Assembly: GCA_965207735.1 (NCBI GenBank)
Contig: OZ242296.1
Location: 4,160,001-4,224,000 of the forward strand
Direction of reading: 5' to 3'
From: Candidatus Versatilivorator sp.
Lineage (GTDB): Bacteria > Acidobacteriota > Terriglobia > Versatilivoradales > Versatilivoraceae
DNA length: 64,000 nt
Part shown: one piece after another, positions 1-64,000 of the stretch
Layout: every line of letters begins with the position of its first letter
How positions within the stretch are numbered: position 1 is the stretch's first letter
Notes under the pieces: generated by a model
Told to the model about the DNA's origin: nothing
The model's database searches: none
Seen by the model: only the letters and a program-made list of their open reading frames with translations
Position numbers and translations under genes: made by a program

Positions 1-224
1 CAGTGGTTTACCGGCGTCAATACGCGCTCCGTTGGCTGGATCTATCCCGTCCCGCCTACAGGCTTCTGCAGGCTCTGGTCGGCGGCGTTCCGCTCGGAGA
101 CGCATTGAGCAGCGTCTTGAAAGGGAGGCGCCAGCCGGTTGGAGAGGTGCAGCTCTTCTCCTGGTTCCGCGGCTGGGTGACCGAAGGACTGTTTCAGGCG
201 GTTGAGCTCGAAGATCCGGCGTAG
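1..224 (+). CDS. C-terminal part of a DUF2063/HvfC-BufC-like protein (usual partner of DUF692 enzymes); 5' truncated by window edge
   Basis: VYRRQY...AYRLLQALVGGVPLGDAL...LFSWFRGWVTEGLF resembles DUF2063-family C-termini; recognised from memory. Confidence 0.55.
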   Translation, partial: VVYRRQYALRWLDLSRPAYRLLQALVGGVPLGDALSSVLKGRRQPVGEVQLFSWFRGWVTEGLFQAVELEDPA

Positions 225-305
225 CCCACCTCAGACCGAGGTGCCGGCCCGTGCCAAGCCCCGGCGAAGGCCGACCGGCGAATTGCATTGCCACCCGCTC
301 ACACC

Positions 306-515
306 ATGGCCAGCGCACTCACCAAGAGCCAGATCGACAAGCTGAAGAAGTTGTCGCAGGAATTCGCGGCGATTGCCAAGGAAGGAAAGACGACGCCTGC
401 CGCCTCCTCAACCCTGGCCGAGCACACCGAACACCACTCCGAAGCGGCCAAGGTCCTTCCCGCCGGACGGCCAAGCAAGGGTGGTCGGTCCAAGGTCAAA
501 ACAAAGAATTGCTGA
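306..515 (+). CDS. small Lys/His-rich hypothetical peptide (69 aa) ending in Cys
   Basis: ATG at 306; helical N-terminus MASALTKSQIDKLKKLSQEF; ends KTKNC; no clear RBS. Confidence 0.45.
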   Translation: MASALTKSQIDKLKKLSQEFAAIAKEGKTTPAASSTLAEHTEHHSEAAKVLPAGRPSKGGRSKVKTKNC

Positions 516-590
516 TTTCTGATTGTCGATTGGCGAGTGGTGGTGGGATTCCCCTATTGGGGGTGTCTGAAGCCTTACTCGCCCCGCAAT

Positions 591-674
591 CTCCGACTCC
601 CCCTCAAGGGGGGAGTAATAGGAGCGTCGTATGCTGGCCTCGAGTATCACTCCCCCCTTGAGGGGGAGTCGGAG
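591..674. repeat. REP-like doublet: 26-bp perfect inverted repeat of self-palindromic units
   Basis: ctccgactccccctcaaggggggagt (591-616) is the reverse complement of 649-674. Confidence 0.85.
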
Positions 675-686
675 AGACAAGGGCGG

Positions 687-838
687 AGCCCGCAGTCGAT
701 CCGGAGGGGGGCCAACGCGGCGTCCCTTTGGAGAAGCCCGCTGTCGATCCGGAGGGGGGCAAGCGCGGCGCCCCTTGAGTGGCTACCAAGAGGGCGCAGC
801 CCGCTGTCGAGCCGGAGGGGGGCAGACGCGGCGTCCCG
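687..838. repeat. three ~41-bp imperfect direct repeats
   Basis: agcccgc(a/t)gtcga(t/g)ccggagggggg..cgcggcg(t/c)ccc starting at 687, 735 and 798. Confidence 0.85.
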
Positions 839-854
839 TAAGAGAAATCGCGGA

Positions 855-1802
855 CTACAACCCCCGAGAAACCCCACCCTCGAGAGCCCGGCTGACCACG
901 TCGGCCAGCATCCGGATGAAGCGGGGGTGATCGTTGACCGTCGGAGCCCGGAAAAAGTCCATCTTCCACTTGGCGGCCACCTGCCGAGCCTCGACGTCCA
1001 GGTCGTAGAGAACCTCCACGTGATCGCACACGAATCCGATGGGGGCCAGCAACACACCGGGACACTGTTTTCTGCCCAGGCTCTCGATCACGTCACAGAC
1101 ATCCGGCTCCAGCCAGGGATCCCTCGGCCCGCCGCTGCGGCTCTGGTAGACCAGATCCCATTCCGATATCTCCAAGGCCGAAGCCACCGCCCGGCAGGAC
1201 TCCCGAAGTTGGTCCACATAGGGGCTGTCGAAGCGGCTGGGGACACTGTGAGCCGTAAAGAGCAGCCGCGTCCGGGGCCGGTTTCGGCTCGGAATCCGCT
1301 CCCATTGGCGCCGAATCCGATCGGCGACCGCCCCGACAAAGTCGGGATGGTCGAACCAGGCCTCGCAATAGTCCACCACCGGGGCCGGCCGTCCCAGCTT
1401 TTCCTGCACCGCGATCCTGGCCTCCCGAACCGAGCCCTGATAGCGTCCCCAACTGGCCTCGCCCTGGTGGGGCGCCAGGATGACCCCCACCGCCCGCTGC
1501 ACCCCGTCACCGGCCATCTGTTCCAGAACATCGGCCAGAAGCGGATGCCAGTTGCGCATTCCCACGTAGACCGGGATGCGGGGGCTCTCCCGTTCCAGCA
1601 GGCTCCTGAGCCCATCCGCCTGGCGGAAGGTAAGTTCGTTGAAGGGAGATTGCCCTCCGATCGATTCGTAATGGTGGACCACCTCCTCGATCCGTTCCCG
1701 GGGTACGGGACGCCCGCGCAGGACGTTGTCCAGAAAGGGACGGATCTCATCGCTTCGGGTCGGTCCCCCGAAACCGATCAGCAGAACGGCTTGATCTTTC
1801 AT
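855..1802 (-). CDS. hemH: ferrochelatase
   Basis: LLIGFGGP, GGQSP, GMRNWHP, FTAHSVP, YQSRSG..W(L)EPD, PIGFVCDHVEVLYDLD motifs. Confidence 0.95.
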   Translation of the reverse strand: MKDQAVLLIGFGGPTRSDEIRPFLDNVLRGRPVPRERIEEVVHHYESIGGQSPFNELTFRQADGLRSLLERESPRIPVYVGMRNWHPLLADVLEQMAGDGVQRAVGVILAPHQGEASWGRYQGSVREARIAVQEKLGRPAPVVDYCEAWFDHPDFVGAVADRIRRQWERIPSRNRPRTRLLFTAHSVPSRFDSPYVDQLRESCRAVASALEISEWDLVYQSRSGGPRDPWLEPDVCDVIESLGRKQCPGVLLAPIGFVCDHVEVLYDLDVEARQVAAKWKMDFFRAPTVNDHPRFIRMLADVVSRALEGGVSRGL

Positions 1803-1848
1803 GTTGTTATGACAGTCTTCGGGCGCCGGACTACCCGCTCTTTCTTTT

Positions 1849-2065
1849 ACATGGATGGACAGGATACACAGGATTATTTGTAGAGTAGTTTCAGCGTCTT
1901 GAGTTCAACCATCGCCTGTGTTCCAACACAGATTCTCCCAAACCCGTTATCAGGCTCATCGATGCCTTCAAACACGCACCCAATCATCGGGCGAGTCCGC
2001 TTAGGGTGGCTAAGGGTGGCGGCGCGTCTCGTGCCGTTTATCCTGTTTATCCTGTGCATCCATGT
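1849..2065. mobile_element. miniature element with 26-bp terminal inverted repeats (ACATGGATG.ACAGGAT..ACAGGAT)
   Basis: 1849-1874 matches the reverse complement of 2040-2065 with 2 mismatches. Confidence 0.75.
1874..2059 (-). pseudogene. decayed, internally deleted GxxExxY (PD-(D/E)XK-type) gene
   Basis: MIGCVFEGIDEPDNGF, then frameshifted GESVLE, then MVELKTLK; these resemble the family's IIGCAFEV..ELG.GFLESVYE and IVELKAV segments. Confidence 0.65.
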
Positions 2066-2339
2066 TCAATCAGATAGAAAAACGGTTTAACCGGACAGGA
2101 TCCTAGTTCCCGACAGGTCATGGAGTCAATTGCTTCGCTCACGCCGGTCACCGTCAACCTCAATCTCAAGCGGCGATGGCGTCGGACTGTCGTTTTGGCT
2201 CGCGAGCGGATAAGCTTCATGGGACATTCACGGGTATTCGGCGACCCTGCCGGGCTCCGGACTTGTATCAAAGGTTCAGGGCTTTTGGAAACTGGAAAGG
2301 CCGAGGAATTTCGAGAACCGACGCGGGAGGATTTTCATT

Positions 2340-2741
2340 ATGGAACCGACTCAAGACAGGGTGCAGCGAGGGTTCGAGCAGTTTGTGGAAATGGCCGGAG
2401 CAGACAGAGCCCGCCAGCTGCGGGACGTGTGGGGGGAAATTTCGCCCGACTTCCAGCAGTTCGTATTGGGAGTGCTGGCCGGAGAGGTCTGGACGCGGTC
2501 CCAGCTCGACCGGCGCACACGAAGCCTGGTCACCATTGCAGGCCTGACTGCCCTGGGGAGAAGCCGGGCGCTGGAGCTCAACGTGGAGATGGCCCTGGGC
2601 AACGGCGCCACCCGAGAGGAGATTCGGGAGACCATGCTGCAAATGGCCTTCTATGCGGGCTTCCCCTCCGCTTGGGAAGGACTGCAATCCGCCGAGGAGA
2701 TCTTCCGCAGAACCGATCGGCCCGACCGGGAAATCGTGTGA
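2340..2741 (+). CDS. carboxymuconolactone decarboxylase (CMD/AhpD-like) family protein
   Basis: GEVWTRSQLDRRTRSLVTIA..., ALGNGATREEIRE..LQMAFYAGFP; GGAGG RBS upstream. Confidence 0.9.
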   Translation: MEPTQDRVQRGFEQFVEMAGADRARQLRDVWGEISPDFQQFVLGVLAGEVWTRSQLDRRTRSLVTIAGLTALGRSRALELNVEMALGNGATREEIRETMLQMAFYAGFPSAWEGLQSAEEIFRRTDRPDREIV

Positions 2742-2863
2742 TCCGCCGCTGTGAAGGCGTGGACTACGTCACCCGGGAACTGTCCATCCGGCTGGTGGCG
2801 GACGAAGAGATGCACCGAACGCTCTTCGAGGGATTCCTGAAGGAATACCGCAACACCCGCTGA
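2738..2863 (+). pseudogene. orphan C-terminal fragment of a ferritin-like protein
   Basis: IRRCEGVDYVTRELSIRLVADEEMHRTLFEGFLKEY contains D..T and the DExxH helix-D motif; no N-terminal part found. Confidence 0.6.
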
Positions 2864-2868
2864 GCCCA

Positions 2869-3885
2869 CTAGCGCCTGGCGCTACCCGCGCCGGCGCTCA
2901 GCTCTGCAACCAGGCGTTCCATGCGGAGACGGCTGTCGGGACTGGACCGTTTGATCCCGTCGTCGATGGATGCCAATCGGTCGATGGCCGTGAGCAGGGC
3001 TTGGCGGCGAAAACGTTTGGCAGGGCCCAGCAGCCGTTTCAGGAAGTAGGGATTGGCCCCGACCTGACGGGCCATTTCCCCCAGGCTCATGGTTGGCGGG
3101 ATCTCCTGGATTTGAAGCAGGCTGCGCAGCCGCCGCCCCAGCAGCGTGACCATTGACAGCATTTCGGCCGGCTGAGTCGACAATTCGCAGCACAGCCGCA
3201 GGGCTTGGCGGCGATCCTGGGCCAAAACCGCATCCAGAAAGTCGAAAACGGTGTGGTCCCGGCAATATCCAGCCGACTCCTGAACCATTTCCAGCGTGAC
3301 GGTCTTCCCCTCCCCGGCAAGCAGGGCCAGCTTCTCTACTTCCAGATGCACCCGGCCCAAATCGGTCCCCTGGAGTTCTACCAGGCACTCCACCGCCTCT
3401 TCCTGGATGCCGTGGCCCCGCTTGCCCAGAGCCTTGGCGATCCAGCTTCGGGTCTGGGCCTCATTCAGGAGGGCAAGGTCGACCATCCGACTGCCCGCCT
3501 GCAGCGTCTTGAAAATTTTTTTTCTGCGGTCGTCGCGGCTCAGTTCTCCCGCCAGGAACACCAGGACGGTAGCCGGGCTGGGACGGCCCAGGTAGTCGGC
3601 CAGTTCCCTGACTTGCCGGTCTCGCAGCTTCATGACTCCCCGGATATGCATGACCTGCCTGGGCGCAAACAGCGAGGGGGTCGCGGCCGAGGCCAGCAGC
3701 TCATCCAGCCGGGTCTGGTCCAGATCGACACTCGAAGTTGGCGGTTCGCCCCCCCAAGCCTTGGTCAAGGCGTCCATGAGCGCCTTTCTGGCCGCATCTC
3801 TCAGGTAGGCGTCGGGACCGAAAATGAAATAAGCCGGACTGAACTCTCCTTTGCGGAGGTGTGCCTGGAACTGGGAAAAGGACAT
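2869..3885 (-). CDS. holA: DNA polymerase III subunit delta
   Basis: YFIFGPDAYL, TPSLFAPRQV, E(V)EKL, VFDFLDAVL; leuS-lptE-holA synteny. Confidence 0.92.
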   Translation of the reverse strand: MSFSQFQAHLRKGEFSPAYFIFGPDAYLRDAARKALMDALTKAWGGEPPTSSVDLDQTRLDELLASAATPSLFAPRQVMHIRGVMKLRDRQVRELADYLGRPSPATVLVFLAGELSRDDRRKKIFKTLQAGSRMVDLALLNEAQTRSWIAKALGKRGHGIQEEAVECLVELQGTDLGRVHLEVEKLALLAGEGKTVTLEMVQESAGYCRDHTVFDFLDAVLAQDRRQALRLCCELSTQPAEMLSMVTLLGRRLRSLLQIQEIPPTMSLGEMARQVGANPYFLKRLLGPAKRFRRQALLTAIDRLASIDDGIKRSSPDSRLRMERLVAELSAGAGSARR

Positions 3886-3890
3886 GGGGG

Positions 3891-4403
3891 TCAGAAGGAT
3901 TCCAGGATGGTGCTCACCAGATCCCGCGAAAAAGCCTCGGCCAGCCGATCCAGAGCGGGCCCTTCCTCGGGGAAAAAGTCCTGGGAGGACCGACTGATCT
4001 CGAACTCTTCCCGGAAGAAATAGTTTCGATTCTCGAAAAGAAGCTTCTTGGACTTGGAGTCCGTCAGCTCGACATGCAGGCGCACCGTCACCAGAAAGGT
4101 GGACCCCGCCCTGCCCGAGAAGATCACCGGCGTCGAGGTGAAACCGGTGACAACGCCGGTCAGAACGGCTGTGGCCGAAGCAGGGTTAGAGGAAATACGG
4201 TACCGGGTGCGTGAAGTCAACTCATCCACCACTGCCGAGGTCAGGCGCTGCTCCAACCGGTACTTGGTCGTCCGATTGGTGAAAATGGGAACGGCGATGG
4301 AGTCGACGGACTCGGGGATGGCCGTGGCTTTCCCGGCCAGGCGGTACCCGCAGCCGGCAGCCAGCAGGCCGCTCAGCAGCCATACGGCCAGCCCCGGAAA
4401 CAT
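3891..4403 (-). CDS. lptE: LPS assembly lipoprotein LptE (alternative start 4481)
   Basis: lipobox LAAGC followed by GYRL, SIAVPIFTNRT; synteny. Confidence 0.85.
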   Translation of the reverse strand: MFPGLAVWLLSGLLAAGCGYRLAGKATAIPESVDSIAVPIFTNRTTKYRLEQRLTSAVVDELTSRTRYRISSNPASATAVLTGVVTGFTSTPVIFSGRAGSTFLVTVRLHVELTDSKSKKLLFENRNYFFREEFEISRSSQDFFPEEGPALDRLAEAFSRDLVSTILESF

Positions 4404-4446
4404 CTTGGCGGGCGCGCGCCCGGATGTCTGCCGAGCCCGTTGCCCC

Positions 4447-7056
4447 TCAGACCACGATATTGACCAGTTTTCCCGGAACATAAATCAGCCGTTTTGGGGT
4501 TTTGCCGTTCAAGTGGCGCTGCACCGACTCCTGGCTCAAAGCCGCCTCCCGAGCCTGTGCTTCGGTAAGGTCGACCGGAAGGTTCAGTCGCCCCCGGACC
4601 TTGCCGTTGACCTGAAGCACCAGCGTGATTTCCTCCTCGGCCGCCAGCAGGCGGTCGGCCTGGGGCCAGGGCTGCTGGTGGATCGAGTAGGGACGCCCTT
4701 TCAAGGCCCAGAGCTCCTCCGCCATAAAGGGAGCAATCGGCGCCACCATCAGGAGCAGCGCATCGGTGGCCTCTACCCAGGCCTCCCGGCCAACCGGCCG
4801 CTTGACGGCGTCCTGAAGCGCATTGGTGAACTCCATGAGCGACGAAATCACGGTGTTGAAACGAAATCCCTCGATGTCGCTCGATACCTTGAGCAAGGTC
4901 TTGTGCATCCAGCGGCGCAGATCCCGGTCCGGCTTCCGGGTCCGCGAGGAGGAAGGCTCCTGGGGGGGCGGTCGCAAAATCACCTCCCAGGCTCGGCGCA
5001 GCCAACGAAAGGTACCTGAGAGACCGTTGGTGTTCCAGGGCGTGGACATTTCGAAATCGCTGATGAACATCTCGTAGGCGCGCAAGGCGTCGGCGCCCCA
5101 GGCTTCCACCATTTCGTCCGGTGTGATGACGTTCCCCCGGCTCTTGGACATCTTTTCTCCGTCCTGACCCAAAATCATCCCCTGATTCCGCAGGGACTTG
5201 AAGGGCTCGGCAAAGGGCAGGTGGCCCAGGTCGTAGAGCGCCTTGGTCCAGAAGCGGGCGTATAGCAGGTGCATGACCGCGTGCTCTGCTCCTCCCACGT
5301 ACACGTCCACCGGCAGCCAGTAGTCCACTTCCTTGCGATCGAAGGCGGCCCGAGCATCGCGGGGACTCACGAAGCGCAGAAAGTACCAGGAGGAGCAGGC
5401 GAATGTTCCCATGGTGTCGGTCTCACGGCGTCCCCGGATGCCTCCGGGCAGGGATACCTGGACGAACTCGGAAATGGCTGCCAGGGGCGACTCTCCGCTG
5501 CCGGTGGGCTCGTAGTGGCGAACCTCCGGCAGCCGCACCGGAAGATCGGCCGAAGCCACGGGCACCTCGCCGTCGGAGGTGTGAACGACGGGAATCGGGG
5601 TGCCCCAGTAGCGCTGGCGGCTGATCCCCCAATCGCGCAGCTTGTAATGGACGCTGGACCTGCCCCTACCGGACTTCTCCAACCAGTCGGTGACCCTGTC
5701 GACGGCCTGGCTGGTGGGGGTGCCGTCGAAGGAGCCGGACCGGCTCATGACCCCCTCACCAGTCCAGGCCTCCTCCATGGTGTCGGAACGCAGCGGTTCA
5801 TCCCGCCCTGCGGGTTGGATCACCACCCGGATCTCCAGGCCGTGCTGTCGGGCGAACTCGAAGTCTCTCTGGTCGTGGGCCGGGACCGCCATGATGGCGC
5901 CGGTTCCATACCCCATCAGCACATAATCCGCCACCCAGATCGGGATCGCTTCACCGTTGACCGGATTGGTGGCACGGGATCCCAGGAACACGCCCGTCTT
6001 GGCCCGTCCCTGGGCCGTACGATCCAGATCGCTCTTGCCCTGGACCTGCTGCAGATAGGTATCGACCTCTCGAGCCGAGGAGGGGGTGGTGAGGGCGGGC
6101 ACCAGAGGATGCTCCGGCGCCAGCACCATAAAAGTAGCTCCCCAAAGCGTATCGGGGCGGGTGGTGAACACCTTCAATGGCCCGGCGGCGGTGGAAAAAC
6201 CGACTTCGGCCCCCCGACTGCGTCCGATCCAGTTGCGCTGCATCAGCTTGATGCTCTCCGGCCAGTCCAGGCCCTCCAGGTCGGCCAACAGCCGGTCGGC
6301 GTAGGCCGTGATTCGAAAGAACCACTGCATCAGCCGTTTCTTCTCGACCAACGCCCCGCTTCGCCAGCCGCGCCCGTCCACCACCTCTTCGTTGGCCAGC
6401 ACTGTCTTTTCCACCGGGTCCCAGTTCACCGTGGATGCCCCGCGATAGGCCAGCCGATAGTGGCTCAGATAGTCCTTTCTCTCCGTGACCGGCAATTGCC
6501 TCCAGGCCTCGGCGGTCATGGCCGGCGCTCCGGAAATGCCACCGCTGCCGCGGGTCGCCAGTTCCTCCTCCAGGCCGGAGATGGGACAGGCCTTCTGCAG
6601 CCGCGGGTCGTACCAGGAATGGTAGAGCTGCAGAAAAACCCACTGAGTCCAACGATAGTATTCGGGCTGGGAGGAGTTGATCTCCCGGCTCCAGTCGAAG
6701 GAGATGCCCAGCAGCCGCATCTGCCGCTTGTAGTTGGCGGCAAAGCGGGCGATGAGCTTTGCCGGGTTGGTCTTCTGACGGATAGCCGCGTTTTCCGCGG
6801 GAAGACCGAAGGCATCCCAACCCATGGGATGGAGCACGTTCTCGCCCCGCATGCGGTAGTAGCGGCTCAACACGTCGGTGGGAACGTAGTTCCGGCAGTG
6901 GCCCACGCTGAGTCCGTCCCCCGAAGGATAGGGAAAGAAATCCAGCACGTACCTCTTGGGACGACCGTCGGCCGGAGCGGTCCGATAGAGCCCGTCCCGT
7001 TCCCAGCGGTCGGCCCACTTGGCTTCTATTCGGTCGGGAGTATATTTAGCCCGCAT
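4447..7056 (-). CDS. leuS: leucyl-tRNA synthetase
   Basis: FPYPSG.GLSVGH (HIGH variant), GWDAFGLPAENAA, FTTRPDT, AVPAHDQRD, KMSKS, QVNGKVR. Confidence 0.98.
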   Translation of the reverse strand: MRAKYTPDRIEAKWADRWERDGLYRTAPADGRPKRYVLDFFPYPSGDGLSVGHCRNYVPTDVLSRYYRMRGENVLHPMGWDAFGLPAENAAIRQKTNPAKLIARFAANYKRQMRLLGISFDWSREINSSQPEYYRWTQWVFLQLYHSWYDPRLQKACPISGLEEELATRGSGGISGAPAMTAEAWRQLPVTERKDYLSHYRLAYRGASTVNWDPVEKTVLANEEVVDGRGWRSGALVEKKRLMQWFFRITAYADRLLADLEGLDWPESIKLMQRNWIGRSRGAEVGFSTAAGPLKVFTTRPDTLWGATFMVLAPEHPLVPALTTPSSAREVDTYLQQVQGKSDLDRTAQGRAKTGVFLGSRATNPVNGEAIPIWVADYVLMGYGTGAIMAVPAHDQRDFEFARQHGLEIRVVIQPAGRDEPLRSDTMEEAWTGEGVMSRSGSFDGTPTSQAVDRVTDWLEKSGRGRSSVHYKLRDWGISRQRYWGTPIPVVHTSDGEVPVASADLPVRLPEVRHYEPTGSGESPLAAISEFVQVSLPGGIRGRRETDTMGTFACSSWYFLRFVSPRDARAAFDRKEVDYWLPVDVYVGGAEHAVMHLLYARFWTKALYDLGHLPFAEPFKSLRNQGMILGQDGEKMSKSRGNVITPDEMVEAWGADALRAYEMFISDFEMSTPWNTNGLSGTFRWLRRAWEVILRPPPQEPSSSRTRKPDRDLRRWMHKTLLKVSSDIEGFRFNTVISSLMEFTNALQDAVKRPVGREAWVEATDALLLMVAPIAPFMAEELWALKGRPYSIHQQPWPQADRLLAAEEEITLVLQVNGKVRGRLNLPVDLTEAQAREAALSQESVQRHLNGKTPKRLIYVPGKLVNIVV

Positions 7057-7208
7057 TTCTCACCGGGTCGCCGGGCGCATTGGGAAAGACATTGATTTTC
7101 AGGGCCATGTGGGTGTTGTTTCGAGGACATGCTGACCAGACTGCTCTGAGCGTGCCCTGGATTTTCCTTTTCCCGTGCCCTTGTCACGCCCCGCGGTGAG
7201 AAATGCGG
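7051..7208 (-). promoter_or_regulatory. 15-bp perfect inverted repeat in the leuS leader, covering the start codon
   Basis: ccgcatttctcaccg (7051-7065) and cggtgagaaatgcgg (7194-7208); the repeat is certain, the regulatory role is inferred. Confidence 0.5.
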
Positions 7209-7300
7209 ACTCGTGGTGATGATCGCAGGTCACTGAGGGGGGATACGCCTGAAATCCTTCGTCTGGCTTGAGTTTCAGCCGATTCACCAAACCTTCGGCG

Positions 7301-7330
7301 ATGTTAGCAAAGGGCCGGAAGAGGGGTCAA
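7301..7330 (-). promoter_or_regulatory. putative sigma70 promoter for leuS
   Basis: TTGACC-N18-TAACAT with extended -10 TG on the minus strand. Confidence 0.45.
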
Positions 7331-7442
7331 GCTCGGGTCCGGCTCCGGGCCGCGCAAAATGGGGTTGCCCACGAGGGTCGAACGTTCCATAATGAGCCAC
7401 CGTTTCCGGTCCGTTAAAACCCTCCAAAAACAGGTGCAGACC

Positions 7443-10400
7443 ATGTCGCTCGGAAGGCCCCTTCTCCCTGGTGCAGTTCTGTCGGGAATCCTGGTTGCCG
7501 GTTGGTTGGCAGCCGCCTCGGCGCCGATCCCGGCAATTGCGGAGGACAAGCCCGGAGAAACCGAAAAAATCCAAGGGCAAGCCTCTTCCGGATTCACCCT
7601 CAAGGTGCCGGTGGAAGTGGTGGTGGTCAACGCCATCGTCACCGACCGGGACGGAAATCCCATCACCGATCTGACCGTCGACGATTTCGAGGTTCTCGAA
7701 AACCGCAAGAAGCAGACCATTCAGTCGTTCTCCCAGGAAATCTACAACCAGAGCCCGCAGAGTTCCGTCACCTGGGGCAGCGCGGTCGGCGCGGAGCAAC
7801 CGGCGCCTGAGGCGGCCCCCGAAAAGCCCCGCCTGCTGAGTCTGGTCATCGACGACCTCACCTATCCCCCCATGGGCACCCTCAACCGCACCATCCACGC
7901 CATTCGCGGATTCGTGGAAAGGGGATTGAAAGAGGGAAACTACATCTCCATCATGACGGCCTCCCGCGGACATTTCGTCCCCTTCACTCAGGACAGCCAA
8001 CTGCTGCTGGCCGAGATCGACAGAATCCACAAGAAGCTGGATTTCACGCCGTCCATGAACCGACCGGGATGCGTCACCATGACCGATGCTCAAGCCGAGG
8101 AAATCCATGTCGTTTCGTCCTCGCCGGGCAGCCGGGCCTTCGACGTGGCCATGGCCGAAGCCGAAGACTGCGGGATAGGCGCCAGCACATCCAGCGCACT
8201 GGCCGGGGGGGCGCCTCGGGTCGGCGTCGGCGCGACCGGGGTCGATGCAACCCAGCAGGCCATTGAAACCTATGTACGCACCCTGGCGTCCCAGCACCTG
8301 TCCCTGAAAAAGGGCCGCACCCGGCGCTTGCTGGATGTTCTGCGGGGGCACATCCGCTCTCTCGGACCGGTGGAGGCAAAGAAATCCATGGTGCTGCTCT
8401 CGGCAGGCTTCCTGCACCGGGCGCTTCGCTATGACCTGGAGCGCCTGGTCGACATGGCGCTGAAGACCGGCATCATCTTCAATACCATCCGGTCCACCGG
8501 GCTGGAAACCAGCCCCATGTACGACGCCAGCGAAAATTTCACCAACAACAGCAGTATCCGGCTTGAAAAGGCCTTGCTGGTCACGGAGGACCGCAGGCAA
8601 AAAGGGATGTCGCTAGATTATCTGGCCAGGGCTACGGGAGGCATCTACTTCAAAGACAACAACGACCTGGGGGCGGGTCTGAGACAAGTGGTGGACCAGC
8701 AGTTTTCCTACTATGTCCTGAGCTACGCCACCCCGCCCAAGAAACCCGATGGGCGCTACTACAGGCTACGAGTGAAAGTCTCACGGCCCGGAGTCCGGGT
8801 CACTCACCGCAAGGGCTTCTATGCCCCCAAGGAGCGCTTGTCCCCCGAAGAACAGAAGAAGAAGGAAATGCTGGAAGCCATGCGGGCGCCCACCGATCTC
8901 AGGGAAATCCCACTGCAAATGTCCTACCACGGCTCCCGCCTGGACCCGGACACCTATCGGTTGGAGATCGTGACCCGGCTGGGATTCAAGGACCTCCCCT
9001 TCCTGGTCGAAGAGGGGAAGCGGATCAATCGGATCAACCTGGCCGTGGTTGCCTTCGACGCCAAGGACGAGTATGTCGGAGGGGACGAAAAAGCCTGGAA
9101 CTTCAAGCTCGGCGACAGCAGCTACCAGGCTCTTCTGCAATCGGGCCTGACCTCCAAGGTTGTGCTTGAGGTTCCGGCGGGGCGGTATCAGGTCAAGGTT
9201 GCGGCACGGGAGAACCTCAACGCCGGACTGGGCTCGCTCCGTCGAACCGTCGAGGTGCCCCTGCCGGCAGACCGGGAAATCATGGGAACCCTGGAAAAGA
9301 CCGCGCTCAGCGGACTGCAATCATCCGAGCGGCACCAGGATCTCGATGTGAATTTCAAGGCGAACTTCTTTTACCAGGAATCCGAGCAGGCGCTGGTCCT
9401 GATCACGGCCAAGGTCGCCCACGGGTCTGCTGGAGACACCCTAAAGGGTTGGTTGCCGGGGAAAGACCTTCGCCTGATGGGAGTCGCCTTTTCTGACGAC
9501 GGGAGAGCGGAATCGCTTTTCAGCCAGACTCTCCCGCTGGCAAACGGGAAGGCGGAGTCGGCCGTGCAGGGATTTCTCAAGCTGAAGCCGGGAGAGTATC
9601 GCATCAAGCTGGTGGCTGCTGACCGCCGGGGCAAATTGGGGACGGCCGAGCAGTCCTTGTGGATTCCAGACCTTCCCCAGGATGCGCTCATGACCAGCGG
9701 CCTGATCTTGAGTCAGGACCTGGAGCCCTTTTCCCCATCCGTGGCCGGAATGCAAGTCCCGGAGGCCCGCTGGCTGTTTCACCGCGGGTTCCGGGTGAAG
9801 CCGGCGATCAGCAACGAAATTGCACCTCCCCAACCTCTGGCCCTATTCTACAAACTCTACAACGCCTCCAAGCTTGAGGACGGTAATCTCACGGCTCACG
9901 TCCAGGCCGTCAAGGACACTGGCGAAGCCGTCGACTTTCCGCCCATCGCGCTGGACCGGAATCACCTGGAGGAGCGGGCACCCGGTCAGGTTGCCGTCGG
10001 TTTCAAGCTTTCCACCCAATCCTTGAGCCCGGGCAATTACCGATTCGAGATTACCACCGAGGAATCAGGCAGCGGTCGCGCTACCATCACCGAGACCGAT
10101 TTCGTGGTGACGCGGGGCTCGCAAACGGCCGCATCCGGGGAGGTGCCGGCGCCGGCCATTGCCGAACAACCCCGTGCCGAAAGGGCCTCCGGTCCGGAAC
10201 CGGTGGTTCGCCTCGACCTGAAAAAGATCAGGGCCAGCCTGGAGATCCCACGGTCCTCGGGCCACACGACTCCCGCACTGGCCTACCGATTCCGCCCCGA
10301 CCTGATGGCCTGCGCCAACGACCGGGGAGAGCTCGGCTACAACCCCGATCACCCTGGCGAATGCGGGGATCTGCGGGGGAACCCATTGCAGTCGCATGCC

Positions 10401-11762
10401 TTGAGGGGAATGAATCTCTTTGGAGCCAACCTGAGCGGCATGGATCTGAGCAAGGCCGACCTTCGGGACGCGGTGCTGCTGAGAGCCGACTTGACCCAAG
10501 CCAGGCTCTGGGAGGCCGATTTGAGAGGTGCCGATCTTCGGGGCGCGAAGCTGACCGGTGCCGAACTGATCAAGGCCAAGCTGGCCGGCGCAAAACTGCA
10601 AGGGGCCGATCTGGCCAACGCCAGCCTGACCCAAGCCAGCCTGAAAGGCGCCGACTTGCTGGGCGCCAATTTGCAAGGCGCCATTCTGAAGGATGCCCGC
10701 TTGAACAAGGCCAATCTGCAGGTGGCCGATTTGTCGGAAGCAATCCTGTTCGGCAGCGATCTGAGGCTGGCCGACCTTCGCGGCGCAAGACTGACCCGGG
10801 CAGCACTGGTCGATGGAAGGGAGGCCAATCTCTTTATTCCCCTTGCCGGCAACATCCGAATCGGCAAGACGCAGTTTGCAGAAGCCCGCTTTGACCAGAG
10901 CACTCAATTGCCGTTCGACTCCCAACAGGCCGCGACCAGGAAAATGCAGCCCGACGATACCCCCTCAACCTACCGTCGCCCCGAGTTCATGATGGACAGC
11001 GGGTCCGAGGAGTTTACCGTCAGTGGATCCGCGGCCCCCACTCTTGCCTCCGGTCAGCCCGGTGGGGTGCCGACCGACGCCGAATGGCCGGATTTTCTGG
11101 ATGCCGTCCGTCGCAGGATAGACGCAACTTTCCGGAACCTGCCCGACTTCGTTTGTCGCCGCCGGACAGAACGATTCGAGCGGTTGTTCCAAGGTTGGCA
11201 GGAAAAAGACCAGTTCCAGGAGGATCTCCTGTTCGCGAATGGAGAAGAGACCTACCAGCCCGTGGGGGGGCAAGAGGCATCGGGCAGCCAGGACGGCGCT
11301 TATTCCATCGGTCAATTCGCGGCCGCTATCCAGAACGTGTTTGCTCCTCAGAGCAGGACCTCCTTCCGTCTGGAGGGCGCCGAGGAGATCGCGGGGCGTC
11401 AGACCGTGCGGGTGGCCTTTCGGATTCCTCAGGAGACTTCCGCTCTTCAAGTGACCTACCAGGGCAATCCCCTGCGAGTGGGTTACCGGGGACTGTGCTG
11501 GATTGACGTCAGCTCCTACCAGGTGGTCCAACTGCTCAAAGAGACAGTGGATCTCCCCTCGGATTTCCCCGTCAAGACTTCGGAGGTGAACATCGCCTAT
11601 GACCAGGTCCGCATCGGGGAAAGCCAACACTGGCTTCCCGTCCGGGCTCAGTTCAACATGTCGATCGGCATTCTGCAGAGTGCCCGGGTCCACACTCGAA
11701 ACATCACCCGGTTCACCGACTATCGACAATTCGAAACCGATGTGAAGCTGGTGCTGGATTAG
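7443..11762 (+). CDS. secreted multidomain protein: acidobacterial VWA domain, beta-sandwich domains, pentapeptide repeats and a C-terminal acidobacterial domain
   Basis: signal peptide; [28 protein letters not shown]; LARATGG..SYYVLSY..DGRY; A(D/N)L repeats at ~10.4-10.8 kb; LPDFVCRR C-terminal domain. Confidence 0.85.
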
Positions 11763-11896
11763 CCGAACCGCCTGCCGAGACCCGACCCGAAACCCGGCCG
11801 TCCCTCACTTCTCACCCCTCAACAACCCGCCAGTCGGCCCGTCCGTACTGCCCCGTGGGGCCGACTTGGGGCGGTTGCCGAGAAACTCCGGCGCTG

Positions 11897-11905
11897 TGCT
11901 ATACT
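11897..11905 (+). promoter_or_regulatory. putative extended -10 promoter for ilvE-recX-alaS
   Basis: TGcTATACT about 80 nt upstream of the start. Confidence 0.35.
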
Positions 11906-11982
11906 TCTCGCTCCTCGGGGGAGGTCCCCCGAAAACCGCACCCTTCCTGACACCCGGCGACGGTCCAAGTCAAGGAGCTGAA

Positions 11983-12903
11983 TTGCCCATTCCCAAGTCG
12001 CAAAAGATCTGGTTCAACGGACATTTCGTTCCCTGGGACGACGCCAAGATCCACGTCTTGTCCCACGTGGTGAACTACGGATCTGCCGTGTTCGAAGGCA
12101 TTCGCTGTTACAACACGGCTAAGGGTTCGGCGGTGTTCTGCCTGGAAAGACACGTGGAGCGACTCCTGAATTCGGCCAAGCTCTATCGTATGCAGATCCC
12201 CTATTCAGCCGGGGACCTCTGCCAAGCCATCCTGGAAACCATTCGGGAAAACAGACTGAAGGAATGCTACATCCGTCCCATCATTCTCAGAGGCTACGGC
12301 GAGATTGGCGTCAACCCGCTGGGCTGCCCCCTGGAGGTCGTCATCGCCGTTTGGGAATGGGGTCAGTATCTTGGCAAGGAATCCTTGGAGCAAGGCGTGG
12401 ATGTCTGTGTCTCATCCTGGAACCGCATCGCCCCCAATACCCTCCCCACCCTGGCCAAGGCGGGAGCCAACTATATGAACTCCCAGCTTATCAAGATGGA
12501 GGCCATGCAGGCCGGTTACTCGGAGGGCATCGCCCTGGATACCGCCGGCTACGTCAGCGAAGGGAGCGGAGAGAACATTTTTGTCATCAAGGAGGGCGTC
12601 CTCCTGACTCCCGGGCTGGCCTCCTCCGTCCTCCCCGGAATTACCCGTCGGGCGGTGATCGAGATCTGTCGCGACCTCGACATTGAAGTTCGGGAGCAAG
12701 GCATCGCTCGGGAGCTCCTCTATCTGGCTGACGAGTTGTTCTTTACCGGCACCGCCGCAGAAGTCACGCCGATCCGTAGCGTGGACAAGATCAGCGTTGG
12801 CAGCGGCCGCCGGGGGCCGGTCACCGCCAGAATCCAGCAACGATTCTTCCAGATCGTTGAAGGCAAAAGCGAGGACCACCCCGAATGGCTGGCCTTCGTA
12901 TGA
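11983..12903 (+). CDS. ilvE: branched-chain amino acid aminotransferase
   Basis: AAGGAG RBS and TTG start; [42 protein letters not shown]. Confidence 0.96.
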
Positions 12904-12934
12904 TCCCGACATCCCAAATCCTGCACAACGCTCC

Positions 12935-13435
12935 GTGAGCGAGGAGCCCCGTCCACACGATTCAGAGGCCCTCTTCCAATGGGCACTCCGGGCCCTGGGC
13001 CGGAAGATCCACTCCACCCGAGAACTGGAAGTCAAGCTGCTGGCCCGGACCGATGATGCGTCCGCGGTGGCCGGCGTCCTTGCCAGGTTGAAGGCGAGTG
13101 GCTACCTGGATGACCGGCAGTGCCTCGAGACCCTCGTTGCCGTCCGTCTGCGCCGCGGCGCCTGCAGCCGATCCAGGCTGCAGAAGGAGATGGCTGCTCG
13201 GGGACTGCCCAGGCGACTGGTCGACCAGGTGCTGGACGAGGTGTTCCCGCCGGAAAAAGAGCTGGCCCATTTACGGCACAGCCTGGAACGCAAGCTGGAT
13301 GCCTTGTCCGAGCCACTGGATGAAAAAAGGCTGGCCAGGCTCTATAATTACCTGCTCGGCCGAGGCTTTCCTTTGGAGGCCGTGCGGCGTGAATTCAGGA
13401 AGCGATTCCATCGACTCTCTGAATTGGCGGACTGA
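12935..13435 (+). CDS. recX: regulatory protein RecX
   Basis: ALRALGRKIHSTRELEVKL, GYLDD, YLLGRGF; immediately upstream of alaS. Confidence 0.85.
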   Translation: MSEEPRPHDSEALFQWALRALGRKIHSTRELEVKLLARTDDASAVAGVLARLKASGYLDDRQCLETLVAVRLRRGACSRSRLQKEMAARGLPRRLVDQVLDEVFPPEKELAHLRHSLERKLDALSEPLDEKRLARLYNYLLGRGFPLEAVRREFRKRFHRLSELAD

Positions 13436-13480
13436 AGCACCCCTCCGCCAGAACAATTCGGCATAGAGGACACCGCAGTC

Positions 13481-16132
13481 GTGACCGGAACCGAAACCCG
13501 CAGGAAGTTCCTGGAATATTTTCAACAGAGAGGGCACCGCATCGTCAGAAGCTCTTCGCTGGTCCCCGCCGGCGATCCCACGCTGCTGTTCACCAATGCC
13601 GGCATGAACCAGTTCAAGGACGTATTCCTGGGACGGGAGAAGCGGGACTACCTTCGGGCTACCACCTCCCAGAAATGCGTTCGGGCAGGCGGAAAGCACA
13701 ACGACTTCGAGAACGTGGGCAAGACCGCCAGACACCACACCTTCTTCGAAATGCTGGGGAACTTTTCCTTCGGCGACTACTTCAAATCGGAAGCCATCCC
13801 GCTGGCTTGGGAACTGGTGACCGAAGTCTACGGGCTCAAGCCGGAGCAACTCTGGATCACGGTCTACAGGGACGATGACGACGCGCACCGGATCTGGAAC
13901 CGAGAGATCGGGGTTCCGGGCGACCGCATCTTTCGACTGGGAGAGAAGGACAATTTCTGGGCCATGGGGGACACCGGTCCCTGCGGCCCCTGTTCCGAGA
14001 TTCATTTCGACCAGGGGCCGGCCGGCAGCGAGGCCGGACATACGCAATGCAGTTTTCCCTGTGAGTGCGGCCGCTTTGTCGAAATCTGGAACCTGGTGTT
14101 CATGGAGTTCGACCGGCAGAGCTCGGGTCAACTGGTTCGCCTACCCAAGCCCTCGGTGGACACCGGCATGGGCCTGGAGCGAATGACAGCGGTGCTCCAG
14201 GGGAAGTACAGCAACTACGACACGGACCTGCTGAAGCCGTTGACGCAATTCGCAGCCGAAATAGCCGGACGGGACTACGGCAACGACAGGGCCGCCGACG
14301 TTTCCATGCGGGTGATCGCGGACCATGCCAGGGCGACGGCTTTCCTCGTAAGCGACGGGGTGGTACCCGACAATGACGGGCGTGGCTATGTCCTGCGAAA
14401 AATCATGCGTCGCGGCATACGGCACGGACGGCTCATCGGAATCCAAGACGAGTTTCTGCACCGGATGGCCGACAGGGTGGCGGATCTCATGCAGGACGCC
14501 TATCCGGAGCTGGCTTCCACCCGGGATTACGTGTCCAGGGTGGTGCGCACCGAAGAGCAGCGCTTCTCGTCCACGCTGCGGATCGCATTGGACCAGCTCG
14601 GCGACGTGCTGTCTCGACTGGAATCCTCCGGCGGGCGTCCCCGACGGCTACCGGGGACGGTCATGTTCAAGTTCTATGACACCTACGGCCTGCCCTTGGA
14701 CCTGATGCAGGAGATCGCGGACGAAAATGGACTGATCCTGGACGAAGAAGGCTTCAACCGGCGGCTGACGGCCCAGCGCGAGAGGGGGCGGGCCAGTTGG
14801 AAGGAAACGGCCACCGCTGCCGGCTCGGCGCCCCCGCCCACCGCCGAGAAGACCCGCTTTCTCGGCTATACCCGGCTTGGCACCGACCAGTCGACCGTGA
14901 TGGGAATCCTGATCGAGGGCAAGCAGACCGACTCGCTGCCGGCCGGAAAGGTGGGAGAGATCTTCCTGGACCAGACGCCCTTCTATGCGGAAACGGGAGG
15001 CCAGGTCGGAGACACCGGAGTCTTGCAGGGCGTCGAGGCCGAGGCCGTCGTGCAGGATACCTATCCGGCTCCTCTCGGCTACTCCGCTCACCGGGTCAGC
15101 TGCTCCCGGGGAGCCCTGCGAGTGGGGGAAAGGGTCGAGGCCAGGGTGGACGCGATCCGCCGCCATTCCATCAGGAAAAACCACACTGCCACTCACTTGC
15201 TCCATGCCGCCCTCCACCAACTGGTCGGGTTTCACGTCAAACAGTCCGGCTCTCTGGTGGCTCCCGATCGCTTGCGCTTCGACTTCACCCACTATACGGC
15301 CCTTTCGCCGGAGGACCTCATCGAGATTGAGGACCTGGTGAACCGCAAGGTCATGGACAACCTGTCCGTCACCACGCTGGTTCAGGAATTGAACCAGGCG
15401 GTGTCGGAAGGAGCCATGGCTCTTTTCGGAGAGAAGTACGGTGACCGGGTGAGGGTGGTGTCGGTGGATGGCTTCAGCAAGGAGCTTTGCGGCGGCACCC
15501 ACGTATCCCGCACCGGCGACATCGGATTGTTCAAGATAGTCAGCGAAAGCGGGGTCGCCGCAGGGGTCCGCCGTATTGAAGCCATTACAGGCACCGGGGC
15601 GCTCCGCCGCTTTCGCGAGGACGAGGCACTGCTCAGCCAGTTGGAGGGGCTCTTCAAGGGGACTCGGCCCGAGCTGGTGGGATCGGTCCGCAGGTACCAG
15701 GCCTCCATCAGGTCTTTGGAGAAGGAACTACAGGCAATGCGCTACCGCCTGGCCCAGGACCGGGTCGGGCAACTGCTGCATACCGCCAAGCGTGTAAATG
15801 ACATCAAAGTCTTGACTTCTGTGGTGGATCAGCTAGACAATGCCTCGCTGCGCAATCTGGCTGACGAGCTGAAGTCGCGGATCGGCCGGGGCGTAGTGGT
15901 GCTGGCCACTTCGGGTTCCGGCAAAGTCTCCCTGGTCGCGGCCATTACCTCCGATCTGACTTCCCGTCTCCACGCGGGCAGGATGGTCAAGGAAATCGCC
16001 TCGGTGGTCGGCGGCGGCGGCGGCGGCAGACCGGGCTTGGCTGAAGCCGGGGGAAAGGACCCGAGCAAGTTACCCCTGGCGCTGGAGGCGGTTGCCGGCT
16101 ACGTCGAGAGGCATATCCAAGGGGCGGGTTGA
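13481..16132 (+). CDS. alaS: alanyl-tRNA synthetase
   Basis: LLFTNAGMNQFK, HHTFFEMLGNFSFGDYFK, HTATHLLH, ELCGGTHV, GGGGG DHHA1 end. Confidence 0.98.
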   Translation: MTGTETRRKFLEYFQQRGHRIVRSSSLVPAGDPTLLFTNAGMNQFKDVFLGREKRDYLRATTSQKCVRAGGKHNDFENVGKTARHHTFFEMLGNFSFGDYFKSEAIPLAWELVTEVYGLKPEQLWITVYRDDDDAHRIWNREIGVPGDRIFRLGEKDNFWAMGDTGPCGPCSEIHFDQGPAGSEAGHTQCSFPCECGRFVEIWNLVFMEFDRQSSGQLVRLPKPSVDTGMGLERMTAVLQGKYSNYDTDLLKPLTQFAAEIAGRDYGNDRAADVSMRVIADHARATAFLVSDGVVPDNDGRGYVLRKIMRRGIRHGRLIGIQDEFLHRMADRVADLMQDAYPELASTRDYVSRVVRTEEQRFSSTLRIALDQLGDVLSRLESSGGRPRRLPGTVMFKFYDTYGLPLDLMQEIADENGLILDEEGFNRRLTAQRERGRASWKETATAAGSAPPPTAEKTRFLGYTRLGTDQSTVMGILIEGKQTDSLPAGKVGEIFLDQTPFYAETGGQVGDTGVLQGVEAEAVVQDTYPAPLGYSAHRVSCSRGALRVGERVEARVDAIRRHSIRKNHTATHLLHAALHQLVGFHVKQSGSLVAPDRLRFDFTHYTALSPEDLIEIEDLVNRKVMDNLSVTTLVQELNQAVSEGAMALFGEKYGDRVRVVSVDGFSKELCGGTHVSRTGDIGLFKIVSESGVAAGVRRIEAITGTGALRRFREDEALLSQLEGLFKGTRPELVGSVRRYQASIRSLEKELQAMRYRLAQDRVGQLLHTAKRVNDIKVLTSVVDQLDNASLRNLADELKSRIGRGVVVLATSGSGKVSLVAAITSDLTSRLHAGRMVKEIASVVGGGGGGRPGLAEAGGKDPSKLPLALEAVAGYVERHIQGAG

Positions 16133-16147
16133 CCCGCCCATTTTTTT
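16122..16147 (+). terminator. rho-independent terminator overlapping the alaS stop
   Basis: GGGCGGG-ttga-CCCGCCC followed by A and T7. Confidence 0.8.
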
Positions 16148-16297
16148 GTCGCGCCAATGAATCCGCCTGGTCGGGGCTGGCCGAGAAGACACCTCCAGTC
16201 ACTGGTCCTCGGAGAAATCGTTAGACTATTTCCGGTTCCGAGACATCTAATTGTCCTGAGAGAGAAAACGTTGCCCCATCATTCAGTTCCTGTTTCC

Positions 16298-17362
16298 ATG
16301 GTTACCCCCACGAAAATCAACACTCCCGGTTGGAACCTGAACCGATACGTGGTTTCGGCCGGTTGCCTGTTCACCCTGGTGGTGTGCCCGACCTCGATCG
16401 GCGGGGAGATCGACAGCTTCACCGGACCCGACGGACGCCGCATATTTTCCAATACTCGAAACATCTCCATAGCCCCGACCAGCTCTCCCACATTGCCGGA
16501 GCCGGGCGCGTCAACGAGGACTCGCCGAAGGGAGCAGCCTCCTGCCGGGATCGGAAGACTCATCGATCGCATCGCCCGAATGCACGGAATGGATCCGGAA
16601 CTGGTCAAGGCGGTGGCCAGGGTGGAGTCCAACTACAATCCAACGGCAATTTCCCCCAAAGGAGCCCTGGGAGTCATGCAGTTGCTGCCGGAGACCACCA
16701 AGCGGTTTGGGGGGGTAGCCGACACATACGATCCCGCCCAAAACGCGGAGATCTTCAGCGTCACCGGACCCGACGGACGCCGGATCTTTTCCAATTCCGG
16801 CGACATCGCCATTTCTCCGGCCAAGCTCTCTCCGGCGCCGGAGCCGGGCGTGCGACTGAGGATTCGCAGAAAGGGTCGGCCCCCTGCCGGGATCGGAAGA
16901 CTCATCGATCGCATCGCCCGAAAGCACGGGATGGATCCGGAACTGGTCAAGGCGGTGGCCAGAGTGGAGTCCAACTACAATCCAACGGCAATTTCCCCCA
17001 AAGGAGCCCTGGGAGTCATGCAGTTGCTGCCGGAGACCGCCAAGCGATTTGGGGTAGCCGACGCATACGATCCCGCCCAAAACATCGAGGGAGGAATACG
17101 CTACCTCAAGTTCTTGCGGGATCAATTTCCGGGCAACCTTTCCCTGGTGCTGGCGGCCTACAACGCAGGTGAAAACGCCGTCCGGAAGCATGGCGGCATT
17201 CCCCCCTACCAGGAGACTCGGGACTACGTCCACAAGATCAGGCAGCTTTATGGCCAAGACCTGCCGGACACAACCGCCGGCGGAATAAAACCGGATATCG
17301 TCAGCTACCGGGATTCAGCCGGCCGATTGGTCTATTCCAACCTGGAAACATCCTACCGATAG
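16298..17362 (+). CDS. lytic transglycosylase (SLT) with internal duplication; start uncertain
   Basis: VESNYNP.AISPKGALGVMQL occurs twice; LAAYNAG and PPYQETRDYV once. Confidence 0.9.
   Translation: MVTPTKINTPGWNLNRYVVSAGCLFTLVVCPTSIGGEIDSFTGPDGRRIFSNTRNISIAPTSSPTLPEPGASTRTRRREQPPAGIGRLIDRIARMHGMDPELVKAVARVESNYNPTAISPKGALGVMQLLPETTKRFGGVADTYDPAQNAEIFSVTGPDGRRIFSNSGDIAISPAKLSPAPEPGVRLRIRRKGRPPAGIGRLIDRIARKHGMDPELVKAVARVESNYNPTAISPKGALGVMQLLPETAKRFGVADAYDPAQNIEGGIRYLKFLRDQFPGNLSLVLAAYNAGENAVRKHGGIPPYQETRDYVHKIRQLYGQDLPDTTAGGIKPDIVSYRDSAGRLVYSNLETSYR
16405..17083 (+). repeat. in-frame tandem duplication, period 342 bp
   Basis: accggacccgacggacgccg at 16421 and 16763; SLT cores nearly identical. 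Confidence 0.92.
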
Positions 17363-17378
17363 CGCCTGCCTGCCTGCC

Positions 17379-17480
17379 TGAAACAAAAGAAAAAAGAGTT
17401 ATCCACGAAGGGACACTAAGGCGTTGAGGTCAATCGCGACGGGATACCAAGGTCGCGAAGGGATGGTCGATTTCTGATTG
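17379..17480. repeat. dispersed repeat, TGAAACAA...AAGAGTTATCCACGAAGGG family, copy 1
   Basis: aligns with 56586-56703 over ~85 nt, apart from a 20-nt deletion. Confidence 0.85.
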
Positions 17481-17520
17481 TTTCACTCTCGTATGATCCG
17501 CCCGTCAAGGCGGCGGCGGG

Positions 17521-17558
17521 ACTCTCCACTCTCCACTCTCCACTATTCACTCTCCACT
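17521..17558. repeat. heptamer tandem repeat (CTCCACT)x~5 overlapping a stop codon
   Basis: actctccactctccactctccactattcactctccact. Confidence 0.85.
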
Positions 17559-20369
17559 TGCCACTGCCTCCACGGCCACACGGGTCAGGTAAGGCGTTGC
17601 ATATCCCCGTCCGGCTTTCAGCGTCGCCCGGTACTGCAGCCAGCGATCTTCCTTCCGGACAGTCAACTCCCCACCTGGTCCCAGCTCCCGCCAGCTTGCT
17701 TGCGCCAGCGCGGCCGAGGTGCTGGCCGTTCGAACTTCGAAGCGCACCTCCGAACCCAGCGGGGTTTCCGCCTGGAAGGACAAAACCAGCTTGGCCGGCC
17801 TCGCGGTCAGCTCGATCGGAACCGACCGGTAGGATTCTCCGGCCTTGCGGCTGGACAGGTTTCCAATGTCGACGTTCTGCATGAAGTGCGGTCCGTGGGC
17901 CGGCAGGTAGCTGCGATTGCGGGTGTGGTAGCCCCGGGGAGATCCCCAGTAGACGAAGCTCTCGTTGCTGTGATTGTCTTCCTTGTAGGTGGTCTTGTGA
18001 TTGAAGACCAGCAAGTCCGGGTGCCCGTCTTCGTCGAAATCCGCGGCCAGCAGCCCGGAAGAGCTTTCCGCCGGCAGATCCGTCCGTCTTTCGGAAGAAA
18101 ATTGGCCGGCGCCATCGTTCCAGAAGAGATAGACGGGCAGATTGCGCCGATCCCTGGAAGCGTACTGCGAAACGGCGATGTCCAGGTCGCCGTCGCGGTC
18201 GAGGTCGGCCACGGCCATGTCGAATGCACCGGCGGTGAGGAACTCGAACCGGTGGGTTTGGGCAAACCCCTCGGCGCTACCCGGGTAGATGCGGATCCAG
18301 GAGTCGTTGCGGTCGAAGGAGTTGTAGGACCGGGTAAGCATCATGTCCAGCCAACCGTCCCCGTCCAGGTCGGCAAACTCGCTGTTGGCCACATAAGCCG
18401 CCTCCACCCAGGCCGACCGATCCAGCGAAAAGCCCCGGCCGTCTCCCAACAACACCCGACTCCTGGAGCCCTGCACGTCGGCCACCAAGACGTCGAGCCG
18501 GCCATCCCGGTTGAAGTCTACCAGCCGGCAGTTCTGGCTGGACTTGGCCACTCCTTCAACCCGCTGGGGATCGGTGGAAACTCCCGCGGCCGAGCCCCAG
18601 GCAATAGCCAGCGAATCGAAGTCGCAAGCCAGGACATCCAGGAAGCCGTCGCGGTTGAGGTCGGCCACGGACCAGGAACCCACCTCCTGCGCGGGAACTT
18701 CCAGTCGGTCCTCCAGGGCGGGGCCGGCGGGACCGCCGCGGTAAATGTAGCTGGCCCCCGCTTGCCCGCTGTAGTGGCGGCCGGAATTGGCCACCAGCAG
18801 CTCGGCGTGATCGTCGTCATCCAGATCCGCCATCAGGGTAGCCATGCCCATCACGCAGGGATAGGCCGTCATGGCGGCAGGACCGTAACCCCGGTGGGGT
18901 CGGCCCCAGTAGACGTAGATCTCTTCTCCCTTTCCGCCCTGAATGCCGCTGCCCGAGTTCCCAAAGAGAAGGTCCGGGCGGCCGTCCCGGTCGATGTCAC
19001 CAGCGGCTACAGCGGTGGCTCCGAAGGTCTGTAGGTCGGTGCGGCTATCCGGCCCGTATCCCCAGGGTTCTCCCCAGTAGACATAGGAGGCAATATCCAG
19101 ATCCCCGTGGGTTCCCTGCAGCTGGTTGGCAAAGACGATCTCGGACCGGCCGTCGCCATTGAGATCGGCAACCGCCACGTCGGTAGCCTCCAGGGTCGGC
19201 AACCACAGGGCCACATCGGTAGACCAGCCTGACTTCCCCCACAAAACGGCGGAGCGGTCGCCGCTTGCCACGACCAGGTCGGTCCGCCCATCCCGATCCA
19301 GATCGGCCAGGACGGCCCGGGCGCCTCCCAGGGCGAGGGTCCTTTTCTCCACCAAACCTCCCGCATCCCAGGAAAACAAGCGCAGGTGCTTCTTGGACAG
19401 GGCCAGCACCACCCTGCCCAGACCCTCGACATCCCCGACACGCACCGACTGCAACTCGGAGACCGAAACCTTGACCACGGCCTCAAGATCCGGCCCTTCG
19501 GGCGAGCCCGGATAGAACCACAGCTCGCCCCGGCCCTGCTCCGATGTGGCGAAGATCAAATCCGGGTAGTCATCTCCGTTCACCTCCCCCAGGGCGCAGC
19601 CGATCGCGGACCGGGTCGGCACCACGCTCCGGTGGTGTGTCCCGTAGCGGTCTCCCGAACCCCAGTAAATGTAGGATCCCTCGTTGATCTTGGGGGGCTT
19701 TCTGCTGCCGGAATTGGCAAAAACGATGTCGGTGTAGCCGTCCCGATTCAGGTCGCCGACCGCCAGATCCCGGGCTCCGACCGTGGGAAGCCCCACCCGT
19801 CTCCGCGTCCGGTACCCGGTAGGATCTCCCCAGTAGATCAGGCTGTCGGTCGAGACGGTGTCTCCGGCTCCCGAGGAGGCAAAAAGAATGTCCGTCGAAC
19901 CGTCCCGGTCCAGATCGTGAAACTGCACGGCGGCGGGACGCTCGACCGGAAATCGGACCACCCAGTCTCGGCTCTTCTCTTCCTGGAGCCACAGGTCGTA
20001 GAGGGCAATGGAACGGTGGACGGGCGAAATGGCGGAACGAAATCCCCGCCTCGTCTGAAGGTAACCCAGCGCATCCACCCCACCCACCATCACGTTATGG
20101 GTATTGCTGAAGACGAACTCGTAGTAACCGTCGTTGTTCAGGTCCCAGCGGTGAATGAGCTGCACGCGCCCGCCTCGGGAGACATAGATGTTTTGACCGG
20201 CATTCTCGAATTCACCCTTGGAGAAAGCCTCGAATCCCTGGTGGACGACCTTGAAGCCTCCATTGCCGGCTGCACCTGTGTCGCCGGACTCATCCGGCCC
20301 CCCTGCCATCCCGCGCGGGGAGACCGCCAGCAAAACGACCAGGCTCAGCATCACCAATGGTTTCATCAT
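17547..20369 (-). CDS. secreted FG-GAP/VCBS repeat beta-propeller protein
   Basis: signal peptide; many D(L/F)(N/D)xDGxxD Ca-binding repeats with SYIYWG motifs. Confidence 0.9.
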   Translation of the reverse strand: MMKPLVMLSLVVLLAVSPRGMAGGPDESGDTGAAGNGGFKVVHQGFEAFSKGEFENAGQNIYVSRGGRVQLIHRWDLNNDGYYEFVFSNTHNVMVGGVDALGYLQTRRGFRSAISPVHRSIALYDLWLQEEKSRDWVVRFPVERPAAVQFHDLDRDGSTDILFASSGAGDTVSTDSLIYWGDPTGYRTRRRVGLPTVGARDLAVGDLNRDGYTDIVFANSGSRKPPKINEGSYIYWGSGDRYGTHHRSVVPTRSAIGCALGEVNGDDYPDLIFATSEQGRGELWFYPGSPEGPDLEAVVKVSVSELQSVRVGDVEGLGRVVLALSKKHLRLFSWDAGGLVEKRTLALGGARAVLADLDRDGRTDLVVASGDRSAVLWGKSGWSTDVALWLPTLEATDVAVADLNGDGRSEIVFANQLQGTHGDLDIASYVYWGEPWGYGPDSRTDLQTFGATAVAAGDIDRDGRPDLLFGNSGSGIQGGKGEEIYVYWGRPHRGYGPAAMTAYPCVMGMATLMADLDDDDHAELLVANSGRHYSGQAGASYIYRGGPAGPALEDRLEVPAQEVGSWSVADLNRDGFLDVLACDFDSLAIAWGSAAGVSTDPQRVEGVAKSSQNCRLVDFNRDGRLDVLVADVQGSRSRVLLGDGRGFSLDRSAWVEAAYVANSEFADLDGDGWLDMMLTRSYNSFDRNDSWIRIYPGSAEGFAQTHRFEFLTAGAFDMAVADLDRDGDLDIAVSQYASRDRRNLPVYLFWNDGAGQFSSERRTDLPAESSSGLLAADFDEDGHPDLLVFNHKTTYKEDNHSNESFVYWGSPRGYHTRNRSYLPAHGPHFMQNVDIGNLSSRKAGESYRSVPIELTARPAKLVLSFQAETPLGSEVRFEVRTASTSAALAQASWRELGPGGELTVRKEDRWLQYRATLKAGRGYATPYLTRVAVEAVASGE

Positions 20370-20463
20370 GACCAATACCTCACGCTCAAATTCGATTCCG
20401 TAGTAGATTATGGGTGGAGTCGGCAATGCCCGTTGCGCCGCCGGCGTCCGATCGGGAGATTCC

Positions 20464-21405
20464 ATGAGCGAAAAACTCGACATCCATCCCGCCTCTTCCG
20501 AGGAACGGCTGCGGATCTATGAGAACATCTTTGAGTTCTGGCCCATGGCTCCTTCCCTGGAAGAGCATCTTCGACTCCGATTGGAGTCCGCCAAACACCA
20601 ACGGGCCCAGTGGTACGCCGGATGCCTGGGCGGCAAGGTGGTGGCTTCGCTAGGCTGCCATCCTTTGAAATATCACCTCGACGGCCGGGAGGTGGACGGC
20701 TTCTCCATCGCATCGGTTCACACCCGACCCGAATATCGGCGCCGGGGTTTTGCCGCTGCAGTCATGGATTGGGCGGAACGCGACCGGAAGAAGCAGGGAG
20801 CCCGACTCAGTTCTCTCTACTCCGACATCGATCCGGGCTACTACGCCAAGCAGGGTTACCTGGGCTGTCCTTCCTGGAACGCCCGGACGGCACCCGGTCC
20901 GGTGTCCCCCGGAACCGGGGAGCAATCCTGGGTCTTGCATCGATTTTCCGCTTCTCAGGCCTTACCGGAGCTTCAAGGCTTCTACCGCGCCTATCACGGA
21001 TCCTACCCCCTGGCCGTGGCGCGCTCGCTCGACTACTGGAAATACACCTTGCTCAAGCAACCTGGGGATGACTTCTACTGGTTGAAAGACCCGGATTTGC
21101 GAACCCAGGGCTACGTGCGGATGACAGAGATGGACGGAGACTGGCAAATCAGCGATTTCGCGGTCAGGCGGGAACGGTCCGACTCCCTCCACCTGCTGTT
21201 CAGGCTGGTCATCGACCTGGCGGGGAAAACAGGGAAGACCGAGGTTCGAGGATGGCTGCCCGACGAGCCAGCCATCCGGTCCCTGTTCGACCTTCAACCC
21301 CGAACCGAATCCGTCACCATGGTCAAACCCCTGGACGCCGGCTTGAAGATCGGGGAGAGGCACCTGGCGACCGCCGACCGATTCTGCAAGATCGACCACG
21401 TCTGA
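20464..21405 (+). CDS. GNAT family N-acetyltransferase
   Basis: IASVHTRPEYRRRGFA; LYSDIDPGYYAKQGY. Confidence 0.88.
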   Translation: MSEKLDIHPASSEERLRIYENIFEFWPMAPSLEEHLRLRLESAKHQRAQWYAGCLGGKVVASLGCHPLKYHLDGREVDGFSIASVHTRPEYRRRGFAAAVMDWAERDRKKQGARLSSLYSDIDPGYYAKQGYLGCPSWNARTAPGPVSPGTGEQSWVLHRFSASQALPELQGFYRAYHGSYPLAVARSLDYWKYTLLKQPGDDFYWLKDPDLRTQGYVRMTEMDGDWQISDFAVRRERSDSLHLLFRLVIDLAGKTGKTEVRGWLPDEPAIRSLFDLQPRTESVTMVKPLDAGLKIGERHLATADRFCKIDHV

Positions 21406-21678
21406 CCCGGACCCATTCACCCGCCCAGATAGGGCGGACGCGGGCCCATTCCAACGCGGACCTCCAGATCCCTCTTCCAGTCCTCCAGATCCGGACCCTT
21501 GATGCCCTGTGCCCGGCTGCGGAGGGAAGCCATCTGTTGAGGCGAATAGGGCTGAACTCCCGGGCAATCTCAAGCTGCGGGCATGGAGTGGATTATAATA
21601 CCGAAACGGCCTTGAGGTCACTGTTTCCGGCCGGTTTTGCCGGTGTCGTTCCCTATGCCAACCCATCCCCGGAAACCT

Positions 21679-22662
21679 ATGGCAAATCGTTCACCCAGCC
21701 TCTCCATCACCGACACCATCGGCAATACCCCTCTGGTCGAGCTCAAGCGCACGGGGAGCATCCTGGGGCTTCGGGGACGCCTATTGGCCAAGCTGGAGTA
21801 TTTCAACCCGGGATTCAGCAAGAAGGATCGGATTGCGCTGGAGATGATTCGAGAGGCTAGGCGGGACGGCTCGCTTCGTCCGGGACAAACGGTGGTGGAA
21901 CTCACCAGCGGAAACACAGGCACCGGCCTGGCCATTGTTTGCCGGGCTCGGGGACATCCCTTCGTCGCGGTCATGTCGCGTGGAAACACCCCCGAGAGAG
22001 CACGGATGATGCGGGCTCTGGGCGCGGAGGTAGTGCTGGTAGACCAGGCTCCGGGTTCTCCTCCCAACCAGGTCTCCGGCGAGGATCTGGCCTTGGTGGA
22101 AAAGAGAACCGGCCAACTGGTCCGGGAGCGCCAGGCTTTTCGAGCCAACCAGTTCGAGCTGAAATCCAACGCACTGGCCCACGAACGCTTCACGGGTCCC
22201 GAACTGTGGGAACAGTCCGGTGGCTACATCGACGTGTTCCTGGATTTCGTGGGCTCGGGCGGAAGCTTCAGCGGTGTGACCCGCTATCTGAAAGGGCAAA
22301 AACCCGAAATTCGCGCCTACATCGTGGAGCCCGCCGGAGCGGCCGTGCTGGCCGGGAAAGCGGTCAAGCGTTCCAACCACCAGCTACAGGGCGGTGGATA
22401 CAGCCTTGCCGATCTCCCGCTTGTGGATCGAAACCTGGTGAGCGGCTACCTTCAGGTCACCGATGACGAGGCAATTGCAGCCGCCAGGATGCTGGCTGCA
22501 GAGGAAGGGATATTCGGAGGTTTCTCGTCGGGGGCTAATCTGGCCGCGGCCATTCAACTGCTACAAAAGAAGGAGAAAGGGGCCACCGTCGCTTTCCTGG
22601 TCTGCGACAGTGGCTTGAAATACTTGAGCACTCCCCTTCACCCCGACCTGGAGACCGCTTAG
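21679..22662 (+). CDS. PLP-dependent cysteine synthase family protein
   Basis: IGNTPLVEL, KLEYFNPGFSKKDR, ELTSGNTG, GSGGS, SSGANL. Confidence 0.9.
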   Translation: MANRSPSLSITDTIGNTPLVELKRTGSILGLRGRLLAKLEYFNPGFSKKDRIALEMIREARRDGSLRPGQTVVELTSGNTGTGLAIVCRARGHPFVAVMSRGNTPERARMMRALGAEVVLVDQAPGSPPNQVSGEDLALVEKRTGQLVRERQAFRANQFELKSNALAHERFTGPELWEQSGGYIDVFLDFVGSGGSFSGVTRYLKGQKPEIRAYIVEPAGAAVLAGKAVKRSNHQLQGGGYSLADLPLVDRNLVSGYLQVTDDEAIAAARMLAAEEGIFGGFSSGANLAAAIQLLQKKEKGATVAFLVCDSGLKYLSTPLHPDLETA

Positions 22663-22669
22663 AGTCCAC

Positions 22670-22930
22670 TTACTTCTTGTACCAGTCGGCGTTGATCTCC
22701 AGGTACTCGCTCCACTGTTCGGGAAGGTCGTCTTCAGCGAAAATAGCCTCCACCGGACAGGCAGGGACGCAGGCGTTGCAGTCGATACACTCGTCCGGAT
22801 CGATGTATAGCTGCACGGCACCCTCAAATTCATCCTCGTCGGTCTTCGGGTGGATGCAATCCACGGGACAGACGTCCACGCAGGCTGTATCTTTGGTTCC
22901 GATACAGGGCTCGGCAATCACGTAAGCCAT
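22670..22930 (-). CDS. ferredoxin, 7Fe-type (copy 2)
   Basis: CIGTKDTACVDVCPVDC and CIDCNACVPACP; AAGGAGG RBS. Confidence 0.93.
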   Translation of the reverse strand: MAYVIAEPCIGTKDTACVDVCPVDCIHPKTDEDEFEGAVQLYIDPDECIDCNACVPACPVEAIFAEDDLPEQWSEYLEINADWYKK

Positions 22931-23023
22931 GATCGATTTCCTCCTTGTTTCAGCTCCGGGAGCATGAGGTTCACAATGTTGGAGGGGTAAGCCCACCCCC
23001 ATCCCGTCGTCAAGCGAAAGCGC

Positions 23024-23284
23024 TCACTTCTGGTACCAGTCAGCGTTGATTTCAAGGTACTCGTTCCACTGATCCGGAAGATCTTCTTCGGCGAAGATGG
23101 CTTCCACCGGACAGGCAGGAACACAGGCACCGCAGTCGATGCATTCTTCAGGATCGATGTAGAGCTGCTCGGCCTCTTCGAACCCACCTTCATCGGACTT
23201 GGGATGAATGCAATCCACCGGACACACATCCACACAGGCAGTGTCCTTGGTTCCAATGCAGGGCTCGGTGATGATGTAGGTCAT
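23024..23284 (-). CDS. ferredoxin, 7Fe-type (copy 1)
   Basis: CIGTKDTACVDVCPVDC and CIDCGACVPACP; GAGGAG RBS. Confidence 0.93.
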   Translation of the reverse strand: MTYIITEPCIGTKDTACVDVCPVDCIHPKSDEGGFEEAEQLYIDPEECIDCGACVPACPVEAIFAEEDLPDQWNEYLEINADWYQK

Positions 23285-23569
23285 GCCAAACTCCTCTTAA
23301 AAAATGATGCCTTCAGGAACATTTCAGGAAACCCGACGTTCGACCCTGGCCGACTGTCGCCTAAAGGTATCTGCCAGGAAAGGACTCTTGTCAACCAAAA
23401 CTTTAGCCGCCAGGCGGGAAGCGCGATTTCCTGCAGCCGGCAATACCGGCAAACAACAGAAAAATAGTAACATGGGCGGAAATCCCAATCAATCTCATCT
23501 TGGGCGTCCGACCGGATTTTACCCTTCCCGACGATACCGCGGCCCGGCACTCCCGAGCACTCCACTATT

Positions 23570-23635
23570 GCTCCCTTCTTGAGGGGGAGTCGCAGAAGCC
23601 GGGCTGCAGCCGAAGGCTAACGCGGTGGGGGCGGA
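23570..23635. repeat. single degenerate copy of the 591-674 REP-like unit
   Basis: ctcccttcttgagggggagtcg. Confidence 0.65.
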
Positions 23636-23659
23636 CGACGGCCGGGTTCGGGTCCCAGT

Positions 23660-24046
23660 TCACCCCTCGCTGGGATGGCGAGCCTCGATGGTGCTCTTCA
23701 TGCCGCCGCGCACGTTGAATTCGCCTCGAACCACCGCCCGCACAGGCTGACAGGCCTCAACCACGTCGCGCAGGATTCGATTCACGGCATTCTCGTAAAA
23801 GATGCCCAGGGATCGGTACCCGAGGATGTAACTCTTGAAGGACTTGAGTTCCAGGCAGACCCGGTCGGGCACGTAACTCAGGGTGACGGTGCCGAAGTCA
23901 GGCAGGTTGGTCTTGGGACAAATGGACGTATATTCCGGCACCTGGATCGTAATCTCGTAGTCTCGAAACTGGTTGGGCCACACCTCCAGCTTGGGAAGCA
24001 CCGCATCGATTCCGGACTTGGCATGATCCGGGGTGTATTCAGCCAT
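23660..24046 (-). CDS. queF: preQ1 synthase (NADPH-dependent 7-cyano-7-deazaguanine reductase)
   Basis: PEYTSICPKTNLPDFG, ELKSFKSY, FYEN, FNVRGG. Confidence 0.95.
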   Translation of the reverse strand: MAEYTPDHAKSGIDAVLPKLEVWPNQFRDYEITIQVPEYTSICPKTNLPDFGTVTLSYVPDRVCLELKSFKSYILGYRSLGIFYENAVNRILRDVVEACQPVRAVVRGEFNVRGGMKSTIEARHPSEG

Positions 24047-24629
24047 CGGAGTTCTCCTCCAGCAACCGGCCGGCCATGGCTGAAACCTCGGGGAGGGTGT
24101 TGGCTCCCACAAACTTTCCGGCCAGCCTGCCCTGGGGATCGATGACAAAGAAGGTGGGCAGGGTGGCCACGTCACCCAATGGGTCCAGGTCGACCAGCGT
24201 ACGCAGTAGAAAGGCGGGAGGGGGGTGGGGAACGGCCACCCTGTAATTGATCTCGGGATGCCTCTCCAGGAAAGGATCCAGATCTTCCCAGCCTCCACGG
24301 TCCACACTCAACCCCAACAGATCGAAAGGCGCTGCCCTAAACCTCTCTGCCAGCGCCACCAGACGCGGAATGCCCTCAACGCAGGGAGGACACCAACTGG
24401 CCCAGACGTCCACCACCACCACCCGCCCGGAAAAGTCACCGATATCCTCGACTCCGCGCCGGGTTTCAAAGTGAAATCCGCCGACATCCGGACGGGAGGC
24501 GGGGTCTGCATAACGCCCGGCCATCCGGCCGCTCCGGATCCGTGGCGCCACCTGAAAGTGGTAGTAGGCAAGGGCCGAGCCCAGCAGGATGATTCCAGCC
24601 ACTCCCAATGCCAGCGGCAACCGTTTCAT
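24039..24629 (-). CDS. TlpA-family thioredoxin-like disulfide reductase
   Basis: N-terminal TM helix; VWASWCPPC; LPTFFVIDPQG. Confidence 0.9.
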   Translation of the reverse strand: MKRLPLALGVAGIILLGSALAYYHFQVAPRIRSGRMAGRYADPASRPDVGGFHFETRRGVEDIGDFSGRVVVVDVWASWCPPCVEGIPRLVALAERFRAAPFDLLGLSVDRGGWEDLDPFLERHPEINYRVAVPHPPPAFLLRTLVDLDPLGDVATLPTFFVIDPQGRLAGKFVGANTLPEVSAMAGRLLEENSDG

Positions 24630-26035
24630 GGGGCGAGACCCGTTTCCTGGGACAACTCCCGCCTGAGCAGGTCCAGCGCATGGGTCACCAGTCGATCCCT
24701 GCGCAGCCGGCGGCCCTTTCTCACGTTGATCCTGCGGGAGGCGAAGCCTGTCCTGACCGACCCGGCGGATATCCAGACGGACGCCGCCCCGCTCTCTTCC
24801 AGACCCACCGGACCCACCACCAGTCCCCAAGCCTCCGCTTCCTTTTCCGCCGCTCGTTTCGCCAGCATGCTGACGACCCGCTCCGGTGAAGCGGCCGTGG
24901 TCGCTTCGCCCCTGCCGCCCAACAATCGGCTCAAGGCCTGAGGACTCCCGGCCGCATAGGCTCCGGCGAAACGGGAAGAATCCCTCCGCCCCGCCAGCAG
25001 ACTGGAGGAAACGGCTCCTCCGCTGGCGATTTCCCCCAGCACCAGGGATATCTCTCGCTGCAGCAGCAGTTGCCAGATCCGATCCTCCAGCGAAGCACCG
25101 GCGTCGGAATACATGTACTCCCCGACGTGATCGAGAAGCTCACCTTGCAGAGCCCTCAGGCGCTCCAGTTCCTGAGGCGAGTTGCCGGGAAAGGAGAAGG
25201 TGATATCGACGCGGTTGGAGTTGAAGGAAGACCAGACCGCCAATTCCCCCGGCAACTTCAAATGGTCGCGAATCACCCGGTCGATGCTGGATTGGCCGAT
25301 ACCTGCAAAACGCATGGTCAGAGAATGGCCGACCTTGCGCAGCCCGAAACGCTCCGACAGATAGGGCACCAGCTCGTTCCTGACCATGGGTTGAAGCTCG
25401 CGCGGAGGCCCCGGCAACGCCGCTATCACTTGCTGGCCATCGTCGAAAACCAACCCCACGGCGGTTCCGTTGGGATTGGGCAGGTAGGTCCCCTTCTCGG
25501 GGGCCAGCGCCTGCCCGCGCAAGACGGGCCGCAGGATTCCCTTTTCCCCACCGTATCTCCGCTTGAGATCGTTCAAGGCTCCGGGATGCTCCTTGAGGGA
25601 GATGGCAGTGTAGTCGGAGAGCACTACGCGGGTGATGTCCTGACTGGTGGGACCCAGACCGCCGGTGGTCAGGACCAGGGGAGCCTTGCCGCGGGCGAAA
25701 TCCAGGGCCTGTTGCAGGTCGGTCTGAAGGTCTCCGATGCTCATCGAACCCAGGCAGCGATATCCCAAGGGACCCAAGGTGCGGGTGATGAACTGGGTAT
25801 GCCGATCGGCATAGACGCCCTGGAGCAGCTCGCTACCGGTCACGATGATGAAGTAGTCCAGACTCTCCCGGCTTACCCCTTCGGCCGAGGCCCCTGCGGC
25901 GACAGCCTCGGGGCGGCCTCCCACCGAAACCAGGACCAGTAGAGCGACAGACAGCCACTTCGGGCCGGCGATTGTCCCCGGACCGTATTTCTCGCCGGGT
26001 CGCTGGAGATATTGTGAAAGACTATTTATTTTCAT
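24626..26035 (-). CDS. divergent CinA-like protein (MoCF-biosynthesis-like domain and degenerate PncC domain) with a hydrophobic N-terminal extension
   Basis: TGSELLQG, TTGGLGPT, NPNGTAVG, LPGPPRELQPM; C-terminal GEIASGG in place of AESCTGG. Confidence 0.8.
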   Translation of the reverse strand: MKINSLSQYLQRPGEKYGPGTIAGPKWLSVALLVLVSVGGRPEAVAAGASAEGVSRESLDYFIIVTGSELLQGVYADRHTQFITRTLGPLGYRCLGSMSIGDLQTDLQQALDFARGKAPLVLTTGGLGPTSQDITRVVLSDYTAISLKEHPGALNDLKRRYGGEKGILRPVLRGQALAPEKGTYLPNPNGTAVGLVFDDGQQVIAALPGPPRELQPMVRNELVPYLSERFGLRKVGHSLTMRFAGIGQSSIDRVIRDHLKLPGELAVWSSFNSNRVDITFSFPGNSPQELERLRALQGELLDHVGEYMYSDAGASLEDRIWQLLLQREISLVLGEIASGGAVSSSLLAGRRDSSRFAGAYAAGSPQALSRLLGGRGEATTAASPERVVSMLAKRAAEKEAEAWGLVVGPVGLEESGAASVWISAGSVRTGFASRRINVRKGRRLRRDRLVTHALDLLRRELSQETGLAP

Positions 26036-26062
26036 TGCCTTATTGGCCTTGTTTTGCCCGCT

Positions 26063-27190
26063 TCAACTTCCCGCCAGAGCCGCCAGCAAGCGGTCCACGT
26101 CCCGGCTGTCGTTGTAGAGGTGTCCGGAAATCCGCACCCGGCCCAGCTCGCCCCAGACCAGGATTCCCCGGCTCCTCAGATGATCATGTATCTTCCCGGC
26201 TTCTTCAGACAGAAAGCAGGTGTTTCCGGAACGAGCCGAGGGCTCCCCGGGCGTGATTACGGTGTGTCCCAGCCGCTCCAGGCCGGCCGCGATCCTTGCC
26301 GACAACTGCCGGGCATGTTCCTGAATGCGATCCATCCCCGTGCTCAGCAGCACATCCAGAGCATTGTTCAAGAACATCACCGACACCAGGCTGGGGTTGC
26401 CGGGCTCCATCTTCTCCGGCATGGGCCTGATCGGAACCTCCGGGAGAACTTCCATGCGTTCCTCCGGCCAGGCCACCAGGTTGCGCCAGCCGAAGCAGGT
26501 TGCGGCCGTGCGACTCTCGGCCCTGGGGCTCAGATAGCAGGGAGCCACCCCATGGGTGGCCAGCATCCACTTGTAGGAACTGCTCACGCACAGGTCGGTC
26601 ACGCCTGCCGGAACCTCCACCACGCCCGAGCCATGGGTGGCGTCCACGGCCAGCAGCACACCTCGCCGAGAGGCCCCCTCCGCCAGGCGCTGCAAGTCCA
26701 GGCACTGGCCGGTGTAGAAGCTCACCTGGCTAACGGCCAGCACCCGGGTGCGGGCGTCCATGGCCCCCAGCAGATCCTCCTCCCTGACCTTCCAGCGGCG
26801 ATGGGGAACCCGTCGGACCGCCACGCCCTCCGCCTCCAGCGATTTCCAGGCGTAGCCCACCGAAGGAAACTCGAGGCTGGTGGTCACGATGTTGTCCCCG
26901 GCACTCCAATCGAGACCTCGCGCCAGCCAGTTCATCCCCTCTGCCGACGAGGGCATGAAGGCCACCCGGTCGGCTGGGACGTTCCACAACCGGGCCACCT
27001 TCTTCCGGCAGGCCTCGGTCCGGGCGGCCACCTCCCCCCGCCCTTCGTACCCCCGACTCTTCAAGCGGGCGAAATCGGCGTAGACCGACTGGTGGCTCTT
27101 CATCCAGGGAGCCTCCCCACCCGTGCAGAGGTGGGTCACTCCTTCCAGTCCGACGAAGGCATCCGGAGAAATGAGCGGTTCGATCTTCAT
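26063..27190 (-). CDS. class V PLP-dependent aminotransferase-fold enzyme
   Basis: LEFPS, VDATH, SSSYKW, RISGHLYN. Confidence 0.9.
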   Translation of the reverse strand: MKIEPLISPDAFVGLEGVTHLCTGGEAPWMKSHQSVYADFARLKSRGYEGRGEVAARTEACRKKVARLWNVPADRVAFMPSSAEGMNWLARGLDWSAGDNIVTTSLEFPSVGYAWKSLEAEGVAVRRVPHRRWKVREEDLLGAMDARTRVLAVSQVSFYTGQCLDLQRLAEGASRRGVLLAVDATHGSGVVEVPAGVTDLCVSSSYKWMLATHGVAPCYLSPRAESRTAATCFGWRNLVAWPEERMEVLPEVPIRPMPEKMEPGNPSLVSVMFLNNALDVLLSTGMDRIQEHARQLSARIAAGLERLGHTVITPGEPSARSGNTCFLSEEAGKIHDHLRSRGILVWGELGRVRISGHLYNDSRDVDRLLAALAGS

Positions 27191-27264
27191 TGGGGTCTCA
27201 GTGGATCAGGGTGGCAACGGCCGCCGGAATGGCCGCAAGCGCCGCACCCGTGGGCGCCTGCGAA

Positions 27265-28320
27265 TCAACTCCAACTGCTTTTGAGAAACTCGATCCAGTT
27301 TCCGTGCATGACCCTGGCGACGTCCGCATCGGCGTAGCCCCGCTTGCGGAGGATCTCGGGAATGCGCTGCAGGTCGGCGATGGTGTCCATGTCGCAGGGA
27401 GCCTGCTCTTTCCCATAGCCCCCATCCAGATCGGTCCCGATCCCCGCGTGGTTGCAGTTGCCCGCTACCTGGCAGATGTGGTCCATGTGGTCGGCCACCG
27501 TCTCCAGCGTGATGCCGCTGTTGTCGATCGCCTGATGGTCCCACAGGGGTGAGAGCATCCAGTCGTCCAGGGCCACCCCGATAACCCCGGACCTCTCCAC
27601 GATGGCCCGAATCTGGCTGTCCTCGAACTGACGGTCATGGTCGCAGAGAGCCCGGCAACAGTTGTGGGTGGCCAGCACCCGGCCCCCGAAGCCGTCCAGG
27701 GCCTCCCAGAAGGCCTGATCGGCCAGATGGGTCAGGTCCAGCAGCATGCCGGCTGCATCCAGAGCTTTCAGAAGGGGACGCCCGCGGGGCGTCAAGCCCC
27801 CGGGAGCCTGGGTCCCGTGGGAATAACTGCTGACGCCGTAGTGGCACAGGCTCACCACCCGGAGGCCTTCATCCCACCACTCCGGAACCTGCTCGGGAGA
27901 GACGATGCCGTCGGCTCCTTCCATGGTGAGCACAAACCCCAGGGGGGTGGAACTGGGGTCCCGTTCCCAATCCGTCAAATGAGCCTCCAAGCCCTGGCGA
28001 TCCCGGATCTGACGGAGTACTCCCTTGGACTCCATCAGGCGATAGTAGGCCAGCTCGCCGCGGCACCTGGCATAGGCGATGTCCTGGTTTCGCACCCCGG
28101 AGAAGCGTTTTCCCATGGATGCGACCCGGCAGGCAACGGTAACGAAAAAGAGCCCGATCTCTCCCCGGCGCTGCTCCTCGTAGTTGACCATGTTGAGGCC
28201 CCGGCCCTTTTGGGCCATGCCGGCTTCCGATTCCCGGATCCCGGCAATGCTCTGCAACAGGTCCCGGTTCCATTCAAGGGCATTGTGAGCAATATCGATG
28301 TGCGAATCGACAATCAGCAT
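27265..28320 (-). CDS. membrane dipeptidase (peptidase M19) family
   Basis: DSHID, MEGAD, DLTHL, THNCCR, GIGTDLDGG, GNW. Confidence 0.92.
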   Translation of the reverse strand: MLIVDSHIDIAHNALEWNRDLLQSIAGIRESEAGMAQKGRGLNMVNYEEQRRGEIGLFFVTVACRVASMGKRFSGVRNQDIAYARCRGELAYYRLMESKGVLRQIRDRQGLEAHLTDWERDPSSTPLGFVLTMEGADGIVSPEQVPEWWDEGLRVVSLCHYGVSSYSHGTQAPGGLTPRGRPLLKALDAAGMLLDLTHLADQAFWEALDGFGGRVLATHNCCRALCDHDRQFEDSQIRAIVERSGVIGVALDDWMLSPLWDHQAIDNSGITLETVADHMDHICQVAGNCNHAGIGTDLDGGYGKEQAPCDMDTIADLQRIPEILRKRGYADADVARVMHGNWIEFLKSSWS

Positions 28321-28509
28321 CTGGTAAAAACCCTCCCTTGCAGTATCTGACTCTCGGTCAGTTCCAAGCCCGAAGTCAAGACCCTTGGGCGGGTCAAGCG
28401 TAGCACCGGCGCCGCGCCAATTCCATCACTTTGTGGAACGTCGGCCTGGGAAGGAACATGGGTGCCTCCGCCATTTTTGAAACCATTGAGGGTCGTCCAC
28501 GGAGGCCCA

Positions 28510-29066
28510 AAAAAAGTAATCCACCAAGCAGCACGAAGGACGACGAAGAGCCACAAAGGGCTTGGAGAAAGCTCCAGAGGGATCGGCCAAGGGTCGGGAA
28601 AAAGAAAACTAACATGGAGGCGTTTGCAAAATTCGGCAGCGGGACCTTTGCCGGGAATGGCCACAAAAGGCACAAAAACACAAAAAGAACCATCGGATGG
28701 GCACGTCTCGAAATCAAGAAACTCGTTTTGTGCCTTTTGTGCTTTTTGTGGTTTCTGTTGTCTCTTGTGCTTATCGTGGTGAATGCTGGAGCCTGCAGCA
28801 CATCATCCTTGCCGCCTCAATGTCATTCCCGATTGCGATATTTGCAAAAGGCTCATCATTAACATGGATGCACAGGATAACCAGGACGGGACGCTGCTGC
28901 ACGAGAAGCCGGCTCCGGCAATGATCGTGTGCGGATTTGCGGATGCTCAGATTACAAGCCTGCCGTTTCCTGAAAAAATCCTGTGCATCCTGTGCATCCA
29001 TGTGAATCAAAACCTGTTCCGAGCCTCCATAAAACGGTTGGCTGCGGAATTTTGCAAAAGGCTCAT
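28510..29066. mobile_element. stack of nested miniature inverted-repeat elements
   Basis: CACAAAA-type IR 28661-28685/28726-28751; ACAGGAT-type IR 28862-28887/28978-29003; tttgcaaaaggctcat at 28841 and 29051; imperfect IR 28615-28640/29041-29066; degenerate CACGAAG unit ~28520-28560. Confidence 0.75.
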
Positions 29067-29246
29067 ATGAAAAAAATTTCGATTCCCGGCACTGGGCCGC
29101 TTCCACTCGCCCGCGTTCCCTCCCTGCCGGCGCTTCCGCCCCACCGGAGCCTCCGGCCCGATTGCTTCTGATTCGAGAAACATGCTACATTGGCTCGGTT
29201 GTCTGCTGTCGACCCCGGAGGCGACCACACCGCAAGGAAAACATCC

Positions 29247-30185
29247 GTGCCAATCAGTAAAATCATTCTGGCCAATCCCAGGGGCTTTTGCGCCGGGGTG
29301 GTCCGTGCCATCGAAGTGGTGGAGCGGGCGCTGGATCTTCTTCCCCCTCCGATCTACGTCTTCCACGAGATCGTCCACAACCGCCACGTGGTGGACCGTC
29401 TCAGCGGCCGTGGGGTTGTCTTCGTGAACCACCTGGACGAGGTCCCGGACGGTTCGGTCTGTATCTTCAGCGCCCACGGGGTGTCCCCGGCGGTCCGCCA
29501 GGTGGCCGAAGACAGGCAGCTTCAAGTGGTTGACGCCACCTGTCCCCTGGTCACCAAGGTCCACCTGGAGGCCATTCGGTTTACCCGGGAGGGATACTCC
29601 CTGGTGCTGATCGGCCATCCCGGCCACGACGAAGTCGACGGGACCATGGGCGAAGCTCCCATGCACCTGGTCAGTTCCGTCCAGGATGTCGACAGCCTTC
29701 AGGTCTCCAATCCCGACAAGGTGGTCTATCTGACCCAGACCACTCTCAGCCTGGACGACACGGCTCAGATCGTGGAGGCCCTGCGAACCCGCTACCCTCG
29801 GCTGAGCTCACCACCCAAGGACGATATCTGCTACGCCACCCAAAACCGCCAGAACGCCGTCAAGGACTTGGCGGAACAGGTCGACCTCATGCTGGTGGTG
29901 GGATCTTCCAACAGCTCCAACTCCCAGCGTCTGACCGAGGCGGCTCATGCAGCCGGCGTCCGCGCCTACCTGGTGAACGACGCAAGCGAGATTCGGTCCG
30001 AATGGCTGGAACAGGTCGAGGTGGTTGGGGTGACCGCCGGGGCGTCGGCTCCGGAACACATTGTATTGCAGGTGGTGGACTATCTGAGATCCTCCCAAGC
30101 GGTCCAGGTGGAGGGCCTGGAACTCGAGGACGAGCGCGTCCACTTCGCCATCCCCCAGGCGCTGGTTCAGATCGCGTCCCAATAG
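29247..30185 (+). CDS. ispH: 4-hydroxy-3-methylbut-2-enyl diphosphate reductase
   Basis: PRGFCAGV, HEIVHN, SAHG, DATCPLV, TQTT, ICYATQNRQ, SSNS, TAGASAP. Confidence 0.97.
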   Translation: MPISKIILANPRGFCAGVVRAIEVVERALDLLPPPIYVFHEIVHNRHVVDRLSGRGVVFVNHLDEVPDGSVCIFSAHGVSPAVRQVAEDRQLQVVDATCPLVTKVHLEAIRFTREGYSLVLIGHPGHDEVDGTMGEAPMHLVSSVQDVDSLQVSNPDKVVYLTQTTLSLDDTAQIVEALRTRYPRLSSPPKDDICYATQNRQNAVKDLAEQVDLMLVVGSSNSSNSQRLTEAAHAAGVRAYLVNDASEIRSEWLEQVEVVGVTAGASAPEHIVLQVVDYLRSSQAVQVEGLELEDERVHFAIPQALVQIASQ

Positions 30186-30313
30186 GCGGTTCACCCCCAC
30201 GCCTGCGCTCGATTCGACGGCAGCGCCTCGATTCAGCCAACCCCGGCAGAAAGGCAAGAGTCCTCTCGGGCGGACCGGTGGTGGCTGGCGCTCCCCAGGG
30301 AGGAAAATCCTCA

Positions 30314-30931
30314 ATGGATCGCCTCCAACCCCTTCACATCCTGGCCGCGTCGGGCAGTTCCCGTCCCGGTAACTATACCCGCAGGGTGCTGGCCCTGGCC
30401 GTCGAAGAACTTCAGAACCGACACCAGGTCCAGGTGGACCTGATCGATCTCGCCACCACCGATTTTCCCTTTCCGGGACAGGGCCCTTCCCAGACCACCC
30501 AAAGGGCACAGGAACTTGTCAAGGGGGCTGCCGGGATCCTGTTGGCCACCCCCGAGTACCACGGCAGCTACAGCAGCGCCATCAAGCGGTTCATCGAAAA
30601 CCTGGGATTCCCCTCCACCCTGGCAGGCAAGCCGGTGGCCCTGCTGGGAGCCGCCGCCGGACAGATCGGCGCGGTCAAGGCACTGGAGCACCTGGGCAGC
30701 GTCTGCTCCCACGTGGGGGCCTTTGTTCTGCCGGGGTCGGTCTCGGTCGCCCGGGTGCAGTCGGTCTTCGGCGAAAATGGCCAATGCCTGGATGCGGCCA
30801 TCGAAAAGCGGATTCGCGGATTGGCAACCCACCTGATGGACTACATCTACGACCGCATCGCTCCACGCGCAACTCTGGAGCAATCGGTGCGCGGCAACCA
30901 GACCGATCGGACGCGCCAGTTGTCCAACTGA
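30314..30931 (+). CDS. NAD(P)H-dependent FMN reductase family
   Basis: SGSSRPG, ATPEYHGSYSSAIK, GKPVALLG; GGAGG RBS. Confidence 0.9.
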   Translation: MDRLQPLHILAASGSSRPGNYTRRVLALAVEELQNRHQVQVDLIDLATTDFPFPGQGPSQTTQRAQELVKGAAGILLATPEYHGSYSSAIKRFIENLGFPSTLAGKPVALLGAAAGQIGAVKALEHLGSVCSHVGAFVLPGSVSVARVQSVFGENGQCLDAAIEKRIRGLATHLMDYIYDRIAPRATLEQSVRGNQTDRTRQLSN

Positions 30932-30960
30932 ACGGAGACGTTCGGTGCCGGGAAGCAGGA

Positions 30961-32481
30961 TTACCCGCCGGAATCGATGGGAAGTTGCGGCCGCTTGGGA
31001 TGGGGCCAGTCCAGATGGAAGCGGGCGCCTCGAGGTTGGTCGGTGCGCTCGTAGGTGTGGGCGCCGAAATAGTCTCGCTGGCCCTGCAGGAGATTGGCGG
31101 GAAGGAACTCCGAGCGGTAGCCGTCGTAGTAGGCCAGGGCCGACATGAAGGCCGGAGCTGCCAGGCCCGCCTGGGCCGCCAGGCTGACCACCCGGCGCCA
31201 ATGAGCCTGCCCCTCCCGAATCTGCCCCTCAAAATAGGGATCCAGCATCAGGTTGACCAGCTCGGGATCGCGAGTGTAGGCCTCGGTGATCTTTTGCAGG
31301 AACCGCGCGCGAATGATGCACCCGCCCCTCCAGATCCTGGCGATGGAGGCGAAGTCCAACTTCCAGCGGTATTCCACCTGGGCCTGGCGCATCAGCTGAA
31401 ACCCCTGGGCGTAGGCGCAGATCTTGGAACAGTAGAGGGCGTCACGGACGGCGGCAATCAATTCCCGGCGATCGCCCCGGTAGCTGAAGGCGGGACCGGA
31501 CAGTTGCCTGGATGCCTCGACGCGCTCGCTCTTGAGAGCGCTCAGGCAGCGGGCAAAGACGGCTTCGGCAATGGAGTTGGCCGGGATTCCCATGTCCAGG
31601 GCGTTCCCGCTGGTCCACTTTCCCGTGCCCTTTTGCTGAGCCGCATCCAGAATGCGATCCACCAGAAAGCCGTCGGGGTCGGCCGGATCGGGCTGGCGCA
31701 GGATTTCCGCCGTAATCTGGATCAGATAGGAGTCCAGATCCCCCTGGTTCCACTGGGCAAAGATCGCCGCCAGCTCATCCGACTTCAAGTCCAACAGCTT
31801 CTTCAGGAGGAAATAGGCTTCGGAGATGAGCTGCATGTCCACGTACTCGATGCCGTTGTGGATCATCTTGACATAGTGCCCCGCTCCGTTTTCCCCGATG
31901 TAGCTGGTGCAGGGCACCCCGCCCCGGACGGGCTTTCCGGGCTCTGCCGTCTCCATGGGCCTGCCGCTGCTCTCGTCCACCTTGGCCGCGATACTGTTCC
32001 ATATCGGCTGCAGGTGCTTCCAGGCCGAGGCCTGGCCACCGGGCATCATCGAAGGCCCGAAGCGGGCGCCCAACTCCCCTCCGGACACTCCCGAACCGAA
32101 GAAGAGGCAGCGGCCGGAATACTCCCGCTCCCGGCGGATGGTGTCGGTCCAAAGGCTGTTGCCGCAATCCACCACCAGGTCGTCGTCCTCGATGCCCGCC
32201 TCCAGGAGCTGTGAGATCACCCGGTCCACCGCGGGCCCCGCCTGGACCAGAATTATCACCTTTCGGGGTTTCCTGAGGGCTGCCGCCAGGTCGGGCAGCG
32301 AGGCGCATGCCACCAGCCCGCCGGGAGTCTCCGGGTTGTCGGCCACGAACCGCTCCATGACCGAACGGGTGCGGTTGTAGACCGCCACCTTGAATCCGTG
32401 GTCGGCCATGTTCAGGGCCAGATTCTGGCCCATTACGGCCAGACCGATCAGTCCCACGTCCGCGCTAGCGTTTTGAGCCAT
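30961..32481 (-). CDS. gndA: NADP-dependent 6-phosphogluconate dehydrogenase
   Basis: [54 protein letters not shown]. Confidence 0.97.
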
Positions 32482-32538
32482 GCGATGCTTTCTTTGGGGG
32501 AAACAGGACAGGAGTGCAGCGGCAGGACGTTTCCGATG

Positions 32539-33342
32539 CTACATGGTCTCCGAACCGACGGCCCGCCCCTGGTCCACGCTCAGTTCGTCCTTGGAGATCT
32601 TGTGGACACTCTTGGGGTTGAAGGTTTGGCTGGTTCCGACTCTGAGAGCCACCTCGATTCGGCCGCCCGTCAATACGAAGAACTGCAGGAGGTATCCGCC
32701 CCCTTCCATCACTTCCACCTGGTATTCGTCCTCGGGCGTTCCCCCCAACGAGGCGGCCAGTTGCGCCTGAAATGCAGGAGCTTCGACCACCCTGCCGGGC
32801 AGAGCCATGATCAAGGTGCCCGGATCCTCCCGGAGGAGTGCCCGGATCCGTTCCCGAATTTCAGCCATCCGGGAAATCAGGCTGCCGGCGAAGGCGACCT
32901 CGTCGCCGGGCGCTTGAGCCGGGGGCCGAATGCCCCAGGTGATGTGATGGATGAAAGGATTTCCATACCCCTGGTCCATCATGCGGCGGTAGCCCGTCTC
33001 GTCCAGGGGATGAACCACGGCAATGTGGTCGGGCCAGCCCTTTTCCCGGGCTGGGCTGACCTCCGGCAGCGAAGCCGCCACGTTGATGTAGTCACAGCCG
33101 TCCACCGGAGAGGGATAGCAGCGGTTGTCCGATCCGACCACGTACCCCAAGCTTCTCAGCGGCTCCGCCAGCATCCGGGGCGGCTCCGAGAAGATCGCGT
33201 AGTGGTCGGGGTGATCCATCAGCGGGATCCCCCCGCCAAGTAGTCGATCGCCCACTTCCCTGGCCTCCCGCAGCCGCTCGGCGGCGTTGGGAATGGCCAT
33301 TGTTTCTTCAAATCCCTCCGGCAAAGTCACACGGGCTTCCAT
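32539..33342 (-). CDS. hypothetical protein, possible VOC/HPPD-like metalloenzyme (alternative start 33390)
   Basis: AGAGGAG RBS before 33342; DHYA, IHHITW, GYLLQFF, IEVALR. Confidence 0.7.
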   Translation of the reverse strand: MEARVTLPEGFEETMAIPNAAERLREAREVGDRLLGGGIPLMDHPDHYAIFSEPPRMLAEPLRSLGYVVGSDNRCYPSPVDGCDYINVAASLPEVSPAREKGWPDHIAVVHPLDETGYRRMMDQGYGNPFIHHITWGIRPPAQAPGDEVAFAGSLISRMAEIRERIRALLREDPGTLIMALPGRVVEAPAFQAQLAASLGGTPEDEYQVEVMEGGGYLLQFFVLTGGRIEVALRVGTSQTFNPKSVHKISKDELSVDQGRAVGSETM

Positions 33343-33390
33343 ATCTCCTCTTGCCAGGCTTGCAGCAAACCGGTGGAAATCGCGGGGCAA

Positions 33391-34851
33391 CTAGGACCAG
33401 AGATCCAGCACCGGATGGCCCTTGACCAGTTCCCGGGGCTGTTCCAGGTGGTTGAGCACTTCCATTTCCGGATTGATCCCCAGTGTGAAATAGACGGTTG
33501 CCAACAGATCGTTGGGGTGAACCGGCTTGTCCTTGGGCGCGGAACCGGTCTCGTCCGAAGCCCCGTAGAGCTGGCCGCCCGGGATTCCGGCCCCGGCAAT
33601 GACCGCGGTGTAGCAGTAAGGCCAGTGGTCCCGGCCGTCGGGAGCATTGGTGTTGCCCGAAGTGCTCACGCCCAGACGAGGCGATCTACCGAACTCTCCC
33701 ACCGCCACCACCAATGTCTCCTCCAGCAGCCCGCGCTGGTGCATGTCTTCCAGCAGCGCTGAGAGGGCCCGATCCAGCTTGGGACAGTGGAGATTGCGCA
33801 AGGGCTTGAAGTTGGAGGCGTGGGTATCCCAGGCATCCACCTCGGGATTGCCGTTGGCCACGGCCGGCCAGTTCAGTTGGACGAAGCGGGTTCCGGCTTC
33901 CACCAGCCGGCGGGCCAGCAGGGCCCCTTGACCGAAGGTGGTTCGACCGTAGCGGTCCCGCATCGCGCTGGACTCCTTGTCCAGATCGAAGGCATCCCGA
34001 GCCTTGCCTGAAAGCACCAGATCGAAGGCCTTTTCGTAGTACTCTCCCAGGGCGTGTTGGCCCACTGCCTTTTCCAGTTCCGGCATGGACTGGTTGAGCC
34101 CCTTCAGCAAGGTATACCGGTCTTTCAGGCGCTGCTCCGAAATTTCCCTGCGCAGCGTCAGATCATCCAGGTTGACGGATTGATTGGGATCCTGGTAAAG
34201 CCGATAGGGATCGTAGGCCTTGCCCAGAAAGCCGGCCGCTCCCCCCTTGCCGATCACGCTGGATTCCTGCAAGGGGCGGGTCAGCTCCACGAAGGGCAGA
34301 ACCGGCTCATCGGGCGGAAGCATCTTGGAAACGTGCGAGCCGGCCGTGGGAAAGTCGGCCGGAGAAGGGGGCTCGAGCTGACCCGAGGGGGCCACTTTGT
34401 CCGGGGGGTAGCCCGTCAACATCTGATAGATGGCGGCGGTATGGTTGAACAGTCCCTTGGGGGTGTAGCTCATGGAGCGGATCAAGGTGCACTTGTCCAC
34501 CTGATCGGCCAGCAGGGGCATGGTCTCGCTGAGCTGAATACCGGGGACCTTGGTCTTGATCGGGTTGAACTCGCCCCGGACGTTGGAAGGAGCCTCCGGC
34601 TTGGGATCCCAGATGTCGAGATGGCTGGGTCCTCCCTGCAGAAAGAGAAGCACCACGTGCTTGGCCGCCCCAAATCCCCGGACTCCGGCGAACTTGGCCG
34701 CCAAGTCGGGCGTGGACGCCGCCTGCGCCTTTTGCATGGCCAGGAAATGGGGCAACCCGAGCCCGAACAAACCCACGGATCCGACCCGCAGAAACTCCCG
34801 GCGGGTGGGTCCATCGCAGAAATTGCCGCCGCGGCCTGGAATCACTAGCAT
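33391..34851 (-). CDS. DUF1501 domain protein with Tat-like signal
   Basis: TRREFL; LQGGPSHLDIWDPKP; LLARRLVEAGTRFV; WDTH; GEFGRSP; GRDHWP. Confidence 0.92.
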   Translation of the reverse strand: MLVIPGRGGNFCDGPTRREFLRVGSVGLFGLGLPHFLAMQKAQAASTPDLAAKFAGVRGFGAAKHVVLLFLQGGPSHLDIWDPKPEAPSNVRGEFNPIKTKVPGIQLSETMPLLADQVDKCTLIRSMSYTPKGLFNHTAAIYQMLTGYPPDKVAPSGQLEPPSPADFPTAGSHVSKMLPPDEPVLPFVELTRPLQESSVIGKGGAAGFLGKAYDPYRLYQDPNQSVNLDDLTLRREISEQRLKDRYTLLKGLNQSMPELEKAVGQHALGEYYEKAFDLVLSGKARDAFDLDKESSAMRDRYGRTTFGQGALLARRLVEAGTRFVQLNWPAVANGNPEVDAWDTHASNFKPLRNLHCPKLDRALSALLEDMHQRGLLEETLVVAVGEFGRSPRLGVSTSGNTNAPDGRDHWPYCYTAVIAGAGIPGGQLYGASDETGSAPKDKPVHPNDLLATVYFTLGINPEMEVLNHLEQPRELVKGHPVLDLWS

Positions 34852-34904
34852 TTTGTCCCTCCTTCCTAAAATACCTGCTTGTTTTCAGGAATGATCATAC
34901 CGGT

Positions 34905-37388
34905 TCAACGGTTAAAGAGAAAGCCATTGCTGTTGAGCAGCGCCCACAGAAGATCCTGGGCGCCGGCAGCCCGGCTTTCGGAATGCTTCAGATGGTCCAC
35001 ACCGACCTGCATTTCCTGAGAAGTCGGCGGCCGGCTCAAGGTAGCCAGGTGGAGATCCTCCACCAGTTGGCGGTCCGATTTCCCTTGCTGGATGAGAGTG
35101 GCGATGCGGCCCTCGGGAGCCGAGACGGCATTGGCCAGCGTGGGGCCGTTCACCAGATTGAGGGCATGAGGCAGGCTGACATCGCTGCGGCGCTCACACT
35201 CACAGGGTTCTTCCCGTTGCGGGCGTCCGAACAGGTCCAGGAAGCCGCCCTTGCCCACGTGGGGATCGGGGACCTGCACCGCGCTGTAGTCTTCCGGCAT
35301 TTCGGGGAGTTCGAATCGGACCCCGGTAGCCAGGGCGATGGCGTCCGCCAGGGGCTCGGCGCCCAGGCGGCGGGGGATCTGGTGGGAGAAGTTGCGATCG
35401 TCATGCCGGTTCCACTGGTTGGTGCGGAACGTGGTCTGGTAGACCCGGGAATTGGTAATGGTCCTCATGAGATGCTGCAGGTCGAAGTCGTGCTTCTCGA
35501 AGTCCTCGGCCAAGGCCGCCAGCAGCGCTTCATTGACGGGGGGATTGGAGGCGCGGATGTCATCTACCGGGCTGATGATCCCCCGGTGAAAGAAGTAGCT
35601 CCAGACACGGTTCACGATGGCGCGGGCAAAGAAGGGGTTTTCCCTGGAGGTGAGCCACTCGACCAGGGCCGGCCGGCGGTCTCCCTCGGCCAGCGAGGGA
35701 ATGGAGGGCACGGCCCCGCCGGTGACCAGAAACCGGGGATTCACCACTCGCCCGTCCTTGGGGTGCTTCAACTCGTTCTCGACCCTTTTGAGATAGACCA
35801 CTTCCTCTCCGCTTTCGAATCCAGGCCGCACCCCGATTGCAGAGAAAAAGGCAGCCATCTCGAAGTACTGGTTCTGGGTCCACTTTTCAAAGGGATGGTC
35901 GTGACACTGGGCACAGACCATCCGAACTCCCAGGAAGAGTTGGGTGGTGGTCTCCATGGCGGCAGTGGGGCCGCGAGCCGAGAGAAAGAAGTTGGCGGCC
36001 GGATTCTCGAAGGTGCTCCCCTTGGAGGTGAGCAACTCCCGCACCAGCGTGTCATAGGGCTTGTTGTCGGCGATGGATTGGCGCAACCACTCGCGGAAAG
36101 TCCACATGCCCTTGTAGCTCATGAACTTGCGATTGCTGCGCAGCAGATCGCCCCACTTCAGGGTCCAGTAGTCGGCGTAGGCCTGGCTGCGGATCAGCTC
36201 ATCGATGGCCCGGGAACGCTTCCGTTGAGAATCGGTCGGATCCTGAGCGAAGGCCCGAATTCGCTCCGGCTCAGGGATCTTGCCGGTCAAGTCCAAGCTG
36301 ACCCGGCGCAGGAACTCGGCGTCCTCAGCCAGCGGAGAGGGCTGAACCCTGAGCCGCTTCAGCTTCCTGTCGACCAGCTTGTCGATATAGTTGAACTGGG
36401 GCATGGCAGCCCAGACAAACCCGGGCTTGGGATTGAGCACGGTCACGGGAACCATCACGAATTGACCTTCATAGCGAATCATCAGGGTCGATTCTCCCGT
36501 GCGGAGACCCTTCACCCCACTTCCCTCGACGGCCACCGCCTCCACGTCGCTGCTGCCAAGATGCGCCTCCCGGGTCACGTCCCGGGTCGACCCGTCGGGG
36601 TAGCGGGCCACCACGACCACCTGCTGCCTGCGTCCGGGGGCGTGCATGAAGATCTCCCCGGGATGAGCCTCCACCCCTACCACCCGATCCGCCTTGGGAT
36701 CGCCATAGGGAACCTCTTGCTCTATCCAGGTCAGGATGGAGTCGTAATAGGGAGAGCCCAGCGGCAGCACCAAGCCGCCACCGTGGGCGACCTGCTGGGT
36801 GGGCTTGGCCAGCATCAGGCTCTTAGGGGGGTCGGCTCGATTGAAGCGCCGGCCGGACATGTCGTAGAGAAGCGCCCGGTAGTCGAACTCCGCGTCATAC
36901 CCTCGCAGGGAGAGCTTGAACCCGTTCTTGCCCTTGGCCGCCCCGTGACAGACTCCCTGGGAGCATCCCACCTTGTTCATGATGGGCAGGACGTCCCGCA
37001 GAAAGGTTGTCCTGGCGGAACCAGATGAGGCATCCACGCGCACGGCAATCTCGGCCGAATGCCCGCCGGACCGAACCGTCACCCGGGCCTGTCCTTCCCG
37101 GACCGCCCGCAGATAGCTGTCCGGTCCCAACTCGACGATACCGCCTTGCGGCTCGATCCGGGCCCTTTCCGTCAGGTCCAGTCGCTCGCCGCCGGCGGAG
37201 ATGCCGGTGACCAGGATCCTCCGCAATTCTCCCGGCCTGCTGAAAACCAGACCGCCAGGCTGCACCTGCAGCTCACGGATTTCGGCTGGCGGCCCGGCCG
37301 AACCGTCTCCGGCCGGCAGACCAGTGCCGGCGGCCATCAGGATAAGGCTGCCTGCCCAAAGACAGGTCGCTATCGGCTTGGAAACCAT
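34905..37388 (-). CDS. DUF1549/DUF1553 (PSD1) protein with Ig-like domains
   Basis: GCSQGVCHG..GFKLSLRG; FLRRVSLDLTG; CAQCHDHPF; NRVW; CECER. Confidence 0.9.
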   Translation of the reverse strand: MVSKPIATCLWAGSLILMAAGTGLPAGDGSAGPPAEIRELQVQPGGLVFSRPGELRRILVTGISAGGERLDLTERARIEPQGGIVELGPDSYLRAVREGQARVTVRSGGHSAEIAVRVDASSGSARTTFLRDVLPIMNKVGCSQGVCHGAAKGKNGFKLSLRGYDAEFDYRALLYDMSGRRFNRADPPKSLMLAKPTQQVAHGGGLVLPLGSPYYDSILTWIEQEVPYGDPKADRVVGVEAHPGEIFMHAPGRRQQVVVVARYPDGSTRDVTREAHLGSSDVEAVAVEGSGVKGLRTGESTLMIRYEGQFVMVPVTVLNPKPGFVWAAMPQFNYIDKLVDRKLKRLRVQPSPLAEDAEFLRRVSLDLTGKIPEPERIRAFAQDPTDSQRKRSRAIDELIRSQAYADYWTLKWGDLLRSNRKFMSYKGMWTFREWLRQSIADNKPYDTLVRELLTSKGSTFENPAANFFLSARGPTAAMETTTQLFLGVRMVCAQCHDHPFEKWTQNQYFEMAAFFSAIGVRPGFESGEEVVYLKRVENELKHPKDGRVVNPRFLVTGGAVPSIPSLAEGDRRPALVEWLTSRENPFFARAIVNRVWSYFFHRGIISPVDDIRASNPPVNEALLAALAEDFEKHDFDLQHLMRTITNSRVYQTTFRTNQWNRHDDRNFSHQIPRRLGAEPLADAIALATGVRFELPEMPEDYSAVQVPDPHVGKGGFLDLFGRPQREEPCECERRSDVSLPHALNLVNGPTLANAVSAPEGRIATLIQQGKSDRQLVEDLHLATLSRPPTSQEMQVGVDHLKHSESRAAGAQDLLWALLNSNGFLFNR

Positions 37389-37395
37389 GAAACGC

Positions 37396-39909
37396 TTACC
37401 TCTCGATCGGAATATGAACACCGGCCGTGTCCTCCCCGGCTGAAACCACGATTCTGGAGCGCAGGGGAGCAATACGGTAGGGGACCTTTTCCTTTTCTCT
37501 CCCCGCCAACATGGAGGAGGAAGTGATTTCGAACTCATATTCTCCCGGAGCGGCGGAGTCTTCCGCCCGGCACACCACTCGAAATTCGTCTTCATCCGCG
37601 GGAACTTCCACAGGCGGGCAGGATACGCCCAGCGGAAAGTTCTCCGGTCGGATGCTCACCGGCTGCTTGAAGGCGGGTTCCCGCTCGACCCTGCCCAGCA
37701 GTTCCCCGCCCCCACCCGGCGTCAACCCGATCCCTTCGCCTGCCAGGCTGAGGCGGTATCCCGGCACCACGTCAACCGTCATGGCCCTCGAGTAGACGGT
37801 AACCGGGGCGCCATCCACGTCCAGCAGACCGGTCAGAACCATGTTGAACTTCAGGGCAGGCGTACCCACTGTCGTGCCGATCCTCAGCCAACCCTCGCTG
37901 ATGTACTTGGCGCCGACCTCTCCCACCCTCACGTTCACTTCTCGAGATCCGACTGATCTGGCGACAACCCTTTCCGGAGGGCGAAGTCCGGCCACGGCGC
38001 TCTCGAACTTCCACGGCAGCTGGGTCTGCATTCCCTGCACCAGTCGGATCGACCGGGAACCCTCCACACTCAGCTCAGCCAGGGAGGATTTGGACACCAT
38101 GGCCGGGAGCTCCATTCCCAGCCAGTGGGCTGCGAAGGGAGTCTGATCGTCCCGGTTGTTGGGATCGGGCCGTCCGGTTCCCCGGCTGCTTTGAACCTGG
38201 GTGACCAATCCGGGACCTCGCGCCCTCCGGCGCAGCCGGGTTCCGTCCTCCAGGACCGCCTCTCCCCAAACGGACAATTCTCTCAACCTGGGCGAGGCGC
38301 CCTTGCGGGCGGTAACGGTCAGCATGCCGCTCGCGGACACGGCCCTCTCTCCCTGCACCAGGGAGGCGGCAGGAACCAGCCCGCCTTCGACTACCAGGTC
38401 TTTGCCGGCGTCCGAAATGCCAAGCCGTATTTCCCCCAGGTACCCTCTGCGTTGAATATTGACCTCGACCGCCGCCGTCCCCTCGGCCGGAATATTGACG
38501 TAGGGGGTATCCAGACTCAGGACGAAATCGGCCGTCTGCCGGCGGGCCAGGAGTCGGTAGCCGAACAACGGACCTCCCCGCTCCACCAGGTCCTCCACCG
38601 CCACCAGCAGCTCTCGCACGCCCTCGGGCACCTTCACTTTGAGAAACGGGTCGGAACTGGTCCTCAACCCCCGCAACACTGCCGAGAAGACCGCGATTTC
38701 CGGAATATCGTCCCCCGCCGAGGCCAGGCGATTCCCCTCACTATCGTAGGCGGTCAATCTGCCGTAGAGGCGTGAGGTCCCCAATCCACCTGCTTCCAAC
38801 TGGATCATCCACTCCTCTCCGGGTTTGACTGCCAGACGGTAGCGGTCTACTTCCCCGGGGTTCGCTATGCGTCCGTTGACAACGGTATCCGGCTCAATCC
38901 CGACCTCGGCTCCCCCGTCCGGTTCGCTCGTCTCCGGAAGATCACCCACCGCAAGCAGAAGCGGGAGGCTCCCCGGGGAGCCCGGGACCGGCACCATGGC
39001 GAAATCGGCCGTGGGGCCGACCTGGCTCAGATCCACCGTCACCTCCCTGGATTCCCTGAGGTTGCCGCCCACCAACCGCACCTGAACCTTATCCCCTCTT
39101 CGCCCCCCCAAGGGAAAGAGGCCGGCGGCGTAGGCGAACTCCCCGATCTTCAGCCGGTAGAAGTTCCGCTCCTGCAGGCTGAAACGCGCATCGTGCACCA
39201 TCAGGTAGTAGTCGCCCGATTCGGGCAGGGAGATGTCCAGCCTGCAATCGACACCCAGGCCGTGAGCATCGTTGGAGACGGCGATCTGTTTTTTCTCGGC
39301 CGTCAACAGTCGAATGACCGGATCCAGCGCCGAACCGGCCCGACGGGCTTCCACCTCGACCACCAGGCGCTGCCCTTTTCGGCCCTCGAACCGGAAGAAA
39401 TCCCGGTCGGGCCCGGAAAGCGTCCCGTTGACCGTGGCCGGAAGCTGCAGCGGTTGGCTCCCTTCGGCGGAATTGTTCAAGGCCTTGTGAACCGGTTGGC
39501 GAGACTCCTCCTCGGAAACTTCCGGCAGGGCGCCGACGCTGAACAGCAGCACGTTGGACAGTCCCTCGGAGGAGCGAAGCCGCAAGGTGTAGAGCCCTAC
39601 CGCCGTTTCTTCGGGCAGTTCCACCAGGAAGGGCCGCTTCTCCTCCGTCTTGCCCGGCCCGGCCCCTTGTCCGGAGACGGTCAAGGGCGTGAATGTGCCC
39701 GGCAGGTTGGAGACGATCTCGGCTCCCTGCAAGTGGCTTCCAACCAGAGTGAGGGTGAAAGCGGTTCCCCGCTGGGCTCCCGGCGGATCCAGCCGCTTCA
39801 GGCTCGGGCTGGCGCCCTGGACTGGAGAGGCCAGAGTCCCCAGAAGGAAAGCTCCCAGCAAACCGGCTCCCCGGCAGGCCGCCCAGCAACATCGGCGGTT
39901 CTCCATCAT
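37396..39909 (-). CDS. secreted PPC-domain repeat protein (Planctomycete-type)
   Basis: PPGAQRGT, VNGTL...DFFRF, ARRAGSALDPVIRL, YRL; locus context. Confidence 0.82.
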   Translation of the reverse strand: MMENRRCCWAACRGAGLLGAFLLGTLASPVQGASPSLKRLDPPGAQRGTAFTLTLVGSHLQGAEIVSNLPGTFTPLTVSGQGAGPGKTEEKRPFLVELPEETAVGLYTLRLRSSEGLSNVLLFSVGALPEVSEEESRQPVHKALNNSAEGSQPLQLPATVNGTLSGPDRDFFRFEGRKGQRLVVEVEARRAGSALDPVIRLLTAEKKQIAVSNDAHGLGVDCRLDISLPESGDYYLMVHDARFSLQERNFYRLKIGEFAYAAGLFPLGGRRGDKVQVRLVGGNLRESREVTVDLSQVGPTADFAMVPVPGSPGSLPLLLAVGDLPETSEPDGGAEVGIEPDTVVNGRIANPGEVDRYRLAVKPGEEWMIQLEAGGLGTSRLYGRLTAYDSEGNRLASAGDDIPEIAVFSAVLRGLRTSSDPFLKVKVPEGVRELLVAVEDLVERGGPLFGYRLLARRQTADFVLSLDTPYVNIPAEGTAAVEVNIQRRGYLGEIRLGISDAGKDLVVEGGLVPAASLVQGERAVSASGMLTVTARKGASPRLRELSVWGEAVLEDGTRLRRRARGPGLVTQVQSSRGTGRPDPNNRDDQTPFAAHWLGMELPAMVSKSSLAELSVEGSRSIRLVQGMQTQLPWKFESAVAGLRPPERVVARSVGSREVNVRVGEVGAKYISEGWLRIGTTVGTPALKFNMVLTGLLDVDGAPVTVYSRAMTVDVVPGYRLSLAGEGIGLTPGGGGELLGRVEREPAFKQPVSIRPENFPLGVSCPPVEVPADEDEFRVVCRAEDSAAPGEYEFEITSSSMLAGREKEKVPYRIAPLRSRIVVSAGEDTAGVHIPIER

Positions 39910-39946
39910 CCTCTTCTCCCTTCCCGCCCGGCCCTGCGCCTACGTT

Positions 39947-41356
39947 CTATGGGCCGGAGGCCGCCATCTCCGCTTTCATCGGGACGGGAACAAAATCCCG
40001 CAACAGCTTCCCCGACGCCACCTCGTGGATCCGCACCCGACCTTCGAACCCCGCCGTGGCCAACTCCCGTCCCCCGGGGTGGAAGGCAAGGGTATAGATC
40101 CCGGACTCATGCCCGGTGCAGGCCGCCAGGCGCTCTCCGCTCTCCGCGTCATAAATGGGGGCCTCGGCTCCCGCGCCGGCTACGGCCAGCTTCCGGCCGT
40201 CGGCGCTGAACCCCAGGGCAAAAATCTCCCCCGACTGGCGTTCGAAGGCGCGGATCAAAGTGCCTTCCTGGCCTGCGAAGATCTTCTTGGGTCGATCCAT
40301 TCGATAGTAATAGGGGATTCGCTCCTCGCCGCCGACCACCACCCGGTCCCGACTGGGATGGCGGGTCACGGCCGCCAACTCCTTCCTCAGCTTGTTGAGG
40401 TTCTCGATGAAGGCTCCCGACTCGGCATGCATCAGTTTGGCCGCGAAATCCCGCCCCACCGAGACGATTCGCTTTCCGTCCATGCCGAAACGGGTCCCCA
40501 GAACCCAGTTCTCATGGTGGTTGGTCTTCAGCAACTCCTTTCCCGAAGACACCTCATGGATCCGGACGGTGCTGTCCGAGCATCCGAAGGCTACTCGAGA
40601 ACCGTCGGGCGAGAGGGAAACCCCGAAGAGGGTGTCCTTGCAAACGGTGACCGAGCGTTTCAACTTGCCGGAGGCGAGCTCCCAAAACTGCAGCTCCCCG
40701 AAACGGGCCGGCGTCCCACCCCCCGCCACCAATGTTTTTCCATCCGGAGTGAAGACCAACGACTGGATGCGATCGGAGAGTCCCACCAGGCGGCCTTCCA
40801 GCCCGCTACCGTCCGATCGGTGCAGCAGGACCTCCCGGTATCCCGAAACGGCCAGCAGGGAACCGTCCGGCGAATAGGCCAGGGCCGTGATCACGGGTGG
40901 CGAGGAATAGACCGGAGGCTCGTTCTGAGAAACCCTGTCGAGCTGGATGGGCGTGTCGTCGGTGGCGCCTGCCTTCACCCAGGCCCGGAACCTGGCGATG
41001 GTCTCCCGGTCCAGCGGCGGACCGCCCAGAGGCATCAGGGGCGGGCGCCTGCCTTCCATCATGGCGATCAACAGGCTTCTCTCGGGATCTCCCGGGACCA
41101 GGCCCGGTCCGCTGTGACCTCCCTTGAGAAGAGTCCGATACTGGGTCAGGTCGAGGTGCCCTTGCTGGATAGCCGGCTGGTGGCAGCCCTGGCAGTGCTG
41201 CTGGATCACCGGACGGATGTCCCGGAAATAGCTGGGAGCCGACGCCGGCTGCTCCTCCGCGGATTCCGCCCTGCCGGGAGCGGAGGGGACCACCGTCCAG
41301 ACCAGCAACAAACACCCCACGGCCTTCAGGAAGGACAACCGAAAAAACCCTGCCAT
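39947..41356 (-). CDS. Planctomycete cytochrome c domain plus WD40 repeat protein
   Basis: CQGCH, MP, W(V)KAGA; repeated (F/Y)SPDG..LA WD40 blades. Confidence 0.9.
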   Translation of the reverse strand: MAGFFRLSFLKAVGCLLLVWTVVPSAPGRAESAEEQPASAPSYFRDIRPVIQQHCQGCHQPAIQQGHLDLTQYRTLLKGGHSGPGLVPGDPERSLLIAMMEGRRPPLMPLGGPPLDRETIARFRAWVKAGATDDTPIQLDRVSQNEPPVYSSPPVITALAYSPDGSLLAVSGYREVLLHRSDGSGLEGRLVGLSDRIQSLVFTPDGKTLVAGGGTPARFGELQFWELASGKLKRSVTVCKDTLFGVSLSPDGSRVAFGCSDSTVRIHEVSSGKELLKTNHHENWVLGTRFGMDGKRIVSVGRDFAAKLMHAESGAFIENLNKLRKELAAVTRHPSRDRVVVGGEERIPYYYRMDRPKKIFAGQEGTLIRAFERQSGEIFALGFSADGRKLAVAGAGAEAPIYDAESGERLAACTGHESGIYTLAFHPGGRELATAGFEGRVRIHEVASGKLLRDFVPVPMKAEMAASGP

Positions 41357-41526
41357 TGGCAAAAACCTGCGCTTGGAAAGAAATTGGATGGAGCGGTACG
41401 CTTCCAGCCGCAATGATAGGGCTTCCGCCACTCCCCCGTCAAGACGGAGTCGGGCCGCCAACCCTGCCGGGCGAACGACTCCAAGGTGGTTGATCCGGGC
41501 GCTGGGGGCGAGGGCCCGGCTTGTCT

Positions 41527-41582
41527 GAAACAACCGAAAAAAGGCAAAAGACAAAAGAGTTATCCACGAAGGGGCACGAAGG
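41527..41582. repeat. dispersed TGAAACAA...AAGAGTTATCCACGAAG repeat, partial copy
   Basis: caaaagagttatccacgaaggggcacgaag matches the ~56.6 kb copy. Confidence 0.8.
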
Positions 41583-41830
41583 CGTGACGGCTCTGCCGCA
41601 TCGGCAGGGCTGCGGCCTGGCAACCCGGAACGACCCCCTCCAGGGGCACGTGTGATGGGAGGAGGCCCTCCCGGGAGCGCGGGGGTCCCGCCCGCATCGT
41701 CTAGTAATGCTGTCCATCCATGTTCAATAGGTGGAAAACCGAATTGGGACCAACAAACTGCTGAAGATATACTGTGAATTCGTATTCAGCGACCCGCTGA
41801 GAAATGCGGGCGTAACTCGAGAGTCCGAAT

Positions 41831-44470
41831 ATGACCGTTGTCACCGCGAATCTCCGACTCGCCCGAGAACTCCAGCAGGAATACGACCGGGAACAGCAGG
41901 CGGCAGGGCTGTCCTGCTGGCCGACGCCCCGCATTCTTCCCTGGTCGGCATGGCTTTCCGAACTGTGGAGAGAGGCGTTGTTTTCCCGTCGTGCGGAAAC
42001 CGCCCGACGCCTCCTCCGTCCAACGGAAGAACGGACAATCTGGGAAGACATCATCCGTTCAATGCCCGATAACCCGCTGCTGGAAGTCCCCAGGACCGCC
42101 GAGTCGGCACTGTCCTCCTGGAATCTTCTGTGGGCCTGGCATATTCCCCTGGACCCCCCGGAGTGGAGAGATCAAGAGGATTCCGAGACCTTTCGGTCGT
42201 GGGCCGAGGAATTTGGCCGCCGCTTCCGCCGGAATGGGTGGTTGTCAGGCGCCGAACTTCCGGCGCTTGTGGCGGATCTCATCGAAAGGGGACGCCTTCC
42301 GGTCCCCGGCCAAGTGGAATTTGCAGGCTTTCTTGAGCCGACGCCTGCCCAACAAAGGCTGTTCGACTCCCTGGCTGGGCGCGGGACGGAAGTTCGCCAC
42401 CGCGAAATCCCCCAAACAGCCGGCAAGGCCGTGCGCCTGGGCCTGAGGGATGCCGACCGTGAAATGAGGGCCGCCGCCCAATGGGCGCGCCGGATTCTGG
42501 AAAACGACCCGGAGGCGGCAACCCCGAATTTTCGAATCGGCGTCATCGTTCCCGATCTGGGAGGGCGCCGTAGCCAGATCGAGCGTGTTTTCGCCGACAC
42601 CCTGCATCCCCGTACCCGGCTGCGCCAGGACCTGGACCCCAAGAGGCTCTTCAACATCTCGCTGGGGTTGCCGGCGGCCGACTACCCCCTCATCGAGGCG
42701 GCCTTCCTGCTGCTTGCGACCGATCCCCGGAAAATTCCAATCGAGGTCGCCGGCCGACTCTTGCGATCGCCGTTTCTGCAGGGTTCCGAGGAGGAATTCA
42801 CGAGCCGGGCCCTGCTGGATGTCGAATTGCGTTCCATGGGAGAGCCTTACCTTTCGCTGAGGGACATCATCGCCCCGGCCCGCGGCGGGGATGCCTCGCT
42901 TCGGTGCCCCCGGCTCGCCGGCCGGTTGCTCGCCTGGACGGAGCGGCACCAGGCGCTGCAGCCCAGCCGGCTGCCCAGCGACTGGGCTCCCGTCCTCTCC
43001 CAATTCCTGCAGGAGATCGGGTGGCCCGGAGATCGCGGTATCGACAGCATGGAGTTCCAGACGCTTGAAGTCTGGAATGAACTGCTCTCCGAGTTGGCCA
43101 GGCTCGACCGCGTCTGCGGGCACATCTCGCTGGGTACGGCCGTCGGCAAGTTGAGATACCTGGCTTCGACCCGGCAGTTTCAGCCGGAGTCCGAGCCGGC
43201 CCCTGTCCAGATTCTGGGCGTGCTGGAAGCCTCCGGCCTGCGCTTCGAGCGGCTCTGGATCATGGGGATGCACGACAATGCCTGGCCGGCGGCGCCGTCG
43301 CCCGATCCGTTTCTGCCGTTTCACCTGCAGCGGCGTTTCAAGCTGCCCCGCTCCTCCCCGGACCGAGAACTGGAGTTTGCCCGGACGTTCACCACCCGGC
43401 TCCTGGCAAGCGCCCCAACCGTGGTCGTCAGCCATCCGGAGCGGGATGGCGATTCCGATTTGAGAGTCAGCCCCCTCCTGACCGCACTGCCGGAAGTTGC
43501 CGAGGCCGACCTGAGGCTCCCGGCTTCGGACAGTTACCCGGAACAACTTCGGCGGTCGTCCCGAATGGAGACCATCCAGGACCACCGCGCCCCGCCGTGC
43601 GGCGATGTTCCCTTCAGAGCCGGGACCTCTCTGTTCAAGCTGCAGGCGGCCTGTCCCTTCAGGGCTTTTGCCGAGTTGCGCCTTGGAGCACAAGCGCCGG
43701 ACCAGCCCGAGCCAGGCTTGAACGCTCTCGACCGGGGACAACTGGTCCACCGCATTCTGGAGCATGTCTGGGAGAAGTTGCGATCCCACCAGGGATTGCT
43801 GTCGATGAGTGAGGAAGGACTGGTGGATCTGGTGCGTTCCGAGGCCGACGCCGAGATTCGGAAGTTCTCCAGACGCCGCCGGGTTCTGCGAAACGCCCGG
43901 TTTGCAGCCATCGAGCGGGAACGAATCGAACGCATTGTCGGGCAGTGGCTGCTCCTGGAAAAGCAGCGGCAACCATTCACCATGCTCGAACAGGAAACGG
44001 GACGGCGCGTGACACTGGGCGGCCTCCAGTTGAATATCCGAGCCGACCGGGTGGACCGCCTCGAAACCGGGGAGCTGGTCATTCTGGACTACAAGACCGG
44101 CGAGTGCAGCCCATCCGATTGGGACGGCTCCAGGCCCGATGAACCGCAACTGCCCATCTACGCCGTGACCGCCGACTCTCCGGTTGCAGGTGTCTTGTTC
44201 GGCAGGCTCAAGACCGGGAAGTTCGCCTTTCGAGGCTTGGCTGGTTCCGATGGCATTGTTCCCGGCGTCAAGGAACCCGACGATCAGCCGTCGCTGGGAG
44301 AAACGATTGAAGAGTGGCGGGAGGTCCTGGATCGGTTGGGCCGTGAGTTCAAGGCAGGACAAGCCATCGTGGACCCCAAGCGACCCCGCCAGACCTGCCG
44401 GCACTGCGCGCTGCCGGCGCTCTGCCGGATCGGCCAGGCCCCTTCCGAGGTGGAGGGCGATAGTGATTGA
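41831..44470 (+). CDS. addB: AddB-like PD-(D/E)XK nuclease, probable DNA repair protein
   Basis: ACPFRAFA, RADRVD..ILDYKTG, QLPIYA, CRHCALPALC Fe-S cysteines. Confidence 0.85.
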   Translation: MTVVTANLRLARELQQEYDREQQAAGLSCWPTPRILPWSAWLSELWREALFSRRAETARRLLRPTEERTIWEDIIRSMPDNPLLEVPRTAESALSSWNLLWAWHIPLDPPEWRDQEDSETFRSWAEEFGRRFRRNGWLSGAELPALVADLIERGRLPVPGQVEFAGFLEPTPAQQRLFDSLAGRGTEVRHREIPQTAGKAVRLGLRDADREMRAAAQWARRILENDPEAATPNFRIGVIVPDLGGRRSQIERVFADTLHPRTRLRQDLDPKRLFNISLGLPAADYPLIEAAFLLLATDPRKIPIEVAGRLLRSPFLQGSEEEFTSRALLDVELRSMGEPYLSLRDIIAPARGGDASLRCPRLAGRLLAWTERHQALQPSRLPSDWAPVLSQFLQEIGWPGDRGIDSMEFQTLEVWNELLSELARLDRVCGHISLGTAVGKLRYLASTRQFQPESEPAPVQILGVLEASGLRFERLWIMGMHDNAWPAAPSPDPFLPFHLQRRFKLPRSSPDRELEFARTFTTRLLASAPTVVVSHPERDGDSDLRVSPLLTALPEVAEADLRLPASDSYPEQLRRSSRMETIQDHRAPPCGDVPFRAGTSLFKLQAACPFRAFAELRLGAQAPDQPEPGLNALDRGQLVHRILEHVWEKLRSHQGLLSMSEEGLVDLVRSEADAEIRKFSRRRRVLRNARFAAIERERIERIVGQWLLLEKQRQPFTMLEQETGRRVTLGGLQLNIRADRVDRLETGELVILDYKTGECSPSDWDGSRPDEPQLPIYAVTADSPVAGVLFGRLKTGKFAFRGLAGSDGIVPGVKEPDDQPSLGETIEEWREVLDRLGREFKAGQAIVDPKRPRQTCRHCALPALCRIGQAPSEVEGDSD

Positions 44471-47400
44471 CGAGGTCCTGGACCGAAAACAGCGTCTGCA
44501 GGCGCTAGACCCGACCCAGTCGTTCATCGTGCAGGCGCCCGCGGGTTCCGGAAAAACAGAATTGCTCATCCAGCGATTCCTGGGGCTGCTGGCGCAAGTC
44601 GAGCAACCCGAGGCCGTGGTCGCCGTCACCTTTACCCGAAAGGCGGCCGCGGAGATGCGCCACCGGGTCATCGCTGCTCTCCAGAGCGCCTCGGGACCGA
44701 AGCCCGCCACGCCGCATGAAGCTCACACCTGGTCACTGGCGCAGGCGGCGCTGGCTCGGAACAACGAACGCAACTGGTGCCTGACCGAGCATCCCTCCCG
44801 TCTTCGCATCCAGACCATCGATTCACTGTGCGCCCTGCTGGTTCGCCAGATGCCCTGGGTTTCGCAAATGGGCACTTCGCTCGGCCCCGAAGAAGACGCG
44901 GGGCGCCTCTACCTTCAGGCAGCCCGCCGAACGCTGGCCATGCTGGATCCCCAAGGGGGGCGGACTGAAATTTCCGAGGCCTTGTCGCAACTTCTCGCAC
45001 ACCTGGACAACAACGTCGGAACGGTGGAGCAACTGTTGAGCACCATGCTGGGGAAACGGGACCAGTGGCTGCGGCACGTGGCTGGAACCCAGCCTACGGA
45101 CGATCTACGCAAGGATCTTGAGTCCGCACTCAGACGGATTGTCGAGCGCGCCCTGAAACGGGTGGCGGCCGCATTCCCCGAAAACTTCAGGGACGTGACC
45201 GTTGGACTGGCCCGCTTCGCGGCCGGCAGCCTTCGAGAACAGCAGCGCGGCAGTGCCCTCGAGGCCTGCTTCGAGCTCCGTGATTTTCCGAATGCCGGCC
45301 TGGAGTCGTTGCCTCGCTGGCTGGGGCTGGCGGAGATGTTCCTGACCCAACAGGGAATCCGCCGCCGGACCCTGAACAAGAATCAGGGGTTCCCGCCAAC
45401 CCCTTTAGGACGTGGAGCCAAGGAGGTGTGGCGCGGGATCGAACTCGACGAGGAGGCCGTGGCCGCACTCCACGCCTTGAGATCGCTGCCACCGTCCCGC
45501 TTCCACGATGGGCAGTGGGAGGTGCTGGCCGCCCTTCTGCGCCTGTTGCCCGTGGCTCTCGGCCAACTTCAATTGGTCTTTCGGGAAGAAGGGAGTGTGG
45601 ACTTCAGCGAGATCGCGATTCGAGCACGAATCGCCCTGGGGACGGACGAGGTTCCCACCGACCTCGCCTTTGCGCTCGACTGCCGAATCCAGCATCTGCT
45701 GATCGATGAGTTTCAGGACACCTCCCAAAGCCAGTATTCACTGCTGGCCAGACTTATCGGCGACTGGCAGCCGGGAGACGGCCGCACCCTGTTTCTGGTC
45801 GGAGACCCGATGCAGTCGATCTACGGCTTTCGAGAGGCCGAAGTGAGCCTTTTTCTGAGTGCTCGGTCGAACGGGATCGGCGCTGTCCGGCTGACGCCGC
45901 TCACGCTCTCGGTGAACTTTCGTTCCAGTCCGGGAATCGTGGATTGGGTGAACCGCACACTGAGCCAGGCTTTCCCGGAAACGGAAAATGTGTTGACAGG
46001 CGCGGTGACTTACGAACCCTCGGTACCGTTCAAGGGAGACAGTCCCGGCAGGGACGTTCACTTGCATCCGTTTCTGACGGATGAGCCGGTGCTCGAGGAA
46101 GCCCGGCGCGTGATTGAAACCATCGAGAAAGCCCAGTCACAGAACCCGGGCGGGACCATTGCCGTGCTGGTGTTGGCCCGCAGCCACTTGTTCCATATCG
46201 TGGCCGCGCTTCGCCAAGGCGGAAAGAAGTTTCGCGCCGTGGAGATCGAGGCCCTGGGGGAACGCCAGGTGGTTCAAGACCTGATGTCGCTCACCCGGGC
46301 GCTCCTGCATCCGGCCCACCGGCTGGCCTGGTTGTCGATTCTGCGGGCGCCCTGGTGCGGTTTGAGGCTGGCGGACCTGGATGCGCTGATGGATGGCGAC
46401 TCCACGGCCGCGGTCTGGGATCTTCTTCAAGATCCGGCGAGACGAGAGCGGTTGTCTCCCGAGGGCAGGACACGCCTCGAGCGTCTGATCCCTCTGCTCG
46501 ACGATGCGCTGGCACGTCGGGCACGACTGCCGGTTCGCCGCTGGGTGGAGAGCCTCTGGATCGCCCTGGGCGGCCCGGCCTGCCTCGAGACGCGCGCGGA
46601 GCTCGAAGATGCCGCCGCCTACCTGGATCTGCTGGAGCGGTCTTTGGACGGCATGCAGCTCCTGGACGAGACCAGGTTCGCCGAAGAGGTCGCCGGCCTG
46701 TACGCGCCTTCCGACGTCGAAGCCGGCGAGGAGCTGCAACTCATGACCATCCACAAAGCCAAGGGGCTGGAGTTCGACACCGTAATCCTGCCGGGCCTGG
46801 GACGCCGCCCTCGGCATGACGATTCACGCCTGCTGCGGTGGCTGGAATACATGGACGGCGATGTGGCCCGCCTGCTGCTGGCGCCGATTCCCCGGGCCGC
46901 GGGCGACGGGGACGCGCTCTACGAATACGTGAAGAAGGCTGACCGGGATAAGCGGGTTCATGAAACCACCCGCCTCCTCTACGTGGCCGCCACCAGGGCC
47001 CGGAAAAATCTGCACTTGCTCGGACACACCAAACTCGATCCTGAGGGGGCGCGGTTGAGAGACCCCGATTCGCGCACCCTGCTGGCGAAGATCTGGACAA
47101 CCGTCGAGCCGGAATTCTCGGAACGTCTAAAGGACCGGGTAACTGAAGAAGTGGAAACGGAGGAGACCGTCGCCCCCGAGCCTCAAGGCATCCCTTTGCG
47201 GCGTCTGGCCGCCGATTGGACGCCCTCCCCTCCCCCGAAGGATGCGGTTTGGAAACCACGAAAACAGCCGGCCGGGACCGAGGACGTGGAGACACCCCAA
47301 CCAACCTTCGAGTGGGTGAGCGATCTGCAGCGGCGAGTGGGTACCGTCGTCCACGGGATGCTTCAGCAACTGTGCGCGCCGGACCGTCTCGACTTCGGCC

Positions 47401-47825
47401 GGGACGCTCTCCGTGTCGCGCTATTGCAGGAGGGACTCGACGGCGACAAGCTCGACCAAGCCCTGTCCCGAGCCGTTTCCGCTCTCAAAAACACCATTGC
47501 CGACGAACGCGGCCGTTGGATTCTTTCGCACCACCAGGACGATCAGAGAGAGTACGCACTCTCGACGGTCGTCCAAGGAAAAGTACGGAGATATGTCCTG
47601 GACAGGACCTTTGTGGCCGGCGGTACGCGCTGGATCATCGACTACAAGACGGGAACCCACTCCGGCGGGTCCCCGAAAGAATTCCTGGACAATGAGCAGG
47701 CGCGCTACCGCACTCAGTTGGAAACCTACGCGAGCCTGATCCGGTTCATGGACTCCCGCCCCATTCGCCTGGGTCTCTATTTCCCCATGCTTCAGGGCTG
47801 GCGGGAGTGGCCTTTCGCGAGCTAG
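44463..47825 (+). CDS. addA: AddA-like UvrD helicase-nuclease
   Basis: APAGSGKT, TFTRKAA, IDEFQDT, VGDPMQSIYGFR, TIHKAKGLEF, LYVAATRA, IIDYKT; GTG start overlaps the addB stop. Confidence 0.9.
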   Translation: MIDEVLDRKQRLQALDPTQSFIVQAPAGSGKTELLIQRFLGLLAQVEQPEAVVAVTFTRKAAAEMRHRVIAALQSASGPKPATPHEAHTWSLAQAALARNNERNWCLTEHPSRLRIQTIDSLCALLVRQMPWVSQMGTSLGPEEDAGRLYLQAARRTLAMLDPQGGRTEISEALSQLLAHLDNNVGTVEQLLSTMLGKRDQWLRHVAGTQPTDDLRKDLESALRRIVERALKRVAAAFPENFRDVTVGLARFAAGSLREQQRGSALEACFELRDFPNAGLESLPRWLGLAEMFLTQQGIRRRTLNKNQGFPPTPLGRGAKEVWRGIELDEEAVAALHALRSLPPSRFHDGQWEVLAALLRLLPVALGQLQLVFREEGSVDFSEIAIRARIALGTDEVPTDLAFALDCRIQHLLIDEFQDTSQSQYSLLARLIGDWQPGDGRTLFLVGDPMQSIYGFREAEVSLFLSARSNGIGAVRLTPLTLSVNFRSSPGIVDWVNRTLSQAFPETENVLTGAVTYEPSVPFKGDSPGRDVHLHPFLTDEPVLEEARRVIETIEKAQSQNPGGTIAVLVLARSHLFHIVAALRQGGKKFRAVEIEALGERQVVQDLMSLTRALLHPAHRLAWLSILRAPWCGLRLADLDALMDGDSTAAVWDLLQDPARRERLSPEGRTRLERLIPLLDDALARRARLPVRRWVESLWIALGGPACLETRAELEDAAAYLDLLERSLDGMQLLDETRFAEEVAGLYAPSDVEAGEELQLMTIHKAKGLEFDTVILPGLGRRPRHDDSRLLRWLEYMDGDVARLLLAPIPRAAGDGDALYEYVKKADRDKRVHETTRLLYVAATRARKNLHLLGHTKLDPEGARLRDPDSRTLLAKIWTTVEPEFSERLKDRVTEEVETEETVAPEPQGIPLRRLAADWTPSPPPKDAVWKPRKQPAGTEDVETPQPTFEWVSDLQRRVGTVVHGMLQQLCAPDRLDFGRDALRVALLQEGLDGDKLDQALSRAVSALKNTIADERGRWILSHHQDDQREYALSTVVQGKVRRYVLDRTFVAGGTRWIIDYKTGTHSGGSPKEFLDNEQARYRTQLETYASLIRFMDSRPIRLGLYFPMLQGWREWPFAS

Positions 47826-49405
47826 GAGTCTGCGCCGCAGGACGATTTCGGAAAGTTCAAGAGCGAGAGGCTACTGCGCAAGGCCGGTTCCAAGGAGTGC
47901 TTGGGAGCCACTTGGGCGTTGATAGAGTCTCAAGCGTCCTGTGGGCTCCCACAATGGGCGGTTGAGGACCTCCGTGGCCCTGGGTATTGGGTGGAAATCC
48001 CTTGCTTCAGGCCGCCATCAACGCACTCATCCTCTTGATGTTGAGGGCCAGACACACCAAGTCCCACTCCCCCTGCACTGATTGCAAGCCCCGCAGACTG
48101 AACCGTCGGAATCCCAGCCCCTCCTTGATCCACCCATGAGGGGCTTCGGCAATCCACTTCCTCCGCCGATACTCCACCTGACCGGCTAGGCTGGCCAGCT
48201 TCTTCCTCATACGACTCTTGGCCGGATGCTTCCTGGGATCGATCTCTACCGCCCGCTTCCCCTCGCGCCCCAGCGCAACATAACCGTCCACTCCTCTCTC
48301 TTCCAGGGCCTGCAAGTCCTCCTCATTGCAGTAGCCCGCATCCGCCAGCACCTGTTTCGGTATCTCCTGGAAGCTCTCCTCCACCTCCTCCAGCAACTCC
48401 ATCATCTGCCCCTGATCGCTCGCCTGCGCCGTTACCTCGGTGGCCACAATGATCTGGTGCTCTCCGTCCACCGCCACCTGCGCGTTGTAGCATTGCTGGA
48501 ACCCCTCGGTGGAAGTCTTCATGATCCGGCTTTCCGGATCGGTGAAATTACTCTGCGCCTTCTCCTCCGGTTCTCCGTAGGCCCGCTTGTAGGGCCGTCG
48601 TGCTTTCGGGTTGCGGTCCTGTCCCGGTTTGCGCCCCCGCTCCTCATCGGCCTCCCGCTGGGCCGCCTCCAGCCGCTGCTTGGCCGCCTCGATCGCCGCC
48701 AGCCGGTCCTCCCGCCGCCGCAACTCCTCGGGCAACTCATCCCCACGCCGGTCTTCCCCGTACCGCTCATCTTCCTCCCGGTCCTCCCGCCGCGCCTTCT
48801 TCAACAACTCATGGATCTCTGCCTTCAGTTGCCGCTCCCGCTCCTTCATCCGACCATAGCTCATCGCCTTGCGCCGGCTCGCGTTCGCCCGCACCTTCGT
48901 CCCGTCGATCCCCAATCGCCCCAACCCCACCATCCCCATCTCCCGCGCCAAGCTCACCACCTGTACGAACAGCTGCTTGAAGTCCTTCAAATGCCGGCGG
49001 CGAAACTCGCACAACGTCCGATGCTGCGGAAAGTTCCCCGCCGCCAGCATCCGAAACGCCACGTCTTCCTCCAGCTTCCTCGCGATCTTGCGCGACGAGA
49101 ACACCCCTGTCGCATAGGCGTAAATCAACACCTTCACCATCATCCGCGGCTCGTAGGGCGAGTTGCGCCTCCCGTCCTCTTCATAGGGCCGGTAAAACGC
49201 TCTCAACTCCAGCCCATCCACCAACTCACTCACCTGATGGGCCAAGTGCCCTTCCGGTACCCACTCCCCCAGGTCCGGCGGCAACATCAACAGTTGCTTC
49301 GGCTGATACGGGCGAAACCTTGTCCCCATCCACCACCTCCTATGATGTCTCTAAGCCCGTTATTGTATCATTCAGCCCTGCCCGGGTTTTCTGCGGCGCA
49401 GACTC
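47826..49405 (-). mobile_element. IS1182-family insertion sequence, 1580 bp
   Basis: perfect 15-bp TIR gagtctgcgccgcag; CTAG flanks at 47822-25 and 49406-09. Confidence 0.95.
48007..49329 (-). CDS. IS1182 family transposase
   Basis: YAYATGVFSSRKIA, IDGTKVRANAS, NFTDPESRIM, YNAQVAVD, LADAGY. Confidence 0.95.
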   Translation of the reverse strand: MGTRFRPYQPKQLLMLPPDLGEWVPEGHLAHQVSELVDGLELRAFYRPYEEDGRRNSPYEPRMMVKVLIYAYATGVFSSRKIARKLEEDVAFRMLAAGNFPQHRTLCEFRRRHLKDFKQLFVQVVSLAREMGMVGLGRLGIDGTKVRANASRRKAMSYGRMKERERQLKAEIHELLKKARREDREEDERYGEDRRGDELPEELRRREDRLAAIEAAKQRLEAAQREADEERGRKPGQDRNPKARRPYKRAYGEPEEKAQSNFTDPESRIMKTSTEGFQQCYNAQVAVDGEHQIIVATEVTAQASDQGQMMELLEEVEESFQEIPKQVLADAGYCNEEDLQALEERGVDGYVALGREGKRAVEIDPRKHPAKSRMRKKLASLAGQVEYRRRKWIAEAPHGWIKEGLGFRRFSLRGLQSVQGEWDLVCLALNIKRMSALMAA

Positions 49406-49637
49406 CTAGCTAGCATTTTTCGCCAAGTGTCGCACTGTCGAGACGCCTACAGAGAGGAAGGATCGTGATTGGCGTCGTTTTTGGGAGGCTGGGCGTTCCG
49501 GGAGGGTGCAGCCAAATCGTCGCTTACGCGGCTACCACAGCGCAGAATGCCCACGCCCCCGGGCTCACGCCCGGGGATTCCCAATAGGTTGAGCAACTCC
49601 ATCAAGAAAACCCCGCATGACGCTAGTGTCTCGCTTA

Positions 49638-50913
49638 GTGCATCACTCCAAAAATGCGATGATGTATTCGGTCAGGCCTAGGCAGCGGCAGTGTGAACCT
49701 CCAGAGCTTGGATTTTTTTGAGAAGCTTGTGGAGGTGACGGCGCGTGAACTTCCATTGGAAAGGACTGGCGGCCTGCTCGTAGTGCTGTTGAAATCGAAG
49801 GAGGCGATCGGCGATTTCAGCGGTGGATTCAAAGTGGTTGGGTGTGAGGACCTTTCTCTGAATCACCGAGAAATAGATTTCTATCTGGTTCAACCAACTG
49901 GCATGGACCGGCGTGTGAAGAGGAACAATGTTCGGCCATTGGGCCATCAGCCGGCGGTTACTGCGCTGGCCCCGATGGGAGGAGCCGTTGTCCATGATCC
50001 AGAACACGCGGCGAGCCGAACGATAGGGTTCCTCGGACATGACCTGGGAGACCAAACGCTGGAAGGGCGCAATGCCAGTGGTGTGCTCACATCGTCCGAA
50101 GATCCTGGCGCGCCGAACATCCCAGGCTGCCAAGTAGGCAAGGGCGCCGCGCCGGGCATAGGCATGTTCGACGCGCATGGCGTGGCGCGGCGCCGGAGGG
50201 AGGCTCGGATGTTCCCGCCGGCGGGCTTGGATGCTGGTCTTTTCGTCGGTCGACACCACGCAATCGGCATCGCTGAGGGGGCGTCCCTTCCAGATGCCTT
50301 CATAGAGATCCAAGATGGGGCCGGCCTTCTGGGCAAAGTGGGGATCTCGGGGAAAAATCCAGCTTCGGTGAAACCAAGGCCGAATCGCATCCTGTGACAA
50401 CCATCGCCAGATCGTGGTCTCTCCGATCGAAGCGACCAGTCCCCGACCAATGACCTCACGCTGTATCTCCGCCATGCTGAAGCGGGACAGCGGCAGACCA
50501 TAGGTATGAGGCAACTCACAGGCCAGCGACTTCACTTCAACGACCACTTCGGGGGGGAAAGCGAGGCGGCCGGCCTCTGCGGGGAGCCTCCTCCAACCCG
50601 GCCAGACGATATTGGAAGAAACGTTTGCGCCACTTACACACGATCTGGGCCGACGTATCCAGTCGGGTTGCGATGTCTTTGTTGTCGAATCCCTGGGAGG
50701 CGTAGAGAACGATCTTGGCCCTAATAACATCAATATACGATGATGTATATTTACGCGCCTTTGCCTCCAGAATTCTTTTTTCGGAATCGGTAAGAATGAT
50801 CCTGAATGGGCTTGTCTTTGGCATAGAATTCTCCCTCCCCTCGGGAAGAATCCTATCCCATTATGCTTAATACCGCCAGACTTATATATCATCGTATTTA
50901 TGAAATGGACTAC
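49638..50913 (-). mobile_element. IS630-family element
   Basis: imperfect 29-bp IRs (20/29 match); TTA duplicated at 49635-37 and 50914-16. Confidence 0.82.
49678..50824 (-). CDS. IS630 transposase in two frames (HTH ORF 50537-50824 plus DDE ORF), joined at TTT-C7 at 50551-50560
   Basis: RAKIVL..KWRKRF..GL.E..R.GRP; DEKTSIQAR, MDNGSSH, HTPVHASWLNQIEIYF. Confidence 0.9.
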
Positions 50914-51074
50914 TTAGCAGTCGACTCAAGGTTATAATCACCTCATAACAAATAACATAGAGACGATTTGAGGTGGTGGCGACTTGACTCTGCCTTAGGT
51001 ACGGGCCATTTTCAGCGGACCTGCCACCTGCCAGTCGAATTGCCGGGCATAGGCCGATTTCATAGTCTGTCCGG

Positions 51075-51878
51075 ATGTACACTGGCAAAACTCTTTTCGC
51101 TCAAGTCATGAGCTTCCTTCCTTGGACGACCTTCGCTCGGATCGTCGACCGTTACTCGGGGGACCGGCGAGTCCGCAACCTGCCCTGCACCGAGCACTTC
51201 CGCGCTCTCGCCTTCGCCCAACTCACATTGCGGGAGAGCTTGCGTGACATCGAAACGTGCTTGGCGGCCCATCCCGCCAAGCTCTACCATTCCGGCTTTT
51301 CGGCGCCGGTCAAACGCCCGACCCCGGCCCGAGCCAACGAGCGCCGCGACTGGCGCATCCAGGCCGATTTTGCCCAGCGCCTCATCGCCCGCGCCCGAAG
51401 ACTCTATGCCGGAGAACCGCTCGCTGTGGAACTGGCTGATACCGTCTATGCCTTGGACTCCACCACGATCGATCTGTGCCTGTCGGTCTTCCCCTGGGCC
51501 AACTTCCGAAGCACCAAGGCTGCCGTGAAGTTGCACACATTGCTGGATTTATGCGGATCCATTCCCAGCTTCATGCACGTTTCCGACGGCAAGTTCCACG
51601 ACGTCAACGTGCTCGATATCCTCGCTCCGGAACCGGGAGCCATCTATGTCATGGACCGCTCTGGGTCGCCGTCTTGGTGTACGAGCGCGTCGCCAACATT
51701 CGCAAACAACTCGAAATCCAGACCCCCCTCTAGCCTTCCCAAGTACCTCACAACCCCATGTCATTCTACAAGAACCAACAGATTCTGTAGGACCGGCCGG
51801 CCGTTCAAGTACTTTAGAATCTATAACTTCCGAAATTCAAACACGAATCCGAGAGTGGACTCTTCCCTAAGTACTTGA
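51075..51878 (+). pseudogene. IS4 (DUF4372-type) transposase pseudogene
   Basis: MYTGKTLFAQ, FAQLT.RESLRDIE, ALDSTTIDLCLS, VMDR, then an abrupt jump near 51660 to out-of-frame C-terminal-like LWVAVLVY. Confidence 0.88.
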
Positions 51879-52096
51879 TTCTATGGGACTTTTAACGAGA
51901 CACGAGTGCCCGCATGATTGAGCTTACGTGACAGAAGTGTGACTTCATGGTCTTTTTTAGTGAAATATAGGTGTCTTTGTGCATCGCGATGTTATGGTCG
52001 GCTTCGGAAAGGTTGGGCGCGACTCCAACCCCCGCTTCCATCGTGCCAACCGGCGGCTGTCCCCGGAAGGGTCCGCCTCCGACGGAGGATCGGCCA

Positions 52097-54460
52097 TTGA
52101 CCAACCCCGACACACTGAAGCGAGAACATGAGGCGCTACGGCACTGTATCTCCAAGCTGAGCGCGGCCAGCCTGCGCATCGTCGCCAGCCTCGACCTGGG
52201 CACCGTCCTGCGCGAGGCCGTGGAAAGCGCCTGCGAGCTCACCGGTGCCCGTTTCGGCGTGATTGCGACTGTCGACGACTCGGGGCAGGTTCAGGATGTG
52301 GTCAGTGCCGGCTTAACGCCGGAGGAAGACCAACAACTGGCGGACTGGCCCGACGGATTGCAGTTGTTCGCACACTTCCGGGACCTGCCGGGAGCGCTGA
52401 GACTTCGCGACCTGCCCGGCTATATTGGGTCACTCGGTTTTTCCACTGAGCTGGTTCGGTGGAAGATTTTTCAGGGAATGCCCATGCATCACCAAGGTGT
52501 CCACGTCGGCAATTTCTTTCTGGCCGAGAAAGAAGGCGGGGGGGAGTTCACCAGCGAGGACGAACAGGTCCTGGTGCTGTTCGCCTCGCAAGCGGCGGCG
52601 GCGATCGCCAACGCGCGCACCCATAGGGCCGAGCAGCAGGCGAGAGCAGATCTGGAGGCATTGGTCGAAACCTCTCCGGTGGGGGTGGTGGTCTTCGGTG
52701 CCAGAACCGGACATCCGTTGAGGTTCAACCGGGAGGCAAGGCGGATGGTCGAGGGTCCGCGCCAGCTGGGCCAATCCCCTGAGCAACTTCTGGCGGCCAT
52801 TACCTACCGGCGTGCCGACGGACGGGAAATTGCCCTGAACGAATTTCTGTTGGCGCAGGAGTTGAGCGCCGCGACGACGGTGCGGGCCGAGGAAATCGTG
52901 CTGGAGGTCCCCGACGGCCGTAGAGTGAAGACTCTGGTCAACGCCACGCCGATCCGTTCCGCGGATGGGGAGGTCGAATCGCTGGTGGTAACCATGCAGG
53001 ATCTGGCGCCGCTGGAGGAGCTGGAGCGATCGCGGGCGGAGTTCCTGAGCCTGGTGAGCCACGAACTCCGGGCTCCCTTGACTTCGATCAAGGGGTCGAC
53101 CGCAACCGTGCTGGGCGCCTCACCGTCCCTGGAGTCGGCCGAGATGCTCCAGTTCTTCCATATCATCGACGAGCAGGCCAATCACATGCGGGGCCTGATC
53201 AGCGATCTGCTGGACGCCGGGCGAATCGAGACGGGCACGTTGTCGGTGTTTCCCGAACCGGCGGAGGTGGGCAACCTGCTCGAACAGGCCAGAAATACCT
53301 TCCTGAGCGGAGGAGGCAAGCACACCGTTCTTATCGACTTACCTCCGGACCTGCCCTCGGTGCTGGCCGACCGCAGACGCATCGTCCAGGTTCTGAACAA
53401 CCTCTTCTCCAACGCTTCCAAGCACGCTCCCGTGTCCTCTCCGATCCGGGTGGGCGCGGTGCGGGATGGCGTATACGTGGCCATTTCGGTCTCTGACGAG
53501 GGGCGGGGTGTGTCGCCAGACCTGCTACCCTACCTGTTTCGGAAGCACACGCGGGTTGGCTCCGGTGATCAGGAGCGTGGCATCGGCGGGTCGGGCCTTG
53601 GCCTGGCCATCTGCAAGGGACTGGTGGAGGCCCATGGGGGCCGGATCCGAGCTGAAAGCGGCGGGAAGGATCAGGGCACGCGGTTCACTTTCACCATCCC
53701 CGTGGCCGAGCAGACCGGAAACATCGCTGCGCCCGGCTCGGCCCGAAGCGCTTCCCGCTCGCCGCGGAAACGGAGGAAACCCAGGCGTATTCTGGTGGTG
53801 GACGACGATCCCCAGACGCTCCGCTACGTGCGGGACGCTCTAACGGCGACGGGCTATTCCCCTGTCGTGACCGGCGACCCAAGGGAAGTGTCCCATTTGG
53901 TCAAGTTGAAAAAGCCCCACCTGGTCCTGCTGGACCTGATGCTTCCCGGCACCGATGGCATCGAGTTGATGGAGCGCGTTCCCGAGCTGGCCGACTTGCC
54001 GGTCATCTTCATCTCGGCCTATGGCAGGGACGAGACCATCGCCAGGGCCCTGGAAAGCGGGGCCGCCGACTACATCGTCAAGCCCTTCTCGCCGACCGAG
54101 CTGGCTGCGAGAGTCCAGGCGGCCCTGCGCCGACTTGCCGATCCGCCCGAACCCTTTCAACTGAGGGACCTGACCATCCACTACGAGCAACGCCTGGTGA
54201 CGGTGGCCGGCCATCCCGTGGAACTGACGGCCACTGAATACGAGCTGCTCCGGGTGCTGTCGGTCAACGCGGGACGGGTAACGACCTACGATTCTCTGCT
54301 GCGCCGGGTGTGGAGCGGGAAAGACACTGGCGACTCTCAGTCTGTGCGGGCCTACGTGAAAAGACTGCGGCGTAAGCTCGGCGACGACGCCGCCAGCCCA
54401 ACCTACGTTTTCAACGTCCGCCAGATCGGCTACCGCATGCCCAAGCCGGGCGATCAGTGA
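52097..54460 (+). CDS. cytoplasmic hybrid protein: GAF-PAS-HisKA-HATPase-REC-OmpR wHTH
   Basis: GGAGG RBS and TTG; SHELRAPL, NLFSNA, DEGRG, GSGLGL; VVDDD, LLDLMLP, KPF; LTATEYELL, VKRLRRKLGD, IGY. Confidence 0.93.
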   Translation: MTNPDTLKREHEALRHCISKLSAASLRIVASLDLGTVLREAVESACELTGARFGVIATVDDSGQVQDVVSAGLTPEEDQQLADWPDGLQLFAHFRDLPGALRLRDLPGYIGSLGFSTELVRWKIFQGMPMHHQGVHVGNFFLAEKEGGGEFTSEDEQVLVLFASQAAAAIANARTHRAEQQARADLEALVETSPVGVVVFGARTGHPLRFNREARRMVEGPRQLGQSPEQLLAAITYRRADGREIALNEFLLAQELSAATTVRAEEIVLEVPDGRRVKTLVNATPIRSADGEVESLVVTMQDLAPLEELERSRAEFLSLVSHELRAPLTSIKGSTATVLGASPSLESAEMLQFFHIIDEQANHMRGLISDLLDAGRIETGTLSVFPEPAEVGNLLEQARNTFLSGGGKHTVLIDLPPDLPSVLADRRRIVQVLNNLFSNASKHAPVSSPIRVGAVRDGVYVAISVSDEGRGVSPDLLPYLFRKHTRVGSGDQERGIGGSGLGLAICKGLVEAHGGRIRAESGGKDQGTRFTFTIPVAEQTGNIAAPGSARSASRSPRKRRKPRRILVVDDDPQTLRYVRDALTATGYSPVVTGDPREVSHLVKLKKPHLVLLDLMLPGTDGIELMERVPELADLPVIFISAYGRDETIARALESGAADYIVKPFSPTELAARVQAALRRLADPPEPFQLRDLTIHYEQRLVTVAGHPVELTATEYELLRVLSVNAGRVTTYDSLLRRVWSGKDTGDSQSVRAYVKRLRRKLGDDAASPTYVFNVRQIGYRMPKPGDQ

Positions 54461-54463
54461 GAG

Positions 54464-56557
54464 CTATTGGTGAGGAATGCGGGGTAGAACTTCCCTCGAC
54501 TCCAGGTGGGCTTCGATTTCCTTGCGGGTCCGCCACACCGGTCGAAGCTGCTTGCGGGCAAACAACGCCAACTGGTCCCCCCGATGGGGCGAGTCGGGCT
54601 GGGAGGCGTTTCCGTAGCTCAGCAGGGCCGCCGCCCGGACCGGTTCGGAGAATTCCACCAGCGCCACGAAGGAATCGCCAAACAGCGCCCGGAAGCGGCC
54701 GTCTTTATCAGGGGCGAACTCCAGGGACCGAAAGATCCCCAGCCGGCTGGGGCCTCCGCTGGCCGGAAGGTCGCGCTCTCCAATTCTCAGGCGAAAGACT
54801 TCTCCCCAGGGCACGTCCAGAGAGCCGAACCGGCCCCGGGTGGCGCGGGCGGCTTTTTCCAGGGCTGCCACGGCGGCGACGGGATCGGCCAGCCCCTTGG
54901 GCGTGGTCAGGGGCTCCCCCTCCTGCCAGGACGTGGCAAACATGCCGGCGCCAAGAGTCCGGACCCATTCGGCGAACAGCACGGCGCCCCGGCTCCCGGC
55001 GTCGGCCCTTCGATCCCAATCCTCCAGCACCCGAGCCGCCTGTCGGGTCAGATCGCTTGACCGCGGACCCACCGCGGCCGTCAGTTCATCCAGAATGCGA
55101 TCGGCCAATTCCATCCGCGTGGAATGCTTGTAGCGGCTCAAGGATTCGAAGCTGATTTTCCGGTCCTCCTCCAGCATGCGCACCGATCGTTGAGCACGGA
55201 AACGCATCCTACGGGGGGCCAGGTAGGCGGGGAAATCGCCTGGATTCAGCAGCCGGGGAAGCGTGGAACTCCAGGGCGGATCGTTGGCGTTTTGCACCCA
55301 GCCCCCGGAGGGGTCCACCACCCGGGGCAGCTCCTCGTAGGGGTGGGTCCGGGTCCAGAGCATTTCGGGGCGGTCCCCCGGAACCATCCCCTGCCAGTCC
55401 TGCCAACCGCCTGAGGCACGGACCGGTGTCCGTCCACCGAACAGGTAGAGAATGTGCCCCTCCCGGTCGGCGTAGATCAGGTTGAAGATTGGATTCTGCA
55501 GCCGCCGCAGCGCCGATTCGAACTGCCGGAGGTTCCTGGCACGGATCATGTCCCAGTACTGCTCGAACATGTGGGGCTGATCCAGACCGACCAGCCGAAC
55601 CGCAACGGCCTTGTCGCCCTTGATTTCCAGGACCGGACCGTGGATAGAGCGGCGCACCGTCAGAGTCTCCCGGCGAATGGTCCCGTCGGATTGACGGACC
55701 CGGATGGACTGGGTCTCGGTCTCGAAGGCCTTGACCCCTCCATCCCAGCGGTAACCGCCTTCCGCCAGGCTCAGCTCGAAAAGGTCGATGCCATCCAGTG
55801 GATTGGTGGTGTGGGTCCAGCCCAGGTGATCGTTGAACCCCAACCCCAGGATGGGCATTCCGACCAGGGTGGCGCCGTAGGCATCCACTTCCGGTGTTTT
55901 CCACTGGACTTCGAACCAGGTGAAGAAACTGCTCCAGGGAAGATGGGGATTGACCAGCAGCATGGCATTGCCGCCGGCCGAACGCGATGGCGCAATGGCC
56001 CATCCATTGGACCCCGGGACCGGTTGCCCGGCTCTGCCGAAGGTGACCTCTCTTCCGACAAAGGAGAGGTGGATCACCCGCTGCAAGTGCCCCAGAACAT
56101 CGGTCGGGTCCAGGGGCAACACAGACTCCAGCTCAGGATCGATACTCTCCGGGTGCAGGCGGGCATAGGCGTTCATCCCCTCCACAAAGCGGTCCAGATA
56201 CCCCTTGAACCTCGGCTTCTGCGCCTCGTACCACTGCTGTGCCCGCTCGGGCACTCCCATGGTTCTCAGATAGCGGTCGGAGGCCAGATAGGATTCCCCC
56301 CAATACTCCGCCGCTCGGCCCCGGGCTTCACCGTAGAGCCGCAAGATGAGGTTGGCATGGTTTTTCATCTGGGCCCAGCCGAAGGCCCGGAACAGCTCAC
56401 CGGGCTCAGTGGCATGGATATGGGGCACACCCCAGCGGTCCCATAGGATCTCGGCCGGCCCTTGATTGCGCGGACCGCAGGCTGCAGCCGCCAGTGCCAA
56501 AACGATCCCGGGCAGCAGGATCCATCCGCCCGGTACGGAGCGTCTTGGACTTCTCAT
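54464..56557 (-). CDS. penicillin acylase family Ntn-hydrolase (S45), lipoprotein
   Basis: LAAAAC lipobox; WDRWGVPHI; G|SNGWAI nucleophile; NPHLPW. Confidence 0.92.
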   Translation of the reverse strand: MRSPRRSVPGGWILLPGIVLALAAAACGPRNQGPAEILWDRWGVPHIHATEPGELFRAFGWAQMKNHANLILRLYGEARGRAAEYWGESYLASDRYLRTMGVPERAQQWYEAQKPRFKGYLDRFVEGMNAYARLHPESIDPELESVLPLDPTDVLGHLQRVIHLSFVGREVTFGRAGQPVPGSNGWAIAPSRSAGGNAMLLVNPHLPWSSFFTWFEVQWKTPEVDAYGATLVGMPILGLGFNDHLGWTHTTNPLDGIDLFELSLAEGGYRWDGGVKAFETETQSIRVRQSDGTIRRETLTVRRSIHGPVLEIKGDKAVAVRLVGLDQPHMFEQYWDMIRARNLRQFESALRRLQNPIFNLIYADREGHILYLFGGRTPVRASGGWQDWQGMVPGDRPEMLWTRTHPYEELPRVVDPSGGWVQNANDPPWSSTLPRLLNPGDFPAYLAPRRMRFRAQRSVRMLEEDRKISFESLSRYKHSTRMELADRILDELTAAVGPRSSDLTRQAARVLEDWDRRADAGSRGAVLFAEWVRTLGAGMFATSWQEGEPLTTPKGLADPVAAVAALEKAARATRGRFGSLDVPWGEVFRLRIGERDLPASGGPSRLGIFRSLEFAPDKDGRFRALFGDSFVALVEFSEPVRAAALLSYGNASQPDSPHRGDQLALFARKQLRPVWRTRKEIEAHLESREVLPRIPHQ

Positions 56558-56585
56558 GGCCAGTCTCCCGAAACCGCGATGTCAC

Positions 56586-56748
56586 TGAAACAACAAAAGA
56601 GTTATCCACGAAGGGACACGAAGAACGACAAGGGGCCACTAAGGCGTTGAGGTGAACCGCGATGGGATTCCATGGTCACGAAAGGATTGTCGATTTCCGA
56701 TTGAACGAAGTCCATCTGTTTTCGTGTATATTCGTGTTCATTCGTGGT
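56586..56748. mobile_element. most complete CACGAA-type miniature element
   Basis: left ccacgaagggacacgaag; right ttcgtgtatattcgtgttcattcgtgg (inverted CACGAA x3); interior shared with the 17.4 kb copy. Confidence 0.7.
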
Positions 56749-56919
56749 TCAACTTGCCCAACGATCTGCCGTTAATTGCCTGAACAATCTGCAGGTCAGG
56801 GCGGGGAGCTGACCAACCTCTTTCGCGACGCCGCTTCCATTCTTCCAGAGATAATCACTTCCTGTCATTGCTATTATTGAGAGGCAGCCGACACCCATGG
56901 AAGAGATCGGGAGCAATTC

Positions 56920-57921
56920 ATGAAATATCTGGTGACGGGCGCCAGCGGGTTCATTGGCGGTTGCCTGGCCAGACAGTTGGTCCGGGCCGGGCACGAGGTA
57001 GGAGCCCTGGTGCGCAACCCCGAGGCCGCCACGGACCTCAAGGCCGCCGGCGTGTCCATCCACCAGGGGGATGTTCGGGACAAACCCTCCCTGCAAGCTC
57101 CCATGAGCGGAGTTGACGGCCTCTTCCACCTGGCCGCCTGGTATCGGATCGGGGGGAGGAACCGCCGGGAGGCTTACCAGACCAACGTGGAGGGCACCCG
57201 CAACGTCCTGGAAACGGCTCGGGATCTGGGCGTCCCCCGGATTGTCTACACCAGCACCGTGGCCGTCTCTTCCGACACCGGCGGCAGGCTGGTCGATGAA
57301 GGGTTCCGCCACCGAGGACCCTGGCTGAGCCAGTACGAGCGCACCAAGTGGATGGCCCACTACCAGGTGGCCCTGCCCATGGCCGAGGCCGGCGTTCCCC
57401 TGGTCATCCTGCAGCCCGGCGTGGTGTACGGCCCCGGCGACCCCAGCGCCATCGGCACGGCCTTCCGGCAGTACCTGCAGGGTCGGTTGCCCGTGACCCC
57501 TCAACGAACCGCCTTCTGCTGGGGCCACGTCGAGGACACCGCCACGGCCCATCGGCTGGCCATGGAACGAGGCCAACTGGGCGAGAGCTACATTGTGGCC
57601 GGCCCGGTCCAAACCTTCCGGGAGGTCTTCGAACTGGCGGAGCGCCTGACCGGCATCCCGGCCCCCCGGATACACCCCGGCCCATCAGCCATGAAGTCTA
57701 TGGCAGCCTTCATGAAATTACTGGGAGCCTTGATTCCCCTTCCCTCGGCTTACTCGGCGGAGAGCCTGCAAATCATGGCCGGGACGACCTACATCGGCGA
57801 CAACCGCAAAGCCCGCCGCGAGCTGGGCTTCGCCCCCCGCTCCCTGGAGGAGGGACTAGGGGAAACACTGCGCTACGAGATGGAGCGCCTGGGCTTGAGG
57901 GCGAACCTATCCCTCCCTTGA
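56920..57921 (+). CDS. NAD-dependent epimerase/dehydratase (extended SDR, HpnA-like)
   Basis: TGASGFIG, HLAA, YERTK, VYGPGD. Confidence 0.9.
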   Translation: MKYLVTGASGFIGGCLARQLVRAGHEVGALVRNPEAATDLKAAGVSIHQGDVRDKPSLQAPMSGVDGLFHLAAWYRIGGRNRREAYQTNVEGTRNVLETARDLGVPRIVYTSTVAVSSDTGGRLVDEGFRHRGPWLSQYERTKWMAHYQVALPMAEAGVPLVILQPGVVYGPGDPSAIGTAFRQYLQGRLPVTPQRTAFCWGHVEDTATAHRLAMERGQLGESYIVAGPVQTFREVFELAERLTGIPAPRIHPGPSAMKSMAAFMKLLGALIPLPSAYSAESLQIMAGTTYIGDNRKARRELGFAPRSLEEGLGETLRYEMERLGLRANLSLP

Positions 57922-57966
57922 AGGGCCAATCGCCCTTTTGCTATCCTTTGCACTCAGGAGAAAGCT

Positions 57967-60492
57967 GTGAACAGGAGCAATCTGGTTCGGGCGGCCCTGG
58001 CGCTTGCGGCCATCACAGGGCTGTTGACCGTTGCGGGAACGGCCGCTGAACCTACGGTGGATTTCGCCCGGGAGATCCAGCCGATCTTCCAGGAGCGGTG
58101 CCTGGCCTGTCACGGCAGCCAAACCCAGCTGCACGGCTTCAGGCTGGACCGCAGGTCGGATGCCTTCAGGGGCGGCGACTCCGGCGTCCCGGCTATCATT
58201 CCGGGAAACAGCTCCGACAGCTTGCTGCTGCGCTATGTCTCCGGGCGGGACCCCGAGGTGGTCATGCCGCCCGAGGGACCGCCGCTGACCGGTGAGCAGG
58301 TGGAGCTGCTGCGTCGCTGGATCGACCAGGGGGCAGTCTGGCCACAGGACGAGATCCCCTCCGAGTCCCAGTCCGGCGTCAATTCACACTGGGCTTTCCA
58401 GCCGATCTCCGCACCTGCGTTGCCGGCCGTGGAGACAAAGGAGTGGGTCAACAACCCCATCGATGCCTTCGTCCTGGAAAAGCTGGAGGCGAAAGGCTGG
58501 AAGCCCTCGCCCGCGACCGAACCCCATCAGCTGCTGCGGCGACTCTATCTCAACCTGATTGGACTGCCCCCCAACTTGGCAGAGCAGGAAGCCTTTCTGA
58601 AGGACCCCAGCGAGGCTGCCTACAAGGCAACCATCGATGATCTGCTGGAGCGCCCGGCCTACGGGGAGCGCTGGGCCCGCCACTGGCTGGACTTGGTGCG
58701 CTACGCCGAAAGCAACGGATACGAACGGGACGGCGCCAAGCCCCACGCCTGGAAATACCGGGACTACGTGATCCGGTCCTTCAACCGGGACAAGCCCTTC
58801 GACCGCTTTGTCCTGGAGCAGTTGGCGGGAGACGAACTGCCCGACGCCTCAGCCGAGACCCTCATCGCCACCGGGTATTTCCGCCTGGGACCCTGGGACG
58901 ATGAACCCGCCGATCCCGAAACCGACCGCTTCGATCAACTCGACGACATCGTCAGCACCACCTCCCAGGTCTTCCTGGGACTGACCCTGGGTTGCGCCCG
59001 CTGCCACAACCATAAGTTCGACCCCCTGACCGCCCGGGATTACTACTCCATGGTGGCCGTCTTCAACGGCCTGCAGCGTCCCCGCAGGAAGCGCACCGAG
59101 CTGGACCTGCCGATCGGGACTCCCCGGCAACTACAGCAGTACCGGGCCACCTCCCGCCGGATCGAGCGTCTGCAGGAGGAGCTCGACCGGTTGAGCGCCG
59201 GGTTACGCCGGAAGTTTTTGGAGTCAGGCAGTTCCAACCTGCCGGCCCTGGCGGTGCAGGCCTTTCTGGCCCAGGATCCCAGCCGGAAGCAGAGGGGCTT
59301 GAGGCAGCTTTTTGAAAAACAGTTGGCGGAAGAAGTAGAAAACGCCCCGGTTCCGGACGCCGTCCGGGAGCAGTTGGAGGCCGGGGAACGGGAGATCCAG
59401 GCGCTGGAGGCCGCCCGAATCGACCTGCCCCGCGGCTATTTCATGCACGAACCGGATCCGTCCCCGCCCGCCACCCATCTGTTGATCCGGGGCAGCGCCG
59501 CCAACCCGGGACCGGAAGTCGGGCCGGCCTTCCCGGCCATTCTGTCGGATACGGTCTTTCGGCCGGAGCCCCGGAACAGGAGCAGCGGGCGCCGGCTGGC
59601 CCTGGCTCGATGGCTGGCCGATCCTCAAAACCCTCTGACCCCCCGGGTGATCGTCAACCGGATCTGGCAAAAGCACTTCGGATTCGGGCTGGTTCGCAGC
59701 CCAAGCGATTTTGGCGCCCGGGGCGAAAAGCCGACACACCCCGAGCTGCTGGATTGGCTGGCCCACTGGTTCGTGAGGGAAGGATGGTCCTTCAAGAAGC
59801 TCCATCGCCTGATCCTCACCAGCAACAGTTACCGCATGAGCCGGAAGTGGAATCCCCACTACGGCGAGGAAGATCCGGAAAACCGCCTCATGTGGCGCAT
59901 GCCGCGGGTTCGACTGGAGGTCGAGGCCATTCGGGACTCCATGCTGGCGGTCAGCGGCCGGCTGAACCGGCGCATGTACGGGCCCAGCATGTTTCCCAAT
60001 ATCTCCAGGGCGGCGCTGGAGGGGCACAGCGATCCCGACACCGTCTGGAAACCGTCCGCCGAAGAAGAAGACCGCTCCCGCCGCACCATCTATGTCTTCC
60101 TGAAGCGCTCCCTGGTGGTTCCCATGCTGGAAGTGCTGGACCTGTGCGATACCACCAAGACCGCGTCCCGGCGGATGACCACCAGCGTGGCCCCGCAGGC
60201 GCTCATCCTGTTCAACAGCGAGTTCGTGAACCGGCAGGCCCGCTACCTGGCCGCCCGCCTGGAGAACGAAGTGGGAACCGATCCGGAGAAACAGATTGTA
60301 AGGGCCTATACCCTGGCGCTGGCCCGGCCTCCCAGCCCGACCGAAAAAGGGAATCTGCTCGCGTTCTTGAGGCAGGAGGCCGACGACCAGATCCGGCAGC
60401 AGGCCATCGTTCCCGCCAACGCGCGGCGTGGAGCCCTGCGAGAGATGTGCCGGGTGATTCTGAACCTGAACGAGTTTGTCTATCCGGATTGA
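57967..60492 (+). CDS. Planctomycete cytochrome c plus DUF1549 and DUF1553 protein
   Basis: CLACHG; HWAF; YGERWARHWLDLVRYAES; CARCHNHKFDP; VNRIW; PTHPELLDWLA. Confidence 0.93.
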   Translation: MNRSNLVRAALALAAITGLLTVAGTAAEPTVDFAREIQPIFQERCLACHGSQTQLHGFRLDRRSDAFRGGDSGVPAIIPGNSSDSLLLRYVSGRDPEVVMPPEGPPLTGEQVELLRRWIDQGAVWPQDEIPSESQSGVNSHWAFQPISAPALPAVETKEWVNNPIDAFVLEKLEAKGWKPSPATEPHQLLRRLYLNLIGLPPNLAEQEAFLKDPSEAAYKATIDDLLERPAYGERWARHWLDLVRYAESNGYERDGAKPHAWKYRDYVIRSFNRDKPFDRFVLEQLAGDELPDASAETLIATGYFRLGPWDDEPADPETDRFDQLDDIVSTTSQVFLGLTLGCARCHNHKFDPLTARDYYSMVAVFNGLQRPRRKRTELDLPIGTPRQLQQYRATSRRIERLQEELDRLSAGLRRKFLESGSSNLPALAVQAFLAQDPSRKQRGLRQLFEKQLAEEVENAPVPDAVREQLEAGEREIQALEAARIDLPRGYFMHEPDPSPPATHLLIRGSAANPGPEVGPAFPAILSDTVFRPEPRNRSSGRRLALARWLADPQNPLTPRVIVNRIWQKHFGFGLVRSPSDFGARGEKPTHPELLDWLAHWFVREGWSFKKLHRLILTSNSYRMSRKWNPHYGEEDPENRLMWRMPRVRLEVEAIRDSMLAVSGRLNRRMYGPSMFPNISRAALEGHSDPDTVWKPSAEEEDRSRRTIYVFLKRSLVVPMLEVLDLCDTTKTASRRMTTSVAPQALILFNSEFVNRQARYLAARLENEVGTDPEKQIVRAYTLALARPPSPTEKGNLLAFLRQEADDQIRQQAIVPANARRGALREMCRVILNLNEFVYPD

Positions 60493-60582
60493 TTCGGACG
60501 CGCTTGAAACAAACGAAAAAGGCAAGAGCTCGTCTCAGGCAGCCAGGACTGCCGGGCGGTCGAATTATGGAGAGGTGAGACC

Positions 60583-62055
60583 ATGTCCCATCGGTACATC
60601 CCCAACCCCACTCCCTGCGGCCGGAGCCGGCGGCAGTTCCTCTGGGAAGTGGGCGGTGGCTTCGCAGGCCTGGCTCTCACCGACCTGCTGATTCGCGACG
60701 GCTTCTTCACCCGAACCGCGGCCGCCTCGGACAACGTCCCCAGCGCCGGTTCCCTGCTGGACGCCCGTATGCCGCATTTCCCGGCCAAGGCCAAGCATGC
60801 CGTCTTTCTCTTCATGAACGGAGCCCCAAGCCAGGTGGACACTTTCGATCCCAAGCCGGCCCTGACCCGCTTTCACGGATCTCCGTACAAGGGCCCCCTG
60901 GAGGTCGGCTCCAACAACCGGGCCATCGGATACCTGATGCAGAGCCCCTTCCCCTTCCAAAAGCACGGCCGGAGCGGCCTGGAGATCAGCAGTCTCTTCC
61001 CCCACACGGCCAGATTCGCCGACGACCTGTGCGTCATTCGCTCCATGTATACCGATACGGCCGCCCATGCCTCCGGGTGCCTCCAGATGAACACCGGCAA
61101 CGTCACCATTGGCAAGCCCAGCCTGGGATCCTGGCTGAGTTACGGGTTGGGCACTCTCAATCAAAGTCTTCCCAGCTTCGTGGTGATGACCGACCCCCGG
61201 GGCGGTCCCATCAGCGGGGCTTCCAACTGGACGGCCGGATATATGCCCGCACCCTACCAGGGCACCCTGTTCCGCAGCACCGGGGCGCCCTTGCTGGATC
61301 TGGCCACCCCACCCGGCGTCAGCCGGCAGACCCAGCGCCATTCCCTGGATCTCTTGCGAACCCTGAACGAGGAGCACCTGGCCTCGCGGCCCCGGGAAGA
61401 CGAGCTGGCAGGCAGGATCAACACCTACGAGCTGGCCTACCGCATGCAGACCACGGCCGCCGAGGCGGTGGACCTGGACCGCGAAGACGAAGCCACCCGG
61501 GAAATGTATGGCCTGAACCGGCCCCTGACGGCCGACTTCGGCCGCAAGTGCCTGATCACCCGCCGCCTGCTGGAAAACGGGGTCCGCTTCGTGCAGCTCT
61601 ATTCCGGGGGCGGCCACATCGAGGACACCTGGGACGGCCATGGCGACTGCATCACCAATCACAAGCTCCACGCCGGGGAAACCGACCAGCCCATCGCCGC
61701 TCTCATCGCCGACCTCAAACGCAGCGGCCTGTGGGATGAGACCCTGCTGGTCTGGGGCGGTGAATTCGGCAGGACCCCCACCAGCGAGGGGATGGGCAAG
61801 CCGGGGAGAGACCACGACTGGCACGGGTTCAGCATGTGGCTGGCCGGAGCCGGGGTCAAGGGCGGGCAGGCGGTGGGCGCCACCGACGAGCTGGGGTTTG
61901 CAGCCGTGGAACAACGCTGCCACGTGTCCGACCTGCACGCCACCATTCTGCACCTGATGGGACTGGACCACACCAGGCTCACCTACCTCTACCAAGGGCT
62001 GGACCAACGCCTCACCGGCGTCCGGGGAGAGGTCGTCCAGTCGGTGCTGGCGTAG
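60583..62055 (+). CDS. DUF1501 domain protein with Tat-like signal
   Basis: SRRQFL; FMNGAPSQVDTFDPKP; YELAYRMQ; WDGH; GEFGRTP; GRDHD. Confidence 0.93.
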   Translation: MSHRYIPNPTPCGRSRRQFLWEVGGGFAGLALTDLLIRDGFFTRTAAASDNVPSAGSLLDARMPHFPAKAKHAVFLFMNGAPSQVDTFDPKPALTRFHGSPYKGPLEVGSNNRAIGYLMQSPFPFQKHGRSGLEISSLFPHTARFADDLCVIRSMYTDTAAHASGCLQMNTGNVTIGKPSLGSWLSYGLGTLNQSLPSFVVMTDPRGGPISGASNWTAGYMPAPYQGTLFRSTGAPLLDLATPPGVSRQTQRHSLDLLRTLNEEHLASRPREDELAGRINTYELAYRMQTTAAEAVDLDREDEATREMYGLNRPLTADFGRKCLITRRLLENGVRFVQLYSGGGHIEDTWDGHGDCITNHKLHAGETDQPIAALIADLKRSGLWDETLLVWGGEFGRTPTSEGMGKPGRDHDWHGFSMWLAGAGVKGGQAVGATDELGFAAVEQRCHVSDLHATILHLMGLDHTRLTYLYQGLDQRLTGVRGEVVQSVLA

Positions 62056-62076
62056 CCCCTCCCGCGAACCGAACCA

Positions 62077-62820
62077 ATGGACCTGCAGCAAGGCAGAGGC
62101 TGGATCGCGGAAAGCCGCTCGGTTACCGGCTTCACCGGAGCCGGCATCTCGACCGAGTCGGGCATCCCCGATTTTCGCAGTCCCAACGGGGTCTGGGCCC
62201 GAAACCGGACCGTCTATTTTCAGGAATTCCTCAACAACGAAGCCGACCGCATCGAATACTGGCGGCAGAAGGTGGAAAGCTGGCCGGCCATGCGGGATGC
62301 GGCGCCCAACGCCGGTCATCTGGCCTTTGCCGAGCTGGCCCGGCAGGGCAAGCTGCTGGCCATGATCACGCAGAACATCGACGGCCTCCACCGACGTTCG
62401 GGTCTGGACAGCCGGTTGATACTGGAACTGCACGGGACCACGGCAGAAGCGGCCTGCCTCGGCTGCGGCAGAAGGATCTCCATGGATGAGGCCGTCGACC
62501 GCGTGGTCCAAGGTGAGCCGGCGCCTCGCTGTGCCCGCTGCGGGGGCCTGCTGAAGCCCGCGACCGTTTCCTTCGGCCAATCCCTTCCCATGGAGGTGCT
62601 GGACCGGTCCCGCCGGGCCGCCCAGGACTGCGAGGTCTTCCTGGCGGTAGGCTCTTCCCTGGTAGTGGAGCCGGCCGCTTCCCTGCCCCTTCTGGCCAAG
62701 CAGTCCGGGGCCAGGCTCATCATCCTCAACCGGACCGAGACCCCCCTGGATGGATTTGCCGACCTGGTGATCCGGGAAGAGATCGGACACACCCTGCCCG
62801 GCTTGGTGGAACCTGCCTGA
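62077..62820 (+). CDS. cobB: Sir2/CobB NAD-dependent deacylase
   Basis: TGAGISTESGIPDFR, TQNIDGLH, ELHG, two CxxC, GSSLVV. Confidence 0.92.
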   Translation: MDLQQGRGWIAESRSVTGFTGAGISTESGIPDFRSPNGVWARNRTVYFQEFLNNEADRIEYWRQKVESWPAMRDAAPNAGHLAFAELARQGKLLAMITQNIDGLHRRSGLDSRLILELHGTTAEAACLGCGRRISMDEAVDRVVQGEPAPRCARCGGLLKPATVSFGQSLPMEVLDRSRRAAQDCEVFLAVGSSLVVEPAASLPLLAKQSGARLIILNRTETPLDGFADLVIREEIGHTLPGLVEPA

Positions 62821-62824
62821 TCGC

Positions 62825-63652
62825 TTATTCCCGGGGGGTCTGGTCGTTGAAGACTTGGGTTCGTTTGAGAAGGCGGCGTTCCCGGCCGGGGAACCCTTCG
62901 CGGCGGTGCATGGTGCAACGATTGTCCCAGACCACCAGGTCATCGATCTGCCAGTGGTGGGTCCACACGAACCGGGGAAGCTCGATGTGGCCAATAAGCA
63001 GGTCAAGCAGCCGCCGGCTCTCGGAGGGGTCGAGTCCGACAACGTGTTTGGTGAGGTGGGGGCCCAGGTAAAGGGCCTTGCGGCCCGTTTCGGGATGGGT
63101 GCAGGCCAGAGGGTGAGACACGGGATAGGGGCGATTCTGGGCTTCCACCGAGTGTCGATGGACCGCTCTCAGCCCCCACAGGCGCGCCTTGAGACCTTCG
63201 TCCAGGGCGTCGTAGGCAGCATATCCATTGCACCACTGGGTGGCGCCACCGCCCCCCTCGGGGAGCTCGACGGCATATAGGGTCGAGATGGTCCCGGGCT
63301 GGGGCAGGTAGGACAGGTCGGAATGGAAACCGATCTCCTCGTTGCTGAGGGCTCCGATCGGCTGGCCGTTCTTCTTGAGATTGGAGATGAGGAAAATCTC
63401 CTTGACGGGGCGATCCAGCTGCTTGCGCACGTGCTCCACCGGCTTGCCGAAATGGCGGGTAAAATCCACCTGATTCCGCTCGCTGATGCGCTGCTTCCTG
63501 AAGTAGATCAGACAGTGCTGCCGCAAGGCCTGGCGAATGCCCGCCACGGCATCCGCCGGCAGCGGCTTGGACAGGTCCACATCCCTGATCTCGGCGCCCA
63601 AGGCTCCGCCGGTGGGAACGATCTTCAGCCCTTCCAGCCTGGCGACGGCCAC
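62825..63652 (-). CDS. TauD/TfdA family 2-oxoglutarate/Fe(II) dioxygenase
   Basis: LGAEI, HSD, HPETGRKALY, WDNRCTMHRR. Confidence 0.92.
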   Translation of the reverse strand: MAVARLEGLKIVPTGGALGAEIRDVDLSKPLPADAVAGIRQALRQHCLIYFRKQRISERNQVDFTRHFGKPVEHVRKQLDRPVKEIFLISNLKKNGQPIGALSNEEIGFHSDLSYLPQPGTISTLYAVELPEGGGGATQWCNGYAAYDALDEGLKARLWGLRAVHRHSVEAQNRPYPVSHPLACTHPETGRKALYLGPHLTKHVVGLDPSESRRLLDLLIGHIELPRFVWTHHWQIDDLVVWDNRCTMHRREGFPGRERRLLKRTQVFNDQTPRE

Positions 63653-63810
63653 TGTCCCTCTCCCAACGCCGATGCGATGGAGTCGAACCGAACGTTTTGA
63701 TTATACTGGAGAGGTCATCGATGGCAACCCCAAGAGCCGGGAGAGCAGCGGTGGAAACGACAGTCAGCCACCCCGGCCTTGACGCCGCCATCACCCATTC
63801 GGGAGTAGCC

Positions 63811-64000
63811 ATGAACCATCGACTTGCTCGGGCCATCGTGCCAATCCTTCTCCTGGCGCTTCTCGGGGACTGGGCTTCTGCCGGAAGCCCCCCGGCCTCC
63901 CCGCAGGACCGACCGGCGCCCGCTCAGGAGGCCGGCGATACCGACCGCCGAGACCAGGAGGAAGAAACCGACCCGGCAGGTGAAGAAGACGACACCGACA
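63811..64000 (+). CDS. secreted protein, N-terminus only (runs off window)
   Basis: GGAG RBS and ATG; MNHRLARAIVPILLLALLGDWASA signal peptide followed by an acidic linker. Confidence 0.65.
   Translation, partial: MNHRLARAIVPILLLALLGDWASAGSPPASPQDRPAPAQEAGDTDRRDQEEETDPAGEEDDTD

Follow-up and report, generated by a model that had tools for sequence, protein, structure and literature searches.

A dead GxxExxY nuclease cassette in Candidatus Versatilivorator, and the carriage of its gene-less relatives inside insertion-sequence ends

The 217-base stretch at positions 1849-2065 of the window (the whole 64,000 nucleotides of Candidatus Versatilivorator DNA analysed here) is, judged by its homology to intact genes, a dead, internally deleted copy of a GxxExxY cassette. 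The reading that we favour, at a probability of about 0.65, is that this is a twice-deleted copy of a cassette of ~470 bp, that the copies in this genus are cargo of a DDE insertion sequence (IS) and likely of an IS110 element, and that the intact cassette is likely selfish, with a nuclease predicted to cut at its arms. What is new here is direct evidence that the gene-less shells of the cassette can spread inside IS ends without the nuclease. Self-mobility cannot be read from a large number of shells, since ordinary insertion sequences demonstrably carry shells in this genus. Throughout, G000 denotes the genome of the window, and the comparison set consists of 13 congeners and 27 genomes of other genera.

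The copy at positions 1849-2065

The features of this copy, and of two further sites in the window, are collected in Table 1. The first-pass annotation of this DNA had claimed inverted arms of 26 bp around a frameshifted, internally deleted GxxExxY-like gene, and both claims are borne out, the former by the identity of the two arms (24 of 26 bases) and the latter by two pieces of DNA homologous to intact parent genes. Deleted from the copy are ~120 nt between the two gene pieces, including the codons of E40 and Y43, and the C-terminal third. A profile search without any GxxExxY similarity had been named as a result that would refute the claim. Pfam profiles give no match to the remnant and the cognate-clade HMM returns an iE of 11 genome-wide, which is no detection; DNA homology to intact GxxExxY genes is present. 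Because profile HMMs fail to detect the remnant, its assignment to GxxExxY rests on nucleotide homology.

The N-terminus MHRINRI, which had been read as encoded by the repeat itself, is found in this copy alone and owes its origin to a duplication of 10 bp; MDxQDxQD stands at this place in the family and the parents, the 5′ arm of intact parents doubling as coding sequence for that N-terminus. In the related strain X4, 10 bp are missing at 2003 relative to the window.

Within the 206-bp class, to which it belongs, the copy is divergent, with 78% identity to its best full-length paralog. Its outward flank stops short of the IS110-like end that lies 91-117 bp from the arm in 16 of the 25 family members. 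Folded as RNA from arm to arm, the element has a z score of -4.87, and none of 200 shuffles does equally well. The matching pieces in RNA sequencing runs were all of the size of an arm. The element was found at the same position after the upstream gene in 0 of 12 congeners; a related copy lies ~900 bp further along in G009, and a degenerate pair of arms ~160 bp further along in G001.

Table 1. Positions in the window of the cassette copies, their parts and the repeats around them
Feature	Position	Strand	Basis
3′ cassette arm	1849..1874	+	Arm comparison: 24/26 identical to the 2040-2065 arm
Remnant of the parent VEEKVVVELK segment	1889..1928	-	77.5% over 40 nt to L016 and L025
GxxExxY 5′ coding remnant (parent KLTRSIIGCAFEVINELGSGF)	1940..2002	-	77.8% over 63 nt to L016, E 1e-10
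10-bp imperfect tandem duplication; shifts the frame and creates the MHRINRI start	2000..2019		Alignment gap; strain X4 without the 10 bp
5′ cassette arm, tandem ACAGGAT-containing units	2040..2065	-	Sequence; 24/26 identical to the other arm
57 bp of outward flank common to the ~206-bp family	2066..2122	-	13 other copies of the flank
Composite of 448 bp between terminal repeats of the DDE IS with 43 copies	28617..29064		Repeat comparison
142-bp shell (gene start + gene end), derived from the same cassette by deletion to a shorter length	28862..29003	+	Homology to parent
Decayed single 5′ arm and start of family flank	41711..41745	-	Orthologous G002 site has full arm and family flank

Related copies in the window and across the genus

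The first-pass annotation had also placed the same arms around unrelated filler at 28862-29003. The arm pair stands (22 of 26 bases identical), and the word unrelated does not: the 5′ part of the interior is 74-75% identical over ~50 nt to the start of the parent gene, and the 26 nt at its 3′ side match the end of the parent at 85% identity. The composite that surrounds this shell further includes a module of 238 bp whose GxxExxY arms are of another type (CACAAAA). The DDE-IS ends of the composite are present, though no target duplication was found there. A short arm trace that had been reported near 41711-41728 proved to be a decayed arm, since the orthologous site in G002 retains the full arm and flank; it sits in a repeat mosaic that starts with an IS110-like end at 41523. 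When G002 is compared with the window at the three sites, the same gaps are filled with different mosaics.

G000 has 209 occurrences of the exact arm motif and none of a reversed control; all 13 congeners contain the motif too (27-433 copies each), and none of the 27 genomes from other genera does. With a relaxed motif, G000 has 243 arm ends, which give 84 adjacent arm-to-arm pairs in two main size classes of about 142-152 bp and about 192-236 bp. Once the arms are trimmed, 71 of 83 interiors match an intact parent (0 of 83 when shuffled), and most family members read MDAQDKQD...MIGxVLEVIQEPGSGF...MVELKTV.

The similarity among copies does not end at the arms. The outward flank is common to other copies at 174 of 243 arms (2 of 243 controls), and both flanks are repeated in 67 of the 84 copies, one in 14 and none in 3. 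Another repeat module lies within 400 bp of 183 of the 243 arms, against 10% at random, and 23 of 24 near-identical paralog blocks reach more than 15 bp past the arms on at least one side.

The parent gene and its product

The cognate gene is intact at one locus in G003, G005, G006, G008, G012 and G013 (G008 being placed by its right flank only), where its neighbours are what we take to be two secretion or pilus genes (gspE/gspF-like). At this home locus, G013 and G005 have shell-gene-shell arrays, and the arrays of the locus show A-rich spacers of 16-18 nt. Elsewhere the locus holds two shells (G000), one shell (G002), several shells with a nested IS mini-element (G011) or none (G004 and G001). 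A six-frame search of G000 found no intact GxxExxY gene of any type, the longest HMM span being 56 of 114. In G002, G009 and G011, which contain other GxxExxY clades, a full-length cognate gene was not found despite 154-262 arms.

The intact parent L017 matches PF13366 (E 2.7e-42) and TIGR04256 (E 1.9e-42), and the nearest named relatives of its protein belong to Candidatus Versatilivorator / Terriglobia. The model of the parent protein (pLDDT 89.6) has a PD-(D/E)XK fold. Its nearest fold match is Cas4 SSO0001 (Z 9.2, rmsd 4.3, 109 aligned), with Hjc (Z 7.8, rmsd 3.5, 88 aligned) and lambda-exonuclease matching too; TnsA does not appear in the list of 50 fold matches. Residues of catalytic type are kept throughout a set of 167 genes (E40 in 166, D79 in 166, E89 in 163 and K91 in 167). 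From its fold and the conserved D..ExK motif, the cognate product is predicted to be a PD-(D/E)XK nuclease.

GxxExxY matches were found in 34 of the 41 genomes searched, with up to 25 in a genome, and number 7 among plasmid records; no relatives were found in viral contigs (two queries) or in a phage collection. Proteins 72-80% identical to the cognate one are present in Latescibacterota, Entotheonella and Tectimicrobiota records (L151, L152 and L153), with weak arm scores of 18-24. The distribution of these three records suggests that the cognate gene moved between phyla.

Insertion sequences as carriers

G000 contains 43 copies of a 1,487-bp DDE IS (Pfam DDE_Tnp_1 and DUF772; for example C1:105789-107275), presumably IS5/IS1182-like, and 4-bp target duplications are found at 36 of them. 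That this IS carries the 142-bp shell type is shown by comparison among the congeners. G002 has two 100% identical composites of ~530 bp that extend from DDE-IS end to DDE-IS end, each with its own, different 4-bp duplication, and both carry the same shell type as the copy at 28862-29003. Two G008 copies, L360 and L367, when set against the empty sites of G000, break exactly at DDE-IS ends, with 4-bp duplications. Composites of the 142-bp type thus have the matching ends, the duplication of the same length and the exact empty site that mark a mini-element of the resident DDE IS. As for the IS itself, it has undergone a recent burst in G000, where the 4-bp duplication is also seen at 11 of the 31 small units that its ends delimit.

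For the 206-bp type, including the copy at 1849-2065, the likely carrier is IS110. There are 8 IS110 copies in G000 (G000:C1:407042 and 7 other sites), with a transposase of 468 aa in the copy scanned. Every one of them is followed by the same end motif, and in 5 there follow further tandem mini-modules with GxxExxY arm relics. Termini like those of this 8-copy element enclose 11 of 25 copies of the 206-type and 12 of 58 of the 142-type, as compared with 5 of 1000 random sites, the ends being defined by similarity to resident copies. For the CCTGAAACAA end, descent from IS1380 was weighed and rejected, the motif being located at the end of IS110 copies. The sequence after IS110 copy 2820506 looks to us like the start of a group II intron.

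The cargo relationship is demonstrated for a minority of copies and extrapolated to the rest, since 29 of the 58 copies of the 142-type, like the copy at 1849-2065, have no IS110-like end within 400 bp, and DDE-IS ends surround only 5 of the 84 copies, of which 2 have a duplication.

Tests of movement by the arms

The copies in this genus were moved not by their arms, by every test run. Target duplications at ACAGGAT arms show no excess over mismatched pairs for k = 4-9. When 60 copies of G002 were mapped to G000, they proved to be polymorphic between relatives, in line with the first-pass annotation, and not fixed in position, and the comparison yielded nine clean indels of 195-846 bp, of which none breaks at both arms. 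A search for empty sites in relatives had further been suggested. No arm-to-arm empty site was seen in the 15 G002/G000 junctions inspected of the 60 mapped loci, in 30 G008/G013 loci that include 9 candidate sites, or at three unique-flank sites traced in 6 genomes each; filled and empty pairs break at insertion-sequence ends instead. A MITE with the ACAGGAT arms as its ends was likewise rejected, in view of the missing duplication excess, the unique flanks at 3 of 84 copies and the 0 of 9 indels at arms.

The claim that in G000 a GxxExxY protein moves the gene-less shells from arm to arm therefore fails: the genome has no intact gene, flanks are shared at 174 of 243 arms and no indel falls at the arms. 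A broader form of the same idea, in which GxxExxY mobilises gene-less shells in the manner of RAYT and REPIN and made the ~84 copies, insertion sequences having landed afterwards, we regard as unlikely. It would account well for the fact that every shell retains both arms and derives from the cognate gene, and for a gene that is single-copy at a fixed locus beside shells, as RAYT is; yet the genomes just described, G000 without any intact gene and G002, G009 and G011 without a full-length cognate one, are rich in arms. Old shells with unique flanks are present, as it would predict, but they are few, both in G000 (3 of 84) and among the copies of two genomes that have the cognate gene (3 of 30). 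Insertion sequences do land on repeats, as seen in the 8 of 43 DDE-IS copies that lie within 400 bp of an arm and in one IS mini-element inside an arm in G011, whereas the 0 of 9 indels at arms and the relation of arm count to IS110-module count, which the former follows over 14 genomes (rho 0.79, kin not being independent), speak against the RAYT-like model. That arm type tracks protein clade, as described below, also agrees with a RAYT-like system.

For two of the unique-flank shells, L373 and L370, 4 of 6 further genomes each have a shell or an arm at the corresponding site. Such shells are ancestral, and may have arrived arm to arm long ago. At the L373 site, G000, G005, G006, G008, G012 and G013 have an old shell with interiors that resemble different subfamilies, which hints at gene conversion among copies.

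Intact cassettes beyond this genus

On comparative grounds, the intact cassette is likely its own mobile unit, a selfish element. Of 213 loci sampled, 192 have an intact core, and 167 were kept after removal of duplicates and short flanks. Arms bracket 139 of the 167 intact genes, as compared with 19 of 871 shifted control windows, so that the expectation of repeat-flanked intact genes is upheld. The arm repeat has a period of 8-10 nt. When each arm was typed on its own, the two proved to be of one type in 118 of 119 cases (37 when shuffled), also at type switches within a clade. A co-variation of arm type and protein clade had been predicted, and on the protein tree arm type changes 24 times against 59.9 in shuffled data (minimum 54; n = 124), which is linkage and not co-evolution: as the types were defined after seeing the data, with 43 of 167 genes untyped, as 80 loci come from one protein clade and as kin share labels, what the comparison shows is a unit inherited together, and not that the protein recognises the arms.

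Local direct repeats touch 29 of 151 genes, as against 2 of 277 controls, and triplet arrays occur in G014 and G017. Outside this genus, a same-strand stop lies within 30 bp of the 5′ arm in 47 of 84 cases and the cassette end within 30 bp of a start in 36 of 85 (counts that have no control); being flush with neighbouring stops and starts, these cassettes leave little room for IS ends. At one site in another genus, five genomes present intact, decayed, one-arm, shell and arm-less states. An exact arm-to-arm filled/empty pair for the cassette was found nowhere among the comparisons; in the genus of G029, the gene is present in 1 of 27 congener loci listed, and synteny is too poor to place the target site, and the genus of G037 is represented by a single genome. 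The intact GxxExxY gene L007 (G029:C44) has arms that face outward, opposite to the usual order.

It could be argued that the cassette has no mobility of its own, GxxExxY being a toxic defence or addiction nuclease, the arms pairing in the mRNA to hide the start codon, and all spread being passive. In favour of this, 75 of 131 genes have a reading frame that extends into the 5′ arm, the two arms form pairs as RNA and change in concert, and there is a precedent in the Rpn PD-(D/E)XK ‘transposases’, which according to the available text of PMC10400941 turned out to be antiphage toxins. We nevertheless consider this explanation about as unlikely as the RAYT-like one, because PADLOC models match only 1 of 16 GxxExxY members, weakly and as Cas4, because there is no conserved partner gene, the neighbours being varied genes at operon junctions, and because tandem arrays and long-kept gene-less shells are left unexplained. 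A Y1 (RAYT/TIRYT) transposase as the mover of the arms, these being taken for REP-like repeats, is very improbable: the repeats are hairpin-forming, clustered and intergenic, REP-like modules co-occur and TIRYT genes occur in Acidobacteria (PMC3733652, available part), but the one partial Y1 match in G000 (profile 40-121 of 121), at 2,227,208, is not among the arm positions listed, and the arms bracket GxxExxY genes across phyla.

A proposed pathway and its relation to known systems

Returning to IS carriage of copies derived from a selfish cassette, the relic copies evidently arose by internal deletion of the cognate gene at one home locus, and the 142-bp shell type has moved between DDE-IS ends, leaving the 4-bp target duplications that are seen. 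The 206-bp type would have spread between IS110-like ends, the copy at 1849-2065 having been truncated afterwards. As for the intact cassette, it is tempting to propose that its PD-(D/E)XK protein nicks or cuts a hairpin or cruciform formed by the arms, and that host repair would then copy the cassette into gene junctions, making head-to-tail arrays and deletion shells in the process. This cutting of arm hairpins, with insertion, arrays and shells driven by repair, is the weakest step of the scheme, and we would put its chances somewhat below even.

In more general terms, and just as tentatively, GxxExxY genes may mobilise an undescribed class of minimal elements (~470 bp) by means of a nuclease of restriction fold, and not by a DDE, HUH, tyrosine, serine or IS110 enzyme. 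Each clade would recognise its own 8-10-nt arms and insert at gene junctions across many phyla, leaving arrays and shells to be picked up later by insertion sequences. If it is true that GxxExxY moves its own cassette, this would be a new transposition chemistry. The arms are, in any case, a concrete candidate substrate for a widespread family without an assigned function.

Mini-elements of insertion sequences that carry cargo (PMC3184786) and IS110 modules (PMC12288879) are, by the accessible portions of these papers, already known kinds. Our DDE-IS composites are like the MITEs and cargo mini-elements of PMC3184786 in being short, non-autonomous units with a resident transposase's terminal repeats and target duplications; they differ from what that source describes in the parts available in that the cargo is the relic of an arm-bounded nuclease cassette, whose ACAGGAT arms are not transposed ends and have no target duplication. 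The modular transposition of ISPpu9, of the IS110 family, into REP sites (PMC12288879, in part) is similar in that small modules in tandem, sharing the same end motifs, come after an IS110 copy. The modules described here are known from sequence alone, and carry GxxExxY arms and relics, unlike those of ISPpu9, which carry a small RNA gene.

REP/REPIN-RAYT and TIRtron-TIRYT, as presented in the text of PMC3733652 that was available, resemble the cassette in having a small enzyme gene at a fixed locus with inverted repeats, many gene-less copies and local tandem arrays. The enzyme of the cassette, however, is of PD-(D/E)XK type and not HUH/Y1, its shells are deletion derivatives of the gene, and in this genus they spread inside IS ends. 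The Rpn/YhgA genes (PMC10400941 and PMC5350276, available parts) are likewise small, horizontally moving PD-(D/E)XK genes once taken for transposases; they have an internal antitoxin domain, whereas GxxExxY proteins are of about 120-150 aa and their genes have inverted arms around them.

The PDDEXK_3/GxxExxY family (PF13366, TIGR04256), to which the intact parent belongs, appears in PMC3424549 under ‘Unknown’ and with ‘multiple transfers’; the accessible part of that paper does not mention arms, clade-linked arm types, arrays or shells. No account of arm-bounded GxxExxY cassettes was found in open-licence PubMed Central and bioRxiv text (supplements and subscription papers lying outside this scope), including the available parts of 10.1101/2021.01.26.428298, PMC3424549, PMC12085832 and PMC9756366.

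Repeat mosaics and other small nuclease genes

The repeat mosaics in these genomes are assembled from nested IS ends together with relics of the nuclease gene. Within the window, positions 17376-17540 and 56606-56747 are further mosaics, in which IS110-like ends occur with GxxExxY arms of the CACGAAG and CACGAAT types. The G002 region orthologous to window position 17500 (L318-L321) has an insertion of ~18 kb that starts exactly at the IS110-like junction motif, and whose first gene is presumably integrase-like.

A separate palindromic repeat family, with 166 copies, is found at positions 596-830 of the window and at about 2,217,000-2,218,400 of G000:C1. One cluster of these repeats brackets a small gene, at a place where G002 has a GxxExxY cassette inside DDE-IS ends. 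Because this gene, which we take to be DUF559-like, is thus bracketed at the site of a G002 cassette, other small nuclease genes may share the anatomy of the cassette.
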